In this document: positions 1 to 64,000 of the stretch, one piece after another | Layout of the letters: every line of letters begins with the position of its first letter | Numbering within the stretch: the first letter of the stretch is position 1 | Source of the DNA: a virus | Taxonomy: Duplodnaviria > Caudoviricetes | Direction: 5' to 3' (one strand) | Length of the DNA stretch: 64,000 bases | IMG/VR virus record: IMGVR_UViG_3300010149_000008 | Notes under the pieces: model-generated | Seen by the model: only the letters and a program-made list of their open reading frames with translations | Told to the model about the DNA's origin: nothing | Database searches by the model: none | Program-made: the position numbers and the translations under genes

Positions 1-1
1 C

Positions 2-679
2 TATTCAAGTTACGCTGTAACTTATAATTTGCAAGAAAAACAGTTTGACTGTGTTGAAGGACCTTGTGCTTGTGTAAAAGAAGGTGATGCACATACTTTA
101 TGTAGTGATAAGCCGTTAGCTGAAGATTTGTGGTCGCAACAAGAAAGCATACAACCACATAATAATCAAGTAATAGAAATACCTTATTATAATCAATATG
201 ACAACGCTAACTACCCGCATTCAACATGTCAAAATACTAGTATTGCAATGGTATTAAGCTACTTTCAATATAACATTCAACCAGATGAGATATTTTATAG
301 GTGGGGTAAAGATATTGCACAGTCGCCTTCCGGATTAAATCAAGTATATACAAGCTATTCTGCAAACAGTGAAATTAATACTTATACTAATGCTACTCCT
401 GAAGACTTGCGATCTGCGTTAGATAAAGGTTACATTGCAATTGTTCACGGATATTTTACATCATCAGGACATGTAATTGTCGTTAGGGGCTATGATAAGC
501 AGCATTACTACGTTAATGATCCTGCAGGCAAATGGGATGGTTGCTTTAAATGTGGATACACTACAGGCAATTACAATGGTATTACTAAATACTCAAAAAT
601 ATCATTTGAAAACGCAGTATTCACTTCAAATGGCAGCTCTTATTTACCCGGTTGGATCCATCTTATAAAAGGTAGTTAA
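2..679 (+). CDS. C39-like (papain-fold) cysteine peptidase; 5' partial
   Basis: PYYNQYDN...STCQNTSIAMVL (Gln + catalytic Cys), SSGHVIVVRGYD (His), YYVNDP. Frame is open from base 2, so the real start is left of the window. Confidence 0.8.
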   Translation, partial: YSSYAVTYNLQEKQFDCVEGPCACVKEGDAHTLCSDKPLAEDLWSQQESIQPHNNQVIEIPYYNQYDNANYPHSTCQNTSIAMVLSYFQYNIQPDEIFYRWGKDIAQSPSGLNQVYTSYSANSEINTYTNATPEDLRSALDKGYIAIVHGYFTSSGHVIVVRGYDKQHYYVNDPAGKWDGCFKCGYTTGNYNGITKYSKISFENAVFTSNGSSYLPGWIHLIKGS

Positions 680-680
680 A

Positions 681-1355
681 ATGAAGATTTTATTTAATGT
701 CTGTTTAATTTTTATTATGTTCATGATTAATTTATCATACGGTCAAAGTTATGAATGCGACAATAATTTTGGTGATTGTGGAACACCAAATCAAAGTGGT
801 GGAGGAGGTGGAGGTGGATCGATACTAATTGCAAATACTGATTTAGGCGACACCTACCAGCATGCTGACGACTATGATGATGACGGTATTGAAGATCCTT
901 CTGACAATTGTCCTAGGATTATGAATCCTGATCAGCTTGATCGAGACGGTGATGGAGTAGGTGATAGCTGTGATAATTGTCTTTCTATATGGAATAAAAA
1001 GCAAGAAAACACAGATGGCGATGACAAAGGAGACTTTTGCGACGAAGACATTGATAACGACAGCATATTAAACTATTATGACGAATGTCCTTATCACTGG
1101 GGTAACGATACATGTTTCGCATTAAATGTTTTAGAAAATTTTAATAACAATAGTGATTACGAAGATGAACACGCTGAAATAGGAAATACAAAAAGTTTTA
1201 AAGAAAATGACATGTTTATCAAAGCAAGTGATAAACATGTCAAATTAAATCAAAGCTGTAATTCATCGAGATATCCAGATTTTTTCAATGTTTTTGCTTT
1301 AATCTCTATAATAATGCTAGTTATTAAAAAGAAATGTAATGAACGAAAAATTTAA
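681..1355 (+). CDS. Secreted thrombospondin type-3 (Ca-binding) repeat protein with C-terminal TM/basic tail
   Basis: Signal peptide; DxDxDGIxDxxDNCP, DRDGDGVGDSCDNC and DIDNDSILNYYDECP repeats; ends SCNSS-x-hydrophobic-KKK. Confidence 0.8.
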   Translation: MKILFNVCLIFIMFMINLSYGQSYECDNNFGDCGTPNQSGGGGGGGSILIANTDLGDTYQHADDYDDDGIEDPSDNCPRIMNPDQLDRDGDGVGDSCDNCLSIWNKKQENTDGDDKGDFCDEDIDNDSILNYYDECPYHWGNDTCFALNVLENFNNNSDYEDEHAEIGNTKSFKENDMFIKASDKHVKLNQSCNSSRYPDFFNVFALISIIMLVIKKKCNERKI

Positions 1356-1689
1356 TGTAGGTGACTTTGTCTATGTTAAGTCTTACTATATTAAAAACAA
1401 TTTTAGTAAGCATGAGATACTTTATCTTAATAAAAGTTATGCGCTGATAAAAAACAAAAAAAATGGTGAACTTTATAAAAAAGTTGCAATAAAGGATATC
1501 ACAAAAAGTAAAGAAACAGCAGTAATAACTGAAGATATTGTAAAAGGTGATCTTGTAAAATGCATTGTTGACAACAGCAGAATAGAACAAGGTATCGTAA
1601 TTGATGCATATGAAAACTTTGTTCTTGTACTTATATCAACTAAAAAAAAGAAAGTTTCTAAAAACAGAGTTATTGTTGTTAATAATTAA
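1339..1689 (+). CDS. Hypothetical protein (possible SH3/KOW-like repeats)
   Basis: Overlaps the previous stop; FNVGDFVYV and IVKGDLVKC patterns. Confidence 0.55.
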   Translation: MNEKFNVGDFVYVKSYYIKNNFSKHEILYLNKSYALIKNKKNGELYKKVAIKDITKSKETAVITEDIVKGDLVKCIVDNSRIEQGIVIDAYENFVLVLISTKKKKVSKNRVIVVNN

Positions 1690-1765
1690 CCCAATTCTAA
1701 GTACTTAATCTGTATAGTAAAATATACATGCAATAGCTGCGGCTTGACGAAGCAGAAGGTATACT

Positions 1766-1975
1766 GTGAAAGTAAGAAACAAGTTAACAGGTAAAATTGG
1801 TATAATAAAAGACTGGAATAAAAGTTTAAACGGTAAAGTCTGTATTGTTGTTTATGAAATAAACATATCATACAACAAAAAGTATGACATATGTAAAGTA
1901 TTAATTGACAATAAAATACACACGGTTCCAAAACACTTTATAAAAATTTGTACAAGTTTGAGCGCTGACTTATAA
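1766..1975 (+). CDS. Hypothetical protein
   Basis: Co-oriented ORF, GTG start. Confidence 0.5.
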   Translation: MKVRNKLTGKIGIIKDWNKSLNGKVCIVVYEINISYNKKYDICKVLIDNKIHTVPKHFIKICTSLSADL

Positions 1976-2147
1976 TTACACATTAATATTTAAAAAGAAA
2001 GAGTGAACGAGCAATGAAAAATAAAAAAGAAGATAAAGATTTAAAAACAGTACTAATAATATCGTTTTCATATTTTGCATGTTTTTTAATACCTGCAATT
2101 ACAAATTGTATCCAGTAATAAGAAAAGTTTCTATCAAACCATACTAA

Positions 2148-2170
2148 AAAACCAGCTTAAAGCTGGTTTT
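2148..2170. terminator. Bidirectional intrinsic terminator
   Basis: AAAACCAGCT-TAA-AGCTGGTTTT perfect 10-bp stem between convergent units. Confidence 0.75.
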
Positions 2171-2217
2171 GTTTTATAGATTATTTGTTAATGTTACTGC
2201 GGAATACTTATACTGAA

Positions 2218-2592
2218 TTAAAAGTTAATATCAAATCCTGACTTACTTTTTTGCAAAGGAAGAATTATAGTCAATACTCCCTTTTCTAATGAAGCTTTAA
2301 CTTCTTTTTTTTCTATGTTTTCACCTACGTAAATTTTATGATTTAAGTTTGAAACAAATTGAGAATTACTTTCCTTGCTTTTACTTGTCACACTAAGATG
2401 TTTGTCTTTAAAAGTCATTTGAATTTCGTTTTGAGAAAGTCCCATAGCTTCAGCAGCAAATACAACTTTATCTTTTTCGTTTTTAATACTATAGCTAGAA
2501 CTTGATGCTAACCCATGCTTTAACATAACTACGTCTCTTTTTAATAGCGGCGAGCTCGCTTCAAGTATTTCTTCGATAAAAGATCTGTTCAT
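2218..2592 (-). CDS. Hsp20/alpha-crystallin small heat-shock protein
   Basis: GLSQNEIQMTFKDKHLSV and VKASLEKGVLTIILP alpha-crystallin signatures. Confidence 0.85.
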   Translation of the reverse strand: MNRSFIEEILEASSPLLKRDVVMLKHGLASSSSYSIKNEKDKVVFAAEAMGLSQNEIQMTFKDKHLSVTSKSKESNSQFVSNLNHKIYVGENIEKKEVKASLEKGVLTIILPLQKSKSGFDINF

Positions 2593-2668
2593 TTATAAAT
2601 TACCTTTCTAGTTTGTTTTTGTTAGTGTGTATAATATAAACACCAAAATTTAAATTGTAACCCTTTTA

Positions 2669-2908
2669 CTAAAATAAAATATTTTTATAGTAACTTTCAA
2701 TTAATGTTTTAACTGGTATCGATCTAATTTTACCTCCCCAGCTATTTACTAAAGTTTCTAGTTCTCTCATAGGCATCGTGTTTTTTTCAAGTAAAGAATA
2801 AACTTCTTCTTCATAGCTAGATATGTTTTCAAATATATAAATTATACTTGAATTTCCAATGTCTGTAATCTCTTTGTTTTCGTTAATAGTAATAATAAAC
2901 TTTTTCAT
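2669..2908 (-). CDS. Hypothetical protein
   Basis: ORF with GGAGG RBS. Confidence 0.6.
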   Translation of the reverse strand: MKKFIITINENKEITDIGNSSIIYIFENISSYEEEVYSLLEKNTMPMRELETLVNSWGGKIRSIPVKTLIESYYKNILF

Positions 2909-2938
2909 AACATAACCTCCTATATTAATAGGTAGGCA

Positions 2939-3193
2939 TTAATTTAAAAATTCTATACTGTTGTAACTTTTTAACCTCAATAAAACAATTTTGTCTTGAA
3001 CAAGTATGTCCATAAAAATATTGTTACTACTTTCGTCAATAAAATAGTCTGTGACAAGATAAAAACCTTTGCTTACTTCAACATTTATTGCTGTTACATC
3101 TGAAGGTGTAATTACTCCTATAAAGTTTTTATGTAAACAAAGAAGCTTGCCTATATATTTCAATTTAATAGTTCTTTGTATATACGTCTGCAA
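2939..3193 (-). CDS. Hypothetical protein
   Basis: Overlaps upstream gene end; co-oriented. Confidence 0.5.
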   Translation of the reverse strand: MQTYIQRTIKLKYIGKLLCLHKNFIGVITPSDVTAINVEVSKGFYLVTDYFIDESSNNIFMDILVQDKIVLLRLKSYNSIEFLN

Positions 3194-3638
3194 TACCTGA
3201 AGCTACAAAAGAATCTGGTTTTACTTTGCACACAAATCCACAACCTGTAATGTAACCTTTTATCATGCTTTCGTATCTAGAAGAATTGTGCTGTTTATTA
3301 GTATTAATATCAGCATGTATTTCTATGTTTGCACAATTAATTTTTTTTCTGATTTTAAAAGCAATGTCTATAGAATCAGTTGTTTCTTTAAGTAGTCTTT
3401 TTGATAAATCATAATACGAATCGTCAGAAACTTTTCTCTTAGTATAAAAAAATCTTCTATCATAAAAGCTGTTGTCATTTATTACGCATATTGCGTTTGC
3501 AAAAACAAATTTTCCTCCGAGCTTAACACTATCAGTACCTACAATAATTTTATGATTTTTGTTTTTTACAACTTTTTTTAATATTTGTATTACTTCTGTT
3601 TGAGTAAATATTTGTTTTTTGCTGTTTTTCCATTTCAT
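3165..3638 (-). CDS. RNase H-fold protein, DUF458/YkuK-like
   Basis: IIVGTDS, RLLKETTDSI, IEIHADIN, VKPDSFVASGIAD match the family pattern. Confidence 0.8.
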   Translation of the reverse strand: MKWKNSKKQIFTQTEVIQILKKVVKNKNHKIIVGTDSVKLGGKFVFANAICVINDNSFYDRRFFYTKRKVSDDSYYDLSKRLLKETTDSIDIAFKIRKKINCANIEIHADINTNKQHNSSRYESMIKGYITGCGFVCKVKPDSFVASGIADVYTKNY

Positions 3639-3917
3639 TTTATCACCTATATGATTGATAATTGACTTCGTTTGTTTTTAAACTAAACTTTAAACAAGTA
3701 TTACAGCTCGAGCTTTTTGTTTTTATTGATTTCATACGTTATATATAACGCTAACATATATGATTTTAATTGTAAAAGCTTATTGTTAAATAAACTGTAA
3801 TGAAAACAAGCAATATTGAAGCTAAGTATTTACCTAAAAAAACATAAAAAGGTTCTTTATGATAGTAGTAGTAAAAAAAAGAAAAACATATTGTTAGAAA
3901 AAAAGAGTATATTAAAT

Positions 3918-4484
3918 TTACCAATTATCTTTAACCTTTACTACTGTATAGCCGTGTGGAAATAAAACTTTTCTTTTGTACTCTTCATGAGTAAGACCTG
4001 AGCTTTTTATTTCTTCATGCCATTCTTTATACATTTGATAACCCAACTCAGTCAGCTCTTCTTCAATTGGAATATCTGAGTTTGAAGGATCTACGAAACC
4101 ATCATTAGGTTTAACCCATTTACCTTTATTACTTTTATTCTCGTTCTTGAAAAGCTTTAAGCTTTTTGGTGTTCCTTCTAATAAGGAAGCATTTAAAATA
4201 AATTCGCAGCTTACTTCTGTTTTTATTTTTGAGTTTTTTCTTGTAATAACTTCACATAAACAAAAAAGGTTTTTTCTGCCTTTAACTGATATTAATTTGA
4301 TCCATGCTTTTTTGTTTCTCTTAAAAGCTTTTATAAGATCAATTGCGTCTGCTGAAGAAGTTTCACCTTTCTGTATAGAAGTTGTTATGTTGTCCAGAAT
4401 GTCTGAAAATACTTTTGACTTTAAAGAAACATACATCCACTTTTGTTTTACGTCAAAAAACTTTAATTTAATTTTTTCTCTCAT
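3918..4484 (-). CDS. Hypothetical protein
   Basis: 188-aa ORF. Confidence 0.65.
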   Translation of the reverse strand: MREKIKLKFFDVKQKWMYVSLKSKVFSDILDNITTSIQKGETSSADAIDLIKAFKRNKKAWIKLISVKGRKNLFCLCEVITRKNSKIKTEVSCEFILNASLLEGTPKSLKLFKNENKSNKGKWVKPNDGFVDPSNSDIPIEEELTELGYQMYKEWHEEIKSSGLTHEEYKRKVLFPHGYTVVKVKDNW

Positions 4485-4533
4485 GATATTTCCTTTTTTT
4501 ATTATTATACATTTAAAAAGAAAATATTACACG

Positions 4534-4758
4534 CTAGTCAACATACTCCCATTTAGCTGCTTCAAATCCAAAGTTTTCAAATAAATAGCTTTCGATTTCA
4601 TCTTCATCTTCATCAAAAAGCTCTATTGATAAAGTCTTAGGCAAGCCAGCATTTACTCTAGCTTCTTCGTATTGCAAGTAATCAAACTCTGTGTCTTTAA
4701 AACACCAAGTAACTTTAATTGTATTTGTTTCTGTATTACTTTCTTGAGACATTTTCAA
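4534..4758 (-). CDS. Hypothetical acidic protein, similar to N-terminus of 32748..33722
   Basis: IKVTW...GLPKTLSI...EIESYLFENFG...W vs IQIIW...GIPIVVDL...QITDALSDEHG...W. Confidence 0.65.
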   Translation of the reverse strand: MKMSQESNTETNTIKVTWCFKDTEFDYLQYEEARVNAGLPKTLSIELFDEDEDEIESYLFENFGFEAAKWEYVD

Positions 4759-4785
4759 ACCTTTCTGTTTTTTGTCTATATATGT

Positions 4786-5010
4786 CTATGATTTTTGTTT
4801 TTTTGCTTTTTTGTCTATTTCGAATTGAATAAACCATAAAGCCTTACTCAAATCTTCTTCTGTTTTTTCTTTGTTTTTTTTGCCTGCTCGAGCAATATAT
4901 TTTATAGCACTTCCTAACTCAAAATTTAAAGACCATGCATTTATAACATCAATTACTTCGTGACCAGTATCTTTTAAATAATGTGTAGGATGATCCACGT
5001 TTTCTTTCAT
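4786..5010 (-). CDS. DUF3310-like phage protein
   Basis: VDHPTHY...EVIDVI...FELGSAIKYIARAGKK...EDLSKALWF. Confidence 0.85.
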   Translation of the reverse strand: MKENVDHPTHYLKDTGHEVIDVINAWSLNFELGSAIKYIARAGKKNKEKTEEDLSKALWFIQFEIDKKAKKQKS

Positions 5011-5047
5011 CTTTTTCCTTTTTAATTTATTATATGTAAATCTTAAA

Positions 5048-5662
5048 TTAAATTAAGTCTTCTATCTTTTGTATGCCAAAACTTCTTAACTCTTCCGGTT
5101 GAACTTCAATATCAATAAACTCTTTTTTAGCTTTATGCTCTTTAAAGTCACCACTTTCTAGACCTAACTTATGAGGTACACCTTCTAAATTAGCAATATT
5201 TCCGTTAAGTAAATCAGATTGATCAATATAGATTTTTACATGATGATCGAGTTTAGAACCTTTTGTTCTCAAATGAAATCTTACTTTGTCTTTAGAAGCA
5301 GAGCCAAATCTCATCCATGCAATACCTGTGCTGTTAAAAGTATCTAAAAGATTTGAACATTCCATAAAATTTTCTGAATTTGTATCAGAAGATAATATTT
5401 CTTCGTTTAAAGTATTGAGTATGTTAAGCCACACTATATTATCTTCTGACACTTTTGTTTTTGCCCATGCTCTTCCTCTGCCTGAAAACATTGCTTTTAT
5501 ACTTGCATTGCTTGTATGACTAATGTTTAGATGACAATTGATTGCTTCGTTAAATATTTCGCGAAGTAATGTAAGTTTAATTTCGTGCTGATCTTCTTCA
5601 AGCTTAGAAATAATATTATGTACACCAGGAAAAATAATTTCTTTGATTAATTGAATGTCCAT
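5048..5662 (-). CDS. Hypothetical protein, GRG/AW(I/M)R paralogue family copy 1
   Basis: FSGRGRAW, GIAWMRF, FHLRTKGSKLDH, LEGVPHKLGLE. Confidence 0.75.
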   Translation of the reverse strand: MDIQLIKEIIFPGVHNIISKLEEDQHEIKLTLLREIFNEAINCHLNISHTSNASIKAMFSGRGRAWAKTKVSEDNIVWLNILNTLNEEILSSDTNSENFMECSNLLDTFNSTGIAWMRFGSASKDKVRFHLRTKGSKLDHHVKIYIDQSDLLNGNIANLEGVPHKLGLESGDFKEHKAKKEFIDIEVQPEELRSFGIQKIEDLI

Positions 5663-5728
5663 TTGTTAATCACCTCCATAGAAATATTATATTTAAAAAT
5701 TAAACTTTTTACATGCATAAACAACTAA

Positions 5729-5911
5729 TTAATTTTTTCCAGAAATTAAATTTTCTGCATATTCTTTGTTGCATTTCATACATAGATTATCGCAATTATT
5801 ACAACCGTAATACTCATGAAAAGCATATTTGCATTCATGAAAATAAAAGTCATATTCCTTTTTACACTTATCACACTTAAGATTGTTTTTCATTTTTCTT
5901 AACACTTTCAA
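5729..5911 (-). CDS. Small Cys-rich (Zn-finger-like) protein
   Basis: CxxC, CxxC, CxxC motifs. Confidence 0.55.
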   Translation of the reverse strand: MKVLRKMKNNLKCDKCKKEYDFYFHECKYAFHEYYGCNNCDNLCMKCNKEYAENLISGKN

Positions 5912-6068
5912 TTATGTTTTCTTCTAAATCTAAAATTTGAACTTCATCAATGTAAGTTACTATTTCATAGTCGTTGTTTTTAGTTCTAAACAAAGAAGTT
6001 ATTTGAATGTCTAGGTCTAAGACTAGTTGTGCAAATTTTTTTAACTTTAAACTTTCTTTTTCAATCAT
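5877..6068 (-). CDS. Hypothetical protein
   Basis: Overlapping operon packing. Confidence 0.5.
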   Translation of the reverse strand: MIEKESLKLKKFAQLVLDLDIQITSLFRTKNNDYEIVTYIDEVQILDLEENIIESVKKNEKQS

Positions 6069-6331
6069 CTTTTATTTCTCAATAGCTCTCTAACTTCTTT
6101 TTGTGTCTGTGACATTTTGCCAACCATTCTTGCACCCGGCTTTTCTATTACATTTGATACTTGGCCAGATCTTAAACCACCATTAACTAAACAATAAAAA
6201 TCAAAATAATCTATCTTAGTCTCTTCATCTCTCCATAGATTTACAACCTCACCAAATCCATAGTTTTGATCTGCCCCTTTTAGTGAAACCCATAACATAT
6301 CGCCTAGTTTAATTTCAGTAGTTTTCGACAT
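6065..6331 (-). CDS. Hypothetical protein (SH3-like)
   Basis: IKLGDMLWV...GFGEVV; 4-nt overlap with next gene. Confidence 0.55.
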   Translation of the reverse strand: MSKTTEIKLGDMLWVSLKGADQNYGFGEVVNLWRDEETKIDYFDFYCLVNGGLRSGQVSNVIEKPGARMVGKMSQTQKEVRELLRNKR

Positions 6332-6647
6332 AAGGCAAATGATTTTCTGGTTTTGAAAAATATTTATGCAAGTGATATTCGTTTACAATACAAGCTTGAT
6401 TTGTCTTAAGTCTTGTCAAGCTAATCCTGACCATCCTTGTCGCACCTTTAGTTTCTAGTACTTCGCTTCCTAGATAAACAAAAGGTTCGTTTAACTTAAT
6501 AGGTAACTTTTGCCCGTCTAATCTTAGCTCTCTTTTTGCCGGCATAAAATAATTACCTTTGTTCCTAAGATAAACAAAGGATCCAGAGCCTGATTTGCTA
6601 TTAAAAATAATAATGTCGCCTTTTCTTATTTCAACGTATTTAACCAT
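6315..6647 (-). CDS. Hypothetical protein
   Basis: AAGGAG RBS and own promoter at 6667-6696. Confidence 0.65.
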   Translation of the reverse strand: MVKYVEIRKGDIIIFNSKSGSGSFVYLRNKGNYFMPAKRELRLDGQKLPIKLNEPFVYLGSEVLETKGATRMVRISLTRLKTNQACIVNEYHLHKYFSKPENHLPYVENY

Positions 6648-6666
6648 TATTGTCTCCTTTTTATAT

Positions 6667-6696
6667 ATTATAACAAAAATTTTTACTATTTACACG
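6667..6696 (-). promoter_or_regulatory. Early-type promoter CGTGTAA-N17-TATAAT
   Basis: One of at least 36 copies. Confidence 0.75.
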
Positions 6697-7615
6697 TATT
6701 AACTAACTCATTCGTTGCCCAATCAACATTTCTATATTTATTTGAAAAATATACACCGTATCCTGAACTGTTAGGTTGCTGGATTTTCTTATCCAATACT
6801 TCCTCTTTTGCAAAACCGATAAACATAGTAAGTAAATTATCTGGCAGCCTAACAGTCTTATGCAGCCTTTTAACATTTACTTTAAAGATTTCTTCTTTGA
6901 TGTTGTAATGGCTTGGCCAGTTGTTTTCAACAGCTTTGTAAAGGCATTCTAAAAATATGCTTTGTGTTTTTTTGTCTTCTGATATATTTTCTAAATTTCT
7001 ATACTTTAAATATTTTATTATCCTTGCTATTGTAAAAGGAGAGTCTGAAGAGCTTAGTTTAAGTATTTTTTTTGCATCACACTCTAATGCTTCTTCTTCA
7101 TAATAAACTATGTAATCATTTTTTTCTTTTAAAATTCCATACTTACAGTTTAATACGTCAAAAGAGTTAAAACATTCTTCGATATTTTTGAAGAAAAATT
7201 TATTTACCAACTGTACTTTTATATCTTTTATTTCTGAAATGTTATCATCGAAATAGTCAAAATTTAATGCAAAGTCGCTAGTGTAACAATTTAATTTTGG
7301 ATGTTCAAAAACGTTATCATAGTGACTTAAATTTTTCATATGTCCTGATATTTTTTTATATGCAAGATCATATTCGTTTTTTGAGTTGCAAAATAAGTCT
7401 ATGTCCCCTGAGCTGTAATATTCTGATAGGTAATTTATAATTCTATTAGTCTTTTTATTATTGCTATTTATATCAAAATGTGCATGACAAACTTCTCTTG
7501 CAAAACCTCCAGCTATCCAAAAGTTTGAGTCAAATGCTATTTCAATAACTGGGTTTCTAAATATATTATTTAACTGTTCTTTGTGTATACCTTCGACAAT
7601 AAAAGACTTGATCAT
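6686..7615 (-). CDS. Nucleotidyltransferase (pol-beta superfamily, CCA/poly(A)-polymerase head-like)
   Basis: WIAGGFAR...GDIDLF metal-binding motif, KVQLV, FNSFDVLNCK. Confidence 0.7.
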   Translation of the reverse strand: MIKSFIVEGIHKEQLNNIFRNPVIEIAFDSNFWIAGGFAREVCHAHFDINSNNKKTNRIINYLSEYYSSGDIDLFCNSKNEYDLAYKKISGHMKNLSHYDNVFEHPKLNCYTSDFALNFDYFDDNISEIKDIKVQLVNKFFFKNIEECFNSFDVLNCKYGILKEKNDYIVYYEEEALECDAKKILKLSSSDSPFTIARIIKYLKYRNLENISEDKKTQSIFLECLYKAVENNWPSHYNIKEEIFKVNVKRLHKTVRLPDNLLTMFIGFAKEEVLDKKIQQPNSSGYGVYFSNKYRNVDWATNELVNTCK

Positions 7616-7664
7616 TTTTTCTCCAGAAAAGTGTTAGAAAGAAAAGAGTTTTACTATGAAAAGT

Positions 7665-8213
7665 TTAATAAGTATACTCAAGCAATCCTTCAAGCTTTAG
7701 AAATTTCTCCCATTCTTTAAGCTCGAGCTCAGTACAGCTTGAAAGCTTAGCCTCTTTTATTATCTCATTTGTTTGTCTAACAATTTCTTCAGCTTCTCCA
7801 TTATTAATTGTACTGTTTTTTGTTTTTCTTCTTTTAGGCAAAGGCTTTTCTTGCTTTTTCTTTCTATCTTCTGGATTGATTTCTAACTGCATCTTTACTG
7901 GTGTATTTCCAAGCAAAGGTAAATCCTTGACTTGATTATCATTTATAATTAATACACAGTCTGGGTGATCAATTTTTGAACCTCTTTTCCTTACTTCGAA
8001 AATAACTTGAGGATTATCTTCGCTTCCTGTAGGTTTTGAAAATCTTATCCAGGCAAAACCTTCTCTTTCAACATGCCTTACATACTCAATACCATCAGGA
8101 GAATTTGCAATTGTCATTACTTTATTATACACATTAGAATCATTAGGTACCTTTACCCAACAATTACCTCTGCCTTTATATCGATCTCTTATTGTATTTT
8201 TAAAATTTGACAT
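7665..8213 (-). CDS. Hypothetical protein, GRG/AWIR paralogue family copy 2
   Basis: YKGRGNCW, GFAWIRF, FEVRKRGSKIDHP, LGNTPVKMQLE. Confidence 0.75.
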   Translation of the reverse strand: MSNFKNTIRDRYKGRGNCWVKVPNDSNVYNKVMTIANSPDGIEYVRHVEREGFAWIRFSKPTGSEDNPQVIFEVRKRGSKIDHPDCVLIINDNQVKDLPLLGNTPVKMQLEINPEDRKKKQEKPLPKRRKTKNSTINNGEAEEIVRQTNEIIKEAKLSSCTELELKEWEKFLKLEGLLEYTY

Positions 8214-8288
8214 ATTAAAGTTACCTTTTTAAGTTTTGTTGATGTTGTTTTGTATATTATAAATTAAAGTTTATCTAATATACACGCA

Positions 8289-8546
8289 TTAAGAAATTAA
8301 CTTTGATTTTCCTTGCCCAGGACCTACTGTTTGACCAGTCTGTGCAGCAGGTGTTCCTGCTGTTGCAACAGGAATTCCGGGAAGAACGTCTATTAAAATA
8401 TCTGCAGATGTTACAAACTCGTGTATTGCTTTAGCAACTGCATCACATCTTTGCTTTACTTTAGCTTTAGCTTCGCTTGTCATTTCAGTATCTTTTGTTT
8501 CTGCTTCAAAGAGTTCACTTGACAATTTTTCTTTTTTTAAAGCCAT
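8289..8546 (-). CDS. Hypothetical small protein (possibly virion-associated)
   Basis: C-terminal IPVATAGTPAAQTGQTVGPG motif; the function is a guess. Confidence 0.55.
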   Translation of the reverse strand: MALKKEKLSSELFEAETKDTEMTSEAKAKVKQRCDAVAKAIHEFVTSADILIDVLPGIPVATAGTPAAQTGQTVGPGQGKSKLIS

Positions 8547-8549
8547 TAT

Positions 8550-8831
8550 CTATTCCGTTTCTATAATATTGTAGCTGAAAATGATGAAGCTTTCTTTTGT
8601 ATTAGTATCTTTTACTTCAAGCATAACATCACAATCTGTAGTTACTGTGACTTCTTCAACTATTCCAGTTTTAACGTTTTCTTTAATTACATCATCAACG
8701 ACTACAGGCACATTAAATTTTATTTGTTTGTTTAGCAAGTAAGACTTTGAAATTTTATTGACATCTAAATAGTACAGTTCATGTTTACTTTTTATTTCTT
8801 TTAACAGATTTTCTAATAAGTCTTTGTTCAT
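8550..8831 (-). CDS. Hypothetical protein
   Basis: Operon packing. Confidence 0.55.
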   Translation of the reverse strand: MNKDLLENLLKEIKSKHELYYLDVNKISKSYLLNKQIKFNVPVVVDDVIKENVKTGIVEEVTVTTDCDVMLEVKDTNTKESFIIFSYNIIETE

Positions 8832-8834
8832 TTT

Positions 8835-9080
8835 TTATTTACCTTTTTTAAATAAGTTTTCAATAACTACTAAAAACTTTAGCATTGTTATTTCAACGTA
8901 AATTAAAGTTTTTAATACTAAAGAAGGATTGTTTGAAACTACATACATTTTTTGAAATTGTTTGTTTTGTTTTTTTGTTGGTTTACCTGAAACGATCCAT
9001 GATAGTTCTCCTTCTTCACTAACAATAGCTAACATAATGCTACCAGATAAAATTTGTTTTTCTAAGTTTTCATCTAACAA
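8835..9080 (-). CDS. Hypothetical protein
   Basis: Operon packing, TTG start. Confidence 0.5.
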   Translation of the reverse strand: MLDENLEKQILSGSIMLAIVSEEGELSWIVSGKPTKKQNKQFQKMYVVSNNPSLVLKTLIYVEITMLKFLVVIENLFKKGK

Positions 9081-9145
9081 TTTATTTCCTCATATTTATT
9101 ATTATATTATTTATATGAAAATTTACAACACAGAAACGAAATAAA

Positions 9146-9985
9146 ATGAAATTTATAGTATTTTTTTTGAGTTTATTATTATTAGCTTTTGACATTCCAA
9201 TTGAAAAGATAAAGTCTTCTTACGGTCATATAGAAGCTTATTATAAAGTTCAACCGAAACAAAGTTTGGATTGTGAAAATTGCTTTACATCGATGGAGGC
9301 TTTTCAAGAGATAAGATCAATAAACAAAAAGCTAATGCAAATGGCGTATGTCAAAGCTTCTTCTTTTATAGTTAAAAAGAAAAAATCAGAAACTATTTCT
9401 ATTACTTCTGAACATGTTTGCAAAGAATTAAGCGTCTTTTTAAGAGATCAAAAGTTCAAAGCTTTAGCAAAAGATTTGATGAAGACAATGGCAAAAACAT
9501 ATGCAGACAGTGCTTTATATTCAGAGATATACAGAACTTATGAAATCGTTCCAAAAGCTTATATATATTCTTTTGAAGGAGTAAAGCATGAAATAACATC
9601 GATAATACTCTCAGACAGTAAAATTGATACATGTGCAATTAAATCTTTAGGCGTCTGGGGAAAAGAAGTAACTTTTGCAAAGAGTGGTTGTTTATATGAA
9701 AAAATATTTAATATGTCTAGCTCAGGGGGATATTATCATAAAGGATCAGTAGCTCTAAGAGAAGGATATGTTAACGGAAGAGTTGAAGAGTTAAGAATAC
9801 AAGAAAGAAAGTTTAAAGAAGTAAATCTGTATACTTTGCTAGTTAAACCAGGCGCATCAGGATCTGCTGTATTCAATGTTAAAGGAGAAGTATGTGGATC
9901 AGTTAATATATCTTTTATAAAAGTTGATTTAAGTGCTGGTGCTTCTTATTCTGATCTAACTCAATTTTATAAACAATTGCGTTAA
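9146..9985 (+). CDS. Secreted trypsin-like (S1) serine protease
   Basis: Signal peptide; ITSEHVC (His), KIDTCAI (Asp), PGASGSAV (Ser). Confidence 0.8.
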   Translation: MKFIVFFLSLLLLAFDIPIEKIKSSYGHIEAYYKVQPKQSLDCENCFTSMEAFQEIRSINKKLMQMAYVKASSFIVKKKKSETISITSEHVCKELSVFLRDQKFKALAKDLMKTMAKTYADSALYSEIYRTYEIVPKAYIYSFEGVKHEITSIILSDSKIDTCAIKSLGVWGKEVTFAKSGCLYEKIFNMSSSGGYYHKGSVALREGYVNGRVEELRIQERKFKEVNLYTLLVKPGASGSAVFNVKGEVCGSVNISFIKVDLSAGASYSDLTQFYKQLR

Positions 9986-10133
9986 AATATTCTTCAACGT
10001 TCCAGTTATGTCTAGAAGATAAAAGATTTCCTTTTCTATCATAAACTGAGCTGCAAATCTTGCATTGAACAATATCACTATGAAACTTTAAAATAACAGC
10101 ACCACACTTACATTTTGTTAACATACTTTTCAC
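9915..10133 (-). CDS. Zn-ribbon hypothetical protein
   Basis: CKCG...CKIC. Confidence 0.5.
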   Translation of the reverse strand: MKSMLTKCKCGAVILKFHSDIVQCKICSSVYDRKGNLLSSRHNWNVEEYFNAIVYKIELDQNKKHQHLNQLL

Positions 10134-10217
10134 TCTTCCTTAGGATTAAATATTTCGTATAGATTGTTATCTATGTCACAGTCTTCATTGCTTATGAAAA
10201 AACACCATAAAAACATG

Positions 10218-10469
10218 TTATTTTACCTTTCTTGCGCAATTTTTTGAATTCTGTATTTGACTAACATTATGTCCATGAAGAACTAAAAGTCTGCATACTT
10301 TTATTAGACTACTAGCTTGATACTTTGATTTAATTTTACAGCTTTTCTTTACATTATGTATGCACTTATGATACGCTGGTTTTCTTTTTAAATTATTCGT
10401 ATTTAATCCATACTCAGCCAAAGCAGTTGCTGATATTGACAACGATAAAAAAACTATTAATTTCATCAT
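10218..10469 (-). CDS. Small secreted Cys-containing protein
   Basis: Signal peptide, 4 Cys. Confidence 0.55.
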   Translation of the reverse strand: MMKLIVFLSLSISATALAEYGLNTNNLKRKPAYHKCIHNVKKSCKIKSKYQASSLIKVCRLLVLHGHNVSQIQNSKNCARKVK

Positions 10470-10729
10470 TCTATATTCCAGTTTTTACCGGGTAGATTAT
10501 ATTCACCGTCATCTTCCTTAAATCTATTTTTAATATCAAACCTTTCAGCAACTGTCTGAGAAACATTGACAGCGACTTTGTGACTAGAAAAAGTTTTTGT
10601 AATTACTTTGTTTCTAAAAGTTACAGTAAGAAGATGATCATTACTTAAGTGCATTGTACCCCAATTTACGTTTGACCTTTTATGTAAATTATATCCTTCT
10701 TCTGTTTTCATCCAGATTAATCTTTTCAT
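10466..10729 (-). CDS. Hypothetical protein
   Basis: AAAGG RBS, 4-nt overlap. Confidence 0.55.
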   Translation of the reverse strand: MKRLIWMKTEEGYNLHKRSNVNWGTMHLSNDHLLTVTFRNKVITKTFSSHKVAVNVSQTVAERFDIKNRFKEDDGEYNLPGKNWNIE

Positions 10730-10775
10730 ATTATGAAACCTTTCACATTAATATTATTATAAAAACTAGCTGAGA

Positions 10776-11117
10776 TTAATAGTGTTCTTTAAAAAGACTG
10801 TCTACTAGCCCAGGCATAAAAAATTGTTTTGCATGTGTTAAACATGTAATTTCTTTATTGTATAAAGCTTTTTGTCTTGTTTTTTCTGAATATGCGTAAA
10901 ATGTTTTGCTTGACACATTAAAGCATATACTTTTGTAAGCCCCTCTACAATAGTTGTCTGATATTGTCCAGACATCATCATCCACATTGAATTTAACAAA
11001 AATACATTTATCACCTTGACTAAAAGATTTTCCGTGATTAAAAGCTAATTTTGCTAATTCTTTTATTCTTTGTGGTGGGCTTCCGAATTCTTTTATAGAC
11101 TTATTTTCAAAAATCAA
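10776..11117 (-). CDS. Hypothetical protein
   Basis: Downstream of promoter 11147-11176. Confidence 0.6.
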   Translation of the reverse strand: MIFENKSIKEFGSPPQRIKELAKLAFNHGKSFSQGDKCIFVKFNVDDDVWTISDNYCRGAYKSICFNVSSKTFYAYSEKTRQKALYNKEITCLTHAKQFFMPGLVDSLFKEHY

Positions 11118-11206
11118 ATTATTCTCTTTTTTGTTTAAGAAGATTAATTATATCAAAATTAAAACAATTCTACACGCTTAAATACTTTTAATTAAAACTA
11201 ATTATC

Positions 11207-11803
11207 TTAGCCCCAAGCACTTCCTTGTTTGTTTTTAAATGACTTTTTACTTTTTGAAGTAGCTGAATTACGTACGTCAGGCCATAAATAATATACTGTA
11301 TAACCATGTTCAGACTTATATACAGCTTTTTGTTTTCTACCGTTAATATCAATTTCTCCATAGTAATATTTTTGCGGGTCTCCTTGATAAGGTCCAGCTG
11401 GCCATGGTACGTCGAAGCTTCCATCATTACTGACACCTATGCCATTATTTATTCCAGCTTCGTATATTAAATCGTCTTCTGTCATTACAATATCACCAAC
11501 ATCAACATCACTGGGGAAGCCAGACATACCTTTGATATGCTTTGTTAGACTTTCAATTTCAATTTGATAACCATATTCTTCATTAATCATTTCTTCATCA
11601 CCATGCTGATCAAACCTGTCGTAGCAATAAAAAATATCTTTACCATGAATATCTTCTAACTCTTTCAACAAATCTTTTGCTTTTTTTGTAGGATTGTGTC
11701 TAGTTCTTGTTATAGATCCTCCTTGAGATTCGTTAACTTTACTTTTAAATTCGAACTTTCGCCATTCTTTTAAGATTTTTTTTGTCTCATTAGTTTTTTT
11801 CAT
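11207..11803 (-). CDS. Putative internal head protein with ILKEW leader and C-terminal FKNKQGSAWG tag
   Basis: N-term TKKILKEWRKF...VNES; C-term ...GSAWG-stop; upstream ATATTTATTATAGAAAG. Confidence 0.7.
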   Translation of the reverse strand: MKKTNETKKILKEWRKFEFKSKVNESQGGSITRTRHNPTKKAKDLLKELEDIHGKDIFYCYDRFDQHGDEEMINEEYGYQIEIESLTKHIKGMSGFPSDVDVGDIVMTEDDLIYEAGINNGIGVSNDGSFDVPWPAGPYQGDPQKYYYGEIDINGRKQKAVYKSEHGYTVYYLWPDVRNSATSKSKKSFKNKQGSAWG

Positions 11804-11820
11804 GTTGCATCCTTTATTTG

Positions 11821-11837
11821 CTTTCTATAATAAATAT
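11821..11837 (-). promoter_or_regulatory. Candidate late promoter element
   Basis: ATATTTATTATAGAAAG, identical to 39997-40013. Confidence 0.55.
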
Positions 11838-11840
11838 AAT

Positions 11841-12071
11841 CTATATATATAAAATTACGTATTTACCAAACCATATATCAAAAGTACTAATTAAATCTTC
11901 ATAGTTACTCATCTTCATTGTTTTGATAATATCTTCTATTATTATTTTGTCATAACCTAGCTGTTTTCCCAGGCTTTCAGCAAGTGACATCAAGTAATAT
12001 GCATTACCATTAGGCCCACTAAGGTCAACTTCTATGTGTCTGGCAGGTTTTTCTTCTATACTTTTAATCAT
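11841..12071 (-). CDS. Conserved phage hypothetical protein
   Basis: IEVDLSGPNGNAYYLM motif recalled from phage proteins. Confidence 0.65.
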   Translation of the reverse strand: MIKSIEEKPARHIEVDLSGPNGNAYYLMSLAESLGKQLGYDKIIIEDIIKTMKMSNYEDLISTFDIWFGKYVILYI

Positions 12072-12074
12072 ATT

Positions 12075-12338
12075 TCATTCCTTAAAGCTTATAAGTTTAA
12101 ACATGTCATTTGATTTGCTGCTAAATAACTCACTTGCATACACTGACTTAAATTTAATCTTTCTGTTATTTATTAAGAATACTAAAGACCTTTCTTTATA
12201 GGTTGCTCCAAAGTTATTATCTAAAACTAAAAGTATACTTCCTTCTTTTATTACTTTATGATTAAAATGATCTTGCCAAAAGTTAAAAGTTTTTTTAACA
12301 AACAACAAGTCGTTTTCTTTTACTTCGTTTATGATCAT
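12075..12338 (-). CDS. Hypothetical protein
   Basis: Operon packing. Confidence 0.55.
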   Translation of the reverse strand: MIINEVKENDLLFVKKTFNFWQDHFNHKVIKEGSILLVLDNNFGATYKERSLVFLINNRKIKFKSVYASELFSSKSNDMFKLISFKE

Positions 12339-12346
12339 AAAATTAT

Positions 12347-12613
12347 CTATTTAACTATAAAACTATTCTTGCCTTTTTTAAAGCTTTGATAAACTGATTT
12401 TTCTACTAAAGCCCAGTATTTTTTACAACTTACATTAGCAAACATTTTTTCTCTATTTCTATAATGATCTATACCATTAAGAAACTTAATGCAGCCTAAA
12501 GTTTTTACTTCTTTTTCAAAGACACCTATACATACAGCATAAACATAATCTTCTAACTCTAGACAGCTTTTTAGATAGTTTATTTCTCGAGAAAGCTGTT
12601 TATAATTATTCAA
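12347..12613 (-). CDS. Hypothetical protein
   Basis: AAGGAG RBS. Confidence 0.55.
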   Translation of the reverse strand: MNNYKQLSREINYLKSCLELEDYVYAVCIGVFEKEVKTLGCIKFLNGIDHYRNREKMFANVSCKKYWALVEKSVYQSFKKGKNSFIVK

Positions 12614-12699
12614 TACATATCTCCTTAATGTTATGTCAAATCTAATTAAACCTAAAATAGATAGTTATAGATATACTATGAAAAAGGTAATAGACGATT

Positions 12700-13443
12700 A
12701 TGAGAAAAGTCATTCAGACAAAAGAAGTTTTAAAAGAATGGAATTCTTTTTTAATAAAAGAATCAAATGCTGATAGAGTAAAAAGGATGATTGATGATCT
12801 AGAAAGCTTTGGAAAACAAATTCATATTACAGAGCCAAGTAAAAGCGTTATTGTAATTACTTATGGAAAAAATTACACTAGCGGTAATCGAGATGCATCA
12901 AAAAACTTATTTGGACAGATACGCTGTTCAGACACTTCAGCGTCATATGATGATAAACAAAAAGGCATTGGAGCAGGAGAAACAAACTCTTGTTGGGAAG
13001 TTGATTTAACTAGTCACACTACTAAGGGAATGGGTCCTTTGCTTTATGAAGTGCTTATTGAATATATTAGCAATATAAAAAGAGCTTCGCTTAAACCAGA
13101 TGCATCCTCAGTTTCTGATTTAGCAAAAAATGTGTGGAATAAGTTTAACGATAGACCGCAGAACGATGTTAAAAAAATTCAGTTAGATGTTGGTGAAAAA
13201 ACTGTATATAGATTTAAGAGATACAAAAACCAAGATGTTAAACAACTAACACCTGACAATGTTGAAGATGATACGATGCAGGATTCATCAATAAGAGACA
13301 AAGGTTTTGATGCTTGGGAAGAAAGTGCTTTAAGTAAAGCCTATAAAAAACTAGATATGCCGATTATAGATGAACTTAAAGCTAGAAATCTAATTATAAT
13401 GCCTAAAACATTTAAAAGCAAACTAGGCAGTGCATGGGGTTAA
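12700..13443 (+). CDS. GNAT-like putative internal head protein, paralogue 1, with C-terminal FKSKLGSAWG tag
   Basis: VLKEWNSFLIKES leader; KGMGPLLYEVLIEY (GNAT motif-A-like); QLD...LTP...DD shared with 45610 and 46323. Confidence 0.7.
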   Translation: MRKVIQTKEVLKEWNSFLIKESNADRVKRMIDDLESFGKQIHITEPSKSVIVITYGKNYTSGNRDASKNLFGQIRCSDTSASYDDKQKGIGAGETNSCWEVDLTSHTTKGMGPLLYEVLIEYISNIKRASLKPDASSVSDLAKNVWNKFNDRPQNDVKKIQLDVGEKTVYRFKRYKNQDVKQLTPDNVEDDTMQDSSIRDKGFDAWEESALSKAYKKLDMPIIDELKARNLIIMPKTFKSKLGSAWG

Positions 13444-13461
13444 TTTTAAGTGATATGAGAA

Positions 13462-14298
13462 TTAGTAATTTGTGATATAAAGATGATTAACTTTTCTTTG
13501 AACTTTATTTCTATCTTTAAAAGCAATATTGTAATTAAACTTATTGCTTTTAATGTTAAATTTCTGGTAAAGACTCTCATATAAAACATCTTCGCAGTGC
13601 ACAATCATCCAATTTGCATGCTTTATATTAGCTACCTCATGAAACAATTCAACGTGATGTCTATCATTCCACTCTTCAACAGGATATCCTGCCCTATTTC
13701 TGTAGGGAGGATCTATAAATATAAAGTTGTCTTTTTTGTCGTTTGCCCTAATACACTTTTTATAGTCTTCACAAGTTATAACTGTTTTGTTCTTTAGAAA
13801 GTCATGATGCTTTTGTGTTAGATTATTAGTAAACTTTTTATACCATCCATAGGGTACATTAAAGTTTTTTGTTTTTTCGTTGACTCTTAACATTCCGCTA
13901 AAGCATAGCTGTCTGATTATGAAAAAAGCGTATGCAGCTTCTGCTCTTTTAGAGTAATCTTTATTGTTTAAAATATCACGCTGCTTATAGAACTCGTCTT
14001 CCAGAGAATGTAGATTAGCTCTGTTTGGGTCATCTTTTCTAGCAAAGGGTATATTAGAATATGCATTTCTAATTAAACTGTCAATCTTTGAGTAATCGCT
14101 AGGGTCTGCTATCGCTTCGTAAAAATTACTAATGTCTTTGTCTAGATCGTTAATAACAGATTTTTTTTCCAAGTGAAAAGCAATTGCAGCGCTTCCTGCA
14201 AAAGGCTCTACTACAGTATCAATAGTTTGAGGAAGCAATTCTACAATTCTTTTAGTCTCTTGCTTTTTTCCACCTGGCCACTTAAACAACTTCTTCAT
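13462..14298 (-). CDS. N6-adenine DNA methyltransferase (Dam/D12, alpha class)
   Basis: KWPGGK, VEPFAGSAA, INDLD, FIDPPY. Confidence 0.92.
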   Translation of the reverse strand: MKKLFKWPGGKKQETKRIVELLPQTIDTVVEPFAGSAAIAFHLEKKSVINDLDKDISNFYEAIADPSDYSKIDSLIRNAYSNIPFARKDDPNRANLHSLEDEFYKQRDILNNKDYSKRAEAAYAFFIIRQLCFSGMLRVNEKTKNFNVPYGWYKKFTNNLTQKHHDFLKNKTVITCEDYKKCIRANDKKDNFIFIDPPYRNRAGYPVEEWNDRHHVELFHEVANIKHANWMIVHCEDVLYESLYQKFNIKSNKFNYNIAFKDRNKVQRKVNHLYITNY

Positions 14299-14992
14299 TT
14301 AATAAGCTTTCTAAAACACTTATGTGTTTTTTAATATTTGAAGTTAACTTAGTTTTTCCGTCTTTTTTAGTACGAGAAGCAAAATTATCTGTATCAAATC
14401 CCGGAAACATTTCTAAGAATTCTTTTGAACCAATCCTTACACAATCTTTATGAGTAATTTGATTTGAAATGTTTAATTCAACAAATGTTTTCCAATAACT
14501 TTGACTTTGATCACCAACAGTCAATATAACAAATTTATTACAACCAGACTTTTTAAATCTTTGAATATAATCGTCAGCTTTAAATTTACTGTCAAAAGTA
14601 CCATTTTCACCACCATTTTTAACTTCACAGTAAGTCTTGATGCCTGTTTCATTGTGTATTACTAAAACGTCAATATATGATTTTTTTTCTTTAGTTTTAC
14701 CATTACTATCTTTCATTGTATATTTGTTTAATACATGAGAAGTAGCTGTAAAATCTTTACAATATGTGTTTATTGTTTCTTCGATAATACTTTCTAAAGT
14801 AAAAGAGTTAGAAATATTTGAACCATGTATAAGTCCTCTTAAAGCATTACATAATTCAAGATCATTTGTTTCACTTAAGTAACATGAAAGAGAATTAAAC
14901 ATATCAATTCTCTTTTGTAGGTTTTCATTTGATATGTCGTAGTAACTTTTAACTTTAGTGTCGCTAGATGATGTTTTATTCCATTTATTCAT
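14282..14992 (-). CDS. Putative PD-(D/E)xK restriction endonuclease
   Basis: YIDVLV...YCEVKN motif; overlaps MTase start by 17 nt; own promoter. Confidence 0.5.
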   Translation of the reverse strand: MNKWNKTSSSDTKVKSYYDISNENLQKRIDMFNSLSCYLSETNDLELCNALRGLIHGSNISNSFTLESIIEETINTYCKDFTATSHVLNKYTMKDSNGKTKEKKSYIDVLVIHNETGIKTYCEVKNGGENGTFDSKFKADDYIQRFKKSGCNKFVILTVGDQSQSYWKTFVELNISNQITHKDCVRIGSKEFLEMFPGFDTDNFASRTKKDGKTKLTSNIKKHISVLESLLNEEVV

Positions 14993-15030
14993 GTTGTTTC
15001 CTTAAATATGTAGGTTTGTTGTTATGATTT

Positions 15031-15060
15031 ATTATATTACAATATTGATTATTTTACACG
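15031..15060 (-). promoter_or_regulatory. Early-type promoter for REase/MTase unit
   Basis: CGTGTAA-N17-TATAAT. Confidence 0.75.
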
Positions 15061-15183
15061 CAATTGTTTTTAAAAAGGATGTTTACTATAACAATTAAAT
15101 GCATGAGATAAATAGCATATTAACTTAGAGAAAATGTGTATTGCAGATAAAGAAAAACATAATAATGAGTTAGTAATCAAAAA

Positions 15184-15266
15184 TACCACCAGCCGGGATC
15201 GAACCGGCACGACATAATGTCGGGGGATTTTAAGTCCCCTGCGTCTACCTATTCCGCCATGATGGT
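15184..15266 (-). tRNA. tRNA-Leu(TAA)
   Basis: ACCATCA/TGGTGGT acceptor, GGGGA-CTTAAAA-TCCCC anticodon arm, long variable arm, GGTTCGATCC; no CCA. Confidence 0.95.
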
Positions 15267-15270
15267 GTAA

Positions 15271-15343
15271 AGCTAATAAAGGGACTCGAACCCTTAACCT
15301 GCTGATTACAAATCAGCTGCTCTGCCAATTGAGCTATATTAGC
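15271..15343 (-). tRNA. tRNA-Thr(TGT)
   Basis: GCTGA-TTTGTAA-TCAGC anticodon arm, GGTTCGAGTCC; no CCA. Confidence 0.95.
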
Positions 15344-15350
15344 GATATAG

Positions 15351-15422
15351 TACACCCGGTAGGATTTGAACCTACGACCAATGGCTTAGAAGGCCACTGC
15401 TCTTCCACTGAGCTACGAGTGC
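15351..15422 (-). tRNA. tRNA-Arg(TCT)
   Basis: GTGGC-CTTCTAA-GCCAT anticodon arm, GGTTCAAATCC; no CCA. Confidence 0.95.
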
Positions 15423-15449
15423 TTATTGAGCATTATATGATACTGTATT

Positions 15450-15614
15450 TTAAGTAAATAATTTATTTATAATGTAAATTAAAAAAATAGAAACAAACCC
15501 AGGAGTATAAAAAACAATGCAAAATCTGAAGGATAGGTTTAATACTTCAAGATAAGTTAACTTTTTATCTTTTATAATATAGTCTTTAATGTCATTTATT
15601 GTTTTTTTATACAT
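15450..15614 (-). CDS. Small hypothetical membrane protein (start shifted from track 15740)
   Basis: MYKKTIND... with hydrophobic C-terminus; the longer track version overlaps the next ORF. Confidence 0.45.
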   Translation of the reverse strand: MYKKTINDIKDYIIKDKKLTYLEVLNLSFRFCIVFYTPGFVSIFLIYIINKLFT

Positions 15615-15996
15615 GCTTTTTTTTCGGTATATGCTGAAATATAATGTATGGATACCACTGGTCTGCATATGAAGTACCAATTCTAAGCCATATGTGCTCA
15701 TCTTCAATATCTCTAAGAACGTAACCAGAAAATTCATCATCTATATCAGAATTAATATTTTCCATTCGTACTTTTGCTAAGTTTTTTTGCGCAATAAAAC
15801 TTTTGTTTTGATTAGCATCAGCGTAAAGCACGTAATCAAGCATGCTCCTGTATCCATCCATCTCATCTTCTACAGCTAACCACAATATATTGTCAAATTT
15901 AAAGGTATGTTCTTGTTCGTTTGCACCTTCGTAGTCTCCTACAACGCCAACGAGATTATGAAAGTGGTATAAAATTGATTTTTCTATACATTCCAT
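15607..15996 (-). CDS. Hypothetical protein
   Basis: 129-aa acidic ORF. Confidence 0.6.
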   Translation of the reverse strand: MECIEKSILYHFHNLVGVVGDYEGANEQEHTFKFDNILWLAVEDEMDGYRSMLDYVLYADANQNKSFIAQKNLAKVRMENINSDIDDEFSGYVLRDIEDEHIWLRIGTSYADQWYPYIIFQHIPKKKHV

Positions 15997-16317
15997 TTAA
16001 AGTGTTTCTTCGCTTTCTAGAGTAATTCTTTCAATCTCTTTTTTAAATGCATTGTTATATGAAATAGTATTGGTTTGCGGCATATTATCTATCAGCTGTA
16101 AAGACAATTCAGCATACTCAGTAGTTGCAATTACTGGAAATGTTAAAATTAGATTGTCATCTTCTATAAAAGACTGACAAAATCTACAAGTTAGTTTATC
16201 AAAAAATTGTTCAGGATCTATTTTTGTTTTATGCTTTTTATTAATAGCACTTATTGTTGAGTATATGATATTGTCAGAAAGTGTTGGATGTCTGTTGATC
16301 TTTAAACTTTTATTCAT
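15997..16317 (-). CDS. Hypothetical protein (true start 16317)
   Basis: GAGG RBS before MNKSLKIN; the track's extension runs through the tRNA. Confidence 0.6.
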   Translation of the reverse strand: MNKSLKINRHPTLSDNIIYSTISAINKKHKTKIDPEQFFDKLTCRFCQSFIEDDNLILTFPVIATTEYAELSLQLIDNMPQTNTISYNNAFKKEIERITLESEETL

Positions 16318-16346
16318 ATTTACCTCGTAAAATTTAAAATTATAAA

Positions 16347-16419
16347 TGGGCCCGGTGGGGATTGAACCCACGACCGGCCGATTATGAGTCGGATGCTCTA
16401 ACCACTGAGCTACAGGCCC
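16347..16419 (-). tRNA. tRNA-Ile2(CAT) (lysidine type; elongator Met less likely)
   Basis: GGGCCTGTAGCTCAGTGGTTAGAGCA-TCCGA-CTCATAA-TCGG, typical Ile2 body; no CCA. Confidence 0.9.
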
Positions 16420-16555
16420 GTAAGATATTGAGGTTCCCAACTTCCTCAACTAGACACAGCCTAAATGATCATTACTTCGATCACGCTTCCGCAACCACAA
16501 AATAGCATTCTGCTAGTAATGCATGCTAACTATAATGATGGTCTGTGTCCCCCAC
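16420..16555 (-). ncRNA. Candidate structured ncRNA upstream of tRNA-Ile2
   Basis: Nested complementary stems: GACACAG/CTGTGTC, TAGCAT/ATGCTA, TGATC/GATCA, TTGAGG/CCTCAA in an otherwise AT-rich spacer. Confidence 0.35.
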
Positions 16556-16568
16556 ATATTATATTTAA

Positions 16569-16949
16569 TTATCGAGGTGTTACTAAAATAGTATTTTCTC
16601 CGTTTGTATACACATTAGTAATTTCAGAGCTATCATAGTTTTCTGCTACTTGCTGAATTCTACGAAGTTGATCATTTAGTCTAAACAAAGGAGTAAACTG
16701 TGATGTTCCGTTTTGACGATAGTTGACCTTAGTATATCGGGTCTTTTTATGAGTTGTTGTTACTGTTGTTTCATTAGATCCTGTTTTGACGTTTTGCTCT
16801 GTTGTCTTAATAATTCTATGAACGTTTCCATTTCTATTAGCTGAGTAGTATACTCCTGGGTTTAGTGTATCCATAAACATTGTTGTTCCGTTTTCAATTT
16901 GTCTTGCAGTTGAATTTTCAATAAATCTATTAGTATTAAAGTTGCTCAT
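16569..16949 (-). CDS. Hypothetical protein
   Basis: AAAGGA RBS; TTGTAA-N17-TATAAT upstream. Confidence 0.7.
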   Translation of the reverse strand: MSNFNTNRFIENSTARQIENGTTMFMDTLNPGVYYSANRNGNVHRIIKTTEQNVKTGSNETTVTTTHKKTRYTKVNYRQNGTSQFTPLFRLNDQLRRIQQVAENYDSSEITNVYTNGENTILVTPR

Positions 16950-17021
16950 AAATAATTCCTTTTGTTTAATTGGTTAATGTTTCCATTATAACTGTGTTGT
17001 GTTTAATTTACAAAATTTAAT

Positions 17022-17240
17022 TTAACATACCATATCAGTAATATAGTACCACGGATATACGCTAGAACTCTCAAAAAGTTTGTGATCAATAAACTTAGCA
17101 GTCTCTTCTTCACTTAAACCTTTAGGCACTTCGATATACTCATTCTTTTGTAAAGCGTTGACGTTAATGATTTCTTCTTTGTTTGTTTCTTGCCAACAAA
17201 TAGATGAAATATAATAAAGTGATTGTTTTGAATTTTCCAT
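17022..17240 (-). CDS. Hypothetical protein
   Basis: Own promoter 17274-17303. Confidence 0.65.
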   Translation of the reverse strand: MENSKQSLYYISSICWQETNKEEIINVNALQKNEYIEVPKGLSEEETAKFIDHKLFESSSVYPWYYITDMVC

Positions 17241-17321
17241 TGTAAAATCCTTGTTGGTTGGTGTTGATATAGTATTATATAATTAATTTAATCTAAATTA
17301 CACTTGATAAGACATATTATA

Positions 17322-17618
17322 TTATAATACATCTAACCATCGAGAACAAACTATAAAGAATTCTTTATCTTTTGTTTTCATTAAGATTGCTCTTTTTTTA
17401 TTTCTATTATGTATACACATAATTATTTGAGCAGTCTTATCTTTTGTTTTAACTGACGCAATGTTTATAAAACTTTTTCTCAGTTCAGACTTACAAAAAT
17501 CGATGTTTTCTTGAGACTTATCGAGACAATACAAGTCTTTACTACTTAAAGCAATTTCAGCTGAAGTCAATTGACTTTTTGTAAGATCAGATGTTGATAA
17601 TTTTTTAAACTTGCACAA
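17322..17618 (-). CDS. Hypothetical protein
   Basis: Co-oriented ORF. Confidence 0.55.
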   Translation of the reverse strand: MCKFKKLSTSDLTKSQLTSAEIALSSKDLYCLDKSQENIDFCKSELRKSFINIASVKTKDKTAQIIMCIHNRNKKRAILMKTKDKEFFIVCSRWLDVL

Positions 17619-17902
17619 TGTTGTTGCCTAGCTTTTCAATTTTTGTTTTTTACGTTGATAAATATAACATGATCAGACATGTCATAATGTTGTACTTTAA
17701 CATCTTTATTACTGTTTAAATCATTTTTATCATAAACGTAAATAGAATTTAAACATAAAAATGCTGTTAGCGTTGTTATGACGCAATAAAAAGTTTTCAT
17801 ATTTCCCTCTTTTAAATTTTCATAATGAACTTTAATTATATTATACCACAGTTTTTTAAAACAATTTTTAAAATATACTGATTTTTTAAAGCTTAGCTTT
17901 TA

Positions 17903-18211
17903 TCAAGCGTTAAGCTGAGAGCCATTGTGAATTAAAAACTTATTGTCAATATGTCTGACTAATACTTCATTATAATAAAACTCTTCTATCTCAGATTTTG
18001 GATTTAAAATCTTCAATTCACAAGATCCTTCTTCTACTTCGAAGTTAAAAACCAAGCTACATTCAACAACCCCCACTGCTCTACTATTGTAAACAAAATT
18101 AAAATAATTTGAAAGATCATTTGAAAACATATCAGAAAGATTCATATCTATTTCTATCATGTCTTCTATTTCAATTGCGTAATCTGCAATTTCGTGGTCT
18201 GAATTGAACAT
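17903..18211 (-). CDS. Hypothetical acidic protein
   Basis: AAGGA RBS. Confidence 0.6.
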   Translation of the reverse strand: MFNSDHEIADYAIEIEDMIEIDMNLSDMFSNDLSNYFNFVYNSRAVGVVECSLVFNFEVEEGSCELKILNPKSEIEEFYYNEVLVRHIDNKFLIHNGSQLNA

Positions 18212-18247
18212 ACTTTATCCTTTAATTGCTTTATATTAAAAAAATGT

Positions 18248-18391
18248 TTAGTAGTTTTTTTTATTTATGAAGTCTATAAAGCTATATAAAATAGCAAATG
18301 TAATAGGAATAATTATTGTTATAGCACTATAGCGAGTTAAGGCTAAAAAAACAATAATTAAAAAAACATACAATATAGTTTCTGCTTTCAT
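18248..18391 (-). CDS. Small hydrophobic membrane peptide (47 aa, not in track)
   Basis: MKAETILYVFLIIVFLALTRYSAITIIIPITFAILYSFIDFINKKNY read manually. Confidence 0.5.
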   Translation of the reverse strand: MKAETILYVFLIIVFLALTRYSAITIIIPITFAILYSFIDFINKKNY

Positions 18392-18400
18392 GTTGTATTT

Positions 18401-18628
18401 CTAGTAGTCTTTATTATTAGAAATTTTATTTAAATAGTTTATGTTTATACTATCACCATCATCAAATTGTTCGTGATCTTCGTGTACACATCCGTAATCT
18501 TCATTTTCATCTTGAAAACTTAAAACTTCTTCTTTAAAAGCTTTATTTCTCGTATTGTTAGTAGTATCGAATATAAAGCCTGTAACTAATGTTATTGATA
18601 ATAAGGTTACTAAAATTAAACGAAGCAT
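18401..18628 (-). CDS. Small exported protein
   Basis: AGGAG RBS; N-terminal hydrophobic segment. Confidence 0.6.
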   Translation of the reverse strand: MLRLILVTLLSITLVTGFIFDTTNNTRNKAFKEEVLSFQDENEDYGCVHEDHEQFDDGDSININYLNKISNNKDY

Positions 18629-18655
18629 AATATCTCCTAATAAGTTTTTAAAAAT

Positions 18656-18727
18656 TGGGTCGCCCGGGACTCGAACCCGGAACCAATGGATTAAAAGTCC
18701 ACTGCTCTACCATTGAGCTAGCAACCC
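18656..18727 (-). tRNA. tRNA-Lys(TTT)
   Basis: GGGTTGC/GCGACCC acceptor, GTGGA-CTTTTAA-TCCAT anticodon arm; no CCA. Confidence 0.95.
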
Positions 18728-18867
18728 ATATGTTTTACTTTTCGTAGTTAATGATGTTATGTTTAAATAAATTAATTAATTCGCTATGCTTTTTATATTA
18801 GACCTATATAACTTGAAGATTTATATACATGATTATATTATGTTATTTACATTTGTATAAATTATAT

Positions 18868-19170
18868 TTAAAAACATTCAGGAAAAGTCTCATTAAAAGT
18901 TTCTGACCAATAATGCTTCTTGTTCGAATGCAAATTACCTTTAATACAGTCTACTTTAGGTTCATTACCACCTACATACTTTGAGCAAGAAATAATAATA
19001 TCTTTTTCTTTATATCTGCAAAACAAACTGTAAGTATTGATTTCGTAATAAGCATGATACCCAGTCTTTTTATTAATATACTCTATGCTTGAACCAATTG
19101 GTATATCAATTAACCCTGTATCATTATTTGTTCTTGCGCATAATTCAATTTTGTTAGTTAAAACTGTCAT
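18868..19170 (-). CDS. Hypothetical protein
   Basis: GGAGG RBS. Confidence 0.6.
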   Translation of the reverse strand: MTVLTNKIELCARTNNDTGLIDIPIGSSIEYINKKTGYHAYYEINTYSLFCRYKEKDIIISCSKYVGGNEPKVDCIKGNLHSNKKHYWSETFNETFPECF

Positions 19171-19206
19171 TTTAAAAACCTCCTGTAAATGGAATTCCGT
19201 AGTACC

Positions 19207-19437
19207 TTAATTAAATTGATTTGTTGTAATCATAAGATACGTTTCTTTTTCTCCAGTATTACAAACTGAATTATCGGCATCTGTTAAGTCTGGGTACAAC
19301 TCTTTTGTTTGAACTTCATCTTCTTTGACAAGTTCATAAAAAGCACCTTCAGGAGAAATAACTTGCATTGTCGGGTCATACGTCTCTAGGAGTTTAATAA
19401 GTTCTAAAACTGTCATTTTTTTCCTTTGTAAAAACAA
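19207..19437 (-). CDS. Hypothetical protein, MTVxELIxxL family
   Basis: MTVLELIKLLETYD, similar to 24790 and the N-terminus of 23561. Confidence 0.6.
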   Translation of the reverse strand: MFLQRKKMTVLELIKLLETYDPTMQVISPEGAFYELVKEDEVQTKELYPDLTDADNSVCNTGEKETYLMITTNQFN

Positions 19438-19476
19438 ATAATATATCCAACTCTTTTATTATAATAAATAATAGAT

Positions 19477-19881
19477 CTAATTTACACGCTTTGTAAAATC
19501 TTTTTCATATTCTTTATCAACTGAAATGTATAAAACTCTATGATCTATAAATTCTTTGAATTCTTTAAACACATAGTCTCCTTTGTAATCTTTTACTATA
19601 GAAGAAATATATCTTTGACATACAATTTTTTTTCTTTTAATTTCTAAGTTTAGCAAACAACTGTCTTTGTCAAAGCATCTAGCTACAAGATAAGATTTTA
19701 ACTCATGCAAGTTTTTGTTTACTTCTACAACTGTAGAACTTTTATTTTTATATCTTGTTACTTCGTCACATGTTACTTCTTTATATCCACTTTCTTTTAA
19801 GTAAATTATGTCCAAGACTTTTTCGTTATCACAAGAAAAAAGCAAAGATAAAGAAAAAATTAACAATAGCACTTTACTCAT
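19477..19881 (-). CDS. Putative lipoprotein
   Basis: MSKVLLLIFSLSLLFSC lipobox-like. Confidence 0.6.
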   Translation of the reverse strand: MSKVLLLIFSLSLLFSCDNEKVLDIIYLKESGYKEVTCDEVTRYKNKSSTVVEVNKNLHELKSYLVARCFDKDSCLLNLEIKRKKIVCQRYISSIVKDYKGDYVFKEFKEFIDHRVLYISVDKEYEKDFTKRVN

Positions 19882-19938
19882 TTAAACCCTTACAATATTG
19901 ATATTGTTTTTCATATAATTTTAAAGCCTGTTTAAAAT

Positions 19939-20322
19939 TTAGCCTCCGTATATATCGTTATATCTTCTAGCTTCAGCAAAACCTGGAGTCATCCATGCCA
20001 TTTTACTACTAATAGATCTAGCTGCTGCAACATGCCCATCATGCCAACCAGCATTTTCTGGATACTGTTCAACAATCATTTTGTGAATAGCTTTTAAAAA
20101 TGGTCTCATTGAGCCACATTTTTCATCCCAATTTTTCTTGATTACGCTATTAACAATAGGATCGTATCTATAAGAAGAGCTGTAGTCTTTGTTGCTGCAC
20201 TCTTTAACTAGATCATCAACAATATGCTGCAGTTTAGATCTACTAAATGATATTTCAACATAGTTGTTAAACCAAGGTGACTGTTCTGTATCGAATTTAA
20301 TTGTGAATAAATCTTTGCTCAT
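19939..20322 (-). CDS. Hypothetical protein
   Basis: AAAGG RBS. Confidence 0.65.
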   Translation of the reverse strand: MSKDLFTIKFDTEQSPWFNNYVEISFSRSKLQHIVDDLVKECSNKDYSSSYRYDPIVNSVIKKNWDEKCGSMRPFLKAIHKMIVEQYPENAGWHDGHVAAARSISSKMAWMTPGFAEARRYNDIYGG

Positions 20323-20484
20323 TTTTTTACCTTTTGAAATGAAATTTAAAGAAAGAAGTTAAAAGATAGAGATTAATCAAATATGATAACCCAGAGTAAA
20401 AGTAATATTGCTAATAAAAACATAGTTTGTTCCTTTGTTGTTGTTTCCCCTTATATCATTATTATAATATATAATAATTCCAAA

Positions 20485-20718
20485 TTACACGCATGTATTA
20501 ACTACACCGTTCTTTATAACATTTGAAGCATAACATGAAAGCGGTATTGCTTGAGATCTATAACCGTTATATTTATCTATTCCGACTTCTAGCTTTTGTT
20601 CTTCAGTAAACTTGTGGACATCATCTAAGCCTAAACAGAACATGCTTTTGCCTTTGTTTTTTCCTGAAAGTATTATTTCAACCTTAAACATTATTAGTGG
20701 GTATTTGTTTGTTTTCAT
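20485..20718 (-). CDS. Hypothetical protein
   Basis: AAGGA RBS. Confidence 0.6.
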   Translation of the reverse strand: MKTNKYPLIMFKVEIILSGKNKGKSMFCLGLDDVHKFTEEQKLEVGIDKYNGYRSQAIPLSCYASNVIKNGVVNTCV

Positions 20719-20749
20719 ATTTGCTGTCCTTATTACTTAGTCATATAAA

Positions 20750-20914
20750 TTAGCCATAAATACTTCTTGCTGTAATAGCTAAAGAAATTTGCAAAAAAAG
20801 ATATACGAATACTGACAAGGAAATATACGCTGTTTTTTCGTAAACATAAAAACATATTACTAAAGGCACAATGAATAATATTGCAAACTGCGGCGGTACA
20901 TAAACTGTTTCCAT
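20750..20914 (-). CDS. Small membrane peptide (54 aa, not in track)
   Basis: METVYVPPQFAILFIVPLVICFYVYEKTAYISLSVFVYLFLQISLAITARSIYG; AGGA RBS. Confidence 0.55.
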   Translation of the reverse strand: METVYVPPQFAILFIVPLVICFYVYEKTAYISLSVFVYLFLQISLAITARSIYG

Positions 20915-20926
20915 ATCTTTATCCTG

Positions 20927-21103
20927 CTATTTGAAAGTGATTAAAATGATCGATAAATAAATTAAAAATGAATATAAAATTGTTTTAAAAATAGATAAAT
21001 TGTAATTTGAAAAAACTGTAACAGGAATCATAATAAATAAAACATTAAGCATTGATGGAACAATAAAGCTAGCTGATAACATTATATCTAATCCACTTTT
21101 CAT
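20927..21103 (-). CDS. Small membrane peptide (58 aa, not in track)
   Basis: MKSGLDIMLSASFIVPSMLNVLFIMIPVTVF...; AAAGGA RBS, promoter 21137-21167. Confidence 0.55.
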   Translation of the reverse strand: MKSGLDIMLSASFIVPSMLNVLFIMIPVTVFSNYNLSIFKTILYSFLIYLSIILITFK

Positions 21104-21174
21104 TATTATTTCCTTTTTCCGATTGCCTTATGAGTTATTATACCATTAATTAATTTCATGTTGCACGCTTTAAA

Positions 21175-21357
21175 TTACTCTGGTATATCAATCTTAAATG
21201 CTGCTGCTATACATGAAAATATTGTTGCAGTCAAAGTAGTACATAAGATTTGATCTATAAAGTTTGTTATACTAAGAGCTTCGATTAATTGAACGTTAAC
21301 AATAAAACCTGATAATAGTGCTATTACAAACGTTAAAGGTGTTATAACTTTTTTCAT
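21175..21357 (-). CDS. Small 2-TM membrane protein
   Basis: Two hydrophobic segments. Confidence 0.6.
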   Translation of the reverse strand: MKKVITPLTFVIALLSGFIVNVQLIEALSITNFIDQILCTTLTATIFSCIAAAFKIDIPE

Positions 21358-21361
21358 TTTT

Positions 21362-21511
21362 CTAACTCAACAAGTGAAAAGTAAAGATACCAATTAAGAT
21401 TCCTAACAATTGTTCAGGAAACATAAAAGATAAAATCATGCATAAAGCAATTGCTGTTAACCAATAAAAAGCTAACAAAAAACAAATTAATTCTCTAGTA
21501 ATAATGTTCAT
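21362..21511 (-). CDS. Small 2-TM membrane peptide (49 aa, not in track)
   Basis: MNIITRELICFLLAFYWLTAIALCMILSFMFPEQLLGILIGIFTFHLLS. Confidence 0.55.
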   Translation of the reverse strand: MNIITRELICFLLAFYWLTAIALCMILSFMFPEQLLGILIGIFTFHLLS

Positions 21512-21513
21512 CA

Positions 21514-21753
21514 TTAAAAAGTGTCCATATCTTTAATTAAACCTGCACTACGACATGCAACCCAATATATCGAGTAGATAAAAATTACTGTTGACATTAT
21601 AACAGGAAAAGAAGCACCTAATGTTTCAAGATATACTCCTAAAATCCACGGTAACATAAAAGCTGAAATGCAGAGGATAACTGACATCATTAACATAGTT
21701 ACACTAAAAAGCAAAACAAAAAACTCTTTTAAATAAATTAAAGCCACAAGCAA
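21514..21753 (-). CDS. Small membrane protein
   Basis: Highly hydrophobic; start uncertain. Confidence 0.55.
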   Translation of the reverse strand: MLVALIYLKEFFVLLFSVTMLMMSVILCISAFMLPWILGVYLETLGASFPVIMSTVIFIYSIYWVACRSAGLIKDMDTF

Positions 21754-21980
21754 TTTCCTAACTCCATACCAACACTTTTAATCTCTTCATCTCTTGTTTC
21801 ATGTAATGATCTATATGCAAGTTTTGATGCAATTGCATAGTCATCATGATCTGGGCTGCTATTTAAATCAATGTATATATTACAATGCTTTTTAAATTGT
21901 TTTAAAGTAAACCCATCTTCTATTGACTTTGATTGCCAGTAATTGTATATTTCAATATATTTTGATATGCTCATTTTCAT
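21738..21980 (-). CDS. Hypothetical protein
   Basis: AAGGA RBS, promoter 22010-22040. Confidence 0.6.
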   Translation of the reverse strand: MKMSISKYIEIYNYWQSKSIEDGFTLKQFKKHCNIYIDLNSSPDHDDYAIASKLAYRSLHETRDEEIKSVGMELGNCLWL

Positions 21981-22057
21981 CCTTGTTTGTTGGTTGGATT
22001 ATATGGTTTATTATAAGACAATATTAAACTATTTTACACGCAATTAGAAGTAAAACT

Positions 22058-22546
22058 TCACCTATCTTCCGGTTTTACGAAAGCCATTCCTAAAAGCATG
22101 TAGATTTCTTCTTCAGACTTGTTTTTAGATATATTGTTTTTTTCGCTATCTATCAGACCGTTTTGACTTAATTTAAGGCCCAGCTTGTTTGCTTTTTTTC
22201 TAAGCCTTACATTTTCTTTAGTCGAACCTGTCCAGTGTAAAAGGTAAGAACCTTTAATTTCAGAATTGCAAATGTTTAAGTCAATCTGTACATCTTCAAA
22301 AAGAAAACTGCATGACTTTCTCTTGCTCAGATCTTTACCCGTCAATGTCTCAAGCTTTTTGTCCAAACCAATTTCAGCTTCTTCTCTTACTACTATCAAG
22401 TCTAAATCACCTACTTCTTTTTTCTTCCTCCTTAGACTTCCTGCTACGTAAACTCCTTTTTCTCCAATAACTTTTTTTACTTTACAGATTATCTTGTTTG
22501 CATTTGCTGAAGATATTTTTTTGCCATTTGATAGTTTGCCGCCCAT
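22058..22546 (-). CDS. Minimal family-X DNA polymerase (palm + C-terminal domain only)
   Basis: AGSLRRKKKEVGDLDLIV, QIDL, LLHWTGS..EN..LR..A.K.GLKLSQNGL; 162 aa. Confidence 0.88.
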   Translation of the reverse strand: MGGKLSNGKKISSANANKIICKVKKVIGEKGVYVAGSLRRKKKEVGDLDLIVVREEAEIGLDKKLETLTGKDLSKRKSCSFLFEDVQIDLNICNSEIKGSYLLHWTGSTKENVRLRKKANKLGLKLSQNGLIDSEKNNISKNKSEEEIYMLLGMAFVKPEDR

Positions 22547-22582
22547 AATTTATCCTTTTTTGGTTGGTATGTATTATGTTTT

Positions 22583-22613
22583 ATTATAAATAATTAATTA
22601 ACTTTTTTACACG
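22583..22613 (-). promoter_or_regulatory. Early-type promoter for PolX
   Basis: CGTGTAA-N18-TATAAT. Confidence 0.75.
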
Positions 22614-22621
22614 AATAGTGT

Positions 22622-22909
22622 CTAGTCTACAACATAAATAATATCACAATCGCTAGATAGCGTTGCAGGTGTTACGTCACCTTTTTTTGCATGAATATAG
22701 TCAGGAGCTTCAACAACCTTCCACTTTGCGTAATAACCATCACTATTTTTTTCATTACTCACTTTTCCTGTTGATATACCATGAAAAGTTATTTTGCCTC
22801 CACTTCTACATATAATCTCAGCACGTTGGCCAAACGTTGTATACTTACTCCATTCAGCATCTGTACAAGAGAAAAATAAAGCTGTAATTAAAATTAAGTA
22901 TTTCTTCAT
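22622..22909 (-). CDS. Putative lipoprotein
   Basis: MKKYLILITALFFSC lipobox-like. Confidence 0.65.
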   Translation of the reverse strand: MKKYLILITALFFSCTDAEWSKYTTFGQRAEIICRSGGKITFHGISTGKVSNEKNSDGYYAKWKVVEAPDYIHAKKGDVTPATLSSDCDIIYVVD

Positions 22910-23001
22910 ATTGTGTCCTTTTAAATGAATGATTGTTAATGCCTTATGGATTATTATAATATAGTATTAATCTAATTTACACTTAATAAGTTCTGACATT
23001 T

Positions 23002-23316
23002 TTATTTACTATAGTCATTTAAATAATTCTCTGTTATTAATATCATTTCTTTTAATGTAGCTACACTATTTGCTAAAGGTAAAACAAACTTATCACGGTC
23101 AGAAACGCCTAACCTGTTCATCTTATTAACTACTCTTATCATACGTGTTTCTACCTCTTTTAAAGAAACAGTCATGTGCGCTATATTTTGATGCAAAGTT
23201 TCTACTAAAGGTACATCATCAGAATTTTCAGCGTTTTTTACAGCTGTATCTAGAATTTTGTAGTGATCAATACTTTCTTTTATAAATACTTCTAACATTA
23301 CAGGCTTTTTAATCAT
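23002..23316 (-). CDS. Hypothetical helical protein
   Basis: GAGGA RBS. Confidence 0.6.
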   Translation of the reverse strand: MIKKPVMLEVFIKESIDHYKILDTAVKNAENSDDVPLVETLHQNIAHMTVSLKEVETRMIRVVNKMNRLGVSDRDKFVLPLANSVATLKEMILITENYLNDYSK

Positions 23317-23379
23317 AATACTTATCCTCTTTACTATATAAGATATATATTATCTATGTCTATAACAAAAGCACTAACA

Positions 23380-23526
23380 CTACTTTGACCAAACAACCTT
23401 TATATTACTCATTTCTTGATGCCACTTTGCCTCCTGCTTTTCACAAAGTCCGATAGCCATTGATGAAAAGCTTATTAGACACTCATTTGTTTCTAAACAG
23501 ATTAGACTGACTGTGTATACTTTCAC
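23380..23526 (-). CDS. Small hypothetical protein (48 aa, not in track)
   Basis: AAAGG RBS + GTG; MKVYTVSLICLETNECL... Confidence 0.45.
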   Translation of the reverse strand: MKVYTVSLICLETNECLISFSSMAIGLCEKQEAKWHQEMSNIKVVWSK

Positions 23527-23560
23527 GTAATACCTTTCTTTACTTTGTATATAAAAATTA

Positions 23561-24091
23561 TTATATGTATGATACTTCTAATAAAACTGCAGTATTCTGC
23601 AGCCTTGCTGAAACTGAGTACTTGAAGTCGTATACTTCACTAAACTCGTCTACATAAAAGTTAACGTCTTTCTTTTTCATAGAGTCCTGTGCCCACTGTT
23701 TAATATCTGATGTTATTAAACCCATCAAACTATCAGGCCCATTAGGATCGACGCCTTTAATTTTTCTTGTTAGCTCTTCTTTAAGATCAGATGCGTTAAC
23801 TCCTGTAAAGGGTTCATCATGTGGAATCTTCCAACAAAAAGCATGTGTATAATCGATTAAACCTTTAATGAATCTCTTGCTAGATGCTTTATGCATCTCA
23901 CCACGTGCTGTAAACAAAGCTGAATAGTTTTCTGTATTCAATGTCAACTCCGGGTTTTTAAGAGTAGCTTTAGGTAGTTTATTCTTTTTCATTTGTTTTA
24001 ACTGCTGTAGATTAACAGGCAAATCATCAGGTAGATTATTTAAAAGAGCTTTAAGCTCGCCTATGGTTTTAGCTTCTTTAAATATTGACAT
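23561..24091 (-). CDS. Hypothetical protein
   Basis: 176-aa ORF. Confidence 0.65.
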   Translation of the reverse strand: MSIFKEAKTIGELKALLNNLPDDLPVNLQQLKQMKKNKLPKATLKNPELTLNTENYSALFTARGEMHKASSKRFIKGLIDYTHAFCWKIPHDEPFTGVNASDLKEELTRKIKGVDPNGPDSLMGLITSDIKQWAQDSMKKKDVNFYVDEFSEVYDFKYSVSARLQNTAVLLEVSYI

Positions 24092-24094
24092 AAC

Positions 24095-24724
24095 CTACAC
24101 TTTAATATCTAAGAATTCTGTAATGAACTTAGCAAGCGTTAATTGATTTTTGAGAGTTGAAAACTTAACAATCTCTACATTGTTATTTAATAAAATTTGC
24201 TTGAGGACTTGATTGCTTAAGTTGGTATGTTCTCCTATGTCTAGAGGAATATGAATGCATGTATCTGGGTCTGTATCATATCGACTGTTATAAACCTCTG
24301 ACTGCGTTTGGCTATCCCAGACTTTGGTAATATCGCTAAGGTTGTCATCATAATCTTCACATATAATGTCATGTGTTATCATAATAACTTCAATACCCTT
24401 GTGCATTGAACCATCACTCATTTTTACAGTTTCTTGTTTATGTATTTCTCCTACTACACACTGATTGCTGTGATGGCCATGATAGTAAACAATCTTATCT
24501 GGTTCTTCTTCTTCTTGAACACCATTTAATTCAGGATCTTCATCAGGAAATGTTTCATAGTAATCATCAACAAAACACTGATCGTTATCAATATAGTGAT
24601 TGGTCAAACCTTGATAAGCTGATTGCCACATAGTATCAAAATCCATTTTCTCCAAAACTTTTCTAACAAGTTTTTCTACATATACTTCAGTATTAGGAAT
24701 GTATTTATCTCTTGAAAGTGTCAT
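24095..24724 (-). CDS. Hypothetical acidic protein
   Basis: 209-aa ORF, promoter 24771-24801. Confidence 0.7.
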   Translation of the reverse strand: MTLSRDKYIPNTEVYVEKLVRKVLEKMDFDTMWQSAYQGLTNHYIDNDQCFVDDYYETFPDEDPELNGVQEEEEPDKIVYYHGHHSNQCVVGEIHKQETVKMSDGSMHKGIEVIMITHDIICEDYDDNLSDITKVWDSQTQSEVYNSRYDTDPDTCIHIPLDIGEHTNLSNQVLKQILLNNNVEIVKFSTLKNQLTLAKFITEFLDIKV

Positions 24725-24770
24725 ATTTAATTTCCTTTTTGATTGAATGATTGAATGTACCTTATGATGT

Positions 24771-24801
24771 ATTATACCATGAAGTTGAACTAAATTGCAC
24801 G
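24771..24801 (-). promoter_or_regulatory. Early-type promoter, extended -10
   Basis: CGTGCAA-N18-TATAAT with TGG before -10. Confidence 0.75.
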
Positions 24802-24993
24802 TATAACAACTATATGCTTTACATCTTTATCTTCCTCAAATGCTCGAACTGTAGAGTTGTCAAATCTTACAAGTGAATTTTCTACAGCATTGTCATTTAT
24901 CTCTACTAACATATCATGATTTACTTCAATCAAAACTTCAGTATTAACATCATACTTTTTTAGCTTTTCAATCATCTCTATAACAGTCATCAT
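24790..24993 (-). CDS. Hypothetical protein, MTVxELIxxL family
   Basis: MTVIEMIEKLKKYD. Confidence 0.6.
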   Translation of the reverse strand: MMTVIEMIEKLKKYDVNTEVLIEVNHDMLVEINDNAVENSLVRFDNSTVRAFEEDKDVKHIVVIRAI

Positions 24994-25035
24994 ATTTTCC
25001 TTTTAAATAAGAATTGTTTATATTTGTTTATTACA

Positions 25036-25551
25036 CTACTTAACTACAGACTTGTCATCAAGTGTTCCTTTTGAATGTTTTAAAACTAGTTCAGAAAAAC
25101 CATTGAAATACAACTCATTTCCAGACAAAGTTTGTGAAGTGCCAAATATATAAGTTTCAGATCTAGCTTGTCTGCCTTTACTGTCTTTTGTATAGTCTAA
25201 AGAAAAGTCAAGATTTTGATTAAATACTAGAAAAACTTTACCAAATTCTAAATCACTTAAAGGCCTGTGTACTATAGTAACCCACATTCCTTTTTTATAA
25301 TCTTTAATCATACTTATTTCATCACAAATTTTCCTGCATTTGTCTATAATGTTTTGTTTGACGTTTCCCGATAGTAAAGGCAAAAGGTACTTTCTGTATT
25401 TAATTTTTTCATTTTCTAATGACTTAATAATATCGTAGAACTCATCCTCACAAATACCTATCCTATGCTTAAACTGGTTATTGTTCATCATTTTCTTCTT
25501 TTCAAATGTGATAATGTAAATTAAAAGTACTATAACAAGCTGTATAAACAA
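25036..25551 (-). CDS. Hypothetical protein
   Basis: Start uncertain (probably MMNNNQF). Confidence 0.55.
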   Translation of the reverse strand: MFIQLVIVLLIYIITFEKKKMMNNNQFKHRIGICEDEFYDIIKSLENEKIKYRKYLLPLLSGNVKQNIIDKCRKICDEISMIKDYKKGMWVTIVHRPLSDLEFGKVFLVFNQNLDFSLDYTKDSKGRQARSETYIFGTSQTLSGNELYFNGFSELVLKHSKGTLDDKSVVK

Positions 25552-25739
25552 TACTCTGTAATGTCACATGCGTTTGTTATCTCTTTAACAGTCTTTAGCT
25601 TTGTTTTAAGTGGCTTTACAATTTTAAGAGAAAAACTTTCACCTGGATTGCTTTGGATGTGTTTGCTTATCTTGAAAGCGTGCTCTTTTAAAACACCTTC
25701 GAAAACTTTTTTATCGTTGTGAGTAAATATAAAAAACAT
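25530..25739 (-). CDS. Hypothetical protein
   Basis: AAAGGA RBS, promoter 25784-25814. Confidence 0.6.
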   Translation of the reverse strand: MFFIFTHNDKKVFEGVLKEHAFKISKHIQSNPGESFSLKIVKPLKTKLKTVKEITNACDITEYCLYSLL

Positions 25740-25797
25740 ATTGTTTCCTTTTTGATTGTATGATTGAATGTATCTTATGATGTATTATAATACACTT

Positions 25798-26001
25798 TTA
25801 ATCTAGCTTACACGTTAATAACTTTATAAGCGTAATTTTACTTTTTGAATATAAAATGTTTAGTTGCCTAACATGATTACTTTTATTTAGAACTAATAAG
25901 TAAATAGAATTTATGTCATGTCGTTCTGAAACTATTAATCCATAATAGTCGTTGTCACGTGATATGATATCTCCAACTTTAAAATGTTTGTTAGCATTCA
26001 A
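25798..26001 (-). CDS. Hypothetical protein (SH3-like)
   Basis: FKVGDII...YYGLIV. Confidence 0.5.
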   Translation of the reverse strand: MNANKHFKVGDIISRDNDYYGLIVSERHDINSIYLLVLNKSNHVRQLNILYSKSKITLIKLLTCKLD

Positions 26002-26261
26002 TCATCATTTCCCACTTCCTCATTGCTTGCATCTAATGCATCATACTTTGCTTTATATTCAGCATTGGTTGCTACGTCATATTCATCCTGACTAAACTCA
26101 TATACATCATCTTCTGGTAGCCAATTTAAAAGACTGAACAGAACTTCTTTAGGATCTAATGTCTCGTTTTCTACTAAGTCTCTCATAATAATTGTATATT
26201 CTCTAGGCATTGGCATATTATTATTTCCTTTCTTTTTTAATGACTTGTTTGTTTCGATCAA
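25998..26261 (-). CDS. Hypothetical acidic protein
   Basis: Likely start at MPMPREY. Confidence 0.55.
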   Translation of the reverse strand: MIETNKSLKKKGNNNMPMPREYTIIMRDLVENETLDPKEVLFSLLNWLPEDDVYEFSQDEYDVATNAEYKAKYDALDASNEEVGNDD

Positions 26262-26406
26262 TAGCTTCTTCTAGTTTCAAAGCTTCAACATGAACACCTT
26301 CATAACCTTGATCAGTATAGTCTCGAGCATATTCTCTTGCTTCAATGATGCTGTCGAAATAGTAATCATTAACTTCTTGTCCACCAACCCAAACAGTATA
26401 CAGCAT
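26221..26406 (-). CDS. Hypothetical protein
   Basis: YTVWVGGQEVNDYY; 1-nt coupling. Confidence 0.6.
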   Translation of the reverse strand: MLYTVWVGGQEVNDYYFDSIIEAREYARDYTDQGYEGVHVEALKLEEAIDRNKQVIKKERK

Positions 26407-26636
26407 TAGTCTTCATCCTCTTCATCTTCTACATCATCGAACTCTTCCAAGGTATCTTGCATGCTACACATACTGCCGCCAAGATAGCCATGATCTTCAT
26501 CTAAAGCCATAGATATGTGTGCATACCAATAAGACTCAGCTCGAGCTCTTGCATGATCAGGAACAAGATCAAATGCCTCATCAAGTAGTTCTTTGATTTG
26601 CTCTTTTATTTCTTCAAATCTATATTTGTCTGACAT
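26406..26636 (-). CDS. Hypothetical acidic protein
   Basis: GGAGG RBS, TAATG coupling. Confidence 0.65.
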   Translation of the reverse strand: MSDKYRFEEIKEQIKELLDEAFDLVPDHARARAESYWYAHISMALDEDHGYLGGSMCSMQDTLEEFDDVEDEEDED

Positions 26637-27091
26637 TACTTGTCCTCCATTTCAACTAACTCTTTAATCAAGTCTAAATCAATTAGTCTATCATTAACTT
26701 TAACTTTTATATGTGTATACTGATTGTAAAGATTTACTTCACCTTTTTTCCAAAGCTCAACCTCTTCTTTAGAAGGATCATTAAAACTTTCTGTAACATT
26801 TCTCAATACAATAAAGTCACAGTCAGAATAACTAAAGTTTTCTTTTATAAACTCTTCAAAAGTATCGTATTGTGAATAGTTTTTTAACACATTTTCAATG
26901 GCAGCTTTTAGACCTGAGCTTAAAAAGTCAGGATTAGTATCAAATGATCTTTCGTAAAATGATGTAGTATGATAAACTTCTTCTAACTCTCCTTCTTCAT
27001 AAGTGTCTAGTATAGTAGATCTATCACAAACAATACTTACAGTATAGTCTTCACATATTGCATTGTTTAGTTTTTGAATTGTTGAATTCAT
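26636..27091 (-). CDS. Hypothetical protein
   Basis: Promoter 27138-27168. Confidence 0.65.
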   Translation of the reverse strand: MNSTIQKLNNAICEDYTVSIVCDRSTILDTYEEGELEEVYHTTSFYERSFDTNPDFLSSGLKAAIENVLKNYSQYDTFEEFIKENFSYSDCDFIVLRNVTESFNDPSKEEVELWKKGEVNLYNQYTHIKVKVNDRLIDLDLIKELVEMEDK

Positions 27092-27248
27092 ATATTATAT
27101 CCTTTTTGATTAAATGATTGAATGTACCTTATGATATATTATAATATGAAATTAATCTTACTTGCACGTAATTAAGCTAAAATAATTCTATCTTTTTTAA
27201 GATGACACAAACTATGAGACTGTTGACGATACAGGAGCTTAATACTTT

Positions 27249-27575
27249 CTAGTCACTTTGCTTTAAGTCATCTAAACATGTAATACTAAAGCATTTTTCG
27301 TTTTTGTAAACGCTTAAGCAATAAGTGTCGTTGTTTTTATCAATCCATAAGATCATTCCAGCTAAAAATCTTGGCATGCCAAAGTTTTTCGTATATTCAT
27401 CTATCATATTATTTACTTCTGTAAGGCTTAAATTCTTAAATAAGTTACTAGTGCCTAAATTGTTTTTACCTCTAACTATGTCAGAAGTAAAGTCTATGTC
27501 ATAGATGTTGTTCATTCTAATGTCACATGCTCCAATAAGTTTCTGAACTGGGTGAACAGTAATAAGGTAAATCAT
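27249..27575 (-). CDS. Hypothetical protein
   Basis: Start uncertain. Confidence 0.5.
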   Translation of the reverse strand: MIYLITVHPVQKLIGACDIRMNNIYDIDFTSDIVRGKNNLGTSNLFKNLSLTEVNNMIDEYTKNFGMPRFLAGMILWIDKNNDTYCLSVYKNEKCFSITCLDDLKQSD

Positions 27576-27834
27576 ATCTTTCTTGGTATTCTTTTCCAGA
27601 CATTAAGTTCTTTTTTGTCACATAAGTCTCATGAATTTCTGTAACAAACTTTAAACGTTCTGGATAACCAGTTCTACAAAGTTCTTCAAGCTCTTCTCGA
27701 GTCTTGCCTTCATAGTCTTGTTTTAAAACAAATCTTAATCCGGGCTTGTTGTTTCCCCATCTAACAGACTCAGAACGATTAGTAATACGCTTGTCTTTTT
27801 TGTAGACTTCAACAGTAAGATTTTTGTTACTCAT
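27523..27834 (-). CDS. Conserved phage hypothetical protein
   Basis: VEVYKKDKR...YCSPSSETYWSM C-terminal motif recalled from phage proteins. Confidence 0.65.
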   Translation of the reverse strand: MSNKNLTVEVYKKDKRITNRSESVRWGNNKPGLRFVLKQDYEGKTREELEELCRTGYPERLKFVTEIHETYVTKKNLMSGKEYQERYDLPYYCSPSSETYWSM

Positions 27835-27903
27835 TATATTTTCCTTATAAATGTTTGTTTTGTATACATCTTTTGTTTTATTATAACTATAAGTTTATAT
27901 AAA

Positions 27904-28356
27904 TTACATGCACTCAGTCCAATGCTCTCCTGTTTCCTCTCCCCAGAAATTTCTAGGTGCAAGTAGTTGTCCGCTACTATTGTAATCTGCTCTACACTTA
28001 CTACAAGTATTCGTAAAGCTGCCTAAACTCAACCATACATCACAACACTTAATTTGTGCTGATACTCTGTAAGAAAATTCGTTTTCATAATAACCTAACT
28101 TGTAATCTCCACTCTCTAACACCTCAAGATAATTCTGATAACCTAAATCGTTCTCTTCTTTCCACTTGCCTAAACCCATATCTTTAAAAAGCTGCTTGCG
28201 AGAAGCAACATAAGATTTATGAAAAACATCAACACTTTCAGAATAATCATCTCCATGCACCTCAAAGTTACAGATACCTTCGAAATCATGACTCATGTAA
28301 GTTGTTCTCTGATAACTCGTCTTTGTATGTGCAGGTATAAAATTATCGTTGCGCAT
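27904..28356 (-). CDS. Hypothetical protein with C-terminal Cys cluster
   Basis: KCC...TCSKCRADYNSSGQLLAPR..WGEETGE. Confidence 0.65.
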   Translation of the reverse strand: MRNDNFIPAHTKTSYQRTTYMSHDFEGICNFEVHGDDYSESVDVFHKSYVASRKQLFKDMGLGKWKEENDLGYQNYLEVLESGDYKLGYYENEFSYRVSAQIKCCDVWLSLGSFTNTCSKCRADYNSSGQLLAPRNFWGEETGEHWTECM

Positions 28357-28422
28357 TTTATTATCCTTTTGAATGAATGATTGTTTTACCTTATAATATA
28401 TTACAAAAGCTTCTTGATCTGT

Positions 28423-28662
28423 TTATTCTACACTCGCCCAAATATCTTGCTCAAGATCAAAAGACACATAGCCTTCTTGCAATAACTCATCAAGCGAATT
28501 AAAAACATGAGACTTGTTAATCTGAGCATGTTCTTCAGAGTCTTTCTTATTAAAAACTTTATCACATATTTCGCTTAGAGATATACCTTTTACTCCACCA
28601 GAGTTGATAGCATTAAATACTCTATTTTTAATCTCTTCTTTCATATTATTTAAAATTGCCAT
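28423..28662 (-). CDS. Small winged-HTH-like protein
   Basis: GISLSEIC...HVFNSLDELLQEGYV. Confidence 0.55.
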   Translation of the reverse strand: MAILNNMKEEIKNRVFNAINSGGVKGISLSEICDKVFNKKDSEEHAQINKSHVFNSLDELLQEGYVSFDLEQDIWASVE

Positions 28663-28746
28663 AATAAAAATCCTTTTTGTAAATGTTAATGCCTTATGGT
28701 ATATTATAATATGATATTAATCTAATTTACACGATGAGAGTTAATC

Positions 28747-29127
28747 CTATGATTTAATATCTCGAGCTTTAAACCAGTTTTGCAAAGTAAAGACATGTTG
28801 TTCCATACTTGATACAAGGTCTTCTCGTTCATAAGCAAGTTCAGTATCAATTACATATTCTACTTTATGAGTACATAGAATAGCTTTTAGAGCTGCTTGT
28901 CCTTCTTCCCAATATTCACCCATATGAAATGGAATGTTGTTAACTGAAGATGGCCAGCATTCTTCATTAAACATCTCTTTAGCTTCAGCAAGATCTTGTG
29001 GACCACTGCCTGCTTCTGTTACAAGAACAACATCACCACTTTCGTAGTTGATATGACCTATACCAGATGGAATTGATCGATAGTCAACTCTAAAATATGT
29101 AGAACTTAGTAGACGCTTAATAATCAT
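28747..29127 (-). CDS. Hypothetical protein
   Basis: AAGGA RBS. Confidence 0.65.
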   Translation of the reverse strand: MIIKRLLSSTYFRVDYRSIPSGIGHINYESGDVVLVTEAGSGPQDLAEAKEMFNEECWPSSVNNIPFHMGEYWEEGQAALKAILCTHKVEYVIDTELAYEREDLVSSMEQHVFTLQNWFKARDIKS

Positions 29128-29184
29128 TTAAAATCCTTTGCTTGTTGCTGTTGATGATGTATTTTAATATAAAGTTAATCTTAC

Positions 29185-29469
29185 TTACACGTTACTTAGT
29201 TCTCTCCAGACCCAACCAAATCTATTACTAAGATCTTCAATGTCTTCTCCTAAAAACAATTCAACACCACTGTTGTTAGGATATACTATAAACTTTATGC
29301 TGCTAATAGCTCTATAACTATTCAGCATATCAATCTCACGCATTAAAGTATCAGCTATTAGCGAGGCAAAGAAATAGTTTGATGATTTGTTTCTATTTGT
29401 TTTTACTTCTAATAACTTTTCTTTAAACTCTTCAACTGAAGAGACACTAAACAGTATATCCTTAATCAT
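29185..29469 (-). CDS. Hypothetical protein
   Basis: Co-oriented ORF. Confidence 0.55.
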   Translation of the reverse strand: MIKDILFSVSSVEEFKEKLLEVKTNRNKSSNYFFASLIADTLMREIDMLNSYRAISSIKFIVYPNNSGVELFLGEDIEDLSNRFGWVWRELSNV

Positions 29470-29523
29470 GTCTTTACTCTTTACTCATTTAATCTTAATT
29501 TAAACGAATTCATATTAAATTAA

Positions 29524-29904
29524 TTAGAATACGCTAGCATTTCCATTCATAACCCATTCACAGACTATTTCTTCTCCCATTTGACCACCGTACTCATTAA
29601 AGAAGTTTCGTGCAATCTGTTTTCCCTCTTCTAAGTTAATAGGAGCTCGAGCCATTTCAGACCCATTGTATACTGTAAGATTACCATACTCAGCGTTATC
29701 TGTGACAACGAAGTCTAGACCCGGAATATAATAACGATCGTAGTTGTCGTAGCAAAAGTAACGTTTTGAATTACCAGAGTTGTGCGAACCAATATAGAGA
29801 GTGTCGTCTGATTCGACTTGAGTACTTGGTGAGTTCTTTACTGTTTCAATAAGATCATTCCACTGTGTTAAAGTAATTTGATTATTTGTTGCTTCACCAT
29901 TCAT
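29524..29904 (-). CDS. Hypothetical protein
   Basis: AAAGGA RBS, promoter 29947-29977. Confidence 0.7.
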   Translation of the reverse strand: MNGEATNNQITLTQWNDLIETVKNSPSTQVESDDTLYIGSHNSGNSKRYFCYDNYDRYYIPGLDFVVTDNAEYGNLTVYNGSEMARAPINLEEGKQIARNFFNEYGGQMGEEIVCEWVMNGNASVF

Positions 29905-29978
29905 AAATTAATTCCTTTTGTACATTATATGATGCGTTGATATATTATTATAATAAATTAATAAACAAATATACACGC

Positions 29979-30293
29979 TTAATTAACTTCTTTAATCTTG
30001 CCTTCTATATTAACTCTTAACTTGTCGTTAGTATAACATCCCATGCTGTTCTCATGATAAATACCTTCTAAATCTCTAAATCTATATACACCACTTCTTG
30101 ATCCATAACTATTTCTCCAAGACTTACTACTAACTACATGTCTCATAACATGTCCTAAAGGATGCTTGCAAAAGATTACATAGTTAATAAACTCTTCTTC
30201 TTCCACTTCTTCAACATTAGAATCAGAATGATTGCATGCAGCTGTAAATAATAACATCAAAATAATAAAAACCTTACTCATCAAATACTCCAA
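29979..30293 (-). CDS. Putative lipoprotein
   Basis: MSKVFIILMLLFTAAC lipobox-like. Confidence 0.6.
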   Translation of the reverse strand: MEYLMSKVFIILMLLFTAACNHSDSNVEEVEEEEFINYVIFCKHPLGHVMRHVVSSKSWRNSYGSRSGVYRFRDLEGIYHENSMGCYTNDKLRVNIEGKIKEVN

Positions 30294-30307
30294 TCAGATT
30301 AGATACA

Positions 30308-30595
30308 CTATTTTAAACTACTAACACCATAATCCACAGATAACTTTTGCAAGTCATACTCGAGTCTATGCAAACCTAAACCATTAGAAGTCTCCATGAA
30401 AAGCTTAAGCAATCCTGCAACAGCAAAATCATTTGCTTGAACATCATCATATCCATCCTCTTCAGAATTATTCACTATCTGCATAACTACATCAGATAAC
30501 AAATCTTTAGACACTTCAATATGCTCATGTCCAGCATAAAGCCCTAATGCTCTATCTCCAACTTCATTGCTATATCTCATACTAAAACCTTTCAA
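30308..30595 (-). CDS. Hypothetical protein
   Basis: Co-oriented ORF. Confidence 0.55.
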   Translation of the reverse strand: MKGFSMRYSNEVGDRALGLYAGHEHIEVSKDLLSDVVMQIVNNSEEDGYDDVQANDFAVAGLLKLFMETSNGLGLHRLEYDLQKLSVDYGVSSLK

Positions 30596-30626
30596 AAGCT
30601 GTTAAAATAAAAATATATAAATTACT

Positions 30627-30851
30627 CTACTTCATCATCCTCTTAAGCTCATAATACTCGCTGTTAAACATACTATGCAAACTACACTTACCTAACTTCA
30701 ACCTATCACCAGGCTCCATCTTACCCACATACGTAGTCAATCCTCCACTCTCACAAACTGTTACCTTAACTTCATTATTCAAGTCTAACCAAACTAAAAA
30801 CACAACCAATAACAAAAAACATACTATACTAAATTTCTCGCTAAACATCAT
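30627..30851 (-). CDS. Small membrane-anchored protein
   Basis: N-terminal TM segment. Confidence 0.55.
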   Translation of the reverse strand: MMFSEKFSIVCFLLLVVFLVWLDLNNEVKVTVCESGGLTTYVGKMEPGDRLKLGKCSLHSMFNSEYYELKRMMK

Positions 30852-31352
30852 AATCTAATCTCCAATCATAAATAATTAAAATAACTAAATACACCTAACT
30901 CTCTCATTATAAACAAATATATGTCTACTTAACACGCACTCAATTCAAATCTCATATCCCTTCAATCCACAATATCAACGCTAAAAAACTAAACGTCACT
31001 AACATCACTTCTAAAAACTCATACATCACCTCATCTCAACCAGTAATGTAACTCTTCAAAACTCCTCAACTCAGGCTCAATACTTCCACTCATATCTCTT
31101 TATAACCCTTCTTCTTTATTACCACCTGTCAACAACAAGTGGCTGTATTTAATCTCTGTTAACGTTAATATATAAACACAACAGTTAATACATAAACGAC
31201 GTAAAATGTAAAACAGAATAAACCAGAGAATAACTGCAATATAATCTGACTAGCACACGGGACTTAGCTCTAGACACACTCTGATTTGATTAGACTTTTA
31301 TATATAAAATGACTGGGCGACGCGTGAGAGCGTGCGATGTCATGGCGGTGTG

Positions 31353-31628
31353 TCAGTGATGTGTTTTGTGGTATTCTTCGAAGTCGTAGTTTACGTTTTC
31401 AAAGCTTTCTTGAACGTGTACAGACTTTCCGCTATCGAAGTGTACCCAGCAGCTTTCATTGCTTGTTTCTGAATTGTTATTTTGTGTTTGTGGTGAAACA
31501 TGTTCGATAACGTGAGAGACGCTAGCCATTGATACTGTCATTCTGCTGCCGCTATTAACTGTGACGTATGAAGTAAGTGATGTCATATGTATAATCCTTT
31601 GATATGTATGTTTTGTTGTTTTGTACAA
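31353..31628 (-). CDS. Hypothetical protein
   Basis: Likely start MTSLTSY after AAAGGA. Confidence 0.6.
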   Translation of the reverse strand: MYKTTKHTYQRIIHMTSLTSYVTVNSGSRMTVSMASVSHVIEHVSPQTQNNNSETSNESCWVHFDSGKSVHVQESFENVNYDFEEYHKTHH

Positions 31629-31657
31629 ATAAGTTTTGTTTGTTATAGTATAATAGA

Positions 31658-31918
31658 TTAAAGAGATAGAAAAGATGTATTAGCTGTTTCTACAGTTTCG
31701 TTTGTTTCATTATCGATGACCGTCATTTCTATCTGTTTGTTTTCCAAGTCCCATCTTAAACAGTTGTGTTCGTCTGTTATAGGTGAAGTAAGTTCGCATA
31801 ACAAGTCAATTTTTTTATTAACAGCTTCTTTATTAACCCTAGGGTAATATTCAGTTTTAGGAAGTTGTTTTTTGTTTGCCGGTAATGAAGTGTGTATGAT
31901 GTATACTCTGTATTGCAT
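31658..31918 (-). CDS. Hypothetical protein
   Basis: Promoter 31961-31991. Confidence 0.6.
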   Translation of the reverse strand: MQYRVYIIHTSLPANKKQLPKTEYYPRVNKEAVNKKIDLLCELTSPITDEHNCLRWDLENKQIEMTVIDNETNETVETANTSFLSL

Positions 31919-32276
31919 ATAGTTAATATTCTTTTTGTAGATTTGTTTGAATGATGTTATATTATATAATGATGATTAAACAATGTGCACGTATTGTGCG
32001 AGGACGAAGCTGGAGGTGGCTGAGCCGAATAAGCTATTAGCCGGGCTCGGAGTGAGCATTGTGAATGTGTGCACTGAGAAGAAAAGCTGCTTTCTCGTTG
32101 TGGAGGTACAATAGAGCGTTTATTATTTTGTTTGCGCTCATACATAGCAAGCTTATAAAAGAATTCTTTTGCGTCACAGTTTAAAGAAAAAAGGTTCATT
32201 ATAATCTCTTTTAGCTAATATTACACGCCGCGCGACGACGCGAAAGGTTAGAAACACGGTTAACGTTGGCATAGTG

Positions 32277-32305
32277 AAGCAGCTCAGTTCGCGATAGAGC
32301 TGCTT
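32277..32305. other. Stable hairpin (terminator or RNase III-type site)
   Basis: AAGCAGCTC-N11-GAGCTGCTT 9-bp stem downstream of 32333 gene; no clear U-tract. Confidence 0.5.
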
Positions 32306-32332
32306 GATTACTGCTTTTTGCGGGGGCTGGAG

Positions 32333-32680
32333 TCAATTATTGTTTAGATACATATTGCTGAACTTTATCTGCATCTCTGTAGGGACATCGTACGAGTCTT
32401 TACTGACTGCGAGCGGGATATCGCCGAACGTGTCGAAAGCTTGGATGACTGATAAGACTGTTGCGACATTGGGGATAACGCGCGTTCCGTCTTTAAGATA
32501 GTGAGGAATGATAAAGCGATAATGTTGAGCACGTTCTATGATGTTATCTTTTTTAGAAGCTGATAGACCTTGTGGTATTGACCACGTTGCGAAGTCAGAC
32601 ATAGATATATCCTTTGTGTGTTGGTATGTATAGCCTAGAGAGTATATTATACTTCTAGGTAGTGTCACTGTGCACGTCAC
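32333..32680 (-). CDS. Hypothetical protein (likely start near 32602, MSDFAT)
   Basis: AAAGGA RBS before MSDF; the track start lies inside promoter 32646-32676. Confidence 0.55.
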   Translation of the reverse strand: MTCTVTLPRSIIYSLGYTYQHTKDISMSDFATWSIPQGLSASKKDNIIERAQHYRFIIPHYLKDGTRVIPNVATVLSVIQAFDTFGDIPLAVSKDSYDVPTEMQIKFSNMYLNNN

Positions 32681-32747
32681 GTGACGACGCAGCGGGTGGT
32701 AGTTATGCCGGGAAGATGAGTTATATTAAAGGCCGTAGCCTTAAGAC

Positions 32748-33722
32748 TTAGCTGTTAGCGAAGATGTCTTCATCCATGTCTTCGATATCAAAGTCGTTTA
32801 AGTCATCGGCAAGATCTTCAAGAGTTAATACTTCTTCAGTTTCGGTCGCGACGTCTTCAGTTGTTTGATCAGCTTCAGCTTCTGTTTCTTTTGCTTCAGG
32901 CTTCGCGATGACTTCTAGCTTTTTTGAGTGAGGAGTCCCATCTAGAGTTTCGATAACATTTTCTAGGTCAGCTGTTGGGATATAATGTAGATGTTTCGGG
33001 TGATCATCAGTTGCGCCGTTAATGCGAACTTCAAATGCAGCGGATTGAACTCCATTATCTAGACGAGGGCCTGAAAATCTGATCCATGCATAACCAGCTT
33101 CTTTAATGAATGCTCTGTAATTAGATGTATCTGAGTTTTCTTCATCAAACTTATTTAGAGTTTCTTCGATATCGCTGATTTGTAGCTTTACCCATTTAGC
33201 TCCGCGTCCTCCGAACTGAGCTTTGAGGACTGATCGCCAATCTGTACCATCAGCTGCCTTAGCTGTTCGACCGCAGAGATGTTTGATATCAGATTTGATT
33301 AGATTATCTAGATGACGTTTGAATTCAGTTACCTTTGGAGATCCGCCGTCTTGAGTGAACTGATTGAAAAGTTGAATGATAAGATCTTGTGAGCTCATGT
33401 TAACCTCATTGTTATTAGGAGTTGAATTAATTGAGTTATCCATGTTATTGTCCTCAGGATTGATTGGTTGGGGTTGTTGAGTTATTGTATCATTGTTGTT
33501 TTCTGTTTTACACGCTTCGATTATTTCCCAGTCATATACCAGCCAACCATGTTCATCACTCAGTGCGTCAGTGATTTGATAGCTGTCAACTGCAGTTGGA
33601 TCTTCGAAGTATTCAGTAAGGTCTACTACGATTGGGATACCGTTTTCTTCAGCAAACTTATCATGTTCCTCAGTGTTATCAGGGTTAGGTAAGTCAAAGT
33701 CCCAGATGATTTGAATATGCAT
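32748..33722 (-). CDS. GRG/AWIR paralogue family copy 3 with extra N-terminal domain and acidic tail
   Basis: GGSPKVTEFKRH, FGGRGAKW, GYAWIRFSGPR, FEVR, GTPHSKKLE; internal RBS+ATG at 33443 and 33398. Confidence 0.8.
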   Translation of the reverse strand: MHIQIIWDFDLPNPDNTEEHDKFAEENGIPIVVDLTEYFEDPTAVDSYQITDALSDEHGWLVYDWEIIEACKTENNNDTITQQPQPINPEDNNMDNSINSTPNNNEVNMSSQDLIIQLFNQFTQDGGSPKVTEFKRHLDNLIKSDIKHLCGRTAKAADGTDWRSVLKAQFGGRGAKWVKLQISDIEETLNKFDEENSDTSNYRAFIKEAGYAWIRFSGPRLDNGVQSAAFEVRINGATDDHPKHLHYIPTADLENVIETLDGTPHSKKLEVIAKPEAKETEAEADQTTEDVATETEEVLTLEDLADDLNDFDIEDMDEDIFANS

Positions 33723-33759
33723 ATTGTATCCTTTATTGGATGAGTGGTGGTGATGGTTT

Positions 33760-33790
33760 ATTATAATATGTGTTTTATCTAAGTTACACG
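33760..33790 (-). promoter_or_regulatory. Early-type promoter with upstream CGACGAC motif
   Basis: CGTGTAA-N18-TATAAT; CGACGACCC at 33800. Confidence 0.75.
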
Positions 33791-34063
33791 CACAAAGTGC
33801 GACGACCCCTAGGGTTGTAACCCCTAATCATTTAAAGTGCTCCTCTTTTAAAGTCATAGATAGCTGAGATTATTGCAAAAACGCCGATGCAAATTGCTCC
33901 TTGAATTGGGTAAGCAAGAATAAACCCAATTGCAAAAGAAATGAAAATATATATTAAGATCGATGCTAAAAGTAATGCCGGCATAATATATGCTCCTTAT
34001 AATGATTGGGTGGGGTAGATGGTTTATTATAATATAGGTATTAACTTACTTACACGCTTAGAG

Positions 34064-34261
34064 TTAGCTATCGTCGAGATGTGCCATAAGATCGTTCATG
34101 TTTGGCTGTTCTTCTTCAACTTCAGAATCGAAGTAAATAATACCTTCGTTTTCTTCAAACTCCATCCCGTCGTTAATTGATCGTTGAATGAATTTGATAG
34201 ACGATAGATTGTTGACCTTAATAGTCATATTGACATTAACAAAGAATGCTTTGTTTTTCAT
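34064..34261 (-). CDS. Hypothetical acidic protein
   Basis: Own promoter 34304-34334. Confidence 0.6.
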   Translation of the reverse strand: MKNKAFFVNVNMTIKVNNLSSIKFIQRSINDGMEFEENEGIIYFDSEVEEEQPNMNDLMAHLDDS

Positions 34262-34294
34262 AATTTAAAGTCCTTATTGGATGAGTGGTTGTGG

Positions 34295-34336
34295 TGATGG
34301 TTTATTATAATATGGATTGTATCTTATTTACACGCT
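34295..34336 (-). repeat. 42-bp promoter cassette, copy 1
   Basis: Identical to 34629-34670. Confidence 0.9.
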
Positions 34337-34343
34337 AAATGAA

Positions 34344-34604
34344 TTAGCCAATAGCTTCCATTTCAGCCATCAATCTTTCTGAACAGATTACTGATCCAGT
34401 AGCTTTAACTGTAGCAACTTCTTCAGGTCCTCCATCTTCCATTTCATACGTTATATAAGCTTCAGTATTGTCATCATTAAAACCCATTGAGCTCCAATAA
34501 CCTGAAAGATTTGAATGTGTTTCAGAAAGAATATCATTAACAGTAAAATAATTTAAGGGTTGAGGTAGGGGAGAAAGTTTTTTATTAGGACTTAAATCTT
34601 CCAT
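34344..34604 (-). CDS. Hypothetical acidic protein
   Basis: Own promoter 34638-34668. Confidence 0.6.
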   Translation of the reverse strand: MEDLSPNKKLSPLPQPLNYFTVNDILSETHSNLSGYWSSMGFNDDNTEAYITYEMEDGGPEEVATVKATGSVICSERLMAEMEAIG

Positions 34605-34628
34605 AATAATTCCTTTAATTAGTGCCGT

Positions 34629-34670
34629 TGATGGTTTATTATAATATGGATTGTATCTTATTTACACGCT
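34629..34670 (-). repeat. 42-bp promoter cassette, copy 2
   Basis: Identical to 34295-34336. Confidence 0.9.
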
Positions 34671-34912
34671 GATAGTTTCTTCTTTATTTTATCTTCGATA
34701 CGCCTGAGATCTTCTAGTTTTCCAGATAAGCCGTTGTTAGCTTGTTCTACAACTTGTGCAACAATAGTCACGTTAAGATATCTTTTCAGATCTGATCTAG
34801 ACATTTTATCAATATTCATATTGTATCCTTTTAGTTGATTGGTTGTTATGTTTTATTATACTACATAGTTAAATGTATTACACGTCGTTTGTTATCTACC
34901 ATTCCATTCTTA

Positions 34913-35257
34913 TTACCTAGACAAATGATATTGAAGATCCTCGAGGGTGGTGTGAAACATCTTAGCCTCTGCAGACATACCTTCTTGCGCAAACTTCCTT
35001 AACACAGCAGACGTAGAACGTGCCATACCAACATAGTCTGTGTAACCAAGAGAGAAGTCTTCGCACTTCCTCACATCGCCGAGGAGTGAAGTCTTTGCTG
35101 AGTGCAAGTCAATCATACCGTTATTAAAGGACATCTCTAACTCAAGATAACCACCGAAGAAAGGCAACTTGACCGTCTTAGACTTGTTGTAGTTACTAAG
35201 CTTCAGGTCATGAAAGAATTGCTGGAGTCGCTTGTCAAAGTCAGGAAAGTTTCTCAT
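34913..35257 (-). CDS. Hypothetical protein
   Basis: Own promoter 35290-35320. Confidence 0.65.
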   Translation of the reverse strand: MRNFPDFDKRLQQFFHDLKLSNYNKSKTVKLPFFGGYLELEMSFNNGMIDLHSAKTSLLGDVRKCEDFSLGYTDYVGMARSTSAVLRKFAQEGMSAEAKMFHTTLEDLQYHLSR

Positions 35258-35700
35258 TTTGAATCCTTGTTGGTTAGTGGTTATGGTTTATTATACACTA
35301 ATAATGAAACTTTATACACGCATCGCGATGAGGTCTGTCGTCGCGACTAGTTCTATATATTATATTATAGATGGTTATATACCACCTACCTTGAACCGAA
35401 GCGGGCACGACGACGCAGGCCTAGACCTAGACAAGTCAGTTATTATTCTCATTATTATTTAAATTGTTAACTGTAATAACTAAAGGTTCTTCGAAAGTAA
35501 TAAACTCTACTTTCGGTTGCGTCTCGTTATTAGCAGCAACAAATGCAAATGTAGAAAGAAGTGCTGAAGCGATTAGTGTCATGATGTCGTATCGATCGAA
35601 CATGTATCTCCTAGTTTACAGATTAATGTATGTTTTATTTGAGTTGTTAGTATGAATGTTATAACTTAGTTGCACAGTAACTCGATAATCGACCCAGGGT

Positions 35701-36225
35701 CTATGTCATCTGAGTAAGATCCTCGTTGCGCGACTTAACATCCTCGAGAAAAGAAAGGATCATCTTCTCATGATCATCGATATGAGATGTATCGAGACCA
35801 CCAGCAGCTTGAACGTCTCTCATCTTATCAAGTCGAATATCGAACCACTTAAAACCATCAAGCAAGATTTGCTTCGGAGCGACGTCAGCTGGCTTGAACT
35901 CCTCACTCATGTCGAATCCGTCACCATTGATGTGATCCCACTTACTGACACCATGATAGTGACCCAAGATATCGTCGTAGTCTGTGCAGTTCGACCATCC
36001 TGAGTTCCAGTAGACGTAGCCATGCTCATTCTTCATGAAATCCTTCGCATCGCTGAAAGCCTTACTAAGCTCAGGATCGAGAGACTCGATGTAGCTGTCG
36101 CGGATGTTTCGGAGCTCTTCTGTCTCGCGGAAACGCTCGCTAAAAGCCTCGATGCTGTTCCACATTTCGTGGTAAGCATTGTGGTTATGCGTGATAGTGT
36201 CTCTAACTTGTTGTCTTGTTGGCAT
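35701..36225 (-). CDS. Hypothetical protein
   Basis: AAAGGA RBS; GC-richer codon usage. Confidence 0.7.
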   Translation of the reverse strand: MPTRQQVRDTITHNHNAYHEMWNSIEAFSERFRETEELRNIRDSYIESLDPELSKAFSDAKDFMKNEHGYVYWNSGWSNCTDYDDILGHYHGVSKWDHINGDGFDMSEEFKPADVAPKQILLDGFKWFDIRLDKMRDVQAAGGLDTSHIDDHEKMILSFLEDVKSRNEDLTQMT

Positions 36226-36276
36226 GCCAGTTTCCTTTAACGTAGGTGTTATGATGATAGGTAAAGTATTTAAACG

Positions 36277-36498
36277 TCAGTCAATAGGCAAACCAAATCT
36301 AGACTTTGCCTTTCGGATATTGTAGTCTAATGTTGATCTAGAAGTTGCGCTTCCTGCGTAAGTTTTAATTTCTGTTCCTTTAACACCCGCGAATATAAGA
36401 AAGCCGCCTTTCTTGTCACTTTCAAACCAAACGCTATGTTGAGGTTTGTTAGCTAAACGTTTACGGAATGGACGTCCTTTTCTTTGTTCGTTGATCAT
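36277..36498 (-). CDS. Hypothetical basic protein
   Basis: AAGGAG RBS, promoter 36538-36568. Confidence 0.65.
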   Translation of the reverse strand: MINEQRKGRPFRKRLANKPQHSVWFESDKKGGFLIFAGVKGTEIKTYAGSATSRSTLDYNIRKAKSRFGLPID

Positions 36499-36593
36499 AA
36501 TGATCTCCTTGTGTTGTTTGTTATGCCTTGTGAATGTATTATACCATGATTAATATCTAGTTTGCACGCATCGGGTCGACGCTGCGGGTAGTA

Positions 36594-37010
36594 TTAACTT
36601 CTGTTCTTGCTGTTTGCAATCCTTACAAGTTGTGCTGAATGTTTGAGTGTAATCTTTCTTGCTCTATCCATTACTGTTCCTCCATTTTGTGCATATCTAC
36701 CAAGAACAGCTGCACATGCGTAATGACTTAAAGACTTCTTGGGGAAAACTTTCATGTTTCTATCATTAAGACCGAGAATCCATCTAGCCATTCTAGTTCC
36801 AGCTTTAGCATCTGCAGCAGAGAAACCTATGCTATTAAGATTATTTGTATTCGCAGTTTTCTGCTCGTCTCTAGTTTGCATCTCGAACAGTCGCACGATG
36901 CCTCTCATCACTGCATCATCATTAGTCATTAATAGCTGATCGATGTCTTCTCGCGTCCATATCTTTATTTTCATTGGAGTGTTCTCTTTGTTTGTTGGTT
37001 TGTTGTTCAA
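36594..37010 (-). CDS. Conserved phage hypothetical protein
   Basis: AVMRGIVRLFEMQTRDEQ...NSIGFSAADA motif recalled from phage proteins. Confidence 0.7.
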   Translation of the reverse strand: MNNKPTNKENTPMKIKIWTREDIDQLLMTNDDAVMRGIVRLFEMQTRDEQKTANTNNLNSIGFSAADAKAGTRMARWILGLNDRNMKVFPKKSLSHYACAAVLGRYAQNGGTVMDRARKITLKHSAQLVRIANSKNRS

Positions 37011-37223
37011 TGAAGTTCTCTATGTTTTATTGATGTTGATGAGTAGTTATTGCGTCGTTAAACGTCGTCATTATTCATTTTGCTTAACTCTTTTTCTTCA
37101 TCCCATGTATACTCGACGTATATATTTCCAATAACAAACCCGAGTGATAATGTAACGATTGAAGCCACGATCATTTGTTCCTCCTTATGTTTTATTATAC
37201 ATTGTCTTTCGTCGTCTTACACG

Positions 37224-37493
37224 TTACGGGTTCTCTGGGAAATGTTCCTCCTTTATATCTTGTGTTCGAACTTCACATTCATCTCGGAAGAGAACGTATC
37301 CGACTTCGTGATTTGTAACCTTGTCATTCGTCACCAAGATAAACGTATATCTTGTTTCGTCACCGTCTAGACCTCGATCTAGATCATCAGTCACTAATCG
37401 TTTCCCCTCTTTGATCGAGGTAAAAGGACCAAACAATTCTGTTGAATCAGTATATCCTCGTTGAGTAACTGTGATAAATATCTGATCTGTCAT
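37224..37493 (-). CDS. Hypothetical protein
   Basis: GAGG RBS, promoter 37542-37572. Confidence 0.65.
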   Translation of the reverse strand: MTDQIFITVTQRGYTDSTELFGPFTSIKEGKRLVTDDLDRGLDGDETRYTFILVTNDKVTNHEVGYVLFRDECEVRTQDIKEEHFPENP

Positions 37494-37607
37494 ATTAAAC
37501 CTCTCGTCGTATCGTTAATGATTGTTTGTCCTTACATCTATATTATACCACCGGTCCAAAACTATTTACACGTCGATGACGACGCTACTGGCCGTAGCCA
37601 CTGCGAA

Positions 37608-37997
37608 TTAGTAACCCATAACTTCGTTATAAGCATCGCATCCACCCATCATGCCAGCCTCCATCGCGATCTCACGACGCCAATCTTCCATCCACTCATC
37701 GTCATCAGCTGCATCATCTGCTTCACGGATTAACTTGACATCGTCAGTGTCCCATGGATGGAAGAGCATGTCGTAAACCATTGTTCCACTTGCAAGACGT
37801 CGCCCACAAAGCTTGTCCTCGTAATCGTCTCCTTCGTAAAACCAGATCGCATAACCTTCAGCTCTTAGCTTTTCGTCGCACATCGCGATCATCTCTTCTT
37901 CAGACATGTCACTCTCCTCAGAAAGGATCATCTCATCTGACCAGTCATCTTCGTTGCGAGGATCATTGTTGCTGCCTGTAATAAATAATGCTTTCAT
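37608..37997 (-). CDS. Hypothetical highly acidic protein
   Basis: AAGGA RBS; ends EAGMMGGCDAYNEVMGY. Confidence 0.7.
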   Translation of the reverse strand: MKALFITGSNNDPRNEDDWSDEMILSEESDMSEEEMIAMCDEKLRAEGYAIWFYEGDDYEDKLCGRRLASGTMVYDMLFHPWDTDDVKLIREADDAADDDEWMEDWRREIAMEAGMMGGCDAYNEVMGY

Positions 37998-38293
37998 ACT
38001 GTTTCCTTAATCGTTAAGTTGTAAAGTTAAATTGAGATTGAGACGCTTATCGGGTCATAGCCAAATAACGAATGCGATAAACGCGAGATAAGTGATAATA
38101 TCAGGTATCATATAAACTTCCAAGTGAAACCTCCTTACCGAGTGAATGGATTGTAGATATATATTGTTTGCCTTACATCTATATTATAGATTAAGATATA
38201 AATTATTTACACGTATCGTCACGACGCGACCAAGGCTGGTCACGCCAAGTCACCTTAGATCAGGTCACTTATCGAAGCTTCGCGACCAGAGGA

Positions 38294-39109
38294 TTAGCCC
38301 TCGTAAGTGCCAAAGAGATCTTCATCGCCATCTTCGTCGAATTGATCAGCGCCAAGTCCTTCACTCGCGAGGAAGTCTTCCCAGTCTTCAGGATTATCAG
38401 TTGTTGGAGGCTCAGCGTGAGCTGAACCACCGTCGTCGTAAGGATTCAGCTCGGATGCGCTAAGCTCTTGAACTTCATAGTTCTCATCAGTCTCGTCGCT
38501 CACTGGATCATCGCTCACTGGATCATCGCTAGGCTTTACTTCGTCTTTCGTCGCGATTACCTCGAGCTTTAGGGAATGAGGAGTACCTTTGAGAGGACTA
38601 ATCTTATCATCAAGCTCCTCATCTAAGATGTAATGGAGAGACTTAGGGCAGTCATAAGTAGATCCAACTGTTCGAACTTCGAAAGCTGCCATGTTCTTTT
38701 GTTCTTTGTTCTTTCCCGTCGTGACGCGAGGTCCCGCGTAGCGTATCCAAGCATGGCCGGCTTCTTCAGTCCAAGATCGATAATCAGCTGTATCAAAGCC
38801 TTCATCATCAAGTCGATCAAGAGTTAATGAAAGCTCATCATTTGAAACTTCCTGCCACTTAGCTCCTCTGCCGGCAAAACGAGCTTTCTGAACTGAACGC
38901 CAAGATGATCCATCGACAGCAGATGATCCTCGACCTGAACAGAGTGGCTTGATCTTGTCCTTGATAAGACGATCAATGTGACGCTTGAACTCTGTTACTT
39001 TTGGCGATCCACCTGCAGCAATAAAGTCGTTGAACAGGTTTTCGATTAAACTGTAATGATCCATAGGAGTCTCCTGGACTTGAGTTTGGGTTTGAGTTGC
39101 GTTAGACAT
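38294..39109 (-). CDS. GRG/AWIR paralogue family copy 4 with acidic tail
   Basis: GGSPKVTEFKRH, FAGRGAKW, GHAWIRYAGPR, FEVR, GTPHSLKLE; GGAG RBS, promoter 39150-39180. Confidence 0.8.
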   Translation of the reverse strand: MSNATQTQTQVQETPMDHYSLIENLFNDFIAAGGSPKVTEFKRHIDRLIKDKIKPLCSGRGSSAVDGSSWRSVQKARFAGRGAKWQEVSNDELSLTLDRLDDEGFDTADYRSWTEEAGHAWIRYAGPRVTTGKNKEQKNMAAFEVRTVGSTYDCPKSLHYILDEELDDKISPLKGTPHSLKLEVIATKDEVKPSDDPVSDDPVSDETDENYEVQELSASELNPYDDGGSAHAEPPTTDNPEDWEDFLASEGLGADQFDEDGDEDLFGTYEG

Positions 39110-39149
39110 GTTTTTCTCCTCAGAGATGATTGATTGGGGATGATGAGAT

Positions 39150-39180
39150 ATTATAAAACTGTTTAAACAAGTTATGCACG
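39150..39180 (-). promoter_or_regulatory. Early-type promoter with upstream CGACGAAGC
   Basis: CGTGCAT-N18-TATAAT; motif at 39190. Confidence 0.75.
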
Positions 39181-39644
39181 CCGATGACCCGACGAAGCCG
39201 AGGCTATAATCACCAGTACTTAATCAAAGCTACTGGTATAGCGAGCATAAACAACGATAACATTATCGGTATGAAGCCTTCCATGTTACTCCTTTCTTCA
39301 GATATATGTTGTGGGATGAGGTGTTGCCTTATATCTACATTATAGACTAAGGCCAAACTAGTTTACACGTGGCCCGACGAAGCGGACCGTGGTTAACTGA
39401 GATTATCTTTATCGATGCGGATCGGAACCTTTCCTACCCTACATCTTTATTATACCAAAACTGTCAGCACGTTACACGCCAGATCTCCTCCACCAGAACT
39501 TCTCACTACCTCAGCCCGACGTGTAAAAGGACTGATGTTCTGTGGATGATAACCTACATTGTCAAAGAATTCTTGGGAGGAGACCGGTTAAACCCCGATC
39601 ATCCAGTGGAACCACCTCTGGGTTCCTTTCCCTCCTTATGTTTT

Positions 39645-39675
39645 ATTATACAACAGTCTCGTCGAGAGATACACG
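39645..39675 (-). promoter_or_regulatory. Rightmost early-type promoter
   Basis: CGTGTAT-N18-TATAAT adjoining the GC-rich repeats. Confidence 0.7.
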
Positions 39676-39800
39676 TACGCCCCCTACGGGCCCCGGCCCT
39701 CTAAAGGGCCCCTCTAGAGCCCCCCTCTAGGAGCCCTCTGAAACTCAGTGTGCACGCCCGCGGGGGCCGGCTAAGTTAACTACCCGAAATTTCTTCGCGG
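39676..39800. repeat. GC-rich degenerate tandem repeats (CCCTCT[A/G]) at the strand-switch point
   Basis: GGCCCTCTAAAG-GGCCCCTCTAGAG-CCCCCCTCTAGGAG-CCCTCTGAAA followed by GCCCGCGGGGGCCGG. Confidence 0.7.
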
Positions 39801-39996
39801 GACTTTTCGAAAAAGTTTTAGGGTACACACTTGACCACACCATCTGAATATTTTGTGTATACGATTAAGTTGTGTAATACTATCAATGAGCGTTTGCGGC
39901 ACTTATTTGGAATAGTAATTTTTCAGTTTTGTGCAAAAAACTTCGGGAGAAATTTCCGAAAACTTTTACATTTTTATTGATAAATAAATTTAACTA

Positions 39997-40013
39997 ATAT
40001 TTATTATAGAAAG
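39997..40013 (+). promoter_or_regulatory. Candidate late promoter element
   Basis: ATATTTATTATAGAAAG, identical to 11821-11837 (minus). Confidence 0.55.
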
Positions 40014-40017
40014 AGTT

Positions 40018-40341
40018 TTGAATATGAGAATAACCGAGAGAAGATTGAGAAGACTGATAAGAAGTGTAATCAAAGAAACTGTTAGCGATTATCGTTTAAG
40101 CGTTGATTTTAGTCAAAAAGTTGAAAGTATGATTGACGAAGTTAAACCAGGGTTTATTAAAAATTGTCGAATGTTAAGAATTTTTGATGAAAGTGACTTA
40201 GATGATTATAAAGTTAGCGATTTTTTAAGAAAGTATTTAGGTGAGGTTATTCATCTTATGGGAGAAGAAACAGCCAAGAGGCGATTTGCCGGCAACTATC
40301 ATAGTGTTACTCAAGATTTTAAAAGATACTTGGGAATGTAA
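40018..40341 (+). CDS. Putative internal head protein
   Basis: MRITERRLRRLIRSVIKE leader; upstream ATATTTATTATAGAAAG. Confidence 0.65.
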   Translation: MNMRITERRLRRLIRSVIKETVSDYRLSVDFSQKVESMIDEVKPGFIKNCRMLRIFDESDLDDYKVSDFLRKYLGEVIHLMGEETAKRRFAGNYHSVTQDFKRYLGM

Positions 40342-40483
40342 AAGATCTTTGTGTGAGATCGAGAGAATATTTTTATCTCGAGCTGGGTGTCGCCTGTGTC
40401 ACGACGTTTATGTGCGTTTTGTGTTTTTTATTTTTTTTATGAAATATATAGTATGTGTATAAAAGAATGAATAGAGAAAAAAC

Positions 40484-41323
40484 ATGTTATTAAAAGAATA
40501 CGTTTCGTTTTACATAAAAGAAGCTATTTCACATAAAAAGATAAGTTTAGTTGTAAATGAGTTGAATAAAATAACTATGAATTATAGAGCTAGTAGTAGT
40601 AGCTATTCATTGTATTATGACTTAGTTAAAGTTGTTGACAAGTTTGGATTAAAAAAGCTAGGAGCAGGTGTTTCTAGAAAAGCATATTCTTTAGAAAACG
40701 AAGACTGGGTTTTAAAGTTTGCATATGGACATAATGACGTTGATTACTTAGACGCTTTAGACACAAACGCTGAAGAGGTAGAAATTAGTCAAGGGTTTCA
40801 TGGAATGGGATCTCGAGACATGTTTGTTAAAGTTTATGACTGGGATAAGTTGAGCGAGAAGCCTGCTTGGATAATTGCTCAAAAAGTAATAACATTGTCA
40901 GAAGCTTGGCGTACAATGACTTTTTTAGATCTGCAAAAAATATTTCCTACTTTTTGGAATGCTTTGTACAAAGATGCAAAAGAAAAGACATCAAAAAACT
41001 TTTTTTGTGATTTTGTTGCGGATACTATGTTTGAAATTAGTATTGAGTCTTCACTTCGTGGAAAAAATTCAAGTGGTTTAAAAGAAGAAGGTTTTTACAT
41101 AGCTATGAAAGAAGCTGCGATAAGCGAACTGAGTTTAATGCCTATTGAAGCCATCAGGTTTGACTTAGACTTTCTTAGAATTGCTCGAGCATGTGCATAC
41201 AGTAGACCTGATGATATGCACAGTGGCAATATAGGGATAATTCCTTCACGTGATGTTAGCCCAAAAGATATAGTTATATTAGATTATATGTTAGACTTTG
41301 GTTCAGATACTTATACAGTATAA
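40484..41323 (+). CDS. Protein-kinase-like fold protein, paralogue 1
   Basis: LGAGVSRKAY Gly loop, WVLK Lys, EEVE, DMHSGN catalytic loop, VILDY. Confidence 0.75.
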   Translation: MLLKEYVSFYIKEAISHKKISLVVNELNKITMNYRASSSSYSLYYDLVKVVDKFGLKKLGAGVSRKAYSLENEDWVLKFAYGHNDVDYLDALDTNAEEVEISQGFHGMGSRDMFVKVYDWDKLSEKPAWIIAQKVITLSEAWRTMTFLDLQKIFPTFWNALYKDAKEKTSKNFFCDFVADTMFEISIESSLRGKNSSGLKEEGFYIAMKEAAISELSLMPIEAIRFDLDFLRIARACAYSRPDDMHSGNIGIIPSRDVSPKDIVILDYMLDFGSDTYTV

Positions 41324-41379
41324 TTACTTATAATATTATATTATAAAATTTTAATAGACAGAAATAGGGAAAATAAAAA

Positions 41380-41973
41380 ATGGACAACAAAGAATTTAAA
41401 TTGTTAATTGAAGGTTTTGACAAGTTTTTGTTAAGTGAGCATATAGGTCATACAGCACAGCGTACAAAATTATTCGATGAAATTCCGAGTGAGTTTAAGC
41501 CTTATATAAATGACACAATGAGCTGGTATAATGGTGATGCATGGATGGCTGAAACTGATCATGATAGTTTAGACGAAGAAGAAGATGAAAAATTGCTTTT
41601 TGAAGAAGTAGCAAAAGCATGTGGCTGTAGTGTCAAAGATTTGCTAGTTCATTTTGTTGACAACTTTACTTACGAAATTGACTATGGTTCTTCAGCAGGT
41701 AGTGTTAACTCGCAAGACTTTTTAAACTCTTATAGATCAAATGGAACTTTATGTGGATCTTTTGAAATTGATGGAGTTTCTTTGAAAGGGTTTTATTTTA
41801 TGCTTGGAACAGATGAAACACAATTTGGAATACAATTTGATGGTGCTATGAGTAGTAGAAATTTAAAAGGACTGATTTTTGTTGCACCATCATGTTCAGG
41901 TTTAAGTTCACAACAAAAAAGTGTAGAGCCTAAAAAGCAATTTAAGTCTAGCCTAGGTGGAGCTTGGGGTTAA
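41380..41973 (+). CDS. Putative internal head protein with C-terminal FKSSLGGAWG tag
   Basis: FKLLIEGFDKFLLSE leader; ...GGAWG-stop. Confidence 0.7.
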   Translation: MDNKEFKLLIEGFDKFLLSEHIGHTAQRTKLFDEIPSEFKPYINDTMSWYNGDAWMAETDHDSLDEEEDEKLLFEEVAKACGCSVKDLLVHFVDNFTYEIDYGSSAGSVNSQDFLNSYRSNGTLCGSFEIDGVSLKGFYFMLGTDETQFGIQFDGAMSSRNLKGLIFVAPSCSGLSSQQKSVEPKKQFKSSLGGAWG

Positions 41974-42004
41974 TATATAATAATAGTAAAGGTGAACTTT
42001 TATT

Positions 42005-42817
42005 ATGATTTTAGAGAAATATGTTAAAAATTATTTAATAGAAAATCTTAAAATTGATGATATTTCTATAATTGACAGTGTTATTGAAAGATTAAATGAC
42101 GCCGGAAAAGTTCTTCTGGATGATTTATATTCTCAAGGTGATGAAAAGTACTATCATCATTACGCTTTCGAAGTTTTTGATAATGTTGCTTATTCAAATA
42201 GCCCTAAGCTTGAGGAATTAGGGAAAGGTGCTTTTCGAAGAGTATATTCAATACCAGGTGAAGAATGGGCATTGAAATTATCGTATAATACTGAAGCTGC
42301 AAAGATAAACAAGGAAGAAGTAAATATTAGTCAAGGAAAGCATGGTTTGGCAGCAAGAGATATTTTTATAAAAGTATACGACTATGATAAGTTGACTGAG
42401 TATCCTTGCTGGATTATATGCCAAAAAGTATTTCCGATGGAAGACATTGCTGATTTAAATATTTTAAAAAAAGTTTTTCCTACATTTTGGAACATGATCA
42501 AAGAAGGTGACATACACAAGACAGCGGGTCATCATTTTATCAGTATGATTAGTTCAGCATTAACTATGTTTGGTTATTATTTAAGCAAAAACAATCGAGA
42601 AACAAAAAAAGCTTTTTTCCAAGCAGTTGAAGATCTATGTGAAACATATGATTTCAATGATATTGTTTTCTATGATGACTTTAAAAGAATAAGTTCAGCG
42701 TACAATTATATCAGTACTACAGACATGCATGAAGGAAATTTTGGTTTAGTAAGTTTAATTAATCCAAGCCCAGAGTCTTTTGTTATTATAGACTTTGATG
42801 TAGATTCTCATGTTTGA
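42005..42817 (+). CDS. Protein-kinase-like fold protein, paralogue 2
   Basis: LGKGAFRRVY, WALK, EEVN, DMHEGN, VIIDFD. Confidence 0.78.
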   Translation: MILEKYVKNYLIENLKIDDISIIDSVIERLNDAGKVLLDDLYSQGDEKYYHHYAFEVFDNVAYSNSPKLEELGKGAFRRVYSIPGEEWALKLSYNTEAAKINKEEVNISQGKHGLAARDIFIKVYDYDKLTEYPCWIICQKVFPMEDIADLNILKKVFPTFWNMIKEGDIHKTAGHHFISMISSALTMFGYYLSKNNRETKKAFFQAVEDLCETYDFNDIVFYDDFKRISSAYNYISTTDMHEGNFGLVSLINPSPESFVIIDFDVDSHV

Positions 42818-42973
42818 TATTTCTGCTATTTAACTTTTCAATAGTTTTGTAGATATTTTCTATTTCACTTTCAGAAAAAGTTTTTCTATTAATTGCTTCT
42901 TGTAAAGTTCTAATTAAAATATTTATGCACGTTAATTCTGTTTGTGTAATTTCATATTTCATTATAACTTACC

Positions 42974-43783
42974 TTACCAGATGACTGCTATTCCAGTTTT
43001 AAAAATAATATCTGATTTTTTTATTTTTACTGCAGGTTCTGAGTCATGTAAATAAGCAAACGATGTATTTATTCCAAGCTTAAACAATTTTGATTTTAGT
43101 ATAGATGATCTTAGATTGACTTCGTTATTAACTCTATAGTCTTTATAATTTAACAATAACGGTTGATAATAAGATGTAATAGAGATAAAACTGCTGTTAT
43201 CATTTACAAAGCTTTTTATTATTGTCATGTATGAAGTAATTCTAGCATTCATTGTAGTTTCATAAGAAATTTGTTCATAATCTGACATTATACCTGTACC
43301 AAATGCAAATTTAAAAATTTTTGTTTTTGTAATTACTTTTTCAATTCTTATTCCAACGCCATTTAACTGACGCAAACTTAAGTCTTTAAACTCATCATAT
43401 TGAGTTTGAGTAAATATTTCATACCCTATGAAATTGTGAAGCATAATAGTATATCTAAAGTGAGAAAAAGCATTGTTTCTGTACAATATTTTGTCTTGAT
43501 ATCCTTTGCTAACTGAACTTTTTAATAAAATATGATGTTTATTATATTTATAGTGAAGATCTTTTTTTAATTCATAAGCCTGCGAATTAACGTTTCCTTT
43601 TTGTAGTTGAATTCCACAGTTTAAAGATCCATAAAAACCTTCTTTCTTTGCTTCTTCTCTAAAGCTTTCTATATTTACTTGAGAAAAAGAATTGTTTAAA
43701 TTAAACAAACAAACAAACATAATTGCTAAAAATTTTGTTTTCAAATTATTGTCTCCTTTAACTAAAAAGTATTTTATAAGCAT
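42974..43783 (-). CDS. Outer-membrane beta-barrel protein, DUF481-like
   Basis: Signal peptide then QVNIESFR, KGNV, HFRY, FTQTQYDEFKDLSLRQLNGVGIR, YYQP, DYRV; aromatic C-terminus (W). Confidence 0.72.
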   Translation of the reverse strand: MLIKYFLVKGDNNLKTKFLAIMFVCLFNLNNSFSQVNIESFREEAKKEGFYGSLNCGIQLQKGNVNSQAYELKKDLHYKYNKHHILLKSSVSKGYQDKILYRNNAFSHFRYTIMLHNFIGYEIFTQTQYDEFKDLSLRQLNGVGIRIEKVITKTKIFKFAFGTGIMSDYEQISYETTMNARITSYMTIIKSFVNDNSSFISITSYYQPLLLNYKDYRVNNEVNLRSSILKSKLFKLGINTSFAYLHDSEPAVKIKKSDIIFKTGIAVIW

Positions 43784-45203
43784 TTTTTAAAGAGTACACA
43801 TTTTCTTTTAAACTATTTTTTGCTCTTTCGTAAGCTTGATTTAGCAATGTTGTATTTTTTTCTGCTCTTCTATTTGAAGATTGTTGTTTATGATAGTCGG
43901 GAGATCTGTCTTTAATTTCTTCATACATGTTTTTTAAAGCTTCAATTTCTTTTTGACTATCATCGCTTTTAATTGATTCTATATACTCTTCAACAAAACC
44001 ATTAAAACTAGGGAATTCTTTTTCTAAAAAATACATTCCTACGTTATAAGACATGTCAATAACTACATCTTGTACTTCATCGTCCATTTTAAACAAATAA
44101 CCGTCTGATAGACCTTTATGATAATCTATTGAATTACTAATATATCCTTCCAAGCACCTTTCAGCAAGTTTTAATGATATTAATCCTCTAGACTCAGCTA
44201 CTTCTTTTTCTAAGTCTAATTCTGACTTTTGATCTTCTAAAGAAGCTTTTCTTTTATCTAGTCTTTTAATTTCTGTCTCAACTGTTTCAGTATAATTTTT
44301 TCTTTTCTTTGCATCTCTTATCTTTTTCCATTTTTTCAGTTCAGCATTCTTTAACTTAATTTTACTTTCAACTTTAGAAATTATTTTATCAAGATTTGCT
44401 TTTTTACTTTCAATAGACTTGCTGAATTTAGCTAATAATTCTTTTTGACTTTCTTGTTCATACTGACTTTTTTCTTCTTCAGATATACCACATTTTGCGT
44501 ACAAATCATCAATCCATGCTTCAGGCAAACTATCAGGGCCTATATTGTCAGCAAAAAAAGTGCCGTATCCTATTGAAACACCAGTTCTATCTTTGTAAGG
44601 GTACGGCTTGAATCCTTCAAATACTTTTATTCTACTTTTAGCTCTTTCTAATAACTTTGTTTTGTTACTTGAAGCAACAGGAACAGACTTTTCTTTTGGC
44701 TTGACTTTAGCTTTCAATGTTGTATTGATATCTTTATTGTCGTCTACTACTATATTTGCTGATGTGTTATATTGAGCTAGAGGTTGTTTCACAATTTGAT
44801 TGCTTGTTTTTTCTATTACTTCTTGTACTTCAACATTATTATCATTAGCAATTTTCTGTAAAGCTTTAAGCTCTTCGGCTGAATTGTCTCCTCCAAAAAA
44901 AATTGCAGCTGCAATCGCTGATATTTTTAAGCCTTTTTTAAGACCTTTTAGTAGTTTATTCATTTTAGGTTTTATTATTGAAGCTTTTTCTAAGTCAACT
45001 TTATTTACTATTGTTTCTGGTTGATCTGTTATTATTGGATTATCAACAACAGTATCATTAAAGTCTAGCGCGCTAATGTCTAACGCAGTGTGCTCTCCTG
45101 CCTGATTCTGTTTAAAACTTTCGTTCAATCTTATACTAGATATTTCTTTAAAAAAATGCTTAAGTAAATAATGATTCTGTTTATTTTCAGCAATTATAAT
45201 CAT
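43758..45203 (-). CDS. Large virion-type protein with T4-like (GH24) lysozyme domain
   Basis: IKVFEGFKPYPYKDRTGVSIGYG (E-x8-D), VIDMSYNVG, S.YHKQ...RA; coiled-coil insert; RLNES leader. Confidence 0.72.
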   Translation of the reverse strand: MIIIAENKQNHYLLKHFFKEISSIRLNESFKQNQAGEHTALDISALDFNDTVVDNPIITDQPETIVNKVDLEKASIIKPKMNKLLKGLKKGLKISAIAAAIFFGGDNSAEELKALQKIANDNNVEVQEVIEKTSNQIVKQPLAQYNTSANIVVDDNKDINTTLKAKVKPKEKSVPVASSNKTKLLERAKSRIKVFEGFKPYPYKDRTGVSIGYGTFFADNIGPDSLPEAWIDDLYAKCGISEEEKSQYEQESQKELLAKFSKSIESKKANLDKIISKVESKIKLKNAELKKWKKIRDAKKRKNYTETVETEIKRLDKRKASLEDQKSELDLEKEVAESRGLISLKLAERCLEGYISNSIDYHKGLSDGYLFKMDDEVQDVVIDMSYNVGMYFLEKEFPSFNGFVEEYIESIKSDDSQKEIEALKNMYEEIKDRSPDYHKQQSSNRRAEKNTTLLNQAYERAKNSLKENVYSLKNAYKILFS

Positions 45204-45279
45204 GTTTAAATGTACCTTTTTGTATTTTTATCATAAGATAAATATGAAATATATTGATTAATTTTAAGAAAGTATAACA

Positions 45280-45573
45280 ATGAAAAGTGATGATTTATAT
45301 ATCATACAATCAGACGTAACAGGAATGATTAAAGTTGGTAGGTCAAAAAACCCTGACAAACGTTTAAAGCAGCTACAAACTGGCAATCCAAACAAGCTTA
45401 GACTTATTGCTTTTTTTAAAGGCGAAGGGTGGAAAGAAAAACTAATTCATGAAGAACTTAAACGTTGGAGAAAAGAAGGTGAGTGGTTTAGCTATGATTG
45501 TGTAGGTAGTATACCCGTAAGTCTTTATGAAAAAATTGATTTTGGTTCATTTGATGATTGGTGGGATAAGTAG
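45280..45573 (+). CDS. GIY-YIG nuclease, T5orf172/MUG113-like
   Basis: LYII...IKVGRSKNPDKRLKQLQTGNP...EKLIH...EGEWF. Confidence 0.85.
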   Translation: MKSDDLYIIQSDVTGMIKVGRSKNPDKRLKQLQTGNPNKLRLIAFFKGEGWKEKLIHEELKRWRKEGEWFSYDCVGSIPVSLYEKIDFGSFDDWWDK

Positions 45574-45609
45574 TTTTATAAAAATAAAATCTATATAAAA
45601 GGAGTTTAA

Positions 45610-46311
45610 ATGAATAAAAATAATAATAAAGAAATTTTTAAAGAATGGGTTTACTTTATTAGAAATACAAATTCCAACATTTTAAAAGAAAGTCTAAACA
45701 TAGAAAATCAAATTGAAAAAGCAAAAAAAAAGATATGCGAAGTAGAAAACCAAAAGTTAAGTATAAGAATAACTAAAGAAGTAAACGAATTCGTATTAAT
45801 TTCTGAAATTGTTGATTCACAAAACACTAGCTTTATTATTGACGATGTAGCTTATATTAGCTTTAAAAAATTTAAATATAGTAATGTTATTGATGAAGAA
45901 AGCAACATTAGAAATTGTTATGTAATTGATTTTACAGAGTTTGTAAAGTATGATTTAGGCCCATTGATGTACGATATCATGATAGAATATGTCTCAAAAG
46001 ATAATTCTGTTTTATGTCCAGATAGATTTGAGATATCTAATGAAGCCAAATCTTTATGGGAAAATTATTTTTACGAAAGAAATGATATAAAAACTGTGCA
46101 GCTAGATATTGAAAATGATTCTTTGGATAATAAAAAATTTCCTAACTTAACTCCGCAGTTAGAGGATGACTTTTATCAGAATGTTTCTATATCACATAAA
46201 GGAACTAGTTGGTATGAAAGCCCGTTTTCAAAAGGATATTATAAAAACAATGCATATGTTATTGAAAAGTTATCATATGATCCATTGTTTATATTAAAAG
46301 GAATTTTATAA
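45610..46311 (+). CDS. GNAT-like putative internal head protein, paralogue 2
   Basis: IFKEW...ILKES leader; LGPLMYDIMIEY, PDR..IS..A..LW, QLD, LTP. Confidence 0.7.
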   Translation: MNKNNNKEIFKEWVYFIRNTNSNILKESLNIENQIEKAKKKICEVENQKLSIRITKEVNEFVLISEIVDSQNTSFIIDDVAYISFKKFKYSNVIDEESNIRNCYVIDFTEFVKYDLGPLMYDIMIEYVSKDNSVLCPDRFEISNEAKSLWENYFYERNDIKTVQLDIENDSLDNKKFPNLTPQLEDDFYQNVSISHKGTSWYESPFSKGYYKNNAYVIEKLSYDPLFILKGIL

Positions 46312-46322
46312 AAGGAAAATAT

Positions 46323-47258
46323 ATGTTAATAAATAGAAAAGAATATAAAAAAATAGTCAAAGAATGGAATAGGTTTAATTCAATTCAAGAAGCATTTAAT
46401 CTTGTAAAAAAGCCTGATCATGTTGATGAAGATGACTGGAAGTTTGATTTTGGTTACGAAGATGAGACTGAAGATAATTACAATCAAGTTTCTTCTAAAA
46501 GTAAAGAATTCTACAATGAATTTGATCCTATTAAAGATAAAGCTAAAATAGAAAAATTTAATTCTAATAACGCTACATACGGTGTTAACTCCAAAATATT
46601 TAGTATAATTAATAAACTTGAGAACTACGTTCAGCAAGAAAGAGAATTAAAAAATGACAACAGCATTGTTGGTAAAATTTTACTTTATGAAGACGAGTAT
46701 GAAGGTTTTGTAAAGTTTGATTTTTCTAATTTTACATCTGCTTGGCCTAACAGCAACAGTCCTGTTTCTAGTACGATTGACTTTGAGTCAACAGACAAAG
46801 ATTGGTCTCCTGGATACGGCAAAGGAGCATATAGACATATGCTTACACATAAGTCAACTATTGGAGTAAGTTCTGTACTTTTTGAAATAATGCTTGAGTT
46901 TGTTTCTGTTGTTAGAGAAAAAGGAATATGCTCTGATCGTTATTCTTCAACTGTTGAGGCACAAAAAAAATGGCAAATATATGCTAATAGAAGTGACGTA
47001 GAAACAGAACAGCTTGACATTAACAAAGACGACTCAGAAAAACATAAATTACCACAACTTACACCAGATGACCCTACAGACGATGCAGCGCAGGGACTTG
47101 CAATAAAACATAAAGGAAACGAGTGGTATAATTCAATTTTTTCTAAAATAATAAAAAAGAAAGATATGAATACAATTAAATACATATGTAATCATTCAAA
47201 TCATTTAGACCTAATAATATCAATAACAAATGAAAGCCAGTTTACTTCAAAAATATAA
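46323..47258 (+). CDS. GNAT-like putative internal head protein, paralogue 3
   Basis: IVKEWNRF..IQEA leader; VSSVLFEIMLEF, SDR, QLD, LTP, DD. Confidence 0.7.
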   Translation: MLINRKEYKKIVKEWNRFNSIQEAFNLVKKPDHVDEDDWKFDFGYEDETEDNYNQVSSKSKEFYNEFDPIKDKAKIEKFNSNNATYGVNSKIFSIINKLENYVQQERELKNDNSIVGKILLYEDEYEGFVKFDFSNFTSAWPNSNSPVSSTIDFESTDKDWSPGYGKGAYRHMLTHKSTIGVSSVLFEIMLEFVSVVREKGICSDRYSSTVEAQKKWQIYANRSDVETEQLDINKDDSEKHKLPQLTPDDPTDDAAQGLAIKHKGNEWYNSIFSKIIKKKDMNTIKYICNHSNHLDLIISITNESQFTSKI

Positions 47259-47277
47259 AACTTTATTATTAAATAAA

Positions 47278-47763
47278 TTAATTATTGTCTATTTTAGGCA
47301 TCCATTCGTCTACTTCTGGATGTAGAACAACTTGATCTTGTCTTTTTGTTTTTATTGGTTTTTCACCGCTGAAAAGTGAAAGCTTATCTATAACAGCTGT
47401 TTGCAACTCAAATATTTGTTCTCTTGCAAGCTGAAGTTGTATTTGAGAGTCTCTTAGCCTACCTATTAAAGCTGCTCGGTCAGCATTTGCAGATGAAAGT
47501 TTGTCTTTAAGCTCTTCAACCTCAGATGGATCTCTTCCTGCAGCTATTGAAAGCATTGAAGATATAGCACCTGTAATCATACCAATCATTCCTACTATTA
47601 TGTCTCGATTGTCTTTCTGGAGAGGAGTAAATGCTAGAAACATTATTAAGCTTATAACAAGAACCATGAAAATAACAGAAAACCACCAACCTCTTTTTGC
47701 TTTTTCTGTCTGCGTAAACTGTTTATTTGATTTTTCTTCTTTTTCATTAATATTTTTTTTCAT
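47278..47763 (-). CDS. 2-TM membrane protein with C-terminal coiled coil
   Basis: Two hydrophobic segments followed by EELKDKLSSAN...LQLAREQIFELQ. Confidence 0.7.
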   Translation of the reverse strand: MKKNINEKEEKSNKQFTQTEKAKRGWWFSVIFMVLVISLIMFLAFTPLQKDNRDIIVGMIGMITGAISSMLSIAAGRDPSEVEELKDKLSSANADRAALIGRLRDSQIQLQLAREQIFELQTAVIDKLSLFSGEKPIKTKRQDQVVLHPEVDEWMPKIDNN

Positions 47764-47782
47764 TTTTTATAGTCCTTTATTT

Positions 47783-48667
47783 TTATAGCACTTCGTTTAA
47801 AACGTTTTGTATAAATTTAATAGCAGGATGTAGCCATCCTAAAAAATACTTAAAGTCTATACCGGTAATGTCAAATATCAGACGGTTTAAACTATCTTTC
47901 ATAGATATATAAAAGACAAAGTAAACTATTATTAAAGCCTCAAAAAAAGCTATTCTGTAAACTAACCACCAAAATATTTCAGACATTTTTTTATGTTTTA
48001 ATCTAGTTTTTATTTTTTTATGTCCACCTATTCTTTTTGCTTTTTCGCTATCTTTAGGCGGCTGCAATTGCATTTCTATTAGGCCGATTGCATATAAAGA
48101 TTCAGGATCACGCACACCTTTAAACTTGTACAATCCTACTAAAGCAATTAACGCATTATCAGGTATATACCTGTTTCTATGCCCGAGTTCTTTGTACGTC
48201 TTATATGCTGAAGCGGAAAGCAGTATTTGCTCAGCAGCACATAAAGACATTGTTCTTGCAGCAATATTTTTACCTATGCCTTCAAGATTAATTCTTTTTC
48301 CGCCAGCTCTTACTATATGTTCTTCAGCTTTGACAATTAACATTTTATCCCAATGTATACCAACTCTACTTCTAAAAGGAAACTTTTTAATTCTTAAAAA
48401 TTTTTTATAATCAAAAGCAAAGGCTATAGCGTCTCCAACAGATCCAAAATACATTAAATGACCATCAGATGCGTCGACTAGACGACCGTTGTGTCTTTGT
48501 ATGAAATTCATGACTGCTTTGTCGTGTACACCAAACCATTGAGCTGCAATTCTAGAGCCATTTCTCTGCACAAATTTTGTACTACCTATTATATCTGTTA
48601 GAACAATTGCAATTTTAGCTTCTATAATATTTTCAGGAAGGCTGCTACTCATTTTTGTCACATACAC
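47783..48667 (-). CDS. Class III nucleotidyl (adenylate/guanylate-type) cyclase with C-terminal TM
   Basis: IVLTDIIGST, VDASDG, RVGIHW, EGIGKNIAARTMSL, EQILLS. Confidence 0.85.
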   Translation of the reverse strand: MYVTKMSSSLPENIIEAKIAIVLTDIIGSTKFVQRNGSRIAAQWFGVHDKAVMNFIQRHNGRLVDASDGHLMYFGSVGDAIAFAFDYKKFLRIKKFPFRSRVGIHWDKMLIVKAEEHIVRAGGKRINLEGIGKNIAARTMSLCAAEQILLSASAYKTYKELGHRNRYIPDNALIALVGLYKFKGVRDPESLYAIGLIEMQLQPPKDSEKAKRIGGHKKIKTRLKHKKMSEIFWWLVYRIAFFEALIIVYFVFYISMKDSLNRLIFDITGIDFKYFLGWLHPAIKFIQNVLNEVL

Positions 48668-48878
48668 AATCTATCTCTAAACAGACAGTACATAAACATT
48701 CAGGCCAAATACAGTTAATAGCTTCAATGTTGCAATGACAGTTTAACTTTTCACATTCACATAAACTATCTTTTTTTTCGCATAATGGACAAAAGCCTTG
48801 AGGTGGCATTTTTTTAGTTAGATCTCTAACAGTATTTTTATTATTATCTTTTATTTTTAATTTTCTAACTAATAACAT
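48645..48878 (-). CDS. Cys-rich metallothionein-like mini-protein
   Basis: 12 Cys in the last ~48 residues. Confidence 0.55.
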   Translation of the reverse strand: MLLVRKLKIKDNNKNTVRDLTKKMPPQGFCPLCEKKDSLCECEKLNCHCNIEAINCIWPECLCTVCLEIDCVCDKNE

Positions 48879-48893
48879 AATATTAACCTGTGA

Positions 48894-49151
48894 CTAACTT
48901 TTTTTCTTAGGCTTCTTACTTAAGAAAAGATGACTTCTAGGTATTTTATTAGGAGGTCCTGAATGGTTTAAAATATTACTAATGTCTTCAATTGATCTTA
49001 TTTTGTCTTTTTCAGATGAAATTTCTTTGGTTTTTAAGTTTTTTCTTTTTATTGTATGTTCATCTTCTATAGACTTCAATAAGTCAGAAAAGCTCTGACT
49101 TTGATTTGCAAAAGAAGATTCGAGAAATATTTTTATATACTTTTTAAGCAT
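48894..49151 (-). CDS. Hypothetical protein with IFLES-type leader
   Basis: GGAG RBS; MLKKYIKIFLES. Confidence 0.6.
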   Translation of the reverse strand: MLKKYIKIFLESSFANQSQSFSDLLKSIEDEHTIKRKNLKTKEISSEKDKIRSIEDISNILNHSGPPNKIPRSHLFLSKKPKKKS

Positions 49152-49216
49152 ATTGACTCCTTTTATTGTTCATTAAATAATTATCAATAAGTTAGACAAA
49201 TAAGGACAAATCAAAA

Positions 49217-49492
49217 ATGTTACTAGATAAAACACCTATGAAAAGTAAAAAATTTATTGCATATATGACTTCTGAACTTGGATGGAAGTGCGTTATTTTT
49301 TATTTGCTATTTCATTTACAAGGAAAATTAGACCATTATTCTTTAGCTATACTTATGACAGTTGTTATTACAAGTGGCTTTATTCAAATAGGATATATAC
49401 TAGGACAAGCAGCTTTAGACAAATATGTAAATGCTGCTGTAGAAATATTAGACAATGATAAAAAAAGGATAGACAGTGAAACAAAAAAATAA
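49217..49492 (+). CDS. Small 2-TM protein (holin-like)
   Basis: MKSKKFIAY start, two TM segments, charged C-terminus. Confidence 0.55.
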   Translation: MLLDKTPMKSKKFIAYMTSELGWKCVIFYLLFHLQGKLDHYSLAILMTVVITSGFIQIGYILGQAALDKYVNAAVEILDNDKKRIDSETKK

Positions 49493-49979
49493 AAATCAAA
49501 AAAGAATATTATCTAAAGCTTTATATAACAGTTATGGAATTATGTTAAAAGAATCAGAAGTAGCTTATTTTGATTTTTTGCTTGAAAAAAATAAATGTTT
49601 TGAAAAGTCTCTTTTGTCTTTTTTTGAAAGCTGTGAAACTAGATATTTTAAAAAAAACAAAATCAAAGAAATAGCAAGAAATATAAAAATAATAAGTGAA
49701 GTAGGAAGAAACATTCACACTCCTAGAGGTAAGGGTGCAGCTCCTGACGGTAAGGGTGCAGCTGGAAATATTACAGATCAGCAACTAGTTGCTGATATTG
49801 AAGGACTTTACTTGGAAGACAGCGTTAACACAATGTCAGGTAAAGAGTCACTGTATATTGAAGACAGAGAAAGTCAGGGTAAAGAAGAAAAAGATAAAAA
49901 CAATATCCATGTAGATATGGAAGAAGACTATATGCATATTTTTACAAGAAATTTAAGGACAAAAAATATTAATAATTAA
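49476..49979 (+). CDS. Hypothetical protein
   Basis: Contains GKGAA twice (15-bp direct repeat 49728/49749). Confidence 0.6.
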   Translation: MKQKNKNQKRILSKALYNSYGIMLKESEVAYFDFLLEKNKCFEKSLLSFFESCETRYFKKNKIKEIARNIKIISEVGRNIHTPRGKGAAPDGKGAAGNITDQQLVADIEGLYLEDSVNTMSGKESLYIEDRESQGKEEKDKNNIHVDMEEDYMHIFTRNLRTKNINN

Positions 49980-50014
49980 TTTTGTAAATTTATTGTAAAT
50001 TAATTATAATAATA

Positions 50015-50290
50015 CTAAAGTTTAAGACGGTTGCGAATTATATCTTTTTGTCGATAAAACATCTCATGATATTTTTGCATCATATCTTTAAAAATATCTT
50101 CTATTGTTTTATCGAAATTTTTATCAATATCACTTAGACGCATACTGCTAGTATGTTTAGAAACATATTTTTCTATTTCTTTTTTTAGTTCGTTTCTTTG
50201 ATATTTTTCTATTTCTTTTTTGACAATAGACTTGATTTTTGAAATTTCTGTCTTGTTAAACTTTTCTTTTAATAATTTTTTATTGCTCAT
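50015..50290 (-). CDS. Hypothetical helical protein with LLKE leader
   Basis: MSNKKLLKE...IVKKEI. Confidence 0.6.
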   Translation of the reverse strand: MSNKKLLKEKFNKTEISKIKSIVKKEIEKYQRNELKKEIEKYVSKHTSSMRLSDIDKNFDKTIEDIFKDMMQKYHEMFYRQKDIIRNRLKL

Positions 50291-50311
50291 TTAAATACTC
50301 AAGGTTGTAAT

Positions 50312-51979
50312 TTGACTTCTTCTACTAACAATAATATATATAATCCTAAAAAGGATATTAATACTTTGAATTGGAAAAGTAGCTTTCCATATTCTTCACC
50401 AAGAGACCAACAAGAAAATTCTATTAATAAAGTTTTAAACGCATTTAAAAACGGTAAAAAATATGCAATAATAGATTGCGGTACTGGAGTAGGAAAGTCT
50501 GCGATTGGTTTAACTATAGCTAAATACATTTCAGACAACGAATATCAATTTAAAGGTGTATATGAAGAAGGTTGCTACTTTTTAACTACACAGAAAGTGT
50601 TACAAGAGCAATATGAAAAAGACTTTAGCAGTAAAGGTTTAGTCTCTTTATCCTCTTCATCAAATTACCAGTGTAATATAGATAAAAAAGCATCATGCAA
50701 AGATATATTAACAGCAAATAGATCTGGAAGTAATAGCAAAAAATTTGAAAAATGTAATTACGAATGTGTGTATAAAGCTAAAAAGAAGAAATTTATAGAA
50801 AAAAGACTTGGAATAACAAATTTTAGTTATTTCTTAACAGAAAAAAACTATAGTCAAAAACTGCCTAATAAAAGAGTTTTAGTTGTAGACGAAGCTCACA
50901 ACTTAGAAAATGAGCTAACAAGATTTATAGAGATATCGGTTTCAAGTTATTTTTCAGAAAAAATCTTAGGCCTTAAAGTTCCTAGAGGGTTAGATACACA
51001 ATTTAAAGTTTACAACTGGATAAAAAATACTTATCACACTTCTCTTAGCAATAAAATAAATTTTATCTCTGCACAAATGAAGAAATTTGGTATTACAAGC
51101 ACTAAACTAGAAGAATTTAAAAAAATCACAAAAAGATATGATTTGCTAAAGAGTCATGAACAAAAAATACTGCAGTTTATACAGCTTTACAGTAAAGATA
51201 ATTGGGTTTTTGACATAGAAAAAACAAACCAAAAGTATATTAAATTTGTTTTTAAACCTATTGACATATCAAAATACGCACATCAATATTTAATGAAGTT
51301 TGCTGACTATATCATTTTTATGTCAGCAACTATTATATCACATGAAGGCTTTAGTCTGACAATTGGTCTGCCTTCAGACGAAATTATATCTATAAAAGAA
51401 GCATCACCTTTCCCGCCAGAAAACAGGCCAATTATATACTCGCCTGCTGGTAGCATGTCAGCAAAAAATATTGACAAAACATTGCCCACAATGGTAAGCA
51501 TGATTAAAGAAATCATGGGAAATCATAAAAACGAGAAAGGTATTGTTCATACACATAGTACTAAAATTGCAAAATATCTAAGTGAAAATATAAAAAGCAA
51601 CAGGATAATAGTTGCTTATGGAGAAAACAGAGACAAAGCTTTAAAGCAACACAATGAGTCTAAAAAGCCTACGATACTAATTTCACCTTCAATGTCAGAA
51701 GGTGTCGACTTAAAAGGAAAACTTTCAGAGTTCCAAATATTATGTAAAGTACCATTTCCTTATTTGGGTGACAAAGTTGTAAAGAAAAAAATGTCTAAGT
51801 GGAAGTGGTGGTATAATACACAAACAATTAGAACAATAATACAAAGTGTAGGTAGAAGTATAAGATCTGAAAAGGATAAAGCAGTTACATATATATTAGA
51901 TAGTGATTGGAAGAGAATTAAGTCTATGTGTAGAAATGATTTTCCAAAGGACTTTTTTGACAATTATCACGAATTCTAA
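50312..51979 (+). CDS. DinG/XPD-like SF2 DNA helicase
   Basis: GTGVGKS, VVDEAH, MSAT, SEGVD, QSVGRSIRS. Confidence 0.9.
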   Translation: MTSSTNNNIYNPKKDINTLNWKSSFPYSSPRDQQENSINKVLNAFKNGKKYAIIDCGTGVGKSAIGLTIAKYISDNEYQFKGVYEEGCYFLTTQKVLQEQYEKDFSSKGLVSLSSSSNYQCNIDKKASCKDILTANRSGSNSKKFEKCNYECVYKAKKKKFIEKRLGITNFSYFLTEKNYSQKLPNKRVLVVDEAHNLENELTRFIEISVSSYFSEKILGLKVPRGLDTQFKVYNWIKNTYHTSLSNKINFISAQMKKFGITSTKLEEFKKITKRYDLLKSHEQKILQFIQLYSKDNWVFDIEKTNQKYIKFVFKPIDISKYAHQYLMKFADYIIFMSATIISHEGFSLTIGLPSDEIISIKEASPFPPENRPIIYSPAGSMSAKNIDKTLPTMVSMIKEIMGNHKNEKGIVHTHSTKIAKYLSENIKSNRIIVAYGENRDKALKQHNESKKPTILISPSMSEGVDLKGKLSEFQILCKVPFPYLGDKVVKKKMSKWKWWYNTQTIRTIIQSVGRSIRSEKDKAVTYILDSDWKRIKSMCRNDFPKDFFDNYHEF

Positions 51980-51993
51980 GGAGTTGATATTAT

Positions 51994-52473
51994 ATGGAAA
52001 AATGTACAGGCGCTGGAATAATAGTTTTTTTTGATAATAGAGGAATTAGACATGAAAAAGTTAAAGGCTTAGAAGAAAATATTCTTTATCTTTTCATGAA
52101 AGGCCTAGACGGTTTTTACGACTTTCCAAAAGGATCTATAGATGAAGGAGAATTTCCTTTAGATTGCGCAATAAGAGAAACATATGAAGAAATAAATTTA
52201 AAAAGTGATGACTATGTTTTTGTCGACAATGTAGGAAAGTCTTTTTTCTCAGAAAAACAAATAAATAATCACGTTTTGAGAATGTATATTGCTGAGATTA
52301 AAAAAGACTGTCTATATAAGCCAATGATACGAAAAAATCCTCATACAGGTATATTAGAACACAAATCTTTTACTTTATCAAGTAAAGAAAAAAAATATGA
52401 AATGCTTCTGCCTTACTTAAAAAATCCTCTTGACTGGGCTGAAAATGTTATTTTACAAAGTTTTAAAACCTAA
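51994..52473 (+). CDS. Nudix hydrolase
   Basis: FPKGSIDEGEFPLDCAIRETYEE Nudix box. Confidence 0.9.
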   Translation: MEKCTGAGIIVFFDNRGIRHEKVKGLEENILYLFMKGLDGFYDFPKGSIDEGEFPLDCAIRETYEEINLKSDDYVFVDNVGKSFFSEKQINNHVLRMYIAEIKKDCLYKPMIRKNPHTGILEHKSFTLSSKEKKYEMLLPYLKNPLDWAENVILQSFKT

Positions 52474-52505
52474 ACTTTTAATTACTATTTGTTATAATTT
52501 ACACT

Positions 52506-53711
52506 ATGATAAACAAAAATATTTTAAATACAGCTGCTAGGCTTTCTAGACTAAATAAAGACTTTTTTTATAACAAGTGCAGAATTGTTGATAAAGATGT
52601 TTACAATAGTAAATTTCTTTTTTATCATTACTTTTATTGGTCATCTGACTTTTACAATGATCACTATAGAAATCTTTTAATTGACTATTTTGACAAGTCA
52701 GAAAAAAGCTATCCAGGTAGCAGCCACATGCTCTCTGTTAAGCTTTGCAATAAAATCTATGGTGTTAATAAAGAAAAGCAAAACCAAAAAACAGATAAAA
52801 ACTTTGAAAGTATTCTTTGCCATTTAAAACAGCTTTCAAATAAAAGTGCATATGAATTATTTGAAAGCGTAATACATTTTTCAGGAGCAGATGCTTCTAT
52901 AATTTGCAAAAGCTCAGATAATGAGAAAATTGAAGTTAGTAAAACTTGCAAGCCTGTATTTGACTTTTCTATTGATAACAGCTTTAAAGAAATATATTTT
53001 AAAAATATAAACAAAACAACAAAAGATTTTTTTGTTTCAATTTTAGATTGTTATATTGAAAGAGAATCTGAAATATTTTCTTTAGTTGAACATGCTAAGG
53101 TTAATAACACGCCAGTAATTATAATTTGCAGAGGCTTAAGCGATAATGCAAAAAGAAACCTTAAAAATATTTTATTAAAAAATAATATTCTAGTTTACCC
53201 TTATGTTGAAAAGTACAATAACGAAGACCCTTTTAAAATGAAAGATTTTGCAGAAATGATTGGAGCAAAAATAGTTTCTGCAGAGTCTGGTGATAACATA
53301 AACAATTCTTTAGTGGAGAAAGCTGTGTATACAAAATGCACAATTTCTAGTCACGACATTTCAACTAATCCAAAAAATAAAAGTCTAATAAATTCAATTA
53401 ATAAACAAATTACAGAAAATTCTTCAAATTCTGAACTGTTAGATTATCTAAGAACAAGAAAAACTAGATGCTCGCCTAACAATACAATAGTTAGAATTCC
53501 AAAAAAAGATATAACTTTGCTCAATGAATTAAAAAACTTAATAAAGTGTTATAACTTTTGTGCAATTAAAGGTGTATATACAAGAAGTGACAATATTATA
53601 CAATCAATACAATGCGAAAAGATAACTGATATTCTTGCTGAAAAGTTATATAAAAACATTAAAAGTATATCTTATAAAATAAAATTAGGAGAAAAAAATG
53701 CCAGTAGCTAA
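52506..53711 (+). CDS. Degenerate GroEL/Cpn60-like protein
   Basis: Apical-domain-like stretch PVIIICRGLSDNA...DFAEMIGAKIVS; no GDGTT ATP motif; 401 aa. Confidence 0.55.
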   Translation: MINKNILNTAARLSRLNKDFFYNKCRIVDKDVYNSKFLFYHYFYWSSDFYNDHYRNLLIDYFDKSEKSYPGSSHMLSVKLCNKIYGVNKEKQNQKTDKNFESILCHLKQLSNKSAYELFESVIHFSGADASIICKSSDNEKIEVSKTCKPVFDFSIDNSFKEIYFKNINKTTKDFFVSILDCYIERESEIFSLVEHAKVNNTPVIIICRGLSDNAKRNLKNILLKNNILVYPYVEKYNNEDPFKMKDFAEMIGAKIVSAESGDNINNSLVEKAVYTKCTISSHDISTNPKNKSLINSINKQITENSSNSELLDYLRTRKTRCSPNNTIVRIPKKDITLLNELKNLIKCYNFCAIKGVYTRSDNIIQSIQCEKITDILAEKLYKNIKSISYKIKLGEKNASS

Positions 53712-53958
53712 AAAATCAAATACACAAACAACAAAAAGTCAAGAGCCAAAAGTTAATATAGCTGAGGTTGGTAGGAAATATTATGATGTTTTAGATGTAT
53801 ATTCAAGCAAAGTAATTTCAAAAATTGTAGAAAGTTCTAATGATCTTAGAATTGACAAAAAAACAATGTTAGAAATTAATAAAATTATACATGAAGAAAC
53901 AGCTAGCGCTAAAAGTTGGGGAATTGATCAACTAATAAAAGCTGTTAAAGGAAATTAA
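53698..53958 (+). CDS. Hypothetical protein
   Basis: AGGAG RBS. Confidence 0.65.
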   Translation: MPVAKKSNTQTTKSQEPKVNIAEVGRKYYDVLDVYSSKVISKIVESSNDLRIDKKTMLEINKIIHEETASAKSWGIDQLIKAVKGN

Positions 53959-53973
53959 AAGAAAGAATTTAAT

Positions 53974-54453
53974 TTGTTTAAAACTAATTTTACAAGACAC
54001 TTGTTAGAATGTCATTGCATATTAAAATTATTTCAAAATAAATCAAAACCTTTGTATCACAAATTCCCAGTATTTTCAGTTTCAGAAGATAACGGGAATA
54101 TTGAAAAAAAATATGTTAAATGTAATAATTGTGCAGTAATACACGAAGTTACAGACTTTTGCAAAAGTAACATTAAGTGGGGAGATGATATGTACGAAGG
54201 ATTAGTTACTACAAAAGATGATATAATATTTAACTTTAAGCAAAAAGAGTTATTCAATGTTGTTGAAATATTAGAAAAATATGAATGTGATGTATCAATA
54301 TGGGAATTAGTTGAGCATTGTTTAGATAACAAAATTGATTATTCAATAGTTTTAGAAAAAAAAGACATACAAGACAATACAGTGTATAATTGCCTTAACA
54401 TATCTTCAGGAAATGTTAAAATTAAAAAAGAAATATCACAAAGGTACATTTAA
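53974..54453 (+). CDS. Hypothetical protein with Cys motifs
   Basis: ECHC...VKCNNCAVIHEV.DFCKS. Confidence 0.65.
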   Translation: MFKTNFTRHLLECHCILKLFQNKSKPLYHKFPVFSVSEDNGNIEKKYVKCNNCAVIHEVTDFCKSNIKWGDDMYEGLVTTKDDIIFNFKQKELFNVVEILEKYECDVSIWELVEHCLDNKIDYSIVLEKKDIQDNTVYNCLNISSGNVKIKKEISQRYI

Positions 54454-54674
54454 TGTTAGATCCAAAAAATGTTGATGATTTAAAATCTTTAGAAAAATGT
54501 CGCGACATTACTCAGGAAATATTGAGATATGGTGCAAGTAACAATGAAATTATAAAAATAATTGATTTGCTTTCTTTAGAGTTAGAAGATACATTTGTTA
54601 TGAAAAAAATACAGAGTGTACTGAAAAATGATATTATCGAAGAGACAGAAGAAAAACCTAAATTTGAAATTTAA
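54453..54674 (+). CDS. Hypothetical protein
   Basis: TAATG coupling. Confidence 0.65.
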   Translation: MLDPKNVDDLKSLEKCRDITQEILRYGASNNEIIKIIDLLSLELEDTFVMKKIQSVLKNDIIEETEEKPKFEI

Positions 54675-54688
54675 AAAGGAGACAGAAA

Positions 54689-54922
54689 ATGTCACAAGAA
54701 GAACTAGATCAACTTGAACAAGTAGATGAAGTATTAGAGCCTAGCACTAACCAAGAGTTTTACAGTTATATTAAGCTCATGATTGAAAGTATGGAGTCAG
54801 ACGTAATTAAGTCTGGAAATGGCAATAAAGCAGCTGGAACAAGGCTTCGAAAGAGTTTAAGACTCCTAAAATCAACATCAGGAGACTTTGTCAAATTTAC
54901 TCTAGGAAAGTTGGATCGATAA
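54689..54922 (+). CDS. Histone-H1-like (Hc1-type) small DNA-binding protein
   Basis: GNKAAGTRLRKSL motif; AAGGAG RBS. Confidence 0.65.
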   Translation: MSQEELDQLEQVDEVLEPSTNQEFYSYIKLMIESMESDVIKSGNGNKAAGTRLRKSLRLLKSTSGDFVKFTLGKLDR

Positions 54923-54923
54923 T

Positions 54924-55160
54924 TTATTGAGACTTTGCCTTTAACTTGTTTATGGCAGACTTTTCAATTTGACATACCCTCATTCGAGTTATATCAAACA
55001 AATCACCTACTTCTTGAAGAGTATAAATTCTTTTTTGAGAAGCGTTAATAATGCAGTTATTGTCACTTTTTAATTTGTGCCAGTACCTGCATTTTTTATT
55101 TTTGCAAGACACGCTGTTTTTTTTATGTTCATTAAAACAAGTTGTTGTATGTTCACTCAT
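54924..55160 (-). CDS. Sigma70 region-4-like HTH protein with Cys-rich N-terminus
   Basis: YTLQEVGDLFDITRMRVCQIEKSAINKL; C..H..C...KC..W...NC. Confidence 0.75.
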   Translation of the reverse strand: MSEHTTTCFNEHKKNSVSCKNKKCRYWHKLKSDNNCIINASQKRIYTLQEVGDLFDITRMRVCQIEKSAINKLKAKSQ

Positions 55161-55231
55161 AGTATAATTTTCCTTTCATTAACTTTATGATAATTACAAA
55201 TATAGTTTAATAGTTATTAGGAGGATTTACA

Positions 55232-56596
55232 ATGAGTAACAAATCGAAAGATAATAGAAAGTTATTTGTAATTGATACAAGTGTACTGTTATATGACAAA
55301 AATGCCATGTTTAATATGGAAGGCAATGATATTGTAATACCTTTAGTAGTATTAGAGGAAATAGATAAGTTCAAGTCAAGAGAAGGTTTACTAGGAGAAT
55401 ATGCTAGATTTATTAACAGATTTCTTGATGAGTTAAGAGAAGAAGGTAGTCTAAATGAAGGTGTTTACTACGAAAAATCTGACATCAATATAAAAGTTAG
55501 TTCAGATAGTTGTTGGGCAGGGTTAGAAGGTTTAGATAGAAACTATAATGATAATGTAATTATTGCTAACGCAAACTACTATAAAAAACATCATAAAAAA
55601 ATTGGTAAACATGATTACGAAAAGTATAGTAAAATCACAGTAATAACAAAAGACATAAATCTTAGAGTCAAGTGTGACGCTGTAGGTATACCTGCAGGAG
55701 ATTATTATGCTGATTATGAGTTTATCCAGGAAGACAATCTTTTTCAAGGACATGTTGAACTAATAGTTGACCCAGATATTATAAACAGAGCTTATTCTGG
55801 TAATCATTTGAAAATAGAAAGTGACCTTTCAGAATTAGAAGATTTTCATTTAAGTGAAAACGAATTTGTTGCCTTGAAGTCAAACAATGGAAACAGCCAG
55901 TCTTGTCTAATGATGAGAAAAGACAAAAACTTGATCATACTTGAAAGCAAGCAGGAGCTTTTAAAGCAAAGTGGTATAGAAGCAAAAAACAAAGAGCAGA
56001 TTTATGCTTTGGAGTTGTTATTAGATGAAAATATTCCCTTAGTAACTTTAACTGGAATCCCTGGTAGCGGTAAAACTTATCTAGCTTTGATGACAGCATT
56101 AAAATTTATTGAAAGAGAAAGTAAAAAAAGAATTATTTTTACAAGACCTATGGAGACTGTAGGTAAAGATATAGGCTTTCTTCCTGGAACTGTTAATGAA
56201 AAAATGGCACCATGGCTAGCTCCGATTGTCGACAATTTTAGAAATCAATTTGGAGACTTAACTTACTTCGATATGATGATGGAAAGAGGACAGATTGATG
56301 TTGCACCTTTGTCACATATAAGAGGTAGAAGTTTTAATGATTCTGTTATTATTGTTGATGAAGCTCAAAATGCAACAGTTCATGAGTTAAAGACAATAAT
56401 AACTAGAACAGGTAAAAATTCTAAAGTTGTTTTATTAGGAGACATTGAACAAGTCGACTTGCCTTACGTTAGTAAATTTTCTAACGGCTTAACAATAGTA
56501 ATTGAAAAATTAAAAGAAGAAAGCTTAACAGGCCACATTAATTTTAAAAAAGGCTACAGATCAGAATTGGCAAACATTGTAGCTGGTAAATTATAA
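55232..56596 (+). CDS. phoH: PIN-PhoH family ATPase (YlaK-like)
   Basis: VIDTSVLL PIN motif, TKDINLRVK, GIPGSGKT, IRGRSF, VDEAQN, GDIEQVD. Confidence 0.92.
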   Translation: MSNKSKDNRKLFVIDTSVLLYDKNAMFNMEGNDIVIPLVVLEEIDKFKSREGLLGEYARFINRFLDELREEGSLNEGVYYEKSDINIKVSSDSCWAGLEGLDRNYNDNVIIANANYYKKHHKKIGKHDYEKYSKITVITKDINLRVKCDAVGIPAGDYYADYEFIQEDNLFQGHVELIVDPDIINRAYSGNHLKIESDLSELEDFHLSENEFVALKSNNGNSQSCLMMRKDKNLIILESKQELLKQSGIEAKNKEQIYALELLLDENIPLVTLTGIPGSGKTYLALMTALKFIERESKKRIIFTRPMETVGKDIGFLPGTVNEKMAPWLAPIVDNFRNQFGDLTYFDMMMERGQIDVAPLSHIRGRSFNDSVIIVDEAQNATVHELKTIITRTGKNSKVVLLGDIEQVDLPYVSKFSNGLTIVIEKLKEESLTGHINFKKGYRSELANIVAGKL

Positions 56597-56614
56597 TAAA
56601 AAAGGTTATACACA

Positions 56615-56941
56615 ATGTCAAGAAAAATATATGATCTCAACAGATTTAGAAAAACTTATCCTTTGATAAGAAGAAAACCTGTTTTTGCAGACTTAGACTT
56701 AAACATAATAGAGACTGTAAAATTACAGTATCTATCTGGAGAGTTTAGTAAAACTTACACGTTTAAAAAGTTATACACAGAATCACCTATTTGTGTAGCT
56801 ACAGCAGAAAATGAAAACTTAAACGCTTATATTATAAGCGTTGATAGAGGACAAGTAACAATAGAAATTTCAGCTCCAGCTCCTTCTAATCCAGATGTTT
56901 TTGTTCATTTGCAAATAATTAGTAGAAACAGTGAGGAATAA
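56615..56941 (+). CDS. Hypothetical protein (H-type-lectin/fibre-like beta domain)
   Basis: YDLNRFRKTYP..R; F.K.YTESPICVAT. Confidence 0.6.
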   Translation: MSRKIYDLNRFRKTYPLIRRKPVFADLDLNIIETVKLQYLSGEFSKTYTFKKLYTESPICVATAENENLNAYIISVDRGQVTIEISAPAPSNPDVFVHLQIISRNSEE

Positions 56942-56947
56942 AATAAT

Positions 56948-59554
56948 ATGTCAATTTATTTATCAATAATTGCAGCAGCTGGTAATGAAGTTCAACAAAG
57001 TCAAGTCGGTGCTAGCTTAACAAAGTCTTTGACAATATCAGAAATACATGATACAGATAGTGGTGCTTTAAATGTTGCGGACTTCAATTATGAGTGGTAT
57101 TTTGTTGACAAACCTACAGGATCTTCTGTATCTATTGATGATTCTAGTTCTCCTGCAAACAAAAGCACTGTACTGATTAACTCAATTGATACTTGGGGTA
57201 CATATAGAATATTTGTAATAGCAACTAATATTGCTATACCTTCAACAAAGTCTGGTACTAATCCTCTAAGTGCAGATGAAAGAAATTTCGTAAACATATC
57301 AGTTAAAAGTACTAATAACAGTCTAGAAAAGCCTGCAGCTTTCCAGAGAAACTGGAAAGAAAAATACGATAAATTAGTTGATGTTGTTGACAATACACAA
57401 AAGTCAATTAACAGTATTAAAATATCTAATTCTTTAACCCTTACATTACCAAGTACAGATGGCACTTCAGGTCAAATTTTAATAACAGATGGGCAAGGGA
57501 ACTTATCTTTTAATAGCGTTAGCGCTGCTGAGTTAAGTAATGTATCACTTGAAAGCTTAACTAATGTAAGCAGTACCTCTCCTACAAGTGGTCAAGTTTT
57601 GTCTTGGGACTCTTCTATAAGCTCTTGGAAACCAGAAACTCTTGGTTCTTTTAGTTTCAATCTAGTTGATGATACAACACCTCAATTAGGAGGAAACTTA
57701 GATTGCCAAGCATTTAATTTAACTACAACAGGAAAAATTCTTTTTTCAAATGTATATGCAACTGAAGCAGACCTACCATCAGCAGCAACATATCATGGTA
57801 TGTTTGCACACGTCCATGCTACAGGAAAGGCATATTTTGCACATGGAGGCAGTTGGATTAAATTAGTTGCGGAGTCAGCATCAACTACTGATAATTTGTC
57901 TGAAGGTTCATCTAACTTGTATTATACTAATGCTCGTGCAGATGCACGCATTGGTGCAGCTAATCTTAATAGTTTGTCTAATGTATATAGTAGTATAGCT
58001 CCTACAGACGGTCAAGTTCTTAAGTGGGATGACAGTGAGAGTCGTTGGGACGCTGGAGATGACAATAGTGGTGGCAGTAGTTTAAGCGGTCTATCTTCGT
58101 CTAATAGCATACTAACAATAGCAAATAATTATAGTTTAGTTCCTGAAAATACTGCTAATGTAGAATTGGGCTCTGATTCTAATAGATTTTTAAAATTGTG
58201 GATAGGATCAGGCAGCGCTTTTGATGTAGGTATAAAGTGTGACAACACTATAAACACTAATAGACTAGAAGTTAATGATAGTGTAACAACAAATTCAATA
58301 ATAATTGGTAGCGCTGATCCTTATATATTACCTGTCGATGGAGGTTCAGAGAATAACAACAAATACTTAAAGTTTTCTTATGACAGTGTAGACGGAAGTT
58401 CTGTAGAATATTCTAATATTACAGCAAGTGAAATATCAGATCTTGGAACAAGTGCTACTTTAAATGTAGGCACTAGCGCTAATAATATTGTACAATTAGA
58501 TTCAACAGGGAAATTACCTGCAATTGATGGAAGTCTTCTTACTGGAATATCAGGAGGAGGATCAGCTGCTGATAATATTAGTGAGGGCAATTCAAAAGTT
58601 GAAACAGTAGATACAGGATCTGATGGTAGTGTAAATTTTTATACAGAGGTTTCATCAGATAGCTCTGTTTTTTCATCTATACCTACACCTGTATGGAAAA
58701 TTGATGAAAGCGGAAACTTAACACCAGGTAAAACAGATACATTTAATTTAGGCTTTTATGATAGTATGGGAAATGCTAGTGATAATCGTCAAATAAATAA
58801 AATTCACGTAAACAAAGTATATACTAACGGAAACTATTTTAGAATTCCTCCTGCAATGAGTTCTTCAGACTTTAAGTTAAATGCAGTACATGATGCTATG
58901 AGTCAGACTTATGACATTCCTTTTTACGACAGCAGCACTTCTCCAAGTTCAACTACAGGTCATATTTTAGTTAAGAATTTAAATGAAAGTGTTGGACCTC
59001 ACAATTGGATTCCATGGAAACTTAAGCTGCCTTCAAGTTTTAGTTACAACTCAAATAGTGTAATGGTTTCAAATAGCGCTGTTGATGAACTTGCTTGGGA
59101 AAAAACTGATCTTTATAAGACAAAAGAATGGTCAAATATGCATTCAGATGAATGGACTACAGAAACTACTTACGCATCTTCGTATACTGCTGGTGTAGTG
59201 GGTAAGTCAATTTTTATTTTTGCGTTTAAAAATATTACAGGAAAAACAATAAACATTACAAAAGCTTCACTTTCTTGTTTAGAAATGTATTCTTCTAAAA
59301 TTTATTGGACACTAGTTGGTGCATCTGATACTAATTTTAAGACTAACAAGGGCACTTCTTTAATTAGCGAGCAAACAATTTCTATAGTAAATCAAGATAG
59401 CAGCTCACCTTATAGTGGGATTGGTCAATCAGAAGCTAATTTAAGTGAAACAATTAGTGACGGTTTATGGACAGCATTTTTAATAACAAACATGACATCA
59501 GGATCAAGTAGTAATAAAAACTTTGTTGCTAATTTGACTTATACATTAAGCTAG
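56948..59554 (+). CDS. Tail-fibre-like structural protein
   Basis: TLPSTDGTSGQILITDGQGNLSF, two L..L.NV...PT.GQVL.WD...W units, DTTPQLGGNLD, LSEGSSNLYYT.ARA, VQLD..GKLPA.DGS.LTG. Confidence 0.8.
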   Translation: MSIYLSIIAAAGNEVQQSQVGASLTKSLTISEIHDTDSGALNVADFNYEWYFVDKPTGSSVSIDDSSSPANKSTVLINSIDTWGTYRIFVIATNIAIPSTKSGTNPLSADERNFVNISVKSTNNSLEKPAAFQRNWKEKYDKLVDVVDNTQKSINSIKISNSLTLTLPSTDGTSGQILITDGQGNLSFNSVSAAELSNVSLESLTNVSSTSPTSGQVLSWDSSISSWKPETLGSFSFNLVDDTTPQLGGNLDCQAFNLTTTGKILFSNVYATEADLPSAATYHGMFAHVHATGKAYFAHGGSWIKLVAESASTTDNLSEGSSNLYYTNARADARIGAANLNSLSNVYSSIAPTDGQVLKWDDSESRWDAGDDNSGGSSLSGLSSSNSILTIANNYSLVPENTANVELGSDSNRFLKLWIGSGSAFDVGIKCDNTINTNRLEVNDSVTTNSIIIGSADPYILPVDGGSENNNKYLKFSYDSVDGSSVEYSNITASEISDLGTSATLNVGTSANNIVQLDSTGKLPAIDGSLLTGISGGGSAADNISEGNSKVETVDTGSDGSVNFYTEVSSDSSVFSSIPTPVWKIDESGNLTPGKTDTFNLGFYDSMGNASDNRQINKIHVNKVYTNGNYFRIPPAMSSSDFKLNAVHDAMSQTYDIPFYDSSTSPSSTTGHILVKNLNESVGPHNWIPWKLKLPSSFSYNSNSVMVSNSAVDELAWEKTDLYKTKEWSNMHSDEWTTETTYASSYTAGVVGKSIFIFAFKNITGKTINITKASLSCLEMYSSKIYWTLVGASDTNFKTNKGTSLISEQTISIVNQDSSSPYSGIGQSEANLSETISDGLWTAFLITNMTSGSSSNKNFVANLTYTLS

Positions 59555-59563
59555 GATAAATAA

Positions 59564-60091
59564 ATGAAAAATATTGTCAATTATTCAGACGTAGGATTTG
59601 GTGACACAAATATTAATTTTTTAAGTTCTCCTTTTGATCAAATTGGTAATACTTCAATTGTTTTAAATGGTTTTGGAAATCCTGAATTTGCATCGTTAGA
59701 AAGCAATACGTATTTTAATAATAAAAATTTAAACTTTGGTTCAGTTAATCCTGTTTTGTCAAAAGTACTTGTCAAATATGAGTATGAAGAAATATATGAA
59801 AAAAGCAAAGTTTTAATCAAAAAAAATAGTTCAGAAATTGTAGCAATAAAAAACAAAAACATACACGACCCAGTATTTTTATGTACTGCAAATAAACAAA
59901 ACATAGCTGTTGATGTTGTTTTGTTTGTAGAAAAATTAAGTGCTAGTAAGTTTAAAATTACTAATTCATCAAGTATAGACTTGTTAGCAGACTATATTGC
60001 TTCTGGTGTTAACATAAAAAAAACAGCAATTTATTACAATCAATCAACTGTTGATAAATTAAACAATAACATTAATAAGTTTTTAGAATAG
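59564..60091 (+). CDS. Hypothetical protein
   Basis: AGGA RBS; in structural unit. Confidence 0.65.
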   Translation: MKNIVNYSDVGFGDTNINFLSSPFDQIGNTSIVLNGFGNPEFASLESNTYFNNKNLNFGSVNPVLSKVLVKYEYEEIYEKSKVLIKKNSSEIVAIKNKNIHDPVFLCTANKQNIAVDVVLFVEKLSASKFKITNSSSIDLLADYIASGVNIKKTAIYYNQSTVDKLNNNINKFLE

Positions 60092-60199
60092 ATTAAAGCG
60101 CTATAACTCTATATGTTTGATATTTATCTTTAGATTAGATTTTTAAATCGTTTTAAAATTAGATTTATAATTATTAAAGTAAATAAATAGGATTAAAAC

Positions 60200-63100
60200 A
60201 TGTCTAGAGACTTCTTAGCATCAAGAGTGAGATCAAATGCTTTAATTGGCAGCAATAATGGAACACAGCCTAGCTTGCTTATGTACCCATCAAGCCAAGC
60301 TACAAACAACAATGGCGGACAGTCAGCTTCTTTGCAAAACTTTTTAAGTGATGCAAGTAATTACTCAGGTACAGCATTTTTATATGTCCACGGCACGCCA
60401 ACAACTTCATCAGCACAAAGCGGTGTATCACCTTCTTTGAATTATACAATATTTGGAGGTGATGTTTTATTAAAAGGAACACTTTTTGCTGATTATTTGA
60501 GAACAACATCAGGAACTTTAATCAGCTTTAACACTTTAGGATATATTGCCCCTGTTGGTACGAATTACATAAGTGACCCATCTGGTCCGACTTCTTCACC
60601 TTCTGCAGATAAACTCTTAGATGCTCAGATAAAGATAAACGAAACTGGCATTTCAACAAATTTATCTAGCATAAACAATATAAGCACTCTCATTAATACA
60701 CATGAGACATCAATAGGTCTTGATGATGACGGTGGTTTCTTACAAAAGACAACATCTAATTATTTAAATTCAGCATCTTCAATTACAAATGAAACGTTTT
60801 TACTTGATGCACAAATAAAAGTAAATGAAGATGCTATTTCTTTAAAAGCTAATACTTCTTCTTTAACAGCCATACAAACAGAAGTTGATGCGATTGAAAC
60901 AGGCGCAGGCCTTGATGCTGACGGTTCATACTCTGCTAATTCTAATACGAACTATTTAAATACAGCTACTTCATTGTTTGATGCTGATGTTAAATTAGAT
61001 ACTCAATTAAAAACAAATACTGATGCAATTGCAGCTCTAGGATCAGGAAACGTATCAAATTTACAAACAGAAGTTAATGCAATTGAAACTGCAATAGGTC
61101 TAAACGATGACGGTTCATATTCTGCACATGACAGCTCAAACTATTTAGATGCTTCAACTTCTACAAAAGATGCATTAAGTAAACTTGATGTAAAAATAAA
61201 AGAAAACTTAGACAATATAGCGCTAAAAGCTTCATCATCTGAATTTAGTGACTTACAAACAGAAGTTAATGCAATAGAAACTGCAGTAGGTCTAAATGCA
61301 GATGGTTCTTACTCAGCTCATGATGATTCAAACTATATAGACACAGCAATATCTTCTAAAGATGCTTTAAGCAAGCTAGACACACAGCTCAAATCAACGC
61401 AGTCAGACTTAGACACAGCTGAGATTAGCATATCAACATTGCAAGGTGAAATGACTGCAGTTGAAACTCTTTCTGCATCCAATGCTTCACAGATAGAAGT
61501 CAATGCAATAGAAACAGCAGTAGGACTAAACGCTGATGGTACATATTCTGCGCACGCAGGGTCAAATTATATAGACACAGCATCTTCAACAAAAGATGCT
61601 TTAAGTAAATTAGACACACAGCTCAAATCAACGCAGGCAGAATTAGATACAGAAGAAGCAGCAAGAGCAAATGCAGATGCAGACTTACAATCTGAGTTAA
61701 ATTCAATAGAAAGCAGCTTAGGTCTTACAGCGACAGGTTTGCGACCAAATTACTCTAGCACAAACTTTGTTGAGAATACACAAAACCACCATGAAGCGAT
61801 TGGAGAACTAGATAAAGAATTAAAGACTACAAATGATGATATATTATCTATACAAACTGAAATGTTGGGTTTGGCATCCTCAGCTAGTCTAAGTACATTA
61901 CAAACAGAAGTTGATGCTGTTGAAACTGCAATAGGTCTAAACGCTGATGGTACATACTTAGCTCATAATGATTCAAACTATATAGACACAGCAATATCTT
62001 CTAAAGATGCTTTAAGTAAATTAGACACACAGCTTAAATCAACTCAAACAGACTTAGACACAGCTGAAAGTGATATTGAAAATCTACAATCAAATATTTT
62101 ACTTAAAGCATCTTCAGCTAGTTTAAGTACATTACAAACAGAAGTTGATGCTGTTGAAACTGCAGTAGGTTTAAACCCAGACGGTTCTTATTCAGCTCAT
62201 AATAATTCAAACTATATAGACACAGCATCTTCAACAAAAGATGCATTAAGCAAGCTAGACACACAGCTCAAATCAACGCAGTCAGACTTAGACGCAGTCG
62301 AAGCTGATATGTTGACGTTGCAAGGAGAAATGACTGCAGTTGAAACTCTTTCTGCATCCAATGCTTCACAGATAGAAGTTGATGCAATTGAAACTGCAGT
62401 AGGTTTAAACGCTGATGGTACATACTCAGCTCATGCAGGGTCAAATTATATAGACACAGCATCTTCAGCAAAAGATGCTTTAAGCAAGCTAGACACACAG
62501 CTCAAGTTAACTCAAGATGAAGTTGACAATGAAGAAACATTAAGATCTAGTCAGATTAGTGGAATCAATTCTGAAATTAATTCTATTGAAAACAGCTTGG
62601 GTCTAACACTTACAGGGCTTAGACCAAATTATGCTAATACAAACTTTATTGAAAATACAGATACACACCACTCTGCTATTGGAAGACTAGATGCTGCAAT
62701 AACAACGATTGAGGGTGGAAATGCTGGTCAGCTACAAAATCTTCAAAACATTAAAGACAGTATTGGTACAGATAATGACGGAAATCTTATTGCATTCGAT
62801 AATACTACAAACTTTTTAGAAAACATTTCTGTTGTCAAGACTGCTTTGATAGCTTTAGACACTGCAATTGCTAGCAAAGTTTCAGATATTTTTGAGCTAA
62901 CTGGGATAGATGATACAGATAAAGAAAGTGGCAAGATACTTCAGTACGTTAATGATGGCGTAAATCCTGAAAAGTTTGTTTATGTAGAAGCAACTACAGG
63001 ACCACAAGGACCACAAGGACAATCAGGTGCAGATGGAAGAGGAATATCTTCAGTAACTGAAAATAATGATGGAACTTTTACTTTAAACTTTATAGATGGA

Positions 63101-64000
63101 CTAAATCCTTTTACAACTATTGACTTAACCGGCCCTCAAGGTATACAAGGTGATATTGGTCCACAAGGTCCACAAGGAGAAGCAGGTGCTCAAGGTATTC
63201 AAGGTGAGCAAGGTCTACAAGGTGATGCTGGTCAACAAGGCCCACAAGGAGACTCTGCATATCAATCTTGGCTAGATGAAGGGAATGTAGGAGATGAAGC
63301 AGCATTTCTTTCTTCTTTACAAGGAGCGAAAGGCGATGCTGGTCCACAAGGTCCACAAGGTCCACAAGGTCCACAAGGAGAAGCAGGTGCTCAAGGTGAG
63401 CAAGGATCGCAAGGTGAGCAAGGTGAGCAAGGTATACAAGGTATACAAGGTGAGCAAGGTATACAAGGTGAGCAAGGTCTACAAGGTGCAGCTGGAGCAG
63501 CTGCACCATCAATATCAGGTGTTAGCATAAGCGGATCAACAATTACTACTTCGTTTAACGGCGCAAATGATGCTGTAGTTAATGATGCTTTTAGTGTTTC
63601 TATAGCAGAATTAGATAATGTCAATATTAACTTAGATACAATCGCAAATGGAAAAATTCTTAAATGGGACGATAATACAAATAATTTTATTGCTGCTGAT
63701 GATATTAATGGAGGAGGTGGTGGAGGAGTTAACCTAACAGTCACAGATAATACAACTTCAGTAGCACAATCAACAACTCTTGATGTGCAGCAACTTGCAA
63801 CTGTTACAGACTCAGGTAATAATGAGGCAACTCTAGTGGGTATTATAGGTAATGCTGAAGACAATTACGACGATGGACTATTTACAGACTTTACTCCTAA
63901 AACAACAATAGGCACTGCAATTGATAGATTTAATGAAGTTTTAAAGGCTTTAGCACCTTCACCTGCTCCAGATCTTGACCAATTTGATGTCGATACTGCA
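60200..64000 (+). CDS. Giant tail-fibre/collagen-like protein; 3' partial (at least 1267 aa; absent from track)
   Basis: [19 protein letters not shown]...; about 7 copies of [33 protein letters not shown]; Gly-X-Y runs; [17 protein letters not shown]. Confidence 0.88.
60870..62700 (+). repeat. Coding coiled-coil/fibre repeat units
   Basis: Unit starts near 60878, 61067, 61259, 61493, 61904, 62138, 62372. Confidence 0.85.
62995..63500 (+). repeat. Collagen Gly-X-Y coding repeats
   Basis: (GGT/GGA)-CCA-CAA and GGT-GAG/ATA-CAA 9-bp units. Confidence 0.9.

Follow-up and report, generated by a model that had tools for sequence, protein, structure and literature searches.

[quoted passage not shown] The published cleavage rule of gp21 is L/I-X-E, the CTS propeptides comprise 10–19 residues and Alt undergoes processing at its N- and its C-terminus (PMC9026906). 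In the jumbo phages phiKZ, 201phi2-1 and SPN3US, many head-internal proteins are cut after Glu by a gp21-related protease, their propeptides being mostly longer than 100 residues with the motif A/S/G-x-E. For SPN3US, the paralogs gp53 and gp54 have been described to possess identical N-termini and diverged bodies (PMC5694885).

The phage studied here is a marine jumbo phage that is abundant, has not been cultured and possesses T4-type head genes; the stretch of 64,000 nucleotides that was analyzed (the window) is part of a 256 kb contig. As in T4, short N-terminal leaders (about 13–27 residues here versus 10–19 in T4) are found on otherwise unrelated proteins and terminate in I/L-x-Glu before a small residue, the carrier genes occupy variable loci that differ between related phages, and a gp21-type S77 protease and a gp23-type capsid protein are encoded, here in relatives. 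Some carriers are predicted enzymes, comparable to Alt, and some have a conserved C-terminal end, which may be compared with the cutting of Alt at both termini. In contrast to the single leader class of T4, three classes are present. Carriers are much more numerous than in T4, occur in tandem arrays and number at least 15 in a 153 kb relative; most bodies are acidic (median pI 5.2), and their lengths reach about 430 amino acids, whereas T4 internal proteins are small and basic. For the phage studied here, packaging and cleavage are predicted. Compared with phiKZ, 201phi2-1 and SPN3US, which are jumbo phages as well, the leaders are short and end in I/L-x-E, and the capsid protein of the relative G001 is T4-like and not phiKZ-like. 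The features considered are listed in Table 1.

Table 1. Features of the cargo locus and further genes considered. In the text, genes are named by their first coordinate; the arrow marks the end of the leader.
Feature	Coordinates	Strand	Leader and remarks
Upstream module of type 1 cassette	39954..40023	+	CGAAAACTTTTACAT box, GATAAATAA box, ribosome-binding site
Type 1 leader gene, 105 aa	40024..40341	+	Leader residues 1–18 (40024–40077), end IKE↓T
Cassette boundary element TCGAGCTGGGTGTC..GTCAC	40378..40402	+	Once in window, 0 expected by chance
Family B kinase-like protein	40484..41323	+	Type 3 leader residues 1–13 (40484–40522), end IKE↓A
197-aa protein	41380..41973	+	Type 2 variant leader residues 1–20, end LSE↓H; C-terminal FKxxLGxAWG tail
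Family B paralog	42005..42817	+	Type 3 leader residues 1–13, end LIE↓N
DUF481 outer-membrane-type protein	42974..43783	-	Signal peptide, no leader, inside cluster
481-aa protein, weak GH24 lysozyme-like stretch (residues 185–231)	43758..45203	-	Leader marginal
Small GIY-YIG/T5orf172 protein	45280..45573	+	Between cargo genes, no leader
Family A (GNAT-like lead)	45610..46311	+	Type 2 leader residues 1–27, end LKE↓S
Family A paralog	46323..47258	+	Type 2 leader residues 1–23, end IQE↓A
198-aa protein	11207..11803	-	Type 2 leader residues 1–25, end VNE↓S; C-terminal tail
Family A member	12700..13443	+	Type 2 leader residues 1–21, end IKE↓S; C-terminal tail
85-aa protein	48894..49151	-	Possible short type 3/T4-CTS-like N-terminus MLKKYIKIFLE↓S; marginal
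91-aa protein	50015..50290	-	Named in earlier annotation; not a leader carrier

A first-pass annotation had proposed that 11 genes of the window carry leaders with a (L/I/F/V)-K-E or L/I-x-E motif. All peptides quoted there were found at the respective ORFs; the motif itself is not above chance and does not discriminate, [LI]-x-E being present in 57 of 123 N-termini, at a rate of 0.016 per residue versus 0.013 in protein bodies, and [LIFV]KE being only about 2-fold enriched at N-termini. For the first gene, the peptide is present and the proposed TTG start at 40018 was replaced by the ATG at 40024 (MRITE...), because every relative begins with M-R-I-T-E. Eight of the 11 genes (40024, 40484, 42005, 41380, 45610, 46323, 11207 and 12700) are robust carriers belonging to three leader families, 43758 and 48894 are marginal, and 50015 was rejected, its G001 ortholog matching only residues 52–89 at the C-terminus and its N-terminus not being conserved. 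The 11 cases are not independent, because 12700, 45610 and 46323, as well as 40484 and 42005, are full-length paralogs.

A real shared-leader signal was revealed when the first 30 residues of 225 ORFs from the window and G001 were compared all-against-all, leaving out pairs with homologous bodies. Scores of at least 45 were obtained for 19 N-terminal pairs, for no pair of internal segments and for no pair of shuffled N-termini, and at scores of at least 40 the numbers were 31 versus 3. Type 1 leaders (MRITE+KLR+ΦIRxΦΦxE↓S; 40024) reach 27–45 bits with their profile against noise of at most 6.3, and type 2 leaders (ΦΦxEW+xFΦxE↓S; 11207, 12700, 45610, 46323 and a variant at 41380) reach 17–27 bits against noise of at most 8.8; type 3 leaders (MLLKEY..ΦxE↓A) are carried by 40484 and 42005. 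When the first nine type 1 residues were used to scan 2.9 million viral contigs, 16 loci on 15 contigs were detected, and since the search pattern fixed positions 1–9, only positions 10 onward are independent evidence of conservation. Positional entropy in type 1 rises from 0.28 at E18 to 2.1 at position 19 and exceeds 3 from position 20 onward; conservation collapses directly after the fixed I/L-x-E↓S site. At this site (n = 38), P3 is I or L in 35 cases, P1, which is residue 18, is E in 33, and P1' is S, N, T or A in 29. The window, G001 and the flanks of the scan loci (about 300 kb) contain 54 leader ORFs, 51 of them with bodies, which represent 41 unrelated families; in one of these families, the leader is of type 1 in G001 and of type 2 elsewhere. 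Type 2 and type 3 leaders are kept in orthologs of only 43–60% overall identity, and the predicted fold cores start past the leaders (residue 17–45 in family B, 22–36 in family A). Leader codon pairs comprise 76 synonymous, 97 identical and 112 non-synonymous cases and, judged from these codon comparisons, selection on the leaders is acting at the protein level. As far as sequence comparison goes, the leaders are established as a real, modular N-terminal feature whose protein sequence is conserved and which ends at a fixed site of predicted gp21 type.

The individual genes display this modularity to different degrees. Gene 40024 scores 43 bits with the type 1 profile and only its residues 1–19 resemble G151772 (84% identity); its body has no Pfam or PHROG match and belongs to no known family. 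For 41380 the match to G151137 is limited to residues 1–17 (53% identity), no fold was assignable, and the C-terminal 12–13 residues match those of 11207 and 12700. The latter two have only residues 1–20 and the last 12 residues in common, the body of 11207 (21.3 bits with the type 2 profile) being unrelated to family A. Within family A, 45610 is a paralog of 12700 (E = 9e-25; 21.7 bits with the type 2 profile) and 46323 is related to 45610 (E = 1.6e-18; 24.4 bits with the same profile). Gene 42005 is 33% identical to 40484 over the full length (E = 2e-44) and was included in the family B alignment. Of the marginal cases, 48894 gave 9.0 bits (E = 0.12) with the type 3 profile and its ortholog was not found in G001, and 43758 did not match the leader profiles. 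The two leaderless genes inside the cluster are both conserved in G001: 42974 (PF04338, 57.9 bits) with 59% and 45280 (PF13455, E = 3e-11; PF10544, E = 4.5e-10) with 75% identity between orthologs.

The labels of kinase, GNAT and lysozyme folds given to the cargo in the first-pass annotation fared unequally. Family B has no Pfam match; among its 24 marine homologs the leader residues M1, L3, Y6 and E13 and the body residues K78, E98, D244, N249 and D267 are invariant, and G60 and G62 are invariant or nearly so. The invariant body residues include the catalytic K/D/N/D; a bilobal kinase fold is expected to have a Gly-rich loop, a β3 Lys, a catalytic D-x-x-x-x-N and a metal-binding Asp. With the AF2 model of 40484 (pLDDT 78), all 50 top Foldseek matches were kinase-like (E about 3e-3), with a VIA Z of 6.9 to PRPK/APH and an rmsd of 4.9 over 152 residues to PRPK, and for 40484 and 42005 a kinase-like fold is a reasonable prediction. 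Family A has no Pfam match either, and 27 marine homologs of 12700 keep ΦLKEWNxFLΦ(K/N)E. The top Foldseek matches of the 45610 model (AF2, pLDDT 69) were nearly all acetyltransferases, with a best E of 0.023, and for 12700 the closest clusters in the atlas are viral, 14–15% of their members being annotated with PF00583 (score 0.95). This consistent lead never became significant, and the family A proteins (12700, 45610 and 46323) are GNAT-like candidates. The lysozyme label of 43758 is weak: PF00959 gave 19.4 bits, below the cut-off of 22.3, for residues 194–231 only, the match to a PDB lysozyme had an E of 0.23, and an E..D..S pattern was seen by eye in FEGFKPYPYKDRTGVSIGYG, the GH24 catalytic pattern being Glu-x8-Asp-x5-Thr.

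Protease and capsid genes were searched for in the relatives G001, G003 and G004, and an S77 (gp21-type) prohead protease was detected in all 3 of these 3 leader-bearing contigs with a completeness of at least 38%. The capsid protein of G001 is homologous to T4 gp23 (E = 1e-30) and has Φ-x-E at residues 50 and 59, the region to which the maturation site of T4 corresponds. In G001, leader genes are found among the head genes (64803, 65072) and also in arrays. None of the 25 early promoters of the window lies within the 40–47 kb cluster, and promoter positions show this cluster to lie outside the predicted early regulon. A late-like box (ATA[AT]ATAG) is located upstream of 4/19 leader genes versus 2/141 other genes (p = 0.002), and also precedes the tube gene, two sheath genes, the gene in scaffold position and a fibre gene. 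Only a minority of leader genes has this box; 11207, which is among them, is oriented as the early block.

The T4 capsid-targeting analogy of the first-pass annotation is partly supported: it agrees with modularity, the fixed site, the S77 protease and gp23-type capsid of relatives, the lack of early promoters and, for some members, the late-like box, and does not extend to sequence similarity. When type 2 and type 3 profiles were compared with 54 kb of T4 (ipI–III, gp21–24, alt), the best score was 5.6 bits, which is noise, a whole-genome search of T4 for the leaders found nothing, including CTSs of the MKTYQEFIAE type, and profile scores of capsid and protease N-termini were at noise level. 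Because the leaders are without similarity to T4 CTSs, the link to T4 is an analogy that depends on a cut-site rule of three residues, and chance matches to this rule are frequent.

[quoted passage not shown] The 40–47 kb cluster together with 11207 and 12700 would be a variable cargo array of a marine jumbo phage, in which each cargo protein begins with one of three short, apparently amphipathic leaders. Such a leader may dock the protein on the assembling prohead core and would then be removed after the conserved I/L-x-Glu by the S77 gp21-type protease, as in T4 IPI–III and Alt, and the mature cargo, with its kinase-like family, its probable GNAT-like family and numerous proteins without a known fold, would remain inside the head alongside the DNA and probably be delivered to the cell when the phage infects. 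Since their tags end in the predicted cut site of a T4-type head protease, the tagged proteins, kinase-like and acetyltransferase-like enzymes included, are probably packaged in the capsid. Counted against this explanation were the acidic bodies, the few late-like boxes, the orientation of 11207 and the nearest cultured phage, immuto, in which these leaders were not found.

A different possibility, which we consider rather unlikely, is that the leaders are modular docking tags that stay uncleaved and direct proteins to another destination or partner, such as a membrane complex, a chaperone, a replication compartment built by the phage or a compartment of the tail or baseplate. In that case, the closing I/L-x-E would just be where an amphipathic helix ends. 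Modularity and conservation would suit any shared partner, the C-terminal tail common to three proteins suggests docking more than processing, the leaders lack sequence similarity to T4 CTSs, and their cargo is acidic, in contrast to the internal proteins. However, a docking helix would not need a near-invariant E18 followed by a small residue, with conservation stopping exactly there, and a matching protease is present in the lineage, leader genes of G001 are interleaved with head genes, and the late-like box is common to leader and structural genes.

Type 1 leaders are accompanied by repeated intergenic DNA. The module GAAAACTTTTGACAT ... GATAAATAGATTTATA is also located upstream of type 1 genes in G001 and in the contigs L013, L019, L021 and L023, and the boundary element, for which no significant RNA fold was found, recurs after each cassette in L019 and L023; together, boundary element, promoter-like module and leader codons make up a repeat unit about 170–200 nt long. 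In T4-type genomes, promoter-stem-loop elements are mobile regulatory cassettes that shuffle genes in hyperplastic regions. The cassettes described here are similar in being repeated intergenic modules beside unrelated small genes in variable regions, which could drive recombination, and differ in that the repeat reaches into the gene, where it specifies a conserved peptide, and in that the promoter-like box resembles the late and not the early type. Conservation might then be mainly at the DNA level, with a mobile cassette of promoter, ribosome-binding site and start spread by recombination and the peptide as a passenger, and this would account for the running of the repeat into leader codons, for the identical upstream region and start of G146516 and G147318 on different bodies and for a leader-only remnant of 34 codons (G001 150902–151003). 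We regard this as improbable, given that many synonymous differences occur alongside amino acid conservation, that type 2 and type 3 leaders are conserved in orthologs without a repeated DNA module and that conservation stops at a codon-exact protein position (E18–S19). As a mobile cassette explains the spread of the leaders and not their function, it is compatible with capsid-targeting propeptides, and the type 1 unit could let recombination swap cargo bodies.

Chance in an AT-rich genome encoding much K, E, I and L, with L/I-x-E and Φ-K-E frequent near N-termini, describes the motif as first written, which occurs at about the rate of protein bodies, and applies to 50015 and possibly to 43758 and 48894, but is a most improbable source of the leaders in view of the 19 pairs versus none in controls, the clean gaps in profile scores and the recovery of the 18-residue leader on 15 other contigs, and for the eight robust members it was refuted by profiles, pair controls, contig recovery and positional entropy.

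If the leaders are capsid-targeting propeptides, a simple sequence rule would name the packaged and probably injected arsenal of a group of ocean phages that is very common, with no need for culturing, the T4 internal-protein idea, built on three small basic proteins, would come to cover large sets of enzymes that can be exchanged, and dozens of unannotated protein families would be assigned a location and a time of action. A promoter-plus-leader cassette would offer a concrete mechanism for the swapping of cargo by phages, and leaders that address something else would still mark a shared partner worth finding. More tentatively, the gene comparisons may indicate that the clade uses a cassette-borne address code, made up of three N-terminal leader types and, on some proteins, a C-terminal tail, which loads dozens of diverse, rapidly exchanged enzymes, including kinase-like, GNAT-like and HAD-type cargo, into the capsid for delivery. 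Were this so, metagenomes could directly reveal sets of injected effectors, and foreign proteins could be packaged by tagging them with the leader. In metagenomes, the protease of this clade is represented by at least 8,000 near-identical variants.

Leaders of (L/I/F/V)-K-E type had been described by the first-pass annotation at the N-termini of cargo genes in the 40-47 kb cluster of the window and at a few further genes, eleven in all. The quoted leader peptides are all present, although the first gene starts at ATG 40024 rather than at TTG 40018. As originally defined, the motif is uninformative, as 57 of 123 N-termini contain [LI]-x-E, a rate equal to that in protein bodies. Nor can the eleven cases be counted separately, because genes 12700, 45610 and 46323 (genes are named by their start in the window) are paralogs (family A) and so are 40484 and 42005 (family B). 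Eight of the named carriers are robust, two are marginal and one, gene 50015, was rejected because its N-terminus is not kept in its ortholog. The observation is partly confirmed and became much sharper after redefinition of the leaders.

Leader genes retained in the window and positions of the ATA[AT]ATAG box at structural genes
Feature	Sequence	Position	Strand	Remark
Leader gene	window	11207		robust
Leader gene	window	12700		robust
Leader gene	window	40024		robust
Leader gene	window	40484		robust
Leader gene	window	41380		robust
Leader gene	window	42005		robust
Leader gene	window	45610		robust
Leader gene	window	46323		robust
Leader gene	window	43758		marginal
Leader gene	window	48894		marginal
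ATA[AT]ATAG box, collagen-fibre gene	window	60183	+	just upstream
ATA[AT]ATAG box, tube, sheath and scaffold-position genes	G001	upstream of 45601, 46127, 50607 and 69085		just upstream

In an unbiased test, the first 30 residues of 225 ORFs were compared all-against-all, with pairs of homologous bodies excluded, and 19 N-terminal pairs scored at least 45, as compared with 0 pairs for internal segments and 0 for shuffled N-termini. Three leader types were distinguished. Type 1 (MRITE+KLR+ΦIRxΦΦxE) is carried by 40024 and by six genes of G001, a 153 kb IMG/VR contig that is the best relative available (estimated completeness 61%), type 2 (ΦΦxEW+xFΦxE) has its Trp always at residue 12-16, and type 3 (MLL+EYxxxΦΦxE) is carried by family B. 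Leader profiles applied to six-frame translations gave wide gaps between members and noise and matched at N-termini only. Genes 11207 and 12700 have only their first 20 and last 12 residues in common, and a C-terminal FKxxLGxAWG tail is shared by 41380, 11207 and 12700. One early-block protein with no other relation to the leader genes (window 7668-8228, minus strand) contains a type-2-like stretch, LKEWEKFLKLE, close to its C-terminal end, at about residue 170 of 182; this stretch scores only 5.5-8.8 bits.

When IMG/VR was scanned with only the first nine residues of type 1, 16 loci on 15 contigs were obtained, all of which match from Met1 to the Φ-x-E at residue 18 and have nothing in common beyond; positional entropy rises from 0.28 at E18 to 2.1 at position 19 and exceeds 3 from position 20 onward. 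More type-1 genes and six type-2 leaders lie no further than 3 kb to either side of these seeds, type 2 having played no part in the choice of seed loci. Tandem arrays of leader genes occur in the related contigs L012, L013, L015, L018, L019, L021 and L023. A total of 54 leader ORFs was detected in about 300 kb, and 51 of them have bodies, which belong to 41 families. Leader codon pairs split into 76 synonymous, 97 identical and 112 non-synonymous pairs, and 24-27 marine orthologs with an overall identity of just 43-60% retain the type-2 and type-3 leaders, which argues that selection on the leaders acts at the protein level. Invariant leader residues in family B are M1, L3, Y6 and E13, and family A has a type-1 leader in G001 but a type-2 leader in other sequences. 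When the protein of gene 40024 was compared by tblastn with 50,697 phage records, nothing relevant was returned, and a type-1 or type-2 match was absent from Flavobacterium phage immuto in a search that may miss short motifs.

The internal proteins (IPs) of T4 possess N-terminal capsid-targeting sequences (CTSs), propeptides of 10-19 residues with affinity for the prohead core, which are functional on foreign proteins; the prohead protease gp21 cleaves after L/I-X-E, Alt is processed at both ends, and other proteins bearing CTS-like sequences exist in T4 relatives (PMC9026906, PMC5694885). T4 N-termini taken from the database read, with the cut marked by a slash, MKTYQEFIAE/A for IPII and IPIII, MAKINELLRE/S for gp24 and MLKEQLIAE/A for gp22. 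In sequence, the marine leaders fit this architecture. At the predicted type-1 cut site, P3 is I or L in 35 of 38 cases, P1 is E in 33 of 38 and P1' is S, N, T or A in 29 of 38; the site lies at a fixed spacing from Met1, conservation stops exactly there, and in families A and B the fold core is predicted to start downstream of the leader. The three contigs with leaders that reach a completeness of 38% or more all encode a Peptidase_S77 (S77) protease. Leader genes also sit among the head genes of G001, whose head module is T4-style and comprises a portal protein, an S77 protease of the gp21 type (73363-73965; 101 bits), several small unannotated proteins, an acidic scaffold-position protein of 491 aa and a homolog of the T4 capsid protein gp23 (E = 1e-30). 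The interval between the protease and capsid genes is 69085-73363. The capsid protein has Φ-x-E sites where a maturation site is expected, the tripeptide being too common to weigh much. In the portal protein of 1048 aa (L006:14794-17940), PHROG matches place HNH-endonuclease-like residues 167-286 before the portal domain at 584-848, which may reflect a fusion or an insertion.

The distribution of promoters was analyzed as well. The early-type promoter CGTGYAA-N16-19-TAWAAT is present in 25 copies in the window, all on the minus strand between 4504 and 39478, with 0 in the cluster and none in window 39.5-64 kb; in G001 it is found at 678, 10484, 25509 and 152719-153086, reappearing only past the cluster edge. 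The box ATA[AT]ATAG lies upstream of 4 of 19 leader genes, a minority, versus 2 of 141 other genes (p = 0.002). It also precedes the genes for the tube, the scaffold-position protein and the window's fibre, as well as two sheath genes. In other contigs it belongs to a conserved module 5' of many type-1 genes. The T4 late box is TATAAATA, and ATA[AT]ATAG is a candidate late promoter core resembling it. As the cluster is devoid of early promoters and the late-like box is common to some leader genes and structural genes, the predicted regulation agrees with the capsid-targeting reading. A generic scan for sigma-70 promoters and terminators remained at chance level.

The marine leaders differ from T4 CTSs in that they show no detectable sequence similarity to them, and whereas T4 IPs are basic, the marine cargo bodies are acidic, with a median pI of 5.2. 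The comparison is weakened by the shortness of the cut-site rule, which covers only three residues. Resemblances of the type-2 leader to the N-terminus of T4 gp23 (ELLNKWKPLLEG) and to those of the G001 capsid and protease, suspected by eye, were at noise level in profile searches, and the type-3 profile gave only noise against T4 IP genes. Overall, the capsid-targeting interpretation is partly supported, and for the leaders to be capsid-targeting propeptides, which would serve targeting plus cleavage, we consider the chances to be slightly better than even; confidence is held at this level because of the failed relatedness to T4, the short site rule, the acidic bodies and the minority of genes with the late-like box. 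That the cargo is injected and has a role in the host is a tentative proposal of lower probability, because it extends further by analogy with T4 Alt and IPI. New relative to the T4 system are the three leader classes, the large tandem arrays, the predicted enzyme cargo and a promoter-plus-leader cassette, all in a common clade of marine jumbo phages that is uncultured.

Type-1 genes of G001, L019 and L023 are each delimited by a repeated module, which comprises, in this order, a GC-richer element (TCGAGCTGGGTGTC..GTCAC), a GAAAACTTTTGACAT box, GATAAATAGATTTATA, a ribosome-binding site and the leader codons. In the window, gene 40024 has the upstream boxes, and it is followed at 40378-40402 by the boundary element, the single copy in the window against a chance expectation of 0; an RNA hairpin or terminator at this element is unsupported (z = 0.44). 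The G001 genes G146516 and G147318 have an identical upstream region and start, followed by different bodies, and a 34-codon leader-only type-1 ORF (G001 150902-151003, minus strand; 27.6 bits) preceded by the cassette module is probably a cassette remnant. The repeated modules, the upstream identity of G146516 and G147318 and the leader-only ORF fit a mechanism in which recombination at the module would lead to the exchange of cargo bodies. Such recombination would account for the spread of the leaders, not for their function.

Kinase-fold, GNAT-fold and lysozyme proteins had been named as cargo. For family B, all top structural matches are kinase-like, the best being to PRPK/Bud32 and APH(2'') (VIA Z 6.9), and the Gly loop, K78, E98, D244, N249 and D267 show little or no variation; the predicted fold is a divergent kinase-like one. 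Searches with family A pointed repeatedly to GNAT acetyltransferases but never reached significance, and the lysozyme-like stretch of 43758 was seen but is sub-threshold. No fold could be assigned by searches with 40024, 41380 and 11207. In G001, gene 18103 combines a type-2 leader with a HAD-family domain. Two other genes lie among the cargo genes: window 42974-43783 (minus strand) encodes an outer-membrane-type protein of the DUF481 family (PF04338, 57.9 bits) that has a signal peptide and is conserved in G001 (59% identity), and 45280-45573 (plus strand) encodes a small GIY-YIG/T5orf172 (MUG113) protein (75% identity in G001), which may be a mobile-endonuclease remnant in a variable region.

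The window, which forms one end of a metagenomic contig of 256,231 bp (ENA ERZ27249212, k141_115948), has a GC content of 29%, five tRNA genes and many small genes, and also encodes a PhoH-PIN protein, an SF2 helicase, a Nudix protein and a collagen-repeat fibre. No DNA-level match to catalogued phages was found for the window, cluster included; its 40-57 kb region is syntenic with G001 132-150 kb. By capsid, the closest cultured relatives are Flavobacterium phage immuto, Microcystis phage Mel-JY01 and Rhodothermus phage RM378. In a homolog search with the G001 protease, at least 8,000 metagenome variants were obtained, from which the leader-bearing marine clade is judged very abundant; identity is 89% or higher for every one of the best 120, and no match on a 256,231 bp contig is among these 120. 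Small early-block proteins encoded at window 19477-19881, 22622-22909 and 29979-30281 (minus strand) have lipoprotein-type signal peptides ending in ..FSC or ..AAC, as is common in Bacteroidota, which gives a hint of the host. Taken with the nearest cultured relatives, these signals make a marine member of the Bacteroidota the probable host. The N-terminal half of a 289-294 aa protein encoded at window 47783-48667 (minus strand) is homologous to class III nucleotidyl cyclases (PDB 1ybt, E = 5.8e-7; Ma1120 cyclase, E = 5e-6; no Pfam match); the protein has C-terminal hydrophobic segments and is 42% identical to the product of G001 139852-140718.

What the first reader, a model, noticed from the sequence alone, without database searches (positions are those of the whole stretch)
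47278..48878. Phage-encoded class III cyclase operon: Cys-rich mini-protein, atypical cyclase, 2-TM/coiled-coil protein
Seen: three tightly packed co-oriented genes. The cyclase keeps both metal Asp (TDIIGS, SDG) and N-x3-R, but reads LVDASDG where adenylate cyclases have K-x-x-G-D, so the base-selecting residue is atypical. It has a C-terminal TM. Established: Pycsar defence pairs a class III pyrimidine cyclase with a TM effector, and cAMP/cGMP regulate lifestyle in many bacteria. From memory, the D-x-S-D-G and EG..K..AAR.MSL signature resembles a myxobacterial/xanthomonad cyclase subgroup; this needs confirming. Inference: a phage second-messenger module for host manipulation or exclusion of competing phages. 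The 2-TM gene could instead be a lysis protein.
Basis: partly seen in the sequence, partly recalled or inferred. Interest (0 to 1): 0.6.

Follow-up and report, generated by a model that had tools for sequence, protein, structure and literature searches.

The report
Phage membrane cyclase with obligate partner
An uncultured marine giant phage, like hundreds of related and unrelated marine phages, carries a membrane-anchored enzyme that looks fully able to make a cyclic-nucleotide signal and always travels with one small, phage-only membrane protein; this pairing is not the known Pycsar defence system, and I found no description of it.

Summary
The three co-oriented minus-strand genes are real. 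They are a 77-aa protein with 12 invariant Cys (48645-48878), a 289/294-aa cyclase (47783-48652/48667) and a 161-aa 2-TM coiled-coil protein (47278-47763).

The cyclase model (pLDDT 94) matches class III cyclase domains, with Z 23 to Rv1900c and Ma1120. All canonical catalytic residues are invariant in 174 phage copies. The adenine-selecting Lys/Asp pair reads Asp65/Asn127, so the substrate cannot be predicted.

The catalytic domain belongs to the clade of bacterial TIGR04510 proteins (Burkholderiales, Myxococcota), not to PycC.

The key result is linkage. The 2-TM gene lay beside the cyclase in 75 of 75 loci with enough flank, and in 71 of 73 loci found from the 2-TM side. This holds in phages with quite different flanking genes. 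The 2-TM protein is better conserved than the enzyme and is known only from viruses. The Cys-rich gene is an accessory, present in 23 of 80 loci. A fourth gene, a 2-TM protein at 49217-49492, often accompanies the pair.

Pycsar membership fails: there is no cNMP-binding domain in the partner or in five (near-)complete phage genomes.

Best reading: a phage-specific membrane cyclic-nucleotide module whose product and role are unknown. First readers of this scan noted the same cassette on other phage DNA.

The parts
47783..48667 (-). Tail-anchored class III nucleotidyl cyclase. The listed ORF is 294 aa; the probable true start is the ATG at 48652, giving 289 aa. The catalytic domain spans about residues 14-200 (48068-48628). 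A conserved PP-x3-EKAKR juxtamembrane motif lies at residues 203-212. The TM helix spans about residues 231-255 (47903-47977).
   Evidence: Model pLDDT 94. Z 23.1 to Rv1900c and 23.0 to Ma1120. TIGR04510 7e-35 over the catalytic domain only. Catalytic residues invariant in 174 phage copies.
47278..47763 (-). Obligate partner: a 161-aa 2-TM protein. TM1 spans about residues 26-46 and TM2 about 54-76, joined by an 8-residue loop. The cytoplasmic helix, about residues 80-130, is very conserved (ADR-ALI-RLRD-QIQ).
   Evidence: Adjacent to the cyclase in 67 of 75 loci and within 4 kb in all 75. Found from its own side, 71 of 73 loci carry the cyclase. 45 invariant columns in 16 diverse homologues. 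Nearest Atlas clusters are all viral.
48645..48878 (-). Accessory 77-aa protein with 12 invariant Cys (C-x-L-C ... C-x-C ... C-x-C ... C-x-W-P ... C-x-C-x2-C ... C-x-C). Its stop overlaps the cyclase start. It has no signal peptide and is probably a cytoplasmic metal-binding protein (inference).
   Evidence: Alignment A4. Present in 23 of 80 loci. No Pfam, PHROG or NCBIfam family. Model pLDDT 52, uninformative.
49217..49492 (+). Frequent fourth component: a 91-aa 2-TM protein, transcribed divergently here. In other phages it is co-oriented upstream (L010, L014, L020, L026-L030) or directly downstream and overlapping the partner gene (L031).
   Evidence: Homologue found in the same loci (L001-L032, L042, L046-L048, L059, L065).
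48894..49151 (-). 85-aa ORF at the head of the minus-strand gene row, with an AAGGAG ribosome-binding site. No homologue was found in the related loci, so whether it belongs to the module is doubtful.

Best explanation
This is a phage-specific membrane signalling module with a two-gene core.

Gene 1 is a class III nucleotidyl cyclase. Its catalytic domain faces the cytoplasm and is held at the host inner membrane by a C-terminal TM helix. It keeps every residue needed for two-metal cyclisation of an NTP. Its base pocket (Asp65/Asn127 in place of Lys/Asp) does not reveal which NTP it uses.

Gene 2 is a phage-only 2-TM protein with both ends in the cytoplasm and a strongly conserved cytoplasmic helix. 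It is an obligate partner. Most likely (inference) it docks or dimerises the tail-anchored cyclase and so regulates it, or it is the direct target of the product.

In this phage lineage a 12-Cys, probably metal-binding, mini-protein is translationally coupled to the cyclase as an accessory. A second small 2-TM protein is transcribed divergently next to the module.

The phage encodes no canonical cNMP receptor. The signal would therefore act on a host receptor or on the membrane partners themselves.

Shown: gene reality, fold, residue conservation, linkage, restriction to phages. Inferred: catalysis, topology, physical complex, biological role.
For: Fold and catalytic set:
- (Z 23.1, rmsd 1.9 A over 171 residues to Rv1900c).
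- (profile E 1e-19 to Rv1900c, 1e-15 to Ma1120).
- D25, S29, T30, D68, N134, R138 and K183 are invariant in 147 + 27 phage sequences.

Linkage:
- 75 of 75 loci, 67 adjacent, mostly with a 4-nt overlap. Gene order is inverted in L077.
- 71 of 73 loci from the partner's side. The two exceptions are explained by short flanks.
- the flanking genes differ (portal, ThyX, AlkB-like, helicase).

Constraint on the partner: it is more conserved than the enzyme in 44 of 50 distinct pairs, mean identity 67% against 54%.

Restriction to phages:
- 340 IMG/VR loci.
- No copy above 35% identity in the scan of one genome for each of 185,579 prokaryote species.
- In the tree, all 54 phage sequences fall in one set of 59 rows (99 support), apart from the bacterial multidomain forms.

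No phage receptor: PF00027 is absent from 5 genomes, 4 of them at least 95% complete.
Against: - No enzymatic data exist.
- Pfam PF00211 does not score the window protein at E <= 0.1, although relatives P0122 and P0125 pass it.
- The bacterial sister group (TIGR04510) mostly has Pro at the transition-state Asn position and has no demonstrated activity. The clade might therefore do something other than cyclisation.
- No interaction evidence beyond gene linkage, and no fused cyclase-partner protein was found (weak evidence).
- The partner has no recognisable nucleotide-binding domain.
Confidence: 0.5

Rival explanations
1. A Pycsar-like cyclase-effector pair carried by the phage. The cyclase senses a competing phage or a late infection state, and its product opens the 2-TM protein as a membrane-disrupting effector. 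This would give superinfection exclusion or abortive infection.
For: - The cyclase plus small TM protein architecture resembles PycC plus PycTM as described in PMC11224242.
- Weak PADLOC PycC match, E 5.5e-4, 17 bits.
- 9 of 16 partner homologues give sub-threshold hits to the SLATT_fungal 2-TM effector family, best E 3.3e-4.
Against: - No cNMP-binding domain in the partner or anywhere in five phage genomes.
- The N-terminal helix called a hallmark of PycC (PMC11224242) is absent. The model starts with a strand at residue 14.
- PycC structures do not appear in the profile search at E <= 0.01.
- The SLATT hits may only reflect TM composition; AbrB membrane hits are equally frequent.
- The very strong conservation of the pair, as a resident gene pair in phages of many genome sizes, is unlike fast-evolving defence cargo.
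Confidence: 0.15
2. A lysis-timing device. The 2-TM protein (and/or the 91-aa 2-TM protein) is a holin or antiholin, and the membrane cyclase-like protein regulates when it fires.
For: - The partner has a class II holin-like layout: 2 TM, both ends inside, charged C-terminal tail.
- In the window's clade a GH24-like gene lies a few genes away (43758-45203).
- In L031 an SLT-type lysin lies 2 kb downstream.
Against: - In distant phages the pair sits between unrelated genes with no lysin nearby.
- Small SLT-type lysins of G001, G002 and G004 lie 50-180 kb from the module.
- An earlier follow-up note (e1-5335458) reads the cluster holding the GH24-like gene as capsid cargo, not lysis genes; I did not test this.
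- Holins are usually poorly conserved, whereas this protein keeps 60-90% identity across phages whose cyclases share 40-45%.
Confidence: 0.12
3. The cyclase-homology domain is not a cyclase here. It would nucleotidylate or otherwise modify a protein or peptide (the 12-Cys protein as substrate, echoing the name of TIGR04510, 'putative peptide modification system cyclase'), or it is a catalytically silent scaffold.
For: - The best family match is TIGR04510, 7e-35.
- A small Cys-rich ORF is translationally coupled to the enzyme.
- Family-specific invariant residues beyond the canonical set: D65, K124, E129, K133.
Against: - The Cys-rich gene is missing from 57 of 80 loci, so it cannot be the essential substrate.
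- It matches no NCBIfam peptide family.
- TIGR04509 peptides were not found in five genomes that hold bacterial relatives (the control genomes gave no hit either, so this is weak).
- The phage clade keeps the transition-state Asn that the bacterial clade lost, which argues for ordinary cyclase chemistry.
Confidence: 0.1

Closest known systems
Mycobacterial class IIIc adenylyl cyclase domains (Rv1900c/LipJ CHD, PDB 1YBT/1YBU; Ma1120, PDB 4WP9/5D0E)
   Same: - Same compact catalytic fold: Z 23, rmsd 1.5-2.0 A over 156-171 residues.
- Same metal Asp pair, Arg and HD motif.
- By the alignment, Ma1120 has Ala at the canonical Asn position, so variation at these positions is seen in this subclass.
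   Different: - 24-28% identity.
- The phage protein has Asp, not Lys (Ma1120), at the first base-selecting position.
- It is tail-anchored by a C-terminal TM helix and is tied to a 2-TM partner gene.
TIGR04510 'putative peptide modification system cyclase' (about 830-aa bacterial cyclase domain + TPR proteins; Burkholderiales, Myxococcota and others)
   Same: - Same cyclase-domain clade and signature: D-x-[ST]-D-G, GAK..E.EG..K..AAR.MS, and a PP...KAKR-like segment after the domain.
- It is the sister group in the tree.
   Different: - The phage proteins share only the first 200 residues: 120-165 bits against a cut-off of 400.
- They have no TPR region.
- They keep the transition-state Asn where 97 of 129 bacterial relatives have Pro.
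Pycsar (PycC pyrimidine cyclase + PycTM/PycTIR receptor; described in PMC11224242)
   Same: A class III-type cyclase next to a small membrane protein, with a non-canonical base pocket.
   Different: - No cNMP-binding domain in the partner.
- No N-terminal PycC helix.
- Only a 17-bit PycC HMM match.
- Encoded by phages, not by bacterial defence islands.
Class II holins and T4-type small membrane proteins of phages (from general knowledge)
   Same: Small size, two TM helices, cytoplasmic charged tail.
   Different: Unusually strong sequence conservation, obligate linkage to an enzyme gene, and no constant lysin neighbour.

Membership tests
Class III nucleotidyl cyclase (catalytic homology domain) | Cyclase catalytic fold (beta-alpha-beta-beta-alpha-beta core) | tested here: met
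   Model pLDDT 94. Foldseek E 1e-13, target TM-score 0.91. Z 23.1 to 1YBT.
Class III nucleotidyl cyclase (catalytic homology domain) | Two metal-binding Asp, transition-state Asn and Arg, triphosphate-binding Lys | tested here: met
   D25, D68, N134, R138 and K183 align with the canonical positions. All are invariant in 174 phage copies.
Class III nucleotidyl cyclase (catalytic homology domain) | Lys/Asp (adenylyl) or Glu/Cys-type (guanylyl) base-selecting pair | tested here: not met
   Asp65 aligns with the Ma1120 Lys. Asn127 aligns with the Asp of Ma1120 'DLFG' and of Rv1900c. Phage clade 2 and the bacterial relatives have Glu at position 127. The substrate is therefore not predictable.
Class III nucleotidyl cyclase (catalytic homology domain) | Match to Pfam PF00211 above the gathering score | tested here: inconclusive
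   No hit at E <= 0.1 for the window protein. Relatives P0122 and P0125 pass with 32.1 and 29.7 bits against a cut-off of 21.9.
Class III nucleotidyl cyclase (catalytic homology domain) | Dimer with the active site at the interface; makes a 3',5'-cNMP | not testable with these tools
   Only single chains can be modelled here, and there is no biochemistry.
Pycsar | Cyclase of the PycC clades (HMM match; N-terminal helix hallmark) | tested here: not met
   Best PADLOC PycC hit is 17.4 bits, E 5.5e-4, against 120.7 bits for TIGR04510. The model has no helix before the first strand at residue 14. The hallmark is as stated in PMC11224242.
Pycsar | Receptor/effector with a cyclic-nucleotide-binding domain fused to TM or TIR | tested here: not met
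   No PF00027 in 16 partner homologues or in five phage genomes (the control search found it in 11 of 14 bacterial genomes).
Pycsar | Product is cCMP or cUMP | not testable with these tools
   Needs LC-MS.
TIGR04510 putative peptide modification system cyclase | Full-length match above 400 bits (cyclase domain + TPR region) | tested here: not met
   120.7 bits, covering profile positions 7-204 of 814 only. True members P0134, P0143, P0159 and P0161 score 803-940 bits.
TIGR04510 putative peptide modification system cyclase | Signature of this cyclase-domain clade (invariant Asp at the Lys position; K124, E129, K133, AAR) | tested here: met
   Alignments A1 and A2. Residue counts.
Holin | Small membrane protein with TM helices and a charged cytoplasmic tail | tested here: met
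   Two hydrophobic segments and a charged C-terminal helix. This feature is not specific to holins.
Holin | Genetic association with the endolysin; lethal hole formation | tested here: inconclusive
   A GH24-like gene lies nearby only in the window's clade. Small SLT lysins lie far from the module in G001, G002 and G004. Function is not testable here.
SLATT 2-TM effector domains | Profile match above the curated cut-off | tested here: inconclusive
   PF18142 hits 9 of 16 members, best E 3.3e-4, all below the cut-off. NF033635 scores 14.7 bits against a cut-off of 35. No profile-profile test was possible.

The most novel reading that the evidence does not exclude
Marine phages of many lineages carry their own cyclic-nucleotide second-messenger system. 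A membrane-anchored cyclase is gated by, or signals through, a dedicated 2-TM protein that is a new kind of receptor or regulator with no cNMP-binding fold. The system lets the phage read or rewrite the state of the host envelope, for example lysis timing or exclusion of other phages. The 12-Cys protein would add a metal or redox input.
Probability: 0.25. Interest if true: 0.8.

Novelty: new variant of a known kind. Interest (0 to 1): 0.66.

Why it matters
Cyclic-nucleotide signalling in phage-host conflict is so far known from the bacterial side (Pycsar, CBASS, type III CRISPR). On the phage side it is known as degradation or sequestration of those signals. Here the phage itself would synthesise a signal.

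The module is abundant: 340 IMG/VR loci and more than 500 protein clusters. It is strongly conserved and restricted to phages, and its obligate membrane partner has no known fold family. Full-text searches found no description of a phage class III cyclase module.

If the enzyme is active, three things would all be new: its product, its receptor and its purpose. All are directly testable with two small genes.

Tried and rejected
Context came from IMG/VR and genome scans instead.
- No whole genome is held for the window.
- tblastn of the cyclase and of the partner against 50,697 GenBank phage records found nothing. The phage is far from cultured ones: best helicase identity is 33%.
- Single-sequence locus scans with P0122 and P0125 found nothing. 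The alignment-based scan worked.
- The structure model of the 12-Cys protein has pLDDT 52 and is unusable. Its Atlas neighbours score 0.88 or less and carry no family; Zn-ribbon/rubredoxin clusters appear only at 0.79. The word-index search found only two close homologues.
- A profile of the partner against PDB sequences gave nothing. No longer or fused forms were found.
- PycC structures were not among the 50 best structural rows. I treat this absence as inconclusive.
- The RiPP lead from the TIGR04510 name was followed. TIGR04509 was not found in five genomes with bacterial relatives, but the control genomes gave no hit either. Gene neighbourhoods of the bacterial relatives showed no recurrent small partner.
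- Promoter-like matches in 46900-49600 are fewer than in shuffled sequence (7 against 14.2), and no minus-strand terminator was found. Operon boundaries therefore rest on gene spacing only.
- Literature searches for phage-encoded class III cyclases returned nothing relevant.

Full report
**Context.** The window is AT-rich (about 29% GC). It carries five tRNA genes, a PhoH-like gene, a phage-type helicase, a NUDIX gene and tail-fibre genes. No cellular genome is held for it. An identical cyclase occurs on a contig of 277,787 bp. The nearest cultured phages share only about 33% identity in the helicase. It is therefore an uncultured marine jumbo phage, in agreement with earlier notes on the same window.

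**The observation.** Three minus-strand ORFs lie at 48645-48878 (77 aa), 47783-48667 (294 aa from a GTG) and 47278-47763 (161 aa).
- Relatives of the cyclase begin at the position of Met6. That ATG at 48652 overlaps the stop of the upstream gene in the string ATGAGTAG.
- The third gene follows after 19 nt that hold an AAGGA site.
- A fourth co-oriented ORF of 85 aa (48894-49151) has a strong AAGGAG site but no homologue in related loci.

**The cyclase.**
- Pfam's general model does not reach E 0.1.
- NCBIfam TIGR04510 matches residues 20-212 at 7e-35. PDB sequences of Rv1900c and Ma1120 match at 6e-7 and 5e-6 with the single protein, and at 1e-19 and 1e-15 with a family profile.
- The AlphaFold model built on 42 sequences has pLDDT 94. 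It superposes on Rv1900c and Ma1120 with Z 23 and rmsd 1.5-2.0 A over nearly the whole solved domain.
- Alignment with these enzymes identifies Asp25 and Asp68 as the metal ligands, Asn134 and Arg138 as the transition-state pair, and Lys183 as the triphosphate Lys.
- Asp65 stands where Ma1120 has its adenine-selecting Lys. Asn127 stands where Ma1120 and Rv1900c have the selecting Asp.
- Across 147 sequences of the window's clade and 27 of a second phage clade, every catalytic residue is invariant. Position 127 is Asn in the first clade and Glu in the second.
- Residues 213-227 are rich in Lys and Arg, and a hydrophobic helix follows at about 231-255. This places the catalytic domain in the cytoplasm (inference from the positive-inside rule).

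**Family placement.**
- An exhaustive search found 1,511 relatives at E <= 0.001, but only ten at E <= 1e-30.
- Beyond the phage-like short forms, the hits are long bacterial proteins with TPR, STAND-NTPase or TM + PEGA regions. Four that were tested are true TIGR04510 members with 803-940 bits.
- In the scan of one genome for each of 185,579 prokaryote species, the best relatives reach only 28-35% identity. They come from Burkholderiales, Myxococcota, Acidobacteriota and Spirochaetales. No prophage or host copy was seen.
- In a FastTree tree of 198 domains, all 54 phage sequences fall in one set of 59 rows (99 support). With a few more short metagenomic forms they lie on one side of the tree, and the 129 long bacterial forms lie on the other. 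The root is at the midpoint and is for drawing only.
- The bacterial forms mostly have Pro at the Asn134 position (97 of 129), whereas the phage forms always have Asn.
- PADLOC's PycC models give at most 17 bits.

**Linkage, the central result.**
- An alignment-based scan of IMG/VR found 340 loci, of which 80 were kept.
- A homologue of the 161-aa protein is present in all 75 loci with enough flank. It is directly adjacent in 67, usually with a 4-nt overlap, and the order is inverted in L077.
- In eight loci of the window's clade, insertions of 1.2-3.9 kb separate the two genes.
- Starting instead from the 161-aa protein (273 loci, 80 kept), 71 of the 73 loci not already held hold the cyclase. 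The two exceptions are explained by flanks that stop short.
- The flanking genes differ between clades: helicase and a T5orf172 gene in the window's clade, a portal gene in L037, ThyX in L033, an AlkB-like gene in L077.
- The partner is more conserved than the enzyme in 44 of 50 distinct pairs, with mean identity to the window's proteins of 67% against 54%. It has 45 invariant columns among 16 diverse homologues, many of them in the cytoplasmic helix.
- Its nearest Atlas clusters are all viral and carry no Pfam family.

**Accessory genes.**
- The 12-Cys protein keeps its Cys pattern at only 29% mean column identity, but it occurs in just 23 of 80 loci.
- About 18 loci instead have a 68-84-aa lipobox protein with four or five Cys. 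L031 has an 8-Cys 56-aa ORF. Many loci have nothing upstream.
- The 91-aa 2-TM protein at 49217-49492 is found within 0-2.7 kb in roughly half of the loci. In L031 it directly overlaps the end of the partner gene.

**What it is not.** Pycsar is defined by a PycC cyclase plus a receptor that carries a cyclic-nucleotide-binding domain fused to TM helices or TIR. An N-terminal helix is described as a PycC hallmark (PMC11224242).
- The partner has no such binding domain.
- None is found in five phage genomes that carry the module, four of them at least 95% complete.
- The model lacks the N-terminal helix.

The holin reading is weakened because no lysin gene is a constant neighbour, and small SLT-type lysins lie far away in three jumbo genomes. 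It is not excluded. The SLATT similarity of the partner is sub-threshold and may be compositional.

**Mechanism proposed.** A homodimeric, tail-anchored cyclase makes a cyclic nucleotide at the inner face of the host membrane during infection. The 2-TM partner either brings two cyclase chains together and controls them, or it responds to the product. The receptor is not a phage-encoded canonical cNMP-binding protein. Gene reality, fold, residue conservation, linkage and phage restriction are shown. Catalysis, topology, complex formation and role are inferred.

**Earlier notes of this scan.** First readers flagged what looks like the same cassette on other phage DNA. These notes are e1-5861604 (the 8-Cys form, matching what I saw in L031) and e1-5803043 and e1-5803031 (the IDRSDG form with a lipoprotein, matching L042 to L075). 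A followed-up note describes another phage cyclase with tiny membrane partners (e1-3305377); I did not examine that one.

Noticed in passing
window 49217-49492 (+): A 91-aa 2-TM protein lies outside the finding's coordinates, transcribed divergently from a 65-nt gap with back-to-back promoter-like hexamers. It is conserved near the cyclase pair in about half of the loci and overlaps the partner gene in L031. It is probably a third membrane component.
   Followed up: partly
window 48030-48044 (cyclase residues 208-212) and 47692-47706 (partner residues 20-24): Both proteins carry the same EKAKR segment just before their first TM helix. The motif ([ST]-E-K-[AV]-K-R) is conserved in both families and, in weaker form, after the catalytic domain of the bacterial relatives. 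It may be a shared docking or juxtamembrane element.
   Followed up: no
window 48894-49151 (-): An 85-aa ORF with an AAGGAG ribosome-binding site heads the minus-strand gene row. It has no homologue in 20 closely related loci.
   Followed up: partly
L042, L046, L056, L059-L061, L064-L068, L071, L074, L075 (about 4750-5000 in each); also L020:4710-4997: A second family of small upstream genes: 68-84-aa lipobox proteins with four conserved Cys (C-E-x-A-x-x-H-I ... C-x-G-Y-R-P ... C ... T-P-C). They occupy the slot that the 12-Cys gene holds in the window. L020 has both.
   Followed up: partly
L005, L006, L008, L013, L015, L019, L022 (between about 5850 and 9800): Insertions of 1.2-3.9 kb split the cyclase from its partner in some close relatives. 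Several inserted genes form a small repeated family of about 140-175-aa proteins, so the junction seems to be a hotspot for gene insertion.
   Followed up: no
window 45280-45573 (+): A T5orf172/MUG113 (GIY-YIG-like) gene is conserved between the module and the GH24-like gene in most close relatives, on the opposite strand.
   Followed up: no
P0134 to P0270 (bacterial relatives): In bacterial TIGR04510-type proteins the transition-state Asn of class III cyclases is replaced by Pro in 97 of 129 sequences, while the metal Asp residues and the Arg are kept. Whether these proteins are cyclases at all is open.
   Followed up: partly
window 42974-43783 (-): A 269-aa protein with a signal-peptide-like start follows the GH24-like gene here and in relatives (L002, L004, L007-L009). 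It has no PHROG match.
   Followed up: no
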